DNA of 32,000 bases from NCBI RefSeq assembly GCF_000009705.1, contig NC_003272.1, positions 1,320,001-1,352,000 of the forward strand, given 5' to 3'. A model generated the notes under the pieces. It made no database searches. It saw only the letters and a list, made by a program, of their open reading frames with translations, and was not told where the DNA came from. A program made the position numbers and the translations under genes. The stretch comes from Nostoc sp. PCC 7120 = FACHB-418 (GTDB lineage Bacteria > Cyanobacteriota > Cyanobacteriia > Cyanobacteriales > Nostocaceae). This document shows, piece by piece, positions 1-32,000 of this stretch. The stretch's first letter is position 1. The number at the start of each line of letters is the position of its first letter.

Positions 1-142
1 TTGTTTGTGTAAAAGTCATAATGATTGCGGTTGGTATAAACGACTGTCATTAGCAACCGTAACAAACAGAGATCAGGTGTTTAACCCTACTCAGGACATA
101 AGTAACTCGACCAAAAAGAAGAATAATTCAGGAAACATAAAT

Positions 143-277
143 AGGACTTACACACACAGGTTGTCTGTTGAGATCGGGTGTAAGGGTTTCAAAGATTTAT
201 ACCCCTACATCCCTACATCCCTACACCCCTACACCCTTTTCCAAACCCTTGATCTTTCGTTTTCATGGGTAAGTCCT
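143..277. mobile_element. MITE-like foldback element, copy 1 (no ORF)
   Basis: Perfect 9-bp terminal inverted repeats AGGACTTAC (143-151) and GTAAGTCCT (269-277). Internal CCCTACA-type heptamer run at ~201-236. A full-length homolog lies in opposite orientation at 24129-24273. Confidence 0.75.
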
Positions 278-297
278 ATATAAATTCCCCCCATACT

Positions 298-996
298 TCA
301 GCGCTGAATAGTGTTCGCAGACTGATTAAATAACAAGTTTCGGGACTTTTCAATATCTAACGCCTGATTTTTAAAGGCTTCGGCTTTTTCATAGGCGCGA
401 ATTACTGCCGGACGTATTTGAATTGTCTCGAACCAACGTTTGAGATGGGGGAAACTGTCTAAATTTTGGCTTTGGCGTTCATAAGGCACAATCCAAGGAT
501 AAGCGGCGATATCGGCAATAGAGTATTCACCAGCGACAAACTCTCTATCTGCAAGGCGTTTATCCAACACTGCATACAAGCGCCCTGTTTCATTGACGTA
601 GCGGTTAATGGCATACTCAATTTTTTCAGGTGCATAAGTACTAAAGTGGTGGTTTTGTCCAGCCATTGGGCCTAGTCCTGCCATTTGCCAGAATAGCCAT
701 TGTAGAACCTCTGTACGTCCCCTAATATTTTGGGGGATGAATTTTCCAGTTTTTTCTGCCAAATACAACAAGATAGCGCCAGACTCAAACACAGAAATCG
801 CTGCACCCCCGTCTGCTGGTTCATTGTCAACAATGGCTGGGATGCGATTATTCGGGGATATTTTGAGAAATTCTGGCTGGAATTGGTCGCCAGCACCGAT
901 ATTTATGGGAATGATGTTGTAGGGTAAGCCGACTTCTTCTAAGAAGATAGTGATTTTGTGGCCGTTCGGGGTTGTCCAATAGTAAAGGTCAATCAT
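298..996 (-). CDS. yfcG: Nu-class glutathione S-transferase (YfcG/YghU-like disulfide reductase GST)
   Basis: The 232-aa ORF aligns by eye along its whole length to E. coli YfcG (MIDLYYWTTPNGHKITIFLEE..., QFxPEFLxISPNNRIPAIVD, SxFESGAILLYLAEKTG, LQWLFWQ..GLGPM.GQNHHF). Confidence 0.93.
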   Translation of the reverse strand: MIDLYYWTTPNGHKITIFLEEVGLPYNIIPINIGAGDQFQPEFLKISPNNRIPAIVDNEPADGGAAISVFESGAILLYLAEKTGKFIPQNIRGRTEVLQWLFWQMAGLGPMAGQNHHFSTYAPEKIEYAINRYVNETGRLYAVLDKRLADREFVAGEYSIADIAAYPWIVPYERQSQNLDSFPHLKRWFETIQIRPAVIRAYEKAEAFKNQALDIEKSRNLLFNQSANTIQR

Positions 997-1116
997 GGTT
1001 GTGTCTTTGATTTTGTTTGTTTTCGCACCGAGATTTTAACTGTTTTACTCCTGACTACGGCTTTCTCAGGCTGTTATCTTTGATCAGATCAATTACAAGC
1101 CAATGAGAACTTGATA

Positions 1117-1497
1117 ATGAGACTGCATTACAACAAAACTTTCGGTTATATGTTCATTCCCTTAGGGTTATTAAATTTAACTTTCGGTAGCATTCTCATG
1201 GTTAGAGGTCAATTCAGCATTAGCGTCATCATTGGAATTATCATCATCTTTTTAGGGTGGGCATACTGGCATAAGCCTTATATCACCGTCGAAGATAAAC
1301 AATTTATTATTCACACACCTTTAGGATGGCCACAACGCGTCTACGGTTACAATGCTCCTGAAGACGTAAAAATAGCGCACAAGCAGATATTACTCAAACA
1401 AGACGGTGAGTGGAAACGCTTACCTATTTCCAAATTAATTATGCAGCCACAGGATTGGTTGACGTTGCAAAAGCGATTTGGTGAAGACAGGGGCTAA
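1117..1497 (+). CDS. Small membrane protein, two predicted TM helices plus soluble C-terminal domain (hypothetical)
   Basis: The ORF track starts at a TTG (1111); the first ATG is at 1117. Two hydrophobic segments (FIPLGLLNLTFGSILMV, VIIGIIIIFLGWAYW). Followed by a terminator hairpin. Confidence 0.65.
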   Translation: MRLHYNKTFGYMFIPLGLLNLTFGSILMVRGQFSISVIIGIIIIFLGWAYWHKPYITVEDKQFIIHTPLGWPQRVYGYNAPEDVKIAHKQILLKQDGEWKRLPISKLIMQPQDWLTLQKRFGEDRG

Positions 1498-1518
1498 AGA
1501 AGGGAAATATTTTTATAA

Positions 1519-1560
1519 ATGCGATCGCTTCTCACGGATAATTAGGCGATCGCATATTTT
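1519..1560 (+). terminator. Rho-independent terminator-like hairpin built from two HIP1 sites
   Basis: ATGCGATCGC (1519-1528) pairs with GCGATCGCAT (1546-1555) and is followed by ATTTT. It lies 22 nt after the stop of the 1117..1497 CDS. Confidence 0.6.
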
Positions 1561-1593
1561 ATATACAGGCTTAACTTTTTTATATAAATAAGT

Positions 1594-1621
1594 GTAGGGT
1601 TGTGCAAGTGTACAACCCTAC
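1594..1621 (-). terminator. Hairpin downstream of the NDH-2 copy A stop
   Basis: Perfect 10-bp stem GTAGGGTTGT (1594-1603) / ACAACCCTAC (1612-1621) with an 8-nt loop, 23 nt beyond the stop at 1644. The trailing tract on the minus strand is only moderately T-rich. Confidence 0.5.
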
Positions 1622-1643
1622 GACGGAATTAATCATGAAACCA

Positions 1644-3014
1644 CTAGACATTTAGTGGCTGTCTATTGTTGGCTGCTGAGTAATTATTTGTATCGTTGCT
1701 ATCGTCAAAATTGTTGGCAAATGCTAGTGATTCTTTTCCAGTAATCAATCTTGAGCCACGTTTGCGAGTGATGTAGTTCCACGCCCACTGAATCATGACT
1801 AATAGTTTGCTGTCAAACTCAATGAGGAAGTAGATGTGAATCAATAGCCAGAACGCCCATGCAGAGAAGCCTTTCAACTTGAGCAAGCCTAAATCTACAA
1901 CGGCTGCATTTTGCCCAATCATCGCTAGGCTACCGTGATCATTATATTTAAAGGCTGGCAGAGTTTTCCCTTGCAAGCGTTTTTTAATCAATTTGGCGAC
2001 GTATTCACCTTCTTGGATGGCGACTGGTGCAACACTAGGAAGAGGTTGACCGTTTTGGTGAGAGAAGTTGGCTAAGTCTCCCACAACGAAAATATTTTGG
2101 TGTCCTTTAATACTTAAGTCTGGTTCAACGATCGCTCGTCCGGCGCGATCGCATTCTACCCCAGTTCGTTCGGCTAAAACTTTCCCCATAGGAGATGCTT
2201 TCACACCTGCTGCCCATAATATAGTCTTGGAGGTGATTGTTTGCAATTCATCGCCTTGCTTAAAGGTAACGATGTCGTTTTCAATACTTGTGACTCTTGT
2301 TTTTGTCTGGACAACCACACCGAACTCTCGCAGAGATGTTGTGGCTGCTTGGGATAATTCTGGTGCAATGTGTGGGAGGATGCGATCGCCACCTTGCAAT
2401 AGTAATATTCTAGTTTCTGAGGTGTTGATGTTGCGGAAATCTTCTTGGAGAGTCTTGTATGCTAACTCGGCGATCGCTCCTGCTAATTCTACACCTGTAG
2501 GGCCGCCACCGACAATCACGAAAGTCAATAAAGCCTTGCGTTTTTCGAGGTCAGTTTCTTTTTCTGCTGCTTCAAATGCGCCAAATATCCGGCGACGCAT
2601 TTCTATCGCATCTTCAACAGTTTTCAAGCCAGGCGCTAATTCTTGCCAGTTATCTTTACCAAAATAGGAATGCTTTGCACCTGTGGCAACAATTAAGGTG
2701 TCATAAGGTACTACTTTATCACCTACAATAATTTGTTGTAAGTTGGGATCAATATCATTGACTTCTCCCAGCAACACTTTTGTATTCTTACTTTTGCTGA
2801 GTACAGATCGCAATGGTGCGGAAATATCAGCCGGTGATAGCGTACCTGTAGCAACTTGATATAAAAGTGGCTGAAATAAATGAAAGTTACGTTTATCGAT
2901 GAGAGTAACATTTACATTCGTTTTAGCTAGTGCCTTTGCCGCATACAGTCCACCAAAGCCACCACCAACGATTACAACCTCATGTGGTTGATGATTCTCA
3001 AGTGAAGCTACCAT
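1644..3014 (-). CDS. ndh: Type-2 NADH dehydrogenase (NDH-2), paralog A
   Basis: Two Rossmann dinucleotide motifs (VIVGGGFGGLYAAK and VIVGGGPTGVELAG), KRNFHLFQPLLYQVATG, GDLANF, and a hydrophobic C-terminal membrane-association segment (WAFWLLIHIYFLIEF). Confidence 0.93.
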   Translation of the reverse strand: MVASLENHQPHEVVIVGGGFGGLYAAKALAKTNVNVTLIDKRNFHLFQPLLYQVATGTLSPADISAPLRSVLSKSKNTKVLLGEVNDIDPNLQQIIVGDKVVPYDTLIVATGAKHSYFGKDNWQELAPGLKTVEDAIEMRRRIFGAFEAAEKETDLEKRKALLTFVIVGGGPTGVELAGAIAELAYKTLQEDFRNINTSETRILLLQGGDRILPHIAPELSQAATTSLREFGVVVQTKTRVTSIENDIVTFKQGDELQTITSKTILWAAGVKASPMGKVLAERTGVECDRAGRAIVEPDLSIKGHQNIFVVGDLANFSHQNGQPLPSVAPVAIQEGEYVAKLIKKRLQGKTLPAFKYNDHGSLAMIGQNAAVVDLGLLKLKGFSAWAFWLLIHIYFLIEFDSKLLVMIQWAWNYITRKRGSRLITGKESLAFANNFDDSNDTNNYSAANNRQPLNV

Positions 3015-3202
3015 AAGAAATATTTCCCTGATTTGAAAGTTCTGTAACTGTTCTTAATAAAGATGTAACAGAATCATAATATTTGTTGCAGTTTATTTTG
3101 AACACTTGACAAAATAATTAAGTTAATCAGGGTTACTATTTGGTCATTGGTCAATAGTCATTCTTCGGGACTTCCCCTGCTGATTTAGCTGAAAATAAAT
3201 AT

Positions 3203-3244
3203 GGAATAGGTATCTTACCTAATATTAAGCAAGATACCTATTCC
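3203..3244 (-). terminator. Strong hairpin between the two NDH-2 paralogs
   Basis: Perfect 14-bp stem GGAATAGGTATCTT (3203-3216) / AAGATACCTATTCC (3231-3244). On the minus strand it is followed by ATATTTATTTTC. It lies downstream of the paralog B stop (3383) and upstream of the paralog A start (3014). Confidence 0.6.
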
Positions 3245-3325
3245 ACAAATTTCAGGTCAATACTAGTACAGCACAGAGTAAATAAGCAGACCATTTCAAA
3301 CAAGCAAAAGCCTTGATATATGAAA

Positions 3326-3346
3326 CTTTTGACTTTTGACTTTTGA
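3326..3346. repeat. Heptamer tandem repeat (CTTTTGA x3), STRR-like
   Basis: Three direct tandem copies are read in the sequence. Confidence 0.7.
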
Positions 3347-3382
3347 TTTCCGCCTTGCGGTACTATCTACTCAGCAAACATT

Positions 3383-4744
3383 TTAGACATTGACTGGTAG
3401 TCTCTTTTCTAAAGGCTGGTAATGACCGCTATTGTTAACAGTGTTGACTGCTAAATGAATTTCTTGACCTGTAATCAATCTAGCTCCACGATTACGAGTG
3501 ATATAATTCCATACCCATTGAATCATGACTACTAACTTATTATCAAACTCAATGAGGAAGTAGATGTGAATCACTAACCAGAACAACCATGCAAAGAAGC
3601 CTTTGAGTTTGATGAAGCCTAAATCAACAACGGCGGCATTTTGTCCAATCATCGCTAGACTACCTTTATCAGTGTAGTTAAAGGCTGGTAGAGTTTGACC
3701 TTGCAAGCGTTTTTGAACCAATGCGGCGACGTATTCACCTTCTTGTTTGGCGACGGGTGCGACACCAGGGAGGGGTTTACCATTTTGGTGAGAGAAGTTG
3801 GCTAAGTCTCCCACAACAAAAATATTGCTGTGTCCCTTAATGCTTAAGTCTGATTCTACGATGACTCGGCCAGCGCGATCGCATTCTACCCCAGTTTTTT
3901 CGGCTAAAACTTTACCCATAGCTGATGCTTTCACACCTGCTGCCCATAATACAGTCTTGGAGGCAATTTCTTTGACTTCCTCACCTTGTTTGAGGGTGAC
4001 GATATCATTCTCAATATTTGTAACTAGAGTTTTTGTCTGGACAAGCACACCCAACTGCTTCAAGGATATTTCCGCTTCCTGGGATAATTCTGGTGCAAAA
4101 GGAGGGAGGATTCTATCTAAACCTTCTAGGAGGATGACTTGGGTTTCTGTGGTGTCGATGTTGCGGAAATCTTCTTTGAGGGTTTTGTATGCTAATTCTG
4201 CGATCGCTCCTGCTAACTCTACACCAGTAGGGCCGCCACCGACAACCACAAAGGTCAACCAAGCACGACGCTTTGCAGGGTCTTTTTCTTTTTCTGCTGC
4301 TTCAAAGGCGGTAAAGATGCGGCGACGCATTTCTATCGCATCTTCCACTGTTTTCAACCCTGGTGCAAACTCTTCCCAGTTATCTTTACCAAAGTAGGAA
4401 TGCTTTGCACCAGTGGCGACAATTAAGGTGTCGTAGGGAATTTTTTCATCACCCATCACCAATTCTTGTGCTTCTGGGTCAATATCGTTTACTTCTCCCA
4501 GCAATACTTGGGTATTCTTGCTTTTACTTAATACTGCGCGTAAAGGCGAGGAAATATCTGCTGGTGAGAGCGTACCTGTTGCAACTTGATAAAGTAGTGG
4601 CTGAAATAGGTGGAAGTTCCGCTTGTCGATGAGAGTCACGTCTACTTTAGCTTTAGCCAGAGCTTTTGCTGCATACAATCCACCAAAACCGCCACCGACA
4701 ATCACAACTTTATGGGGTGGGTTGTTATCAAGTGCTTCAACCAT
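3383..4744 (-). CDS. ndh: Type-2 NADH dehydrogenase (NDH-2), paralog B
   Basis: Same motif set as paralog A. The two align without gaps over nearly the full length, with roughly four fifths of residues identical by eye. Only the last ~35 aa diverge. Confidence 0.93.
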   Translation of the reverse strand: MVEALDNNPPHKVVIVGGGFGGLYAAKALAKAKVDVTLIDKRNFHLFQPLLYQVATGTLSPADISSPLRAVLSKSKNTQVLLGEVNDIDPEAQELVMGDEKIPYDTLIVATGAKHSYFGKDNWEEFAPGLKTVEDAIEMRRRIFTAFEAAEKEKDPAKRRAWLTFVVVGGGPTGVELAGAIAELAYKTLKEDFRNIDTTETQVILLEGLDRILPPFAPELSQEAEISLKQLGVLVQTKTLVTNIENDIVTLKQGEEVKEIASKTVLWAAGVKASAMGKVLAEKTGVECDRAGRVIVESDLSIKGHSNIFVVGDLANFSHQNGKPLPGVAPVAKQEGEYVAALVQKRLQGQTLPAFNYTDKGSLAMIGQNAAVVDLGFIKLKGFFAWLFWLVIHIYFLIEFDNKLVVMIQWVWNYITRNRGARLITGQEIHLAVNTVNNSGHYQPLEKRLPVNV

Positions 4745-4896
4745 AAGAATTATTTCCTTGTGTTACGAGTGTTGTAACTATTCTTAACAAATTTGTATCA
4801 AAAATGTCACAATTATTTCTGTTTATTTTGAACATATAAAAAATTGCTTAAAGTTACCAAAAAGACAAACATTGAGTAATTTAAGCTACATAGTTG

Positions 4897-4930
4897 TAAT
4901 TGTTAACTGTTAACTGTTGACTGTTAACGG
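4897..4930. repeat. Heptamer tandem array (TAACTGT / TGACTGT units), STRR-like
   Basis: taattgt-taactgt-taactgt-tgactgt-taacgg read directly. It is the reverse complement of the CAACAGT-type STRR heptamer known from Anabaena/Nostoc. Confidence 0.75.
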
Positions 4931-5216
4931 CCATCACGATGGATTATGTAATTTAAAATCAGACAACAACGGTTAGCAAACCAGTCAACAACAGCAGGAA
5001 AAATGATAGTTGACAATTTTGGTAACTAAAATGTTAGCTGACTTAGCTGATTGAAACTATACCAATTGCGGCAATTCGCTGTTAAACTCTCTTTACCTGC
5101 CCTGGGTTCTTTGAGCCTCGGCGGTGTGACTATTCTAAATTTTCCCTTAGACTACTTGAGAATTTTTCATTAATTGATACACTTGTTCTTCATTAACATC
5201 AGTTAACTAGCACTGC

Positions 5217-8200
5217 ATGGTGCATATTAAGCGCGTAGAACTTACCAATTTCAAATCCTTCGGCGGTACGACCTCTGTCCCATTGCTGTCGGGGTTCACT
5301 GTCGTATCTGGGCCTAATGGTTCGGGTAAGTCTAATATTTTGGATGCGCTGTTGTTTTGTTTGGGACTAGCCAGTTCTAAGGGGATGCGGGCAGACCGCT
5401 TACCCGATTTGGTTAATAATACTCAAACGGCGAAAAGTCGCTCGGCTGTGGAAGCTGTGGTGACGGTGACATTTGATTTATCGGATTTGGTGGATGCGAG
5501 TGATCAGTTTTTATCTGTCAGTGATGATGCAGAATTATCTCAGAATGAAGCGCCTACAGTAAATGGGAATGGTCACAGAGCTACAGAATGGAGTGTGACT
5601 AGGAAATTGCGGGTGACGCATCAGGGTAGTTATACCTCGAATTACTACATCAATGGGGTTTCGGCGACGCAGACAGAGTTACATGAGGAGTTGGAGCGGC
5701 TGCGGATTTACCCTGAAGGTTATAACGTGGTGTTGCAAGGGGATGTCACCAGTATTATCTCCATGAAGGGTAAGGAACGGCGAGAAATTATTGATGAGTT
5801 GGCGGGGGTGGCGACTTTTGATAGGAAGATTCATCAAGCCAAGGGAACTTTAGATGAGGTCAAGGATAAGGAAGATAGTTGTAAGATTATTGAGTCTGAG
5901 TTAACTTTACAACGCGATCGCCTTTCCCAAGACAGAGCAAAGGCGGAGAGGTATCAAAAGTTACGCACAGAGTTTTTAGAAAAGCAATGTTGGGAAGCGG
6001 TATTATCTTGGCGTTCCCTACAAGCACAGCAAGAGAAGTTAGTTACAGATATTCAAGCAGGCGATCGCCATTATGGCGAACTGACAACTCAGCTTGCAAG
6101 CTTAAATACAGAAATTTCTCAAAAAACGGCTGAACTCGAACAGCTAAATGCTCATGTGAAAGCAATGGGGGAGGAGGAACTGCTGGCGGTACAGTCTACC
6201 TTAGCTACCCAAGAAGCGGAACGGAAGCAACTCCAGCGTCAGCAAACGGAGTTAGACACGGCTTTGCAAGAAACTACCAAACGTTTGGCGCAAACTCAGC
6301 ATGATATTCAACAGCATCAGCAAGGTTTGGGTGAACTGGCGCAAGCACAGGATTTAGAAAGACAATCGATTGTTTATTGTCAGCAGCAACGGGATGAAGC
6401 ACAACAAGCTTTGGAAAAGTCCCGCGAAGCCGCAGCAGAAATAGCTTCAGCGTCGGAAGCATGGGTACAGCAACAAACGGCGTTGAACCGTCAAATTGAG
6501 GCTGTGTTGCAAACTTTGGAGCCGCAACGCACAGAACAAGCGCAACTGAGGGAACGGAATAATCAGTTACAGCAGTTAATTGGGGAACAAACCGAGTTAA
6601 TTGCTGGATTAGAACCGCAATTAGCTGAGAAACAAGCCGATTGTGAACGCATAGAAACAGAATTTAACTCCTCTGGCGAACCCATCCAAGATTTAGCCCA
6701 AAATCTTGCAGCCACAGAACAGGAATTACAAATCCAGCAAGATACCCAAAAGCGGCTATTACAAGAACAACGGGACAAACAACGTCAGCTAGATAGAATT
6801 GAGGCGCAAGCACAAGCACAGCAAGAGGTACAAGGAACCCAAGCCAGTAAAGTGATTATCCAGTCGGGAATGCCTGGGGTATGCGGCTTGGTGGTACATT
6901 TGGGACGGGTAGAACCCAAGTTTCAATTAGCGTTAGAAATTGCGGCTGGGGCGCGGCTGGGACACATTGTGGTAGAAGATGATGGTATAGCAGCCGCCGG
7001 AATTGAACTACTCAAACAAAAACGGGCTGGGAGAGCGACGTTTTTACCGTTAAATAAAATTCAGTCTCACAAATTTACCCAGGATGCGACGCTGCGTTTA
7101 GCTAATGGTTTTGTTAACTATGCCGTGAATTTGGTAGACTGCGATCGCCGTTATAAAGACATCTTCAATTACGTTTTTGGTAATACTGTCGTCTTCGCCA
7201 ACCTGGAAGCAGCGCGGAAAAATCTCGGCTTATATCGCATCGTTACTTTGGATGGAGAACTACTAGAAACCAGTGGCGCGATGACTGGGGGAAGTAGTAA
7301 CCAGCGTTCCTCCCTCCGGTTTGGGAATACAGAAGCCGCAGAATCAGATGAAGCCATTGGCTTAAAACAGCGTTTAGCCGATATTGATCGGATTTTAAAC
7401 CGTTGTGGTGATGCGATCGCTAATTTAGTCATCAAAACCAAACAACTATCCCAAGAACTCACTGAAACTCGACAAGCACGGCGAGAACAGCAGTTACAGT
7501 TGGAACAGTTGCGAAAAGATATTCAGAGTTTAACAGCCCAGTTGACAGGGACGCGATCGCAACTCACCCAAAACACCGAGAAATTTACCACAGCCCAATC
7601 TCGCCTGGAGATTTTAGATAGGGACTTACCAGGACAAGAAAGCCAATTACAACAACTACGCCACACCCTAGCCGAGTTAGAAGCCTCCCAAACCCCCAGC
7701 GAATGGCAACAAATTCAGGCGACAATTAAAACCCAAGAACAACAAATACAACAACGGGAAACCGCCTTTAGGGAAGCCGAACAACGCTTAAAAAATCTAG
7801 AAAATCAACAACAGCGTTTACAAGAACGCATCCAAGAAGCCCAACAGCGCATCACCGAATATCAAACCCAACAAACCACTTGTACAGAAGCGATTAATCG
7901 CGTCTCTCAACAAACCACAACCATAAACGCACAAATCACCCAAACCCGCGCCAAACTCAGCGAACTTGAACAACACCTCGGCGCAGAAAAACAAAAACGC
8001 GACACAATTGAACAAGAAGTGCGATCGCACCTCCTGCGTCAGCAACAATTAGAATGGGAAATTCAAAAACTGGAAGAAACCCAACTTAAACGCCGGGAAG
8101 ACTTAACCGCCTTACAAAGCCAGTTACAGGAACTAGTCCCAGAACTACCCAACCCTTTGCCAGAAGTCCCAGACAAGGTAGACTTAGAAGAATTGCAGAA

Positions 8201-8843
8201 AGAATTGCGATCGCTCGCCAAACGCCTCCAAGCAATGGAACCTGTGAATATGCTGGCGTTGGAAGAATACGAACGTACCCAAAAGCGCCTAGAAGAACTA
8301 TCCCAAAAATTACAGACCTTAGAAGGAGAACGCACCGAACTACTCCTACGCATTGAAAACTTCACCACCTTGCGCCAAATCGCCTTTAAAGAAGCCTTCG
8401 ACGCTGTAAATGAAAATTTCCAATCAATCTTCGCCACCCTTTCCGACGGCGACGGCTACCTGCAATTAGATAACCCAGAAGATCCCTTTAACAGTGGCTT
8501 GAACTTAGTCGCCCACCCCAAAGGTAAACCAGTCCAAAGACTCGCCTCCATGTCCGGTGGTGAAAAATCCCTCACCGCCTTAAGCTTTATCTTCGCCTTG
8601 CAACGCTACCGCCCCTCGCCATTTTACGCCTTTGATGAAGTAGATATGTTCCTCGATGGGGCAAACGTAGAGCGATTATCAAGAATGATTAAACAACAAG
8701 CCCAGCAGGCACAATTCATAGTTGTGAGTTTGCGCCGTCCGATGATAGAATCAGCCGAACGCACAATCGGCGTTACTCAAGCACGAGGAGCTTATACTCA
8801 AGTTTTGGGAATTAAGTTATCATCCTCGAATACATCTGCTTGA
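5217..8843 (+). CDS. smc: Chromosome segregation protein SMC
   Basis: 1208 aa. Walker A (GPNGSGKSN), long Q/E/L-rich coiled coils, hinge (GVCGLVVHLG...RATFLPLNKI), signature motif (LSGGEKSLTALSFIFAL) and Walker B (FYAFDEVDMFLD). Confidence 0.97.
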   Translation: MVHIKRVELTNFKSFGGTTSVPLLSGFTVVSGPNGSGKSNILDALLFCLGLASSKGMRADRLPDLVNNTQTAKSRSAVEAVVTVTFDLSDLVDASDQFLSVSDDAELSQNEAPTVNGNGHRATEWSVTRKLRVTHQGSYTSNYYINGVSATQTELHEELERLRIYPEGYNVVLQGDVTSIISMKGKERREIIDELAGVATFDRKIHQAKGTLDEVKDKEDSCKIIESELTLQRDRLSQDRAKAERYQKLRTEFLEKQCWEAVLSWRSLQAQQEKLVTDIQAGDRHYGELTTQLASLNTEISQKTAELEQLNAHVKAMGEEELLAVQSTLATQEAERKQLQRQQTELDTALQETTKRLAQTQHDIQQHQQGLGELAQAQDLERQSIVYCQQQRDEAQQALEKSREAAAEIASASEAWVQQQTALNRQIEAVLQTLEPQRTEQAQLRERNNQLQQLIGEQTELIAGLEPQLAEKQADCERIETEFNSSGEPIQDLAQNLAATEQELQIQQDTQKRLLQEQRDKQRQLDRIEAQAQAQQEVQGTQASKVIIQSGMPGVCGLVVHLGRVEPKFQLALEIAAGARLGHIVVEDDGIAAAGIELLKQKRAGRATFLPLNKIQSHKFTQDATLRLANGFVNYAVNLVDCDRRYKDIFNYVFGNTVVFANLEAARKNLGLYRIVTLDGELLETSGAMTGGSSNQRSSLRFGNTEAAESDEAIGLKQRLADIDRILNRCGDAIANLVIKTKQLSQELTETRQARREQQLQLEQLRKDIQSLTAQLTGTRSQLTQNTEKFTTAQSRLEILDRDLPGQESQLQQLRHTLAELEASQTPSEWQQIQATIKTQEQQIQQRETAFREAEQRLKNLENQQQRLQERIQEAQQRITEYQTQQTTCTEAINRVSQQTTTINAQITQTRAKLSELEQHLGAEKQKRDTIEQEVRSHLLRQQQLEWEIQKLEETQLKRREDLTALQSQLQELVPELPNPLPEVPDKVDLEELQKELRSLAKRLQAMEPVNMLALEEYERTQKRLEELSQKLQTLEGERTELLLRIENFTTLRQIAFKEAFDAVNENFQSIFATLSDGDGYLQLDNPEDPFNSGLNLVAHPKGKPVQRLASMSGGEKSLTALSFIFALQRYRPSPFYAFDEVDMFLDGANVERLSRMIKQQAQQAQFIVVSLRRPMIESAERTIGVTQARGAYTQVLGIKLSSSNTSA

Positions 8844-8901
8844 GTTTTTGTTAATAATAGTGTATAGATAAACCGGATTCGAGATCAGGACTCCGTATAG
8901 A

Positions 8902-9879
8902 ATGACCTCTGAACAAATAATTAGGCGTTCCGACATATTAAATACGCAGGTAATTACCCGCGACAACGGCAAACGGTTAGGAATCGTCAGTCAAGTTTGG
9001 GTGGATATTGATCAAAGAGAGGTTGTGGCTCTTGGTTTGCGAGACAGCCTGATCTCTATCTCTGGTCTGCCCCGCTATATGTACCTTAGCAGCATCCACC
9101 AATATGGCGATGTCATCTTAGTTGATAACGAAGATGTCATCGAAGATATTGAAGTTGAAGCCCTCAGTAACTTGATTAACTGGGAAGTAATCACCGAAAC
9201 AGGCGAAGTTTTAGGTAGAGTGCGGGGTTTCCGATTTGAAGCCGAAACAGGTAAACTCAACACCATAGTCATCGCCTCCTTGGGAGTTCCCCAAATTCCC
9301 GACCAGTTTTTAAGCACCTACGAAATATCCATAGAAGAAGTAGTCAGCACCGGCCCCAACAGGTTGATTGTCTTTGAAGGAGCCGAAGAACGGGTAAATC
9401 AGTTAACAGTCGGTGTTCTCGAACGCCTGGGTATTGGTAAAGCACCTTGGGAACGGGATACAGAAGAAGAATATGGTTATTCCGCACCCCGCGCTGTCGC
9501 ACCATCAAATCAGCTACCTAGCGGCGTACCCTTACAGCCACCCAAACCCAAAGTCCGCACCCCCGAACCCGTAGCCGAGGAAGAATGGACTGAAGATTAC
9601 ATCGAAGAAGAAAGACCACAGCGCCAAGTCATGAAGGCGCGACAATACGAGTCAATTCAATACGAAGAAGACGAAGAAGACAACTGGAGTGAAGCCACGG
9701 GTAGAGACAGATATCAGCCCCCGTCTCAACCCTACAGCAAACCATACACCGAAGATTACGACGATTATGATGACGATGTAGAAAGTGATGCGTGGGAAGA
9801 CGTACCACCCCAACCAGTAAATATTCCCAAGAAAGTCAAAGAAAGACAACCAGAATACGAAGAAGAAGGCGGATATTAA
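8902..9879 (+). CDS. Tandem PRC-barrel domain protein with long acidic, Pro/Tyr-rich C-terminal tail
   Basis: Two PRC-barrel-like segments (LNTQVITRDNGKRLGIVSQVWVD... and INWEVITETGEVLGRVRGFRFE...), then about 140 aa of E/D/P/Y-rich low-complexity sequence. Starts 58 nt after the smc stop on the same strand. Confidence 0.8.
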   Translation: MTSEQIIRRSDILNTQVITRDNGKRLGIVSQVWVDIDQREVVALGLRDSLISISGLPRYMYLSSIHQYGDVILVDNEDVIEDIEVEALSNLINWEVITETGEVLGRVRGFRFEAETGKLNTIVIASLGVPQIPDQFLSTYEISIEEVVSTGPNRLIVFEGAEERVNQLTVGVLERLGIGKAPWERDTEEEYGYSAPRAVAPSNQLPSGVPLQPPKPKVRTPEPVAEEEWTEDYIEEERPQRQVMKARQYESIQYEEDEEDNWSEATGRDRYQPPSQPYSKPYTEDYDDYDDDVESDAWEDVPPQPVNIPKKVKERQPEYEEEGGY

Positions 9880-9897
9880 TTTTTTGGTGATTCATGA

Positions 9898-9939
9898 TTA
9901 AACCTCTCCTATTTGTTTGTAGGAGAGGTTTAATTTTTT
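9898..9939. terminator. Rho-independent terminator shared by convergent genes
   Basis: Perfect 13-bp stem TTAAACCTCTCCT (9898-9910) / AGGAGAGGTTTAA (9921-9933) followed by TTTTTT (9934-9939). It sits between the stop at 9879 (+) and the stop at 9942 (-). Confidence 0.85.
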
Positions 9940-9941
9940 GC

Positions 9942-10511
9942 TTAAGGATTAATAGCAGAATTAGCCATTTTGATGAGAGAATTGCGATCGCCTGCCTTCA
10001 ACCCAAAACTATACTGCACCCCTTGCTGTCGCCACGTCAAAGTCGCATCAGAACAATTAGCCCCACAACGAAAATCCACAAAATAGCCAGCAATACCCTT
10101 AGCTAAAGCCACCCTTCTCCCCTTGAGGCGCGGCGTTGAACGCGTGACAGCCTCCGCCGAAACCACACCTAAACGACAAGCCGTCCCACCAGTACAATCA
10201 GGACTGAAACCCAACAGAATCTCATATTTCTTCGGTGTAGCCGTTTCTATAATGGCGTAAATTGGATTTGTCCCATCCGACTCAGGAATGTATTTAGGCA
10301 ATAAAATCTTAATTTGACTCTTTTGCTTTAACTTCGGCAAAATCGGTTGAAAAACTTTGTGTGGCTGAGAATTAGCTGTTCTAGCTGGTCGTTGTGCTGA
10401 TAGCTGCGGTTGATTATTTGTATTAGCTATAGCCGACGGATAAAAATTGTTGCTGCCGACTAATATCAGTAATATTGATAAATTAGTGAGACTTTTTAAA
10501 CCAAAAATCAT
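9942..10511 (-). CDS. Secreted Cys-containing hypothetical protein
   Basis: 189-aa ORF with a signal-peptide-like N-terminus (LSILLILVGSNNFYPSAIA) and six Cys in the mature part. No recognisable catalytic motif. Confidence 0.7.
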   Translation of the reverse strand: MIFGLKSLTNLSILLILVGSNNFYPSAIANTNNQPQLSAQRPARTANSQPHKVFQPILPKLKQKSQIKILLPKYIPESDGTNPIYAIIETATPKKYEILLGFSPDCTGGTACRLGVVSAEAVTRSTPRLKGRRVALAKGIAGYFVDFRCGANCSDATLTWRQQGVQYSFGLKAGDRNSLIKMANSAINP

Positions 10512-10696
10512 AAAGTAAAACCTATTTCAACGGGTGTATTTAACTTATGTTTCCCATTTTTTAGACTAATCGGTGCTTCATACTCACCTTTAGTATTCTT
10601 AATCTCAGCCCCAGCGATACCTATTTCTACATCTAAAGATATAAGTTTATTTAATTCTGAAATATTAAAGTGAAATATTAATTCAGATAGAAATTT

Positions 10697-10930
10697 ATGG
10701 CAACCGAGCAAGAGCTTCAATCTCTTTTTAATACCTTAGATCGTGATCAAGACGGCAAAATCTCCATTAATGAGCTTTTTTTAAGCCCTGGTTTAAGTGC
10801 AGTCATCTCATCAGAAACGAATACCAATAGCCCCCAAGAGTTGCTAGTACAGTATGATTCAGACCAAGACGGTAGTATTACCTTTGAAGAGTTAAAGAAA
10901 GCAGTTAAGAAAGCAAGTAATTTAACCTAG
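10697..10930 (+). CDS. cse: Small two-EF-hand Ca2+-binding protein (CSE-like Ca2+ sensor)
   Basis: 77 aa with two canonical 12-residue EF loops, DRDQDGKISINE and DSDQDGSITFEE. Size and architecture match the CSE protein described in Anabaena PCC 7120. Confidence 0.85.
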   Translation: MATEQELQSLFNTLDRDQDGKISINELFLSPGLSAVISSETNTNSPQELLVQYDSDQDGSITFEELKKAVKKASNLT

Positions 10931-11002
10931 CAGTGAATCGAAAAAAGTGCAACCACAAGCGTCGTCAGTTTAGAAAAAACGCGGCGACTTTAGCGGAAAA
11001 CA

Positions 11003-11185
11003 TCAAATTTGAGCTTCTGCGCTGGGATGTTTTTGTTTGAACTAAAACTTTGCTGTTCTAAGTGAGAACGTTCTTGTTTTAAACGAGAACGTTTTCGTTT
11101 TAGTTGCTAACTTTTGCCAAATCACATCTGGTAATTCTATTTTGCCTTCAGTGGTGACGTTTGCTAGAAATTCGTACGCTTTCAT
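11003..11185 (-). CDS. Possible 60-aa small ORF (AbrB/antitoxin-like N-terminus, basic heptad C-terminus)
   Basis: Hand translation gives MKAYEFLANVTTEGKIELPDVIWQKLATKRKRSRLKQERSHLEQQSFSFKQKHPSAEAQI, just under the size cutoff of the ORF track. The N-terminal 26 aa resemble small cyanobacterial antitoxin-type proteins. No partner gene is present. Confidence 0.3.
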
Positions 11186-11486
11186 ATTATGTTTATTGTT
11201 CACCAGTTCTAATACTATTTTGACGCTGCGATTACCAAACTAGCTGCTTCTCCATACTGGATTCCACCCCATTGCTAAAAGCCGTAGTTTTACTGATATT
11301 TATTTTGGCATAAGCCAAACTTAGCAGTGTGGACAGGAAGATTTAAAGTGGTACAGAGCTACAATACCGAGTGTGTAGCGTTACGATGTGGCTGTAAGGT
11401 AAGCTGATGTGCATTTAAACTGGGATTTTTGAAAGCTGTACTCCTTGCTGTGTCGAGATTGCTCGCTCGATTTTAAGTTGGGTTAT

Positions 11487-11503
11487 GGTGGGCAATGCCC
11501 ACC
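11487..11503. repeat. GGTGGGCAATGCCCACC palindrome, copy 1 of 3
   Basis: Perfect 8+1+8 palindrome 22 nt beyond the uvrB stop. Identical or near-identical copies lie at 18636-18652 and 25257-25273, each at a gene 3' end. Confidence 0.8.
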
Positions 11504-11524
11504 CTACAGATACTTAGACAGCAA

Positions 11525-13522
11525 TTATCTGCCTACTAATTTATCGCGCAATTGCTTGATGCGATCGCGCAATTTTGCCGCCTCTTCAAATTCCAGTTTT
11601 TTCGATGCTTCTTTCATCTGTGCTTCTAATTTGTCAATCAAGTTAGGAATCTCCTCTAACGGCAATTCATCAATATGTTCTTCAACAACTTTTAAGTCTG
11701 TTGCATTCAACCGTCGAGACACTTCCAAGAAAGACAAAATTGCATTACTCGATTTTTTGACAATCGGTTGTGGTGTAATTCCATGCAGCTTATTATATGC
11801 AACCTGAATACCGCGCCGTCTGTCTGTTTCTTCAATAGCTTTAATCATGCTATCTGTCATATTATCAGCATATAAAATTGCTTGTCCTCTGATGTGTCGT
11901 GCTGCTCTCCCAATGGTTTGAATTAAAGAACGTTCCGCGCGTAAGAAACCTTCTTTATCGGCATCCATAATCGCTACTAGGGAAACTTCAGGTAAATCTA
12001 AACCTTCCCGTAGTAGGTTCACACCCACCAACACATCAAAGCTACCTTGGCGTAAATCCTGCAATATTTCAATCCGTTGAATAGAATTAATTTCTGAATG
12101 TAAATACCGCACTTTCACGCCGTGTTCTTGCAGATATTCTGTTAAATCTTCCGCCATCCGCTTAGTTAAAGTGGTAATCAATACCCTTTCATGGAGGTCG
12201 ATTCTATCTTTAATTTCTCCTAACAAATCATCAATTTGTCCTTCTGTGGGACGAACGGAAATTTCTGGATCAATTACGCCTGTAGGGCGAATGACTTGCT
12301 CAACTATGCGATTTTCGGAAATCTCTAATTCCCAATTTCCTGGGGTAGCAGAAACAAAAATACACTGGTTAACTTTTTGCCAAAATTCCTCTGCTTTTAA
12401 AGGACGGTTATCAGCAGCACTAGGAAGCCTAAATCCATGCTCAATTAATACTTTCTTCCTAGCTTGGTCGCCGTTATACATTCCGCGAATTTGCGGGACT
12501 GTAACGTGAGATTCGTCAATGACTAACAACCAATCTTTCGGGAAATAATCAATTAAACTTTCTGGTGGTTCCCCCGCTTGTCTACCTGCTAAATGGCGAG
12601 AATAGTTTTCTACGCCGTTGCAATAACCCACTTCCCGCAGCATTTCTAAATCGTAACGGGTGCGTTGGTCGATGCGTTGCGCTTCTACCAATTTGCCAGT
12701 TTCTTCTAATTCTGCTTTGCGCTGTTTTAATTCATAGGCGATATCTTCGCAAGCTACCTCTAAACGTTCCTCTGGGGTGACAAAGTGACGCGCAGGATAG
12801 ATATTTACTGCTTGTAAACTGTTGATAATTTCCCCTGTCACGGGGTCAATGTAGCGAATTGCGTCAATTTCATCGCCAAAAAATTCTACCCGAATAATCC
12901 TGTCTTCGTAAGCGGGGCCGATTTCTAATACATCACCCCGGACGCGGAAACGTCCCCTTCCCATTTCTACATCGTTGCGGCTGTATTGTACAGAGGCTAA
13001 ATCCCGCAAAATCTCCCGTTGATTTACTTCCATCCCAATTTGCAGAGGAATAGCGGCTTTAAGGTATTCGGCGGGGATTCCCAAACCGTAAATACAGCTA
13101 ATAGAAGCCACAACAATCACATCACGACGCTCGAATAGCGATCGCGTGGCTGAATGTCGTAACATATCAATCTCATCGTTAATCGCCGCCGTTTTTTCAA
13201 TATACGTATCGGTAACGGGAATATAGGCTTCTGGTTGATAGTAATCGTAATAACTGACGAAATACTCAACAGCGTTGTTGGGAAAGAACTCGCGCAATTC
13301 ATTACATAGTTGCGCGGCCAAGGTTTTATTATGCGCCAGAACTAGCGTTGGTCTCCCAATTTTCTCAATCACTGCGGCGATGGAAAATGTCTTACCTGTT
13401 CCCGTAGCACCTAATAAGGTTTGGTAACGGTTACCTCCTTCGATGCTAGCAACTAACTGGGCGATCGCGCTTGGTTGATCACCTGTCGGACTAAAGGGAG
13501 CTTGCAGACCAAATTCTGTCAT
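11525..13522 (-). CDS. uvrB: Excinuclease ABC subunit B
   Basis: 665 aa. Walker A (GATGTGKTF), DESH box ([11 protein letters not shown]), helicase C motifs and a C-terminal UVR domain ([15 protein letters not shown]). Confidence 0.97.
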
Positions 13523-13606
13523 ACATCTGTACTAAAGATACCCTATCTCATGTTAGCGATAAATTAATCAGGCTAGTGCTAAGTACTGAGTTCCTACTCA
13601 AAAGCT

Positions 13607-13655
13607 AACAGTCAGCAGTCAGCCGTCAACATTCAACGGTCAACAGTCAACAGCC
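13607..13655. repeat. STRR-like heptamer array (AACAGTC-type, about 7 units)
   Basis: aacagtc-agcagtc-agccgtc-aacattc-aacggtc-aacagtc-aacagcc read directly in the uvrB upstream region. Confidence 0.75.
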
Positions 13656-13866
13656 CATAGTAATTGTTCTTACCTTTGCTCCCCCACCTTTTCAATTAGC
13701 AATTTTCTTTGACAAATTTTCAGAATTTAAGTTTACTTATATGTCACTTTTGAAGATACTTATATATATGCAAGGTGCTTTAAGGGTAAACTCACTTATA
13801 TAGGAAATAATTTGATTTTTCCTTAAGTATTGTAAAGTTAAGTTAATAACCCAGAGGTGTTTAATT

Positions 13867-14349
13867 ATGACCATTAGCAGTACCGGCAAAACGGTCAGTC
13901 CTCGGCAAAAACGCGCCAAGCTCAAAGGAGAAACAACAGTGGAAGTAGAAAATAATCAGGGTCAGAGCTTGAATAAAGAGCAAGTCGAGCCAAATGCTGA
14001 ACTGTCAGTGGAAGCATCAGAGCAAGAACAGATTCACGGAAAACTTGCTGTTGCCGGAGCGCATTCCATTACCGGTAGTAACTGGGAGATAGCTGGAACA
14101 GTCTCAATTGCTGGTTTACGTCCAATTAGTACTAGTACTTTGGAAGTAGTGGAAACAATCGATATAATGGGACTTCGTCCAATTACAGCCCATACATTCA
14201 ATATCGTAGACAGTATTAACCTTTCTGGAATTCGTCCAATTGCTTCCAGTGCCTTGGTTCTGTCTAGCACTTACTCGTCGATGGGCGATCGTCCCGTTGC
14301 ATCAAATACTATTGATGATTCTGATAGTCTGATGGGTTTTATAGATTAG
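13867..14349 (+). CDS. Hypothetical protein with 19-residue periodic G-x-R-P-[IV] repeats
   Basis: 160 aa with an acidic, disordered N-terminal half. The C-terminal half carries GLRPI (aa 83), GLRPI (102), GIRPI (121) and GDRPV (140), spaced exactly 57 nt apart. Followed by a terminator. Confidence 0.7.
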   Translation: MTISSTGKTVSPRQKRAKLKGETTVEVENNQGQSLNKEQVEPNAELSVEASEQEQIHGKLAVAGAHSITGSNWEIAGTVSIAGLRPISTSTLEVVETIDIMGLRPITAHTFNIVDSINLSGIRPIASSALVLSSTYSSMGDRPVASNTIDDSDSLMGFID

Positions 14350-14385
14350 TCAAGAAAATAATTCTATTAATTTATATAACTTGCT

Positions 14386-14416
14386 AACCCAGTTACATGA
14401 AGTAACTGGGTTTTTA
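14386..14416 (+). terminator. Rho-independent terminator
   Basis: AACCCAGTTAC (14386-14396) / GTAACTGGGTT (14402-14412) with a 5-nt loop, running into TTTTT. Confidence 0.8.
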
Positions 14417-14632
14417 ATTTATGTGTGATAAATCAGATCCCCAACTTTTCTAAAAATTCGGGGATATTGTACTTTACTTTCATTTTTTCACTCTTTTTGC
14501 ATAGTAGATCAATGTATCTTGTGGCAGAAGGCTATGGCAAAAGTTTTAAGCTACTTTGTAAATGTAATAACAAACAATTCAAAGTTTACTAATAGCTTTG
14601 AAACTAAAATCTATAAAATTCAGGAGAGAAAA

Positions 14633-14815
14633 ATGAGCTTAGAAGATAGAGCAAAAGCCACTGGTAAAAATATTGAAGGCAAAGCTCAAGAAGCTTTAGG
14701 TAATGTAACTGGTGACCCTGAAGATAAAGCTGAAGGTAAAGCTAAACAAGCCGAAAGTGAAGTCCGTCATGGCGTTGAAGATGTTAAGGACAACGTCAAG
14801 AAAAAAATCGACTAA
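14633..14815 (+). CDS. CsbD-family general stress protein
   Basis: 60 aa, MSLEDRAKATGKNIEGKAQEALGNVTGDPEDKAEGKAKQAESEVRHGVEDVKD..., typical of the CsbD fold. AGGAGA Shine-Dalgarno at 14622-14627. The longer 14519 start in the ORF track adds a non-conserved-looking leader. Confidence 0.85.
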   Translation: MSLEDRAKATGKNIEGKAQEALGNVTGDPEDKAEGKAKQAESEVRHGVEDVKDNVKKKID

Positions 14816-14922
14816 AGCTATTTAGTTTATATCCTCAGGTAATTTAACAATAGACGTAGTCTTTTTATTACCTATGGGTAAAAGGTTTAGTTTGGGAGAT
14901 GGAGGCTAATTCATAAGGCCGT

Positions 14923-14955
14923 TGTAGAGATATCATTCATATCTCTACATTTATT
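14923..14955 (+). terminator. Terminator-like hairpin after the csbD-like gene
   Basis: Perfect 11-bp stem TGTAGAGATAT (14923-14933) / ATATCTCTACA (14939-14949) with a 5-nt loop, followed by TTTATT. Confidence 0.65.
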
Positions 14956-14974
14956 AAAAAAGTTCCTCTGAGTT

Positions 14975-15166
14975 AACTCTCGTTTATGACTCTGATGAAA
15001 GACAAAAATGTAGGTTGGGTTGAAATTTAGTGAAACCCAACAAAACCAATTATTTTTCGTGTTGGGTTACTCTATGAGAAGGCTGCGCCTACGTTCCTCA
15101 ACCCAACCTCGTAAATTTATCAACGCCTTAACAATCAAGGATTATAAATTTTTAGTTAACGAGAGT
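14975..15166. repeat. MITE-like element with nested inverted repeats (four GTTGGGTT/AACCCAAC arms)
   Basis: Outer inverted repeat AACTCTCGTT (14975-14984) / AACGAGAGT (15158-15166). Inside it, GTTGGGTT at 15014-15021 and 15061-15068 alternates with AACCCAAC at 15034-15041 and 15100-15107. No ORF. Confidence 0.6.
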
Positions 15167-15258
15167 AATAGAAGGTCGTTAATTATTTGAAAAATATCAC
15201 ATCAGTAACCCTAATAAATAGGTTGTTATAAATTGTATGTAAATGGGAGGGATAAACA

Positions 15259-15699
15259 ATGATTTGGGTTCAGCAGAGCAGGAAAATCTTGACTACTGTT
15301 GTCTTAGTTTTAGTGTTGATGCTCACGACTGCTTGCGGTGGTGGAAACGTAGCTCAACTTGACCGGACAAGTACCCCATCAGCAATTGGTAGTGGTACAG
15401 CTTATTCCCAATTAGAGCGCGGAAACTCGCCATCTGGACAAACTTTTGGTAACTGGGTCGTACAGACTTCTCAAGGATTAGTTCAAGATGCTTACGTCCG
15501 CGATAACAACAAGTTAGGAGTTGTGATTTCGCGTCAAGTACGTCCTAACGAAGTGCGACCTCTAGTAAAATCTTTGGCCCAGGGTTTCCGCAAAAACTTT
15601 CCCAATCAAGATTTAACTGTTCTCGTGTATGGGCCTGATAAAAAGTTGATTTTGACGGCTAAGTACGATGTTCAGACAAACCAAATTCAGTATACCTAA
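15259..15699 (+). CDS. Lipoprotein (hypothetical)
   Basis: Signal peptide ending in a lipobox-like LTTAC|GGG. GGGAGGG Shine-Dalgarno at 15245-15251. Confidence 0.75.
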   Translation: MIWVQQSRKILTTVVLVLVLMLTTACGGGNVAQLDRTSTPSAIGSGTAYSQLERGNSPSGQTFGNWVVQTSQGLVQDAYVRDNNKLGVVISRQVRPNEVRPLVKSLAQGFRKNFPNQDLTVLVYGPDKKLILTAKYDVQTNQIQYT

Positions 15700-15733
15700 T
15701 CACTGAATTGGCATTAATAAGGAGAAGAGAAAA

Positions 15734-16255
15734 GTGACAAGTAGCGAAGAATACAGAAGGCAAGTCCTAAGAGATTTAGGTGAAGGTAATGTCGAATCTT
15801 TAGATAGCCCAACGGGTGATCCCGCGACTGAATACGAAACCTTTGACGATTTCGCCCAACGGACAACCACAGATCAGCGTCGTCAATTGTTTGGTCGGTC
15901 GTTCCAACCTAATCAGATTCCTTCCAATCAAATGGAACCAGAATTACAAAAAGCGATCGCCCAGATCAAGCCCAACGAACGGGATGATGTAGCCCGCGCC
16001 TTTTTCAAACACTTCAAACAAAGAGGATTGGACGATAGACACCTAGAACAACAACTAGGACTTAGTACTCACCATGCCAGCCGCATGAACGCTGACGATG
16101 TAAGCAAACTTGCATCCTTCGCCTATCACAATCACCCCGACATTTTCCGCGAAGTCCTAGCCGAACAACCAGGAATTATGAAATTCCTCAGCAATCCTGT
16201 AGTTGCAGGGCTGATTGGCATCGCCGCCGCTAAGTGGTTGGGTAGCCGCAAATAG
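15734..16255 (+). CDS. Hypothetical protein with C-terminal membrane anchor
   Basis: GTG start 9 nt after AAGGAG (15719-15724). Single C-terminal hydrophobic helix (VVAGLIGIAAAKWLG). 34 nt after the preceding gene, so likely co-transcribed. Confidence 0.7.
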   Translation: MTSSEEYRRQVLRDLGEGNVESLDSPTGDPATEYETFDDFAQRTTTDQRRQLFGRSFQPNQIPSNQMEPELQKAIAQIKPNERDDVARAFFKHFKQRGLDDRHLEQQLGLSTHHASRMNADDVSKLASFAYHNHPDIFREVLAEQPGIMKFLSNPVVAGLIGIAAAKWLGSRK

Positions 16256-16283
16256 AGTTGAGCTATTTATTTATTAACTATAT

Positions 16284-16311
16284 AAAAAGGTGGGTATTAT
16301 TCACCTTTTTT
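16284..16311 (+). terminator. Rho-independent terminator
   Basis: AAAAAGGTG (16284-16292) / CACCTTTTT pairing with a 9-nt loop, ending in a T6 tract. Confidence 0.75.
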
Positions 16312-16736
16312 ACTGCTGTCTATCTGAAAAACCTCTATCAAATTTTATTACGCGAACGGTGAGTAATAACTCCTCAATTACCAATTGCCAATTAGCTATT
16401 ACCCATTTTTCAAGACTTTCAATATCTAACAATAAAAATTACTGAGTATTTTTTATATACAAAATTGCTAATTATACAGCCTAAAATTTGTTGCATATAC
16501 ATTGCCATGAAGTATAAATTACATTATTGTCTAAATTAGTAATTTAGCTTCTTACTGTTACTTTAATTAAGGAAAGTATGGTGTAAGGGAAAATACATTG
16601 AAAAAGTTCCTAATAGCCTCATTGCTGCCTTTTTATAGATGGTACAGTATAGAAACTAACTAAGTAGATGATGAACCGTTTTCTATGAAGCCTTCTGTTT
16701 AGTTGAATTTACACAAGACTATAAGGGCTTGCTGGC

Positions 16737-17060
16737 ATGAGACTATCTGAGCTAGATCCACTCATACCGCTTATTCATTTAAAAGAAGAACTTCTCAAGT
16801 TACCAAAAGGCTACTCATTTTATGAAGAAGAGGTGGTAGATTTTCTCTCTCGCAGAAGATGGCCTGAGAGCGATCGCCGAATTGACCGCACAACTTTCTG
16901 GCGTTGGAGGAACGATAACGGAATTGAACACCAAAAAGTATTCACTCGATCGGATGTTCTCAAACTCTGTCAAATTTGTGACCACTATCGAGTTGATGGT
17001 ACCCGCACTGAATATTTGGAAATCATGAAAAAGAAAAAAGAGCTAGCACTAAGTAAATAA
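16737..17060 (+). CDS. Orphan 107-aa hypothetical protein in an AT-rich island
   Basis: Intact ORF flanked by about 480 and 380 bp of AT-rich non-coding DNA. Basic and Trp-rich centre (RRRWPESDRRIDRTTFWRWRND). No family recognised. Confidence 0.55.
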   Translation: MRLSELDPLIPLIHLKEELLKLPKGYSFYEEEVVDFLSRRRWPESDRRIDRTTFWRWRNDNGIEHQKVFTRSDVLKLCQICDHYRVDGTRTEYLEIMKKKKELALSK

Positions 17061-17068
17061 AACGTGAA

Positions 17069-17102
17069 CTGTTGACCCTGAGCGTGGTCGAAGGGTCAAC
17101 AG
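17069..17102. repeat. Perfect 11-bp-stem hairpin adjoining a dispersed repeat module
   Basis: CTGTTGACCCT (17069-17079) / AGGGTCAACAG (17092-17102) with a 12-nt loop, 9 nt after the stop at 17060. No T tract follows. It is directly followed by the ACGATGGATT... module (17108-17135), also seen at 4936-4963. Confidence 0.6.
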
Positions 17103-17490
17103 CCCTTACGATGGATTGTGCAAATTAAAAGCAGAATAGCTTACCAAAGCAAAACGACTCCCTGCATTAGCCCTAGTTGCGTTATGTTTTGCGACTGCGA
17201 TCATTTTTAATAACTTAATCACTATAGAGTAATTAAAGTTCAATAATTGCTTATATGGCTCCCTAATCATATAGAAGTTACACTGCCGGCAGATTACTCA
17301 TCCGCAATATTGCTGCTGTATTTGATGCCTATTTACAAAAGTGGTCAAATAGCGGTTTTTCCAAAGCCATTTGAAGTTTTCCCCACCTTTCTCAATCCCT
17401 ATCCCCATCAGTACGTAAGTCATACTTGCAACTGATGCCAAGATGACCAAAAACTGGTCAAATGGAGGTATAGTTACCCACACCGGAGTA

Positions 17491-18597
17491 ATGACAGACC
17501 GCGTATTAATTCTTGGAGGACGGGGGCGGATTGGTAGTAGTGTTGCTCAAGATATAGCCACCCATACCCAAGCCCAAATTACAATCACCGGACGTTCCCC
17601 AGCGTCAGAAAAGGATATTACCTTACCGTCGGGGGGAAGAATGCAGTTTTTGGTGCTAGACTTGGCAGAAGTTGACAAGTTGCGAGAGGCGATCGCCCAA
17701 TCTGATTTAGTTATCCACTGTGCCGGGCCATTTCACTACCGAGATGCCAATGTGTTGAAAATATGTATTGAACAAAGGGTTAACTATTTAGATATTAGTG
17801 ACCACCGTTCTTTTACTAGTAAGGCTCTCAAGTATCACGAGGAAGCCGTGGCTGCGGGTGTCACAGCAATTGTGAATACCGGCATTTTTCCGGGAATTTC
17901 TAACAGCATGGTGCGTCATGATGTAGAACAATTTGATGACCCAGAAAAGATACATTTAAGTTATCTGGTATCTGGCTCTGGTGGTGCTGGCATTACAGTC
18001 ATGCGGACTACTTTTTTAGGATTGCAGTATCCTTTTGAAGCTTGGTTAGAGGGAAAATGGCAGATAGTTCAACCCTATAGCGAAAGAGAAGTAGTTAAAT
18101 TCCCTCCTCCCTACAATAACAGTGGAGTTTATTGGTTTGATATGCCAGAAACTTTTACACTACCTGAAGCTTTCCCCAGTGTAAAAACAGTTATTACTAA
18201 GTTTGGCTCAGTTCCCGATTTTTATAATCATTTAACTTGGATTGCTGCTCACATTTTTCCTAAATGGTTGATGCAGCGCCGTAGCATGATTGAATTCTTG
18301 TCTCATGTTAGCCATTTCATGACAGATGTCACTAATAATTTTAGTGGTATCGGTGTGTCAGTCCGTTCAGAAGTAACGGGGATAAAAAATGGTAAGCAAG
18401 CTGTTTATTGCTCAACTTTAGTGCATGAAAATACAGCCGTTGCTTCTGGTTGTGGCACAGGCAGTATGGCACAATTTTTACTAGCAGGTAAGCTGGAAAA
18501 ACCAGGGGTTTGGCCTGTGGAAGAAGCACTATCAACGGATTTATTTTTAGAAGCTATGGCAAACCGAGGCATGAATCTTAACCATAATTGGTTATGA
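17491..18597 (+). CDS. Saccharopine dehydrogenase-like NAD(P)-binding oxidoreductase
   Basis: Rossmann motif VLILGGRGRIGSSV directly after M17 of the tracked ORF. The ATG at 17491 is preceded by GGAG; the tracked ORF starts at 17443. The fold-typical HCAGPF motif is present. Confidence 0.8.
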   Translation: MTDRVLILGGRGRIGSSVAQDIATHTQAQITITGRSPASEKDITLPSGGRMQFLVLDLAEVDKLREAIAQSDLVIHCAGPFHYRDANVLKICIEQRVNYLDISDHRSFTSKALKYHEEAVAAGVTAIVNTGIFPGISNSMVRHDVEQFDDPEKIHLSYLVSGSGGAGITVMRTTFLGLQYPFEAWLEGKWQIVQPYSEREVVKFPPPYNNSGVYWFDMPETFTLPEAFPSVKTVITKFGSVPDFYNHLTWIAAHIFPKWLMQRRSMIEFLSHVSHFMTDVTNNFSGIGVSVRSEVTGIKNGKQAVYCSTLVHENTAVASGCGTGSMAQFLLAGKLEKPGVWPVEEALSTDLFLEAMANRGMNLNHNWL

Positions 18598-18635
18598 AAA
18601 AAATCAAAATCTCAAGCACTATGATCTGCCAATAG

Positions 18636-18652
18636 GGTGGGCAATGCCCACC
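18636..18652. repeat. GGTGGGCAATGCCCACC palindrome, copy 2 of 3
   Basis: Identical 17-mer, 39 nt after the stop at 18597. Confidence 0.8.
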
Positions 18653-18894
18653 ATGCCATTAAGCATAGTTCACCCTAAATATGAGCCTCAATTTCAACTA
18701 TTATCAAGCGCAGGGTACACCAAAAGAAATTAACCCAGATTCTATAGTTTTTCTCACCGATAAGAGTACATTCTACATAACCAAAAAAAGTTATGAGATG
18801 TGTTTACATTATTTAATTTTTTCTATGTTACATATCAGCACTAATAGGGATTAATAGGAAGGTGAGAAATGCAGTTATCTTCACTGGAATCCCT

Positions 18895-19479
18895 ATGCAG
18901 TATCCACTAGAACTTACATTCAAGTTTTGGGCGTTAGCGCCGCAAATATCCGTTGCAGACGCTCAAGGTAATTTAGTTTTCTACGTCAAACAGAAACTAT
19001 TTAAGCTCAAAGAAGCCATCACCATCTTTGCAGATGTTGAGCGTACCCGTCCTCTATACTACATCAAAGCCGATCGCATCATTGATTTTTCTGCGCGCTA
19101 TGACTTCACCGATAGTAACGGTGCGAATATTGGTGCAGTCAAGCGACGCGGTTTAAAATCCTTATGGCGTGCGCGTTACGACATATTTGATGGCGATATA
19201 ACTACCTTAAATATTCAAGAGAAAAATCCTTGGGTGAAAATCGCCGACGCTTTATTTGCGGAAATTCCCATTGTCGGTATGTTCACTGGTTATGTATTTA
19301 ACCCTGTTTATTTAGTCAGTCGAACTGATGGTACAGTTGTGATGCGTTTAGAGAAAATCCCTTCCTTTCTCTCTAGAAAATTTACTATCAAACCTGTAGA
19401 TCAAGTTAGCGATCGCGAAGAGCAACAAGTTCTACTAAGCTTAATGATGATGCTTTTATTAGAACGCAATCGTGGTTAG
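18895..19479 (+). CDS. LURP-one-related / scramblase-like (tubby C-terminal-like fold) protein
   Basis: N-terminus MQYPLELTFKFWALAPQISVADAQGNLVFYVKQKLFKLKEAITIF is typical of this family. I prefer the ATG at 18895 to the tracked GTG at 18862. Confidence 0.7.
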   Translation: MQYPLELTFKFWALAPQISVADAQGNLVFYVKQKLFKLKEAITIFADVERTRPLYYIKADRIIDFSARYDFTDSNGANIGAVKRRGLKSLWRARYDIFDGDITTLNIQEKNPWVKIADALFAEIPIVGMFTGYVFNPVYLVSRTDGTVVMRLEKIPSFLSRKFTIKPVDQVSDREEQQVLLSLMMMLLLERNRG

Positions 19480-19556
19480 TGACAGAAAGAAGTCAGGAGA
19501 GGAGCCAGAAGCTAGTTATTTTACTAACCTCTCTAACCTCTCACTCATCACTACCA

Positions 19557-20498
19557 CTAACCGATTAGTCTTTGCCAACTCATCGGCCCAATAATTCCAT
19601 CGGCCAGCAAACCATTTTGTCTCTGAAATCTTTTAATTGCTGCTTCTGTCTGCGCGCCATAAATACCATCAACTTCAACTCCTACTCGGAATTGTAAGTA
19701 TCTAACCACCGGGCCACCAGCATGGTTCTGTCTGATAATTCTTTTAGCTAAAATCAGATTGATGGCATTCCATGTTGCCTCATTGACAATTCCAGTTTTC
19801 TCCAGTCCCACAATACCTTGAAATCTCTCTATAGCAAACTTTGTCTCTGTATTAAGTTGGCTATTTTCGACAAGAGATTTATTACTTCTACCAGTAATTT
19901 TGAGACGATTTAATGATTTTTGTAGTCTCAAAATACTCGTATCTATATTTTGTTCTTCATCTGGAACAGAAGGCACAGGAGTACTTGGTAATTTTCCTGT
20001 TAATCCCTTGACAATTGCATTAGCAGTTGCTTCCGGATCAAATAAATTCATGTCCTTTTGGGCATCGATAAAGCAACACTCTACCAATATTGCTGGCATA
20101 TTTGTATTACGCAAAACAAACAGGTGAGAGCCACTTTTAACCCCGCGATTAAAATATCCTAACTTAATAATTTCATCTAATACTGGTTTAGCGATTCTTC
20201 TACCATTATCACTCGCGGCAAATACTTCAGTACCGTTGGCTTGTCCATTAAAAGCATTAAAGTGTATGGAAACAAAAACCTCTACTTTATTGGCATTAGC
20301 CCTATTACATCTTTGCGAGAGAGAATCTTTAACGGAAGTAGCTCTATCTGGTTTACAAGGTATTACTTCGTGTCCTAAAGCTCTCAACTTAGATATGACT
20401 CGATTGCCTACATCTAGAGTCAGATTATCTTCAAACCTAATCCCTCTAGCTCCAGTGTCTGGTGGGCAATTGTGACCAATATCAATTCCATATCTCAT
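19557..20498 (-). CDS. N-acetylmuramoyl-L-alanine amidase (Amidase_3) with two C-terminal peptidoglycan-binding repeats; no signal peptide
   Basis: IDIGHN...DTGA, SIHFNA and ILVECCFI Zn-amidase motifs. Two PG_binding_1-like repeats (ERFQGIVGLEKTGIVNEATW and IKRFQRQNGLLADGIIGPMSW). The ATG at 20498 has a GAGGG Shine-Dalgarno; the tracked start at 20525 is a TTG. Confidence 0.88.
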   Translation of the reverse strand: MRYGIDIGHNCPPDTGARGIRFEDNLTLDVGNRVISKLRALGHEVIPCKPDRATSVKDSLSQRCNRANANKVEVFVSIHFNAFNGQANGTEVFAASDNGRRIAKPVLDEIIKLGYFNRGVKSGSHLFVLRNTNMPAILVECCFIDAQKDMNLFDPEATANAIVKGLTGKLPSTPVPSVPDEEQNIDTSILRLQKSLNRLKITGRSNKSLVENSQLNTETKFAIERFQGIVGLEKTGIVNEATWNAINLILAKRIIRQNHAGGPVVRYLQFRVGVEVDGIYGAQTEAAIKRFQRQNGLLADGIIGPMSWQRLIG

Positions 20499-20923
20499 AT
20501 GTACACCCTCAAATGATTTCCTCAATACTTCAAAACTATTGCCATTCTCGATGTTAAGTTCATAGGACTGCTATTACAGTGAACTCAGCAAATAAATCAG
20601 CAAAATACTGCTCATATAAACCATCGATTAATCCCGTATTGTAACAAAAAAATCACTACCCATAATCACTCAACAATAGTTAAAAATACAAGAAAGTAGG
20701 ATTAATTAATATTTATCCAAAACCAAAAAATTCTGTTTACGTTGGCAAGCATAACACATCTTATCAGTAGACAAATATGATTCACCTGCTTATTTATGTC
20801 TGATATAGCAATCTGATTTTTTCAAAATTATCATCAGTGTCAATTGGACAATTATATAAGATTAGATGAGAAGTTTTTATTGGAGAGAATCGCTGTTTTT
20901 GAATCAGCAAGAATTTCTTTGTA

Positions 20924-20953
20924 CGATGACCTACGATCGCCTACAGGTCATCG
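20924..20953 (-). terminator. Hairpin downstream of tyrA
   Basis: Perfect 9-bp stem CGATGACCT (20924-20932) / AGGTCATCG (20945-20953), 23 nt past the stop at 20976. There is no clear U tract. Confidence 0.4.
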
Positions 20954-20975
20954 CCACATTGAGAATGCTAAACTA

Positions 20976-21830
20976 CTAAATCTCATCCACAAAATTAGGT
21001 CTAGCTTGTTGCGTTGTTTGTAACTTGGTTTTTAAAGCTGACCAGTTTTCCTGCTTAACTAGAGCGATTAACTCATCAAGATTACGGCGATATTGTTCCA
21101 AGGCTCCCTGCAATGCTTGGCGATTGTATTGCGCCATCATCACACCTAACTCTGGATTACCACCACCGACGCGGCTAGTATCTCGAAAACCGGAACTAGC
21201 TAGGTTTTTGGCTAATTGTAAAACTTCGGAGTCAGTTTCGCTGATGCAGGCTGCAATTAAGGAGGAACTAACCATTACAGGTAAATGGGAAATCCAACTC
21301 ACAGCGCGGTCATGTTGCTCTGGCTGACAATAGTAAATCTTAGCCCCTAACGATCGCACAATTTCCTCTACAAGTGCGATCGCTCCTTTGGGTGTTGTCG
21401 GCTCTGGTGTTAACACATAGGGTCTATTAGCAAATAAATTTCTTTGGGCAGATTCTATTCCACTATCTGTTGTCCCAGCCATTGGATGACCACCGACAAA
21501 GTTTTCCCACTGAGGTGAAATCGCTTCCACTATCGGTGCTTTCACTGACCCAACATCAGTTACCACAGTAGCCTGGGGTAGATGATTAATCAACTGCTCC
21601 ACTTGGGGAACAATAAGACCGATAGGTGTACAAATAAATACAACCTCTGCGGCTGTTAATAGGCTGATGTCAACGGAGGCTTCGTCAACACTACCTAAGG
21701 AAACGGCTGTTTCACAAGTAGATCGCTTACGGCTCACACCTAAAACATGATGACCTTGCGATCGCAAATCATAACCCAATGAACCACCAATCAAGCCTAA
21801 ACCTAAAATTCCAATTTGCATTTTTGTCAT
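20976..21830 (-). CDS. tyrA: Prephenate/arogenate dehydrogenase
   Basis: N-terminal GILGLGLIGGSLG Rossmann motif, GGHPMAG catalytic motif and HDRAVSWISHLP. Confidence 0.92.
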   Translation of the reverse strand: MTKMQIGILGLGLIGGSLGYDLRSQGHHVLGVSRKRSTCETAVSLGSVDEASVDISLLTAAEVVFICTPIGLIVPQVEQLINHLPQATVVTDVGSVKAPIVEAISPQWENFVGGHPMAGTTDSGIESAQRNLFANRPYVLTPEPTTPKGAIALVEEIVRSLGAKIYYCQPEQHDRAVSWISHLPVMVSSSLIAACISETDSEVLQLAKNLASSGFRDTSRVGGGNPELGVMMAQYNRQALQGALEQYRRNLDELIALVKQENWSALKTKLQTTQQARPNFVDEI

Positions 21831-21880
21831 TAGTCAATGGTCGTTTTTAATCACGAATTAGATAAATCATGAGGTATTAG

Positions 21881-23446
21881 ATGAATGTAGAGGAATTGCT
21901 GGCACAATATGCGACTGGAGTCATCAATTTTAGTGGTGTTGACCTCTCGGAAGCTAATTTGAGTGGTGTCAAACTCTGTGGTGTGAATTTTAGCCAAGCA
22001 AATTTGAGTATAGCTAACCTGAGTGGGTCAAATTTGAGCGAAGCTGACTTTAGCCATGCCAAACTGAACGTAGCTAGACTAAGTGGTGCTAACCTCACTA
22101 ATGCTATTTTCAATCATTCCAGCCTCAATGTTGCTAATTTAATTCGTGCTGACCTCAGTCGCGCTCAATTGCGTGGGGCTTCTTTGGTACGTGCTGAGTT
22201 AATTCGTGCTGAACTCAGTCGGGTTGATTTATCTGAAGCAAACCTTAATAGTGCTGATTTGCGAGAAGCCACACTCCGCCACGCCAATCTTCGCCACGCC
22301 AATTTGAACGGAGCCAGCCTGAAAGGTGCATCCTTGGTAGGAGCCAACTTGGAAATGGCAAACCTCAATGGATCTGACTTAAGTCGTTGTGATTTAACGA
22401 GCGCCAACCTGCGGGATGCTGAACTAAAACAGGTAAACTTCCGCCATGCTAACCTTAGTGGTGCAGATTTGAGCGGGGCGAACCTCCGGTGGGCTGATTT
22501 GAGTGGTGTAAACCTGAGTTGGGCTGATTTAAGTAATGCAAAATTGAGTGGCGCTAATTTAGTCGGCGCAGACTTGAGCAATGCGAATTTAACAAACGCT
22601 AGTTTAGTCCATGCCAATTTAATTCAAGCAAAATTAATTAGAGCAGAATGGGTAGGTGCTGATTTAACCAGCGCCATTTTGACTGGTGCAAAACTTTACT
22701 CCACTTCCAGATTTGGCTTAAAAACAGAGGGTTTGATTTGTCAATGGATTGACTTAAGTCCTACAGGCGATCGCTCCATTATCCAACGGTTTGATACTGA
22801 AGATCCACGAGAATTTTTCAACGAAACCCCGCCAACCATTCAAATTATCATCGATGCAGCCTTAGAAGCAGAAGCGAACTTTGCCTTGGCTGGCGCTTAC
22901 TACCACATCGCCCAAGAATACTCAATCCTCAAACAACCCCCCAGCATGGAAATCAGTCGTCGTCGGACTGTGTTTACATTCCGGGTAGATAATGACGCGG
23001 ACTTATTACCCACAGCCTGTATGGCAATTTTACCTTTTAAAGATGCTGTTAATACCCAAAAGAATATTTATGCCCTGTTAGCCATGATGGAACAAGAAAA
23101 TATATCTTCCTTAGGAATAAAAACACCCCATCGGGTGAAGGAATTAACGAGTGCGATCGCGGAAGCTATAAATCAGGCACAGACAATGAAAAAAACCAAA
23201 AAGAACCTGCATTTAGCCTCAAAAATCAAATTTTTTCAAGCTCCAACCCAAACCATATTAACTAATTCCAGCGCTCAGACTTTAATTGTTCATGACAGCC
23301 CCAACTTTGGTAAACGATTTATCAACTCCTCAGATACCGAAATGACTTTTTTATCCGATGTATCTAGTGAATCTCTCCCACATAACCTACCTGGTTTAAA
23401 CACACTTACGGATTTTGTTAACAGTTTTCACTATGTGAATGAATAA
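21881..23446 (+). CDS. Pentapeptide-repeat protein with ~250-aa non-repeat C-terminal domain
   Basis: About 270 aa of uninterrupted A(D/N)LxX pentapeptides (ANLSGVKLCGVNFSQANLSIANLSGSNLSEADFSHAKL...), then a non-repetitive C-terminal region of unknown family. Confidence 0.9.
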   Translation: MNVEELLAQYATGVINFSGVDLSEANLSGVKLCGVNFSQANLSIANLSGSNLSEADFSHAKLNVARLSGANLTNAIFNHSSLNVANLIRADLSRAQLRGASLVRAELIRAELSRVDLSEANLNSADLREATLRHANLRHANLNGASLKGASLVGANLEMANLNGSDLSRCDLTSANLRDAELKQVNFRHANLSGADLSGANLRWADLSGVNLSWADLSNAKLSGANLVGADLSNANLTNASLVHANLIQAKLIRAEWVGADLTSAILTGAKLYSTSRFGLKTEGLICQWIDLSPTGDRSIIQRFDTEDPREFFNETPPTIQIIIDAALEAEANFALAGAYYHIAQEYSILKQPPSMEISRRRTVFTFRVDNDADLLPTACMAILPFKDAVNTQKNIYALLAMMEQENISSLGIKTPHRVKELTSAIAEAINQAQTMKKTKKNLHLASKIKFFQAPTQTILTNSSAQTLIVHDSPNFGKRFINSSDTEMTFLSDVSSESLPHNLPGLNTLTDFVNSFHYVNE

Positions 23447-23544
23447 TAAAGCAGGGGAGCAGGGGAGAGCTTTATTGCAAATTGGTTTTATTTCCCCCAT
23501 TCCTCAGTCACGATTAAACAAACTTTTGGAGGAAACAAATTGGT

Positions 23545-24126
23545 ATGTTTAACAAAATGATGGGTCGGACTCGTTATGTAGTATTTCGGTTATTTCTACA
23601 TTTAAGTGGGTCTGACATAGCGCCCATATTAGGAGAACTAAATCGGATTGCGAGAGATGCAATCAATGCTGAAGGGGAATTAGAAGTTTTAGGGGAAGGA
23701 TTGGTAGAACTATCAGAGACCCTACTGCGCTACGATGAATATTGGCTCTCTGCCGCCAATGAAGGTGATGTATTTTGGAATGAAGGGGAAGCTGGAGATT
23801 ACGTCAACGAATTATTTAGCGATTCTGCTGCCAGATACGGTGCTGATTTAGAATTAGATACTGATGACTTTGATCGCCCCCTCTCTTTGCCTGCGACACG
23901 CAACATCGTGATCATGACTACAGTGGCCTACGAAGGGGAAGTACCGGAGTTAGAAACTGATTTGGCTAATATTCAAGCGTTGCAAGAAGCTTTAAAAGCC
24001 TTGATTAATCTGCACTACAAACACAAGCTCAGAGCCATCCAAGTGCATTTCTCACCAGCACGGTTAGGAGATGAACTGAGTAATGATCAGCTATTGCAAT
24101 ATTATCCAGAGTTGATACCTTTATAA
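23545..24126 (+). CDS. Hypothetical acidic protein (possibly DUF1517-like region)
   Basis: 193-aa ORF with a GGAGGA Shine-Dalgarno upstream. The pattern LNRIA...L.E..L.LLRYDEYW recalls the conserved core of DUF1517 proteins. That is memory-based and low certainty. Confidence 0.6.
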   Translation: MFNKMMGRTRYVVFRLFLHLSGSDIAPILGELNRIARDAINAEGELEVLGEGLVELSETLLRYDEYWLSAANEGDVFWNEGEAGDYVNELFSDSAARYGADLELDTDDFDRPLSLPATRNIVIMTTVAYEGEVPELETDLANIQALQEALKALINLHYKHKLRAIQVHFSPARLGDELSNDQLLQYYPELIPL

Positions 24127-24128
24127 CC

Positions 24129-24273
24129 AGGATGTACCCATGAGAACTGAAAATCAAGGGGTTCAGGGGTATAGGGGTATAGAGGTATAGGGGAATTGTT
24201 TGAAACCCTTACACCCCTATACCCTTACACCCTTACACCCAGTCTCAACAGACAACCTGTGTGCGTAAGTCCT
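24129..24273. mobile_element. MITE-like foldback element, copy 2 (inverted relative to copy 1)
   Basis: Aligns end to end with the reverse complement of 143-277. One terminal repeat is intact (GTAAGTCCT, 24265-24273); the other is degenerate (AGGATGTAC, 24129-24137). Internal GGGGTAT/CCCTTAC-type repeats. Confidence 0.75.
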
Positions 24274-24345
24274 AGACTTGTGTGGTTGTCCGTACCTACA
24301 AACCATCAAAGAACTTGTTAAGCTCGAAAATAAGATGACAATGCC

Positions 24346-25218
24346 ATGATCATGACCATACTACGTAAAGTCACAGTAATTTTTTTAGCAGTCAGCTTAT
24401 GCTTGACAACCGTTGCTTGTGGAGGAGGAGAACAAACCAACTCTACAAATCGGAATGTAAGCCAAACTTCTGCTACTACTAAACTCAATGACGGTCAGTA
24501 TCAAGTACAACAAGCCACTTACGATGATGCTAGTGGGGAATACACCCTATTTTTGCTCAACAGTACACCCCCAACCTTTGCCACCGAAAACTTGCAAATG
24601 GCTCGCCTGACCGACGATGAAATCAAAGAAGGTAAGAAAAGTTATCTGAAGGTTGACAATGGACAACCAGTTTTATATTTGACAGAAGATTTTAAAATTG
24701 AGTACGTTCATAACGTTACCGAGAATAAAACTAATCCTCAAACCGGACAGCAAGAAACAGTTGTAGTTCGTCGGGAAAATGGCTTTTGGGCCCCCTTTGC
24801 TGGTTCTGTCGCTGGTAGTATAGCAGGTCAGGCGATCGGTAATGCCTTGTTTAGACCCCAGTACTATGTTCCCCCCGTCTATCAACCAGGTGGAGTAATT
24901 AGGGGCTTTGGTGGATATGGTAATAGTTACGACCAAGCGGTATCCAGCTACCGCAGCCGTTATAATGCGCCACCAGCAGCCGTAAGAAATCGGACGGCTT
25001 TCCGTACCACCGGAACCATTAGAAGGTCTCCTAGTTCCACTGTCCGTACTGCACCACGCACCACCACAAACCGTCCTTCTGGTTCCGGTTTTGGCGGTAG
25101 CACCTTAAGACCTTCTGGCAAATCCAGCACCACCAGACGCAGCCCTAGCGGTAGTAGTTTTGGTAGCGGACGCTCTCCTGCCCGCCGTTCAACTGGTTTC
25201 GGTTCCAGACGGCGCTAG
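24346..25218 (+). CDS. Lipoprotein with Gly-zipper hydrophobic segment and R/S/T/G/P-rich basic tail
   Basis: Signal peptide plus lipobox-like LTTVAC|GGG. Hydrophobic Gly-rich segment FWAPFAGSVAGSIAGQAIGNALF. The last ~90 aa are almost entirely R/S/T/G/P. Confidence 0.75.
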   Translation: MIMTILRKVTVIFLAVSLCLTTVACGGGEQTNSTNRNVSQTSATTKLNDGQYQVQQATYDDASGEYTLFLLNSTPPTFATENLQMARLTDDEIKEGKKSYLKVDNGQPVLYLTEDFKIEYVHNVTENKTNPQTGQQETVVVRRENGFWAPFAGSVAGSIAGQAIGNALFRPQYYVPPVYQPGGVIRGFGGYGNSYDQAVSSYRSRYNAPPAAVRNRTAFRTTGTIRRSPSSTVRTAPRTTTNRPSGSGFGGSTLRPSGKSSTTRRSPSGSSFGSGRSPARRSTGFGSRRR

Positions 25219-25254
25219 AAAATTGGGCATTAGGGACTGGAAAAACATCTGAGT

Positions 25255-25275
25255 ATGGTGGGCATTGCCCACCAT
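25255..25275. repeat. ATGGTGGGCATTGCCCACCAT palindrome, copy 3 of 3
   Basis: Variant with the centre A changed to T and a longer stem, between the convergent stops at 25218 (+) and 25295 (-). Confidence 0.8.
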
Positions 25276-25294
25276 ATCAAGGTTTCTGTCGGCA

Positions 25295-27220
25295 TTACCC
25301 ATCACCCGTGGGAATTGTAATGATAAACTCAGCCCCCTTTCCTGGCGCAGAGATACACTGTAATTGTCCCTGGTGGTTTGTCACCACAATTTGGTAACTA
25401 ATTGATAGTCCCATGCCAGTGCCTTTACCTATGGGTTTAGTGGTGAAGAAAGGGTCAAATAGCCGATTAAGAACTTTCTCTGCCATTCCCATTCCATTAT
25501 CAGCAATACGGATAATTACCTGGTTGTCGGTGGTAAGTTCAGTCCGAATCAGAATTCGGGGATTGTTAGTTGTTTGATGATTCACCACTGACAAATGACT
25601 ACTGGCAACAGACTCTTCCAAAGCATCAATTGCATTAGTCAGTAAATTCATAAATACTTGATTGAGTTGTCCGGCGTGACATACGATATTGGGTAGGTTG
25701 CCGTACTCTTTAATTACTTGAATCTCATTACAGCCTGGTTTAGCTTTTAGACGATTTTGCAATAATAGCAATGTATTATCGATACCTTCATGAATATCTA
25801 CTGCTTTCATGCCATCTTCGTCTAGGCGAGAGAAGTTACGCAAAGAAAGGACTATCTGTCGAATACGTTCTGCTCCCATGTGCATTGAATTCAAAACTTT
25901 AGGCAAATCTTGAGAAATAAACTCTAAATCCATGCCGTATATATGGTCTGCAATGTCTGGTAATACTGAATCGTAGTGATTTTGATAGAGTTTAACCAAG
26001 TAAAGCAAATCCTCTATGTATTCACGGGTATGAGTGATATTACCGTAGATAAAATTCACGGGATTATTAATTTCATGGGCAACACCCGCTACTAATTGTC
26101 CTAAACTGGACATTTTCTCTGTTTGAATTAATTGCGCCTGGGTTTGTTGGAGTTCCCATAGCGCTGCTTCTAACTTTTGGGCTTTTTCTTGGGCTGTTTG
26201 GGCAATTTCTCGGTATTTAGCTTCAGATTTTCTCAGTTCTTCTTCAGTCTGCTTGCGCTTAATGCCGAGAGCAACCTCATGGGCTGTTATTCTCAAGGCT
26301 TCAAAGGTAGACTTGCTGAGGACTTGGCGAGAAAACATGGCGATGACCCCTAATATTTCTCCTTCCACAATCAAGGGATAGCCAGCAAAGGCAATCATTC
26401 CCTCTTGCTTTGCCCACTCTTTATTCCCTACACGGGGGTCGGTTTGTACAGAGTTGGTGAGGTGGGGTTTGGCTTCTTCGGCAATTAACCCAATTTTGAA
26501 TTTACCGACTGGTACAAATCTATGGGGGCCATCAATGTGGGTATACATCCCCGAACTAACTTGTAATTCGAGGACGTTATTTTGTTTATTCAGTGTCCAG
26601 ATGCGGGCAAAGGCTGCATTGAGATGTGTCACCATAGTCTCAGCACAGCCACGCATTAACTCTTGTAATGTGTGATCTTGAGAGAAAACAGTATCAATTG
26701 CTGTCCGAAAGTTAGCTAACTGGATTCTTTCTGCTAGCGCCGCTTCTGTAAGTTTGCGGTCGGTTATATCGTCAGTAATGCCTACACAATACAAAATATT
26801 AGTATTCTCATCTTTAAAGGCAGATGTGCTAATTTCCTGCCATCGCCAGCTACCATCTTTGTCTTTTATCCTGTATTCTAATGGCTGGTGCTTATTGTTA
26901 CAGTTAGAAACTGTGGATAAATAATCAGTAAATAGTTGCACATCGTCATTGTGGACAAAAGAAAAGAAAGATTTACCTTCCAGTTCTCTTATTTCATGTC
27001 CTAAGATTTCTGTGACATTAGGTGAAGTGTAGCAAACGTAACCATCACTTGTGAATACAAAAATAATTTTATGAGAATTTTTTATAACTTGATATAGATT
27101 GTTTTCAGTTTCTAAAGTAACTGTGAAATTGAAGTATTTTTTTCCAGACTCTCCAATTTGCAGAGGCGCTTTTATCTGATGAAAGGGTGGTTTGGTAACT
27201 TGATTATTTGATTGTCTCAC
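25295..27220 (-). CDS. Soluble PAS-GAF sensor histidine kinase
   Basis: PAS (FVFTSDGYVCYTSPNVTEILGH...), GAF (ARIWTLNKQNNVLELQ...FAGYPLIVEGEILGVIAMFS), coiled-coil linker, H box (VAHEINNP), N box (NLLTNAIDA) and G boxes (DNGMGM, GKGTGMGLS). No TM segments and no receiver domain. The tracked start is a GTG, so the start is uncertain. Confidence 0.9.
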   Translation of the reverse strand: MRQSNNQVTKPPFHQIKAPLQIGESGKKYFNFTVTLETENNLYQVIKNSHKIIFVFTSDGYVCYTSPNVTEILGHEIRELEGKSFFSFVHNDDVQLFTDYLSTVSNCNNKHQPLEYRIKDKDGSWRWQEISTSAFKDENTNILYCVGITDDITDRKLTEAALAERIQLANFRTAIDTVFSQDHTLQELMRGCAETMVTHLNAAFARIWTLNKQNNVLELQVSSGMYTHIDGPHRFVPVGKFKIGLIAEEAKPHLTNSVQTDPRVGNKEWAKQEGMIAFAGYPLIVEGEILGVIAMFSRQVLSKSTFEALRITAHEVALGIKRKQTEEELRKSEAKYREIAQTAQEKAQKLEAALWELQQTQAQLIQTEKMSSLGQLVAGVAHEINNPVNFIYGNITHTREYIEDLLYLVKLYQNHYDSVLPDIADHIYGMDLEFISQDLPKVLNSMHMGAERIRQIVLSLRNFSRLDEDGMKAVDIHEGIDNTLLLLQNRLKAKPGCNEIQVIKEYGNLPNIVCHAGQLNQVFMNLLTNAIDALEESVASSHLSVVNHQTTNNPRILIRTELTTDNQVIIRIADNGMGMAEKVLNRLFDPFFTTKPIGKGTGMGLSISYQIVVTNHQGQLQCISAPGKGAEFIITIPTGDG

Positions 27221-27530
27221 GTCCTATAAATCCTACTTATCTATCGGAGCCATGCCAAAAATTAGGTGATTTACTCAACCTGATGTAGACAATTCTAAAA
27301 AGGATTTCACCGAAAAGCCGTAAAGATATAAAGAGTATTTTGATAGTTAATCAATAGTGAAAATACTGACTCAATATCAATTAATATTGCTGTAATTTTC
27401 TATATTACGTATATCAATCAAGAATTATTTAACTTGAAGATTCAAAAATTCATCGTGGTTTTATAAATTCCCACCACCAATTATCAATTTATAAAGAGAC
27501 TTACTTGGTCAACAAACCATGTTGCCAAAA

Positions 27531-27574
27531 TGTACTAAAAATTACCCATATCTCTCTTTTCCAAAAATTAAACT
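27531..27574 (+). promoter_or_regulatory. Candidate NtcA-type (class II) promoter upstream of the dynamin-like gene
   Basis: TGTA-ctaaaaat-TACC (GTA 27532-27534, TAC 27543-27545) matches GTA-N8-TAC. A TAN3T -10 candidate TAAACT (27569-27574) lies 23 nt downstream. Chance matches are plausible in AT-rich DNA. Confidence 0.25.
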
Positions 27575-27726
27575 CTCCACACCCTTCTGCATCCTCGCTT
27601 GAGTAAATCACACCCTGGTTCAACTACGCCAAAGCAACTAATCAACAAGATGGCAAATAGGAAAGTGAAAAGATTTTTTTTGTGTTATAAAACTCACAGA
27701 AATTTATCTTAGCGGAAAGCTGCTCT

Positions 27727-30270
27727 ATGGAGCCAGAAAAACTGGGACGTTTTAAAGAGTACGGCGAACTTATTCTTCAAAAATTAGATTTTGTTCCTCA
27801 ATCTCCCTCGCAACAAGAAGACTGGGTTCCTGCTAGTCTGGATGATTGTCTTTTACGTCTACGGGAAGCTGCCCAAAAAACGGTAGAACTGGCTACCTCA
27901 CCCGTAAAAATTGGCGTGATGGGAGAATTTAGTAGTGGTAAAACTCTTCTGTTGGGTAGTCTCATCGGCTATGCAGATGCTTTACCTATCAGCGAAAATC
28001 CCACTACAGGAAACGTTACAGCGATTCATCTTATCCCTCATCCGGGTTTTACCACTACCCAGGTTGGTAACTTCACCGTTGAGTATCTGACTCGTGAGGG
28101 GGTAAATGAGTGTTTGCGCTTCATGTTAGGAGAAGCCAATCGTCGGACAATAGCAGCCGGACTTCCAGCAATGCAACCGGCAAAACTCAACTCTGGGAAA
28201 GAAATTCTCAGTTGGTGTGAAGCCAGTTGGAAGAGTAGTAATAATTTAGAGTTGCGTTATCTGCTGCGGGAGTTGGTGCTGTTTATCCGCGCCTATGGTT
28301 CCTATGGGGAAGCTCTCTGTGGCGGACGCTATGAAATTGACCCTGACTCCGCCCGTGAAGGTTTGCAATTGGCGGAACAGCCTTTGGCTATCCAAACTCT
28401 TGGCTTTGAAGATTTACCACCAGCTCATATTCGTTTACCAAGTCCACCGCAAAAGTTAGCTACCAAGTTATTACAAAATAGTTTCCCCTTAATTCGCCGT
28501 GTGGATATTGATGTGAAAATCTCTAGGGAAATTTGGGATATTACAGATGCTTCCGAATTTACTCTTCTGGATTTTCCGGGGTTGGGTGCGGCTAACTCTG
28601 GTGCTAGGGATACGTTTTTATCATTGCGGGAATTGGCAGAAGTACAGACGATTTTGGTACTGCTCAATGGTAAATCGCCGGGGAGCGATCGCGCTAATAA
28701 AATTTTTACGATGATGCAGCAGCAGCGCCCAGGACAAGACCTGAAGGATTTAATTTTGGTGGGCGTGGGACGGTTTGACCAGTTACCGTTGGAAAGTGAA
28801 GGGGGGGAAAGACTACTTGACCAATTAATTGATGAAAGTCGAACGCCGCATTTAACAGCAGATAAGGTTTTACAACAACTCAGGGTTTTACAAACCACCA
28901 TCGACGGCGCGAGTGCATTCACCACCAACAAAGACCGCATCGCTTTACTCTCACCTCTGTTGGGACTGGCGGAACTAGCCAAGCGTTCCAGCACTATCAA
29001 AGCAGGTTCACCAGAGTTTTTGGCTAACTTAGACTATCCCAATTACTTGGAGCGCTCGAAACAGTTGCAGCAAAAGTGGGGATATTTGAGCGATCGCCTG
29101 ATAGAATCAGATCCACGCAGCCATTTAAGTCGCAAGTTAGGTTACTTTGCTCAAGACGGGGGTATCGCCAAGCTACGGGAATTGATGCAGAATCACGTTG
29201 CGACTCACGGACTTAAGCAACTGTATGAGGATACTAGCCGCGCTGCCGATAATTTACGGCAACAACAAGATAATCTCAAAGGTATCATCGCCGAAATTCA
29301 TGAGCAAGGCATACCCACAGGCGACAGTCAGGCTTTAATTGATTTGCGGACTGCGTTGGAAAATTTAGATAAAACCTATCGCAACTTCCAAAAAGATTTG
29401 GGTAAAGAACCACTCAAAGACCGCCGGGGAACTGTGGTTAGTGATGTGGTGAAAGATGAATTGACCTTTAGAGTTTTGAGTTGGAATCATTGGACTTTGT
29501 TATTTAACAAAGCGAATAATGGCACAATCACCATTACAGAATCGAAGGGTGCAGCCGGGAAGTTATTTGACAGGGGAAATAGAACTAATACCAGTATTCC
29601 TACCAAGAGTGATGATTTTTATCCCGCTTTTGAAAAGACTGTCAAAGAAGTAGAAGAATTTGCGCGCGATCGCATCCGCCAAGCAGTGGTAGACTTACTG
29701 AGTAAATTATCTCAACAAATCGCCCCAGAACGAGAACGTTTGCAAGCACTCCTCAACCCAGAAATAGAACAAGAGATTGAAAGCAAATTTGGTGGGGAAG
29801 AAGCTGATTTATTTTACCAATTGTTGTTAGGTAGTGACCCGATCCAATGGCAAGCAGCAATCATATCGGAAATTAATCATCAAGAAAAATTCCTCACACC
29901 AGATATTATTTTCCCTCTGGCGCGTCAGGATGAAAAACATGATATTGGTCAAATCTTTGATTGGTCGCCGGAAAAAGCACAAACTCTATCTAAGTCCAGT
30001 AATCATCAAATGTTCGTATTAAGACTACGGGATGAAATTACTGCTAGTGCCAGCTTACATTTGGTGCAATATGTTAGTGAAGTTAATCAAAGAGTCAATG
30101 CCGAATTAGATGGAATTTTAGATCAAATTATTCCCACCTTGCAAAATATCTCCAAAAAAGATGGCTTGCTGAGGTTTATTGCTGCTGGCGATACTCAATC
30201 ATCGGGTGCAGTTCCAGTTTGGTTACAAAATCTCTCGGAAATTGCCGATTTAGCAGTCAAATATCAGTAA
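27727..30270 (+). CDS. Dynamin-like large GTPase (bacterial dynamin-family protein)
   Basis: G1 GEFSSGKT (aa 66-73, nt 27922-27945); G2-like NPTTGNVT (aa 91-98); G3 DFPG (aa 282-285, nt 28570-28581); G4-like GRFD (aa 348-351, nt 28768-28779). About 490 aa of helical, stalk-like sequence follows. No obvious TM segment. Confidence 0.85.
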   Translation: MEPEKLGRFKEYGELILQKLDFVPQSPSQQEDWVPASLDDCLLRLREAAQKTVELATSPVKIGVMGEFSSGKTLLLGSLIGYADALPISENPTTGNVTAIHLIPHPGFTTTQVGNFTVEYLTREGVNECLRFMLGEANRRTIAAGLPAMQPAKLNSGKEILSWCEASWKSSNNLELRYLLRELVLFIRAYGSYGEALCGGRYEIDPDSAREGLQLAEQPLAIQTLGFEDLPPAHIRLPSPPQKLATKLLQNSFPLIRRVDIDVKISREIWDITDASEFTLLDFPGLGAANSGARDTFLSLRELAEVQTILVLLNGKSPGSDRANKIFTMMQQQRPGQDLKDLILVGVGRFDQLPLESEGGERLLDQLIDESRTPHLTADKVLQQLRVLQTTIDGASAFTTNKDRIALLSPLLGLAELAKRSSTIKAGSPEFLANLDYPNYLERSKQLQQKWGYLSDRLIESDPRSHLSRKLGYFAQDGGIAKLRELMQNHVATHGLKQLYEDTSRAADNLRQQQDNLKGIIAEIHEQGIPTGDSQALIDLRTALENLDKTYRNFQKDLGKEPLKDRRGTVVSDVVKDELTFRVLSWNHWTLLFNKANNGTITITESKGAAGKLFDRGNRTNTSIPTKSDDFYPAFEKTVKEVEEFARDRIRQAVVDLLSKLSQQIAPERERLQALLNPEIEQEIESKFGGEEADLFYQLLLGSDPIQWQAAIISEINHQEKFLTPDIIFPLARQDEKHDIGQIFDWSPEKAQTLSKSSNHQMFVLRLRDEITASASLHLVQYVSEVNQRVNAELDGILDQIIPTLQNISKKDGLLRFIAAGDTQSSGAVPVWLQNLSEIADLAVKYQ

Positions 30271-30273
30271 TTA

Positions 30274-30298
30274 GTAATTAGTAGCCACCACTAATTAC
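30274..30298 (+). other. Intercistronic hairpin between the GTPase and Hsp70-like genes
   Basis: Perfect 9-bp stem GTAATTAGT (30274-30282) / ACTAATTAC (30290-30298) with a 7-nt loop. It overlaps a GTAATTA tandem duplication that starts inside the stop codon region. No T tract follows. Confidence 0.6.
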
Positions 30299-30320
30299 GA
30301 CTGCATAGGGAACCGATCAA

Positions 30321-32000
30321 ATGCCTGTAAAAATTCAGCTTGCACCACGCTTTCAGATGCGGGTTAATGAAAAAAAATATCTGGAACTTCCCACGATTCA
30401 ATTAATTGGTACTGGGAACAATGTCCCCCATATTTCCCGCATAACCTGCACTGTCAAAGGCGCATCAAGTGAATTGGCATTAAAAATAGAAAAATCCTAT
30501 AGACAATTTGAATCTGCTACACCAAAAATTTCTCAAATTGGGCAATTAGAGCAGTATCCTTGTAAACTAGAGCAAACTTTCACACAAGCCATCAACTGTA
30601 ATTTACAAGTAATTGTTGAATATTTCGATTCCGATTTATCAGGAAATCCCCTGCTATCTGCACGCAAAAAAATAGCAGCTTATTGTCATCTGTGGTCACT
30701 ACCTATGAAACCAACAACACAACCAGATAATACCCAAGAAATCCGTAATCATGAAAAACAACCCGATATTAAACAACGGAAAAGATTCCCCGGTTGGTTT
30801 GCTTTAGACTTCGGTACATCTAATTCTACGGTGACACTTTTTGACCCAATTGAAGTGCCAATTGCCGAAGTTTTACCGAGAGAACAGGAGTTAAGATTAC
30901 GCGATCGCCTATCTCAATGGTTGAGTTCTCCGGCTGCTATTGCCTTACCAGAAGCAAGCGCCAGTGAATGGGATAAGTTTACCCTTGATATTAGTAAAAA
31001 TTTAGAAATCGACCCTAGTAACTTACATGAAGTTTTTCAAACTGATAATAAAGAAAGATTTTTAGAAGCGATTCGACAAATAGAATTATGTTTAGGAAAT
31101 AGTGATAGATTTCGTCACGCTATCAGCAGAAAATTATATAATATCTACCATGAAGTTTTTCGTGTACCTACCTTAGAATCACAAAATCTCATTCCTGTAG
31201 TCTTAGATATTGACCGCCGCGATACAGAAATTCCCAGCGAGTTAGAAATCTCCAGTTTGACAGATTTAAATATTCGCATGGGTAGGGAAGCAAGAGACAA
31301 TCGCAAAAAGGCGATCGCTCAAGGAACCAGCAGTTCTCTCAAAGAAATTATCAGCAGATTTCACCATTCACCAAAACGTTACTTTGGACAAAAGCGTGAT
31401 TTCTCAGTTATTTTAGATGGCGCAGAAGAAACAATTAATGTTAATCAACTTGTACAAGCAGCTTGGTCACATTTAATTGATTTAACTGAAGATTATCGCC
31501 AACGCGCCAGACGCAGATTTTCTGACGGGGAATTTTTAACCGCAGTTGTCACCTACCCCACAGTTGCACCGCCAGTAGTGCGGAAAGAAGTCAAAGAATT
31601 AGTTGAACAATTAGGGATAGATGACGTACAAACTGCCTATGATGAAGCGGTATCTGTAGCCATCTTCTTTCTATGGCGTGAGTTTGGTGGTAATCTCAAC
31701 ATTGGCATTGAGTCTTTTAAAACTCGTTGCCGTCAAGAGAAAAATAAATGGTCGCAAAACGTTCTCGTCTTAGATATTGGTGGCGGAACCACAGACTTAG
31801 CTTTAATTGAACTCACCCTAGAAGATAAAACACCATTCTTTAGTAGTAATGAAGATAGAGGCTTAGGCGGACGTTATTATAAACTCACGCCGAAACTGCT
31901 GGGTTCCTCTGGACATTTACAACTGGGTGGCGAATTAATCACCTTGCGCGTGTATAGATTGTTAAAAGTGGCGATCGCTGATACTTTACTCACAGCAATT
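30321..32000 (+). CDS. Atypical Hsp70/actin-fold ATPase with N-terminal extension (partial, runs off the window)
   Basis: Hand translation from the ATG at 30321 gives 560 codons with no stop up to nt 32000. Phosphate-1 motif FALDFGTSNST (aa 160-170, nt ~30798-30830). Phosphate-2 motif VLDIGGGTTDL (nt ~31767-31799). AYDEAVSVAIFF resembles the Hsp70 EPTAAALAY segment. It is not in the ORF track because it has no stop. Confidence 0.85.
   Translation, partial: MPVKIQLAPRFQMRVNEKKYLELPTIQLIGTGNNVPHISRITCTVKGASSELALKIEKSYRQFESATPKISQIGQLEQYPCKLEQTFTQAINCNLQVIVEYFDSDLSGNPLLSARKKIAAYCHLWSLPMKPTTQPDNTQEIRNHEKQPDIKQRKRFPGWFALDFGTSNSTVTLFDPIEVPIAEVLPREQELRLRDRLSQWLSSPAAIALPEASASEWDKFTLDISKNLEIDPSNLHEVFQTDNKERFLEAIRQIELCLGNSDRFRHAISRKLYNIYHEVFRVPTLESQNLIPVVLDIDRRDTEIPSELEISSLTDLNIRMGREARDNRKKAIAQGTSSSLKEIISRFHHSPKRYFGQKRDFSVILDGAEETINVNQLVQAAWSHLIDLTEDYRQRARRRFSDGEFLTAVVTYPTVAPPVVRKEVKELVEQLGIDDVQTAYDEAVSVAIFFLWREFGGNLNIGIESFKTRCRQEKNKWSQNVLVLDIGGGTTDLALIELTLEDKTPFFSSNEDRGLGGRYYKLTPKLLGSSGHLQLGGELITLRVYRLLKVAIADTLLTAI

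Follow-up and report, generated by a model that had tools for sequence, protein, structure and literature searches.

The genes alr1146, alr1147 and alr1148 of Nostoc sp. PCC 7120 were found to form a three-gene cluster, conserved in heterocyst-forming cyanobacteria, that encodes a dynamin-like GTPase (DLP), a giant Hsp70-type ATPase and a small third protein. The first two genes are completely linked: a DLP gene was present in 16 of 16 informative loci collected with the ATPase as anchor, and an ATPase gene in 16 of 16 collected with the DLP, where the third gene was also found in 12 of 13. This complete two-way linkage is new here. Unrelated DLPs encountered in the same scan were tandem DLPs with no ATPase. 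The initial annotation had proposed a dynamin–Hsp70 module, to be given up if the orthologues were not neighbours outside close relatives or if either protein fell outside its fold; since linkage was tight and universal, reaching far past close relatives, and the dynamin and Hsp70 folds were both supported, the association stands.

The stretch of DNA analysed (the window; 32,000 nucleotides) holds the first two-thirds of the cluster, and the part beyond its end was read from locus L003 (CP183473.1), which is 100% identical to the window across 29900-32000. This extension gave the full-length alr1147 (1128 aa) and, 138 nt past it on the same strand, the 364-aa ORF of alr1148. The expectation that the module continues past the window was therefore correct, and the two-NTPase pair of the initial annotation becomes a cluster of three genes. 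The three proteins have exact-sequence matches in BAB73103, BAB73104 and BAB73105 of the 6,413,771-bp Nostoc sp. PCC 7120 chromosome, and since the genes are spaced by 2594 and 3525 nt, as in the published coordinates, these were identified as alr1146-alr1148. Features of the locus are collected in Table 1. The stop codon of alr1146 lies at 30268-30270 and the next ATG at 30321; as had been claimed, no terminator-like site was found between these two genes on the + strand, looked for at the identical locus L003. Other neighbours in the window are of housekeeping type (SMC, UvrB, NDH-2).

Table 1 Features of the alr1146-alr1148 locus within the window
Feature	Positions	Strand	Description	Basis
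all1145	25295..27220	-	PAS-GAF-HisKA-HATPase sensor histidine kinase, 641 aa	ORF + Pfam domains
AT-rich divergent intergenic region	27221..27726	.	506 bp, common to all1145 and alr1146	
NtcA-consensus-like site GTACTAAAAATTAC	27532..27574	+	TAAACT (TAN3T -10 box) 23 nt further on	
Conserved element TGTTATAAA(A/G)CTCACAGAAATT	27683..27705	+	22-44 nt before start codon; contains extended -10-like TGnTATAAA	
alr1146	27727..30270	+	847-aa soluble dynamin-like GTPase	ORF, motifs, Pfam, AlphaFold2, Foldseek
Spacer alr1146/alr1147	30271..30320	+	50 nt, no terminator-like hairpin	
alr1147, first 560 of 1128 codons	30321..32000	+	SrfB-like giant Hsp70/actin-fold ATPase; remainder beyond window	

Bacterial DLPs such as BDLP, DynA, SynDLP and IniA bind and remodel membranes, and DynA/DynB of Streptomyces have a role in sporulation septation. 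The ordered G1-G4 dynamin motifs that had been read in the 847-aa protein were upheld by motif analysis, Pfam Dynamin_N and fold, all of which agree. G1 GEFSSGKT occupies residues 66-73, switch-I PTTGNVT 92-98, G3 DFPG 282-285 and G4 GRFD 348-351, and residues G66, G71, K72, T94, D282-G287 and D351 are invariant in the family (37 members, identity down to 20%). The Dynamin_N match (32 bits, cut-off 27; 1.6e-7) is confined to residues 62-109, and was seen in 9 of 10 diverse family members. In the protein, N-terminal helices are followed by a GTPase domain, into which ~190 aa are inserted between G2 and G3, and by a long helical bundle. When its AlphaFold2 model (pLDDT 83.7) was submitted to Foldseek, only dynamin-superfamily structures were retrieved, with SynDLP (2e-14), Nostoc BDLP (1.6e-9), Campylobacter DLP1/2, IniA, dynamin, Mx, Drp1 and mitofusins as the top matches; the best PDB sequence-profile match was the Campylobacter DLP 5owv. 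Thus, alr1146 shares the GTPase and helical-bundle fold of SynDLP (Slr0869), Nostoc BDLP, Campylobacter DLP1/2, B. subtilis DynA, M. smegmatis IniA and E. coli LeoA (Foldseek E from 2e-14 to 6e-8 against characterised bacterial DLPs, at 9-15% sequence identity), but differs from the characterised proteins in its G2-G3 insert, in lacking a tandem or fused second DLP and a hydrophobic paddle or TM segment, and in its obligate Hsp70-fold ATPase partner, which SynDLP, BDLP, DLP1/2, DynA, IniA and LeoA do not have. No hydrophobic segment or obvious paddle was found in any of the three cluster proteins, so that membrane binding is suggested by the fold class only.

The second gene was confirmed as a same-strand ORF, open from 50 nt downstream of alr1146 to the window end, with both phosphate motifs that had been noted, and its Hsp70/actin fold was verified by a profile search that aligned an Hsp70 nucleotide-binding domain co-linearly. 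In alr1147, a variable N-terminal domain (1-155) is followed by phosphate-1 (DFGTSNS at 163), an insert of ~250 aa and phosphate-2 (DIGGGTTD at 485); beyond the window lie the adenosine-site region, a C-terminal region of ~350 aa and the tail DPFCGIH, conserved in the family as DPFxGxH. The family profile matched DnaK nucleotide-binding domains with E = 5e-10, co-linearly over four segments (phosphate-1, the TYPT/ITVPAYF segment, phosphate-2 and the IIB-IIA region), and residues D164, G166, K353, D442, E443, D486, G488, T491, D493 and G741 are invariant. Catalytic residues are retained in the nucleotide sites of both DLP and ATPase. No substrate-binding domain was detectable in alr1147 or its family, which is small and SrfB-like; the protein is not a classical Hsp70, and its description as a divergent Hsp70 in the initial annotation needs correcting. 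The claim of unusual partnering held, in that near alr1146-alr1148 neither a second dynamin gene nor one for a J-domain protein or GrpE was found. As for alr1148, it is soluble, its fold was not recognised and it carries a conserved SWW motif; it is most likely an accessory protein of the cluster.

The cluster was shown to be ancestral to heterocyst-forming cyanobacteria, with vertical inheritance and a stable core-genome position. Orthologues are 73-99% identical over dozens of Nostocales genera, flanking synteny is kept in Nostoc, and at locus L021 all three genes are retained in permuted order. The suggested enrichment of the family in multicellular cyanobacteria was supported. Outside the heterocyst-formers, the cluster was found in filamentous actinobacteria only, in which the triad is extended either by vWA and tubulin-like genes or by DO-GTPase genes. 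The actinobacterial triads with these extensions, and an N-terminal TIR fusion of one ATPase homologue, are new here. Distant homologues of the triad were located among conflict-type genes.

The association had been taken as unrecorded, which it is not: Gupta & Mathews 2010 listed alr1146-1148 as a Nostocales signature, Simm et al. 2015 placed them within the heterocyst-former core genome, and Jilly et al. 2018 (Front Plant Sci, PMC5827413) described a 'chaperone clade' of cyanobacterial DLPs in which the downstream gene codes for a DnaK-domain protein or SrfB and is annotated as 'molecular chaperone' or 'Virulence factor SrfB'. This clade (Cylst_0498, NSP_34240, Nos7524_3124 and others) is of the same family and arrangement as alr1146-alr1147, and proteins from the species of its listed members are ~77% identical to alr1146. 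All 11 members listed are from heterocystous cyanobacteria, other cyanobacteria having different DLP clades; the PCC 7120 and ATCC 29413 copies are not among them. However, that study records adjacency only, the partner being described as a DnaK-domain Hsp70, whereas the third gene, the SrfB-like nature, the missing substrate-binding domain, the actinobacterial homologues and the induction upon nitrogen (N) step-down do not figure in it.

Profile comparison suggested a link between the pair and srfABC (SrfB PF07520, SrfC PF10139), a reported cytotoxic complex in Proteobacteria. By hhalign, the ATPase family matched canonical SrfB at 96.5% probability over 134 columns, and both are Hsp70-fold ATPases of ~1000 aa that share TYPT-AP-R, DEA and DIGGGTTD motifs and a following KxxPxLL block. 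The DLP family aligned with SrfC (probability 59%, E = 9e-5) with co-linear G1, G3 (LLDFPGLG vs ILDFPGFG) and G4, the HMM match spanning the pre-GTPase helices and the P-loop; both are P-loop GTPases of ~800 aa in which helices form the N-terminus, G1 lies near 70-76, G2 and G3 are set apart by a long insert, and (I/L)LDFPG(F/L)G and (K/R)FD occur. Like alr1146-1148, the srfABC genes of Salmonella, Xenorhabdus and Haemophilus are a three-gene unit in which the ATPase adjoins the GTPase. However, alr1147 scores 25 bits against Pfam SrfB, under the gathering cut-off of 27.1 and over ~100 of 992 model positions, and Pfam Virul_Fac (SrfC) matched 1 of 10 DLP family members (E = 0.08) and not alr1146. 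The gene order also differs (DLP-B-third vs A-B-C), canonical SrfB is without the DPFxGxH tail, and SrfA, with its pseudokinase and lipocalin domains, is bitopic in the membrane whereas alr1148 is soluble, with no similarity found between the two. These alignments make a remote relationship between the GTPase-ATPase pair and SrfC-SrfB probable, the third component being unrelated; this relationship is new here. Many alr1147 orthologues carry the NCBI name 'virulence factor SrfB'.

The region to the left is AT-rich and divergent as described (GC 28-32%, against 40-48% in flanking coding DNA), but its supposed insulating role failed, all1145 being co-induced with the cluster. In published RNA-seq (Flaherty 2011 supplement), fold changes at 6, 12 and 21 h after N step-down were 1.3, 9.1 and 5.3 for alr1146, 0, 2.5 and 1.8 for alr1147, 1.8, 8.7 and 7.7 for alr1148, and 4.0, 8.4 and 8.0 for all1145 (based on few reads, 3 to 26 in the case of all1145), against ~1-2.5 for the genes flanking all1145-alr1148. 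Like all1145, alr1146 and alr1148 rose ~9-fold at 12 h; the induction of alr1147 was far lower, which fits a simple single operon poorly. It is to be noted that induction by N step-down is not proof of heterocyst-specific expression. Being divergent and co-induced, all1145 is a candidate regulator; the Nostoc loci L008 and L013 likewise have this kinase gene upstream of that for the DLP. Within the intergenic region, no Rfam family reached its gathering score and the DIF motif TCCGGA was absent upstream of alr1146. The arrangement of the NtcA-like site and TAAACT is not kept upstream of orthologues in other Nostocales, and is therefore weak evidence, to be treated as no more than a lead. The TGTTATAAA(A/G)CTCACAGAAATT element, in contrast, is the sole conserved block in an upstream alignment of seven Nostocaceae loci, with invariant TGT and AA columns, and is the probable, sequence-predicted proximal promoter of the cluster.

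Our preferred reading, held tentatively and at somewhat short of even chances, is that the three soluble proteins form one NTP-driven machine for membrane remodelling tied to differentiation under N deprivation. Self-assembly of the DLP would take place at the surface of a membrane, by way of the helical bundle and of a basic/aromatic loop (~586-632) that is conserved; the Hsp70-like ATPase may engage either alr1148 or the DLP, its DPFxGxH tail being a possible contact, and would use ATP to load, remodel or disassemble the DLP assembly. The output could be membrane remodelling or maintenance in the differentiation response, e.g., reorganisation of heterocyst thylakoids and polar membranes. Among the points against this reading are the Micromonospora DLP, in which the P-loop is lost and GTP hydrolysis is thus not universally required, and the distant homologues that have a TIR fusion or share operons with DO-GTPase2, vWA and tubulin-like genes, a setting that other authors read as conflict systems. 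An unlikely alternative makes the triad the core of an NTP-dependent conflict system (anti-phage or programmed cell death) of multicellular bacteria, similar to the 'GTPase-centric' DO-GTPase/tubulin/vWA/HSP70 systems of Kaur, Burroughs, Iyer, Aravind 2020 (eLife, PMC7159879), in which the variable N-terminal domain of the ATPase would sense the invader, and DLP and ATPase would serve either as switches with a threshold or as effectors that assemble and then seal or disrupt membranes. Those systems likewise favour multicellular bacteria and bring TRAFAC GTPases together with proteins of the Hsp70 and tubulin folds, and the actinobacterial triads are in tight operons with their predicted components, either DO-GTPase2 genes (L022, L026) or vWA and a Tubulin_2 protein of ~1000 aa (L014, L023). 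Further points in its favour are the TIR-fused homologue, which has a transposase adjacent, STAND or NB-ARC genes adjoining or inserted at L012 and L025, an ATPase N-terminal region of 15 to 582 residues (the first ~130-150 query residues are missing in Nostoc homologues), restriction to multicellular filamentous lineages, and the decayed GTPase of Micromonospora. PADLOC gave a weak LeoA match, although this covers the P-loop only (21.9 bits) and no family was significant. Defence systems are usually patchy and mobile, whereas the Nostocales copy is near-universal, syntenic, highly conserved and core, among housekeeping genes, with no recognisable effector at the PCC 7120 locus, no copies found on phages, viral contigs or plasmids, and N deprivation as inducer. 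A defence role for this copy, as first suggested, is therefore not favoured. Dynamin and SrfB have 0 occurrences in PMC7159879, the HSP70 described there is of the canonical type and accompanied by GrpE and DnaJ, its defining DO-GTPase-GAP1 pair is absent at the PCC 7120 locus, and a conflict role for the DO-GTPase, tubulin and vWA systems has itself been deduced only by computation.

Membrane protection or repair under stress is known for DynA and IniA, and a general envelope and membrane-stress repair module of this type, induced by N starvation only within a broad stress response and with no specific role in differentiation, was also considered. The DLP fold is nearest to SynDLP, BDLP and IniA, the co-induced PAS-GAF kinase could be a stress sensor, and no heterocyst-specific promoter motif is present; yet generic repair is hard to square with limitation to heterocyst-forming cyanobacteria and filamentous actinobacteria, other cyanobacteria being served by different DLP clades, and two extra dedicated proteins have no precedent among repair DLPs, which leaves this explanation quite improbable. 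Mere adjacency, with the Hsp70-like protein an ordinary chaperone and no functional unit, could draw on the lower induction of alr1147, the 138-nt spacer ahead of alr1148, and a 1107-aa NB-ARC-TPR gene between DLP and ATPase in Scytonema HK-05, but is scarcely credible and effectively refuted by the co-occurrence counts. Neither a substrate-binding domain nor a J-protein or GrpE was detectable, and the linkage holds in both directions across two phyla at 20-30% identity and survives permutation of gene order. The ATPase family is rare: clustering at 50% leaves it only 427 representatives, in a library that has 1.84 billion of them for about 15 billion proteins. It travels with this DLP clade at every locus examined.

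It was found by extension of the contig that the right-hand end of the module indeed lies beyond the window, as the initial annotation had stated; that description was in fact accurate in every checkable detail, including the motifs, the 50-nt spacer, the lack of a terminator and the AT-rich region to the left. In CP183473.1 (L003), which is 100% identical to the window across the last 2.1 kb of the latter, the ATPase gene, alr1147, has a full length of 1128 aa and is followed 138 nt later, on the same strand, by alr1148, an ORF of 364 aa, beyond which the strand switches. The proposed module of two NTPases must therefore be enlarged to a triad, with the dynamin-like protein (DLP) gene alr1146 at its head. 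The 50-nt alr1146-alr1147 spacer has no terminator-like hairpin; no J-domain or GrpE gene was found in the 22.5-kb locus, and no second DLP near alr1146. The exact sequences are BAB73103 (alr1146), BAB73104 (alr1147) and BAB73105 (alr1148) of the Nostoc sp. PCC 7120 chromosome, whose published starts (1347626, 1350220 and 1353745) give spacings of 2594 and 3525 nt, as observed in this cluster, and exact-protein look-up placed the 847-aa protein on many contigs. The spacer between alr1147 and alr1148 contains GC-rich stretches complementary to one another (…cgcagaggggtgatgaggtaggcgcggaggtacgcggagag … gcgcctctgcgtgag…), which look like short dispersed repeats of Nostoc genomes; a hairpin here might separate alr1148 expression from that of alr1147.

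Coordinates of the features in the window and in the compared loci
Feature	Locus	Coordinates	Strand	Remarks
Tandem paralogous type-2 NADH dehydrogenase (NDH-2) genes	window	1644-3014 and 3383-4744	-	456 and 453 aa; Pyr_redox_2 + NDH2_C domains in both
alr1144	window	24346-25218	+	290 aa
all1145, PAS-GAF histidine kinase, divergent	window	25295-27220	-	ORF + domains
AT-rich region left of alr1146	window		.	506 bp; 28-32% GC
NtcA-type site with TAN3T box	window	27532-27574		GTAN8TAC at 27532-27545; box 23 nt downstream
Conserved upstream block	window	27683-27705		extended -10-like sequence
alr1146, DLP	window	27727-30270	+	ORF; 847 aa
Antisense ORF inside the DLP gene	window	28425-29000	-	191 aa; TTG start; Ser-, Leu-, Cys-rich
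alr1147, first 560 codons up to window end	window	opens 30321	+	ORF; DFGTSNS at 163, DIGGGTTD at 485
alr1147-alr1148 spacer	L003	15982-16119		138 nt
NB-ARC + TPR (STAND) gene	L012 (Scytonema sp. HK-05)	2578-5904	opposite	1107 aa; inserted between DLP and ATPase genes, which lie 6 kb apart
DLP with lost P-loop	L014 (Micromonospora carbonacea)	5797-8007
vWA + Tubulin_2 stretch	L014	12333-16962
vWA + Tubulin_2 stretch	L023	11202-15797
TIR-fused ATPase homologue	L021 (metagenome)	3391-8040		1549 aa; DDE transposase adjoins the triad
Two DO-GTPase2-like genes + ~250-aa protein	L022	11192-13741		same operon after triad
Two DO-GTPase2-like genes + ~250-aa protein	L026	5199-7823		same operon after triad

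The three genes form a conserved unit in which linkage is complete. When loci were anchored on the ATPase (Nostocales, Micromonospora carbonacea, Sphaerimonospora cavernae, two further genome assemblies, and metagenomes), the DLP gene was present in 16/16 with informative flanks, adjacent in all except Scytonema HK-05, and the third gene came next wherever the sequence extended. A metagenome scan anchored on the DLP recovered 19 family members, with the ATPase next in all 16 that had downstream sequence and the third gene in 12/13; thus, the gene-neighbourhood comparison proposed at the outset bore out the pairing in either direction. In L021, the order is ATPase, third gene, DLP, all three being retained. 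As a control, 15 unrelated DLP loci that the same scan recovered had one to three DLP ORFs each, often in tandem, and the ATPase in 0/15. A contig scan with a profile of the ATPase alignment returned 13 loci only, dominated by generic Hsp70 motifs, and because of this swamping the phyletic counts rest on the protein searches and the metagenome scan. Hsp70-like genes of Paenibacillus and Brevibacillus (L015-L017, L020) were considered as relatives and rejected as a different system, since they matched at phosphate-2 only and lacked a DLP neighbour. They encode a ~900-aa Hsp70-like protein, which shares a conserved operon with three small proteins and one of the PP2C-like/TPR type but with no dynamin, and this may be another Hsp70-fold system.

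The assignment of alr1146 to the dynamins was upheld by sequence and predicted structure alike. Its motifs are found in the expected order, namely G1 (GEFSSGKT, residues 66-73), switch-I (PTTGNVT, 92-98, with T93/T94 as G2), G3 (DFPG, 282-285) and G4 (GRFD, 348-351, in which R replaces K), and the G1-G4 residues are invariant or near-invariant in an alignment of 37 sequences. Pfam Dynamin_N scored 32.0 bits (cut-off 27), the match being confined to residues 62-109 and model positions 1-47 of 168; nine of 10 diverse family members were also matched (best E = 3.9e-11). Since phmmer searches of alr1146 and alr1147 against PDB sequences were uninformative, family profiles were used, and that of the DLP found the Campylobacter DLP 5owv as its best PDB sequence match. 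A profile built from distant homologues at other loci retrieved 24 actinobacterial and metagenomic DLP relatives. AlphaFold2 gave a pLDDT of 44 with 24 Nostocales sequences as input, and a usable model (pLDDT 83.7, pTM 0.62) with the 37 sequences that included actinobacterial homologues. In this model, a large GTPase domain is joined to an elongated helical bundle. Foldseek comparison to PDB listed 50 matches, all 50 of the dynamin superfamily (E down to 1.1e-5), led by SynDLP (2e-14) and including Nostoc BDLP (1.6e-9), Campylobacter DLP1/2, IniA, dynamin-1, MxA/B, Drp1, mitofusins and Fzo1; the global TM-scores reached only 0.2-0.3, low values that hinged multi-domain proteins would be expected to give. 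By its modeled fold, alr1146 is thus a dynamin-like protein. It differs from the characterised bacterial DLPs in that ~190 aa are inserted between G2 and G3 and that a second DLP is missing from the neighbourhood; nor does hydropathy reveal a hydrophobic paddle or TM segment, no 19-residue stretch having a Kyte-Doolittle mean above 1.1. A conserved W586/W589 element beside a basic, low-confidence loop (601-626) could be a candidate interaction loop of the SynDLP type. It is to be noted that DLP orthologues are frequently named ‘proteasome protein’ in public annotation, for which no domain support was found.

The partner protein had been described as an Hsp70/actin-fold ATPase, and this stands for its nucleotide-binding domain, which is co-linear with that of DnaK, although the protein is not a classical Hsp70. 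Against Pfam HSP70, alr1147 scored 15.6 and 14.4 bits, below the gathering score of 20.6, whereas a profile of 40 family sequences matched the nucleotide-binding domains of DnaK, SSB and BiP (E down to 4.9e-10). In a comparison with a manually entered DnaK sequence, the family was co-linear with residues 4-25, 81-162, 188-211 and 262-364, which correspond to phosphate-1, the ITVPAYF strand, phosphate-2, and the IIB-IIA/adenosine region. The invariant residues, which include D164, G166, K353, D442, E443, D486, G488, T491, D493 and G741, are consistent with an active ATPase, and both nucleotide sites of the triad appear to be intact. The profile alignments to full-length DnaK and BiP end near chaperone residue 365-378, i.e., with the nucleotide-binding domain, so that a substrate-binding domain and lid are undetectable by sequence, and sequence comparison found no match for the C-terminal region of ~350 residues. 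This region is one hallmark of the family, the others being a ~250-aa insert after phosphate-1 and an extreme C-terminal DPFxGxH, present in nearly all members (DPFCGIH, residues 1122-1128, in alr1147) and absent from canonical SrfB and the Paenibacillus Hsp70-like proteins; it has the look of a docking tail, its position matching that of EEVD in Hsp70. Great variation is seen in the N-terminal region, which comprises ~155 aa in alr1147 and 240-300 aa in other members; roughly the first 130-150 residues of alr1147 are missing from Nostoc homologues, and in one homologue a TIR domain and a long linker stand at this end. A full-library search (50% clustering, E up to 0.001) assembled 427 representatives of the family, many of them full length, with identity down to 29%.

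The third protein, alr1148, has the family motifs LPPxxxxSWW, CLR and GRV(I/L)F, no Pfam or PADLOC family match, and no TM or hydrophobic segment. One orthologue is annotated as ‘Fido domain-containing protein’, a name that no domain match backs.

For comparison with the proteobacterial srfABC operon, authentic loci were recovered from Erwinia and Brenneria, the Erwinia SrfB matching Pfam SrfB over its full length at 1297 bits. In contrast, alr1147 scored 25.2 and 24.7 bits (cut-off 27.1) over model positions 509-600 of 992 only; since the ATPase family nevertheless aligned to SrfB in hhalign with 96.5% probability over 134 columns, it is taken as a remote relative and not a member of SrfB. 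The two share a block after phosphate-2 that is absent from Hsp70. The layout of SrfC resembles that of the DLP in its N-terminal helices, G1 at ~76, long insert, (I/L)LDFPG(F/L)G and KFD. Against Brenneria SrfC, the DLP HMM scored 15.6 bits in a match that covers the N-terminal helices and P-loop, and greedy hhalign against an SrfC profile of two sequences gave 604 columns (probability 59%, E = 9e-5) with G1, G3 and G4 co-linear; Pfam Virul_Fac (SrfC) matched one of 10 DLP family members (E = 0.08), and not alr1146. No similarity was seen between alr1148 and SrfA (hhalign probability 0.1%), the former being soluble and the latter a bitopic membrane protein. On these alignments, the GTPase-ATPase pair is probably, at a confidence close to even, a remote relative of SrfC-SrfB rather than a member of those families. 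Literature searches gave no paper that joins SrfB with Hsp70 or with dynamin.

Expression data from the supplement of Flaherty et al. bear on the region upstream of the cluster. Upon nitrogen step-down, the fold changes at 6, 12 and 21 h were 1.3, 9.1 and 5.3 for alr1146; 0, 2.5 and 1.8 for alr1147; 1.8, 8.7 and 7.7 for alr1148; and 4.0, 8.4 and 8.0 for the divergent kinase gene all1145, as against 1.0, 1.4 and 1.1 for the flanking alr1144 and 1.3, 2.6 and 0 for all1149. Read counts were low (all1145, 3 to 26), and the response of alr1147 was weaker than that of its neighbours. These values indicate that the cluster and all1145 are co-induced, and the AT-rich intergenic region, considered initially to insulate the pair, is hence a shared regulatory region. 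The only conserved block upstream of alr1146 in an alignment of seven Nostocaceae loci was TGTTATAAA(A/G)CTCACAGAAATT. A perfect GTAN8TAC, the NtcA consensus, occurs once in the all1145/alr1146 intergenic region with correct TAN3T spacing, but it is not conserved in the orthologous upstream regions and is thus a lead only; the whole window contains 10 copies against 5.9 expected, a number reached in 3/100 shuffles. Upstream of alr1146, no copy of TCCGGA, the heterocyst DIF motif, is present.

The cluster is not new to the literature, its genes having been catalogued in three studies, although its function went unstudied there. Jilly et al. 2018 (PMC5827413), who sorted the DLPs of cyanobacteria by their sequence and gene context, defined a ‘chaperone clade’ of 11 members, all heterocystous, in which the downstream genes go by the names ‘molecular chaperone’ or ‘Virulence factor SrfB’. 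Having a DnaK-domain gene as its immediate downstream neighbour, alr1146 fits this clade, and the DLPs of the clade species Cylindrospermum stagnale PCC 7417 and Nodularia spumigena are 77% identical to it. Among the signature proteins of Nostocales given by Gupta & Mathews 2010 is alr1146, as ‘Hypothetical (847)’. Simm et al. 2015 (Table 6) count all three genes among the 51 of unknown function in the 93-gene core of heterocyst formers, with outside matches only in Streptomyces aurantiacus and Frankia; our independently found homologues in Streptomyces, Actinomadura, Spirillospora, Kitasatospora, Sphaerimonospora and Micromonospora agree with this. In none of these three papers is function tested, the triad treated as one unit, or the ATPase recognised for what it is. 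The cluster alr1146-alr1148 is, therefore, catalogued and functionally unstudied, and the triad is a new variant relative to tandem bacterial dynamins and SrfABC.

Several observations outside the Nostocales bear on what the triad does. In actinobacteria, it stands first in longer operons: in Micromonospora and Sphaerimonospora, it is followed by a vWA gene and then a ~1000-aa Tubulin_2 protein; at L022 and L026, by DO-GTPase2-like genes; and at L028, by a second Hsp70-like gene. The vWA/Tubulin_2 operons hold dynamin-, actin- and tubulin-fold NTPases together. Kaur et al. 2020 (PMC7159879), in which dynamin and SrfB are both unmentioned, read parts of the DO-GTPase/tubulin/vWA type as conflict systems of multicellular bacteria, and the main rival view is that the triad is itself such a system. 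It draws on these shared building blocks, on the fusion of TIR and a ~450-aa low-complexity helical linker ahead of the ATPase in L021, and on the Micromonospora carbonacea DLP, in which …LLAEGDDDHVVSH… replaces the P-loop (GxxxxGKS/T); with a degenerate G3 and internal deletions, this DLP is, judging by its motifs, a probable pseudo-GTPase, while the partner ATPase and third gene are intact. Nonetheless, the triad behaves like a housekeeping locus in Nostocales: orthologues from dozens of genera, reduced-genome bloom formers included, have identities of 73-99%; flanking synteny is kept in Nostoc, with the kinase upstream and a methyltransferase and Glycos_transf_3 (glycosyl-transferase family 3) gene downstream; and searches of phage, viral contigs and plasmids returned no copies. 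The DO-GTPase + GAP1 core that defines DO-GTPase conflict systems is absent from the PCC 7120 locus, DO-GTPase2 being seen only beside the homologous triads of L022 and L026. PADLOC gave no significant system match: LeoA matched alr1146 at 21.9 bits in the P-loop region only, PDC-M61B and ZorG matched at E = 0.005 or worse, and no LeoBC-like genes occur at the locus. Of the two rivals, a role in conflict is considered rather unlikely, and one in generic membrane repair unlikely.

The reading that we favor, albeit tentatively, is a membrane-remodelling machine centred on the DLP, in which the DLP would drive remodelling, the Hsp70-like ATPase would regulate or recycle it, and the whole would act in the differentiation response to nitrogen deprivation. 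The three genes make up 3/51 of the function-unknown genes in the heterocyst-former core and respond to nitrogen step-down. No characterised precedent is known for a DLP obligately coupled to an Hsp70-fold ATPase, and such coupling would be a new way to power or regulate a bacterial dynamin; the genetic tractability of PCC 7120 makes direct tests possible. On a broader and rather unlikely reading, the triad would be the minimal core, dynamin-fold GTPase plus actin/Hsp70-fold ATPase, of an unrecognised machine of multicellular bacteria, to which actinobacteria add tubulin-fold and vWA proteins; it would execute a cell-fate step, be it heterocyst membrane reorganisation or an apoptosis-like or immune response, with the SrfABC ‘toxins’ as an offshoot in Proteobacteria. 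Bacteria would in that case have joined, within operons, three folds on which the membrane trafficking and cytoskeleton of eukaryotes are built, and what srfABC does would have to be reconsidered. Independently of this reading, the ties of the triad to filamentous actinobacteria, to the tubulin-like/vWA/DO-GTPase operons and probably to srfABC bring together three gene sets of which little is understood, and provide one hypothesis common to them.

The other genes of the window are housekeeping in nature (GST, two tandem NDH-2, SMC, a PRC-barrel protein, and UvrB). It contains no tRNA genes and no Rfam family at gathering score, and promoter and terminator scans gave a signal no better than chance. 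The antisense ORF inside the DLP gene is most likely spurious. In both NDH-2 genes, a 199-aa antisense ORF lies at an equivalent place, and the duplication has probably produced it as a frame artefact. Lastly, alr1144, a cyanobacteria-wide signature protein (Gupta & Mathews 2010), begins with a lipoprotein-like signal (…LTTVACGG), ends in a long tail rich in Ser, Arg and Thr, and has no Pfam match.
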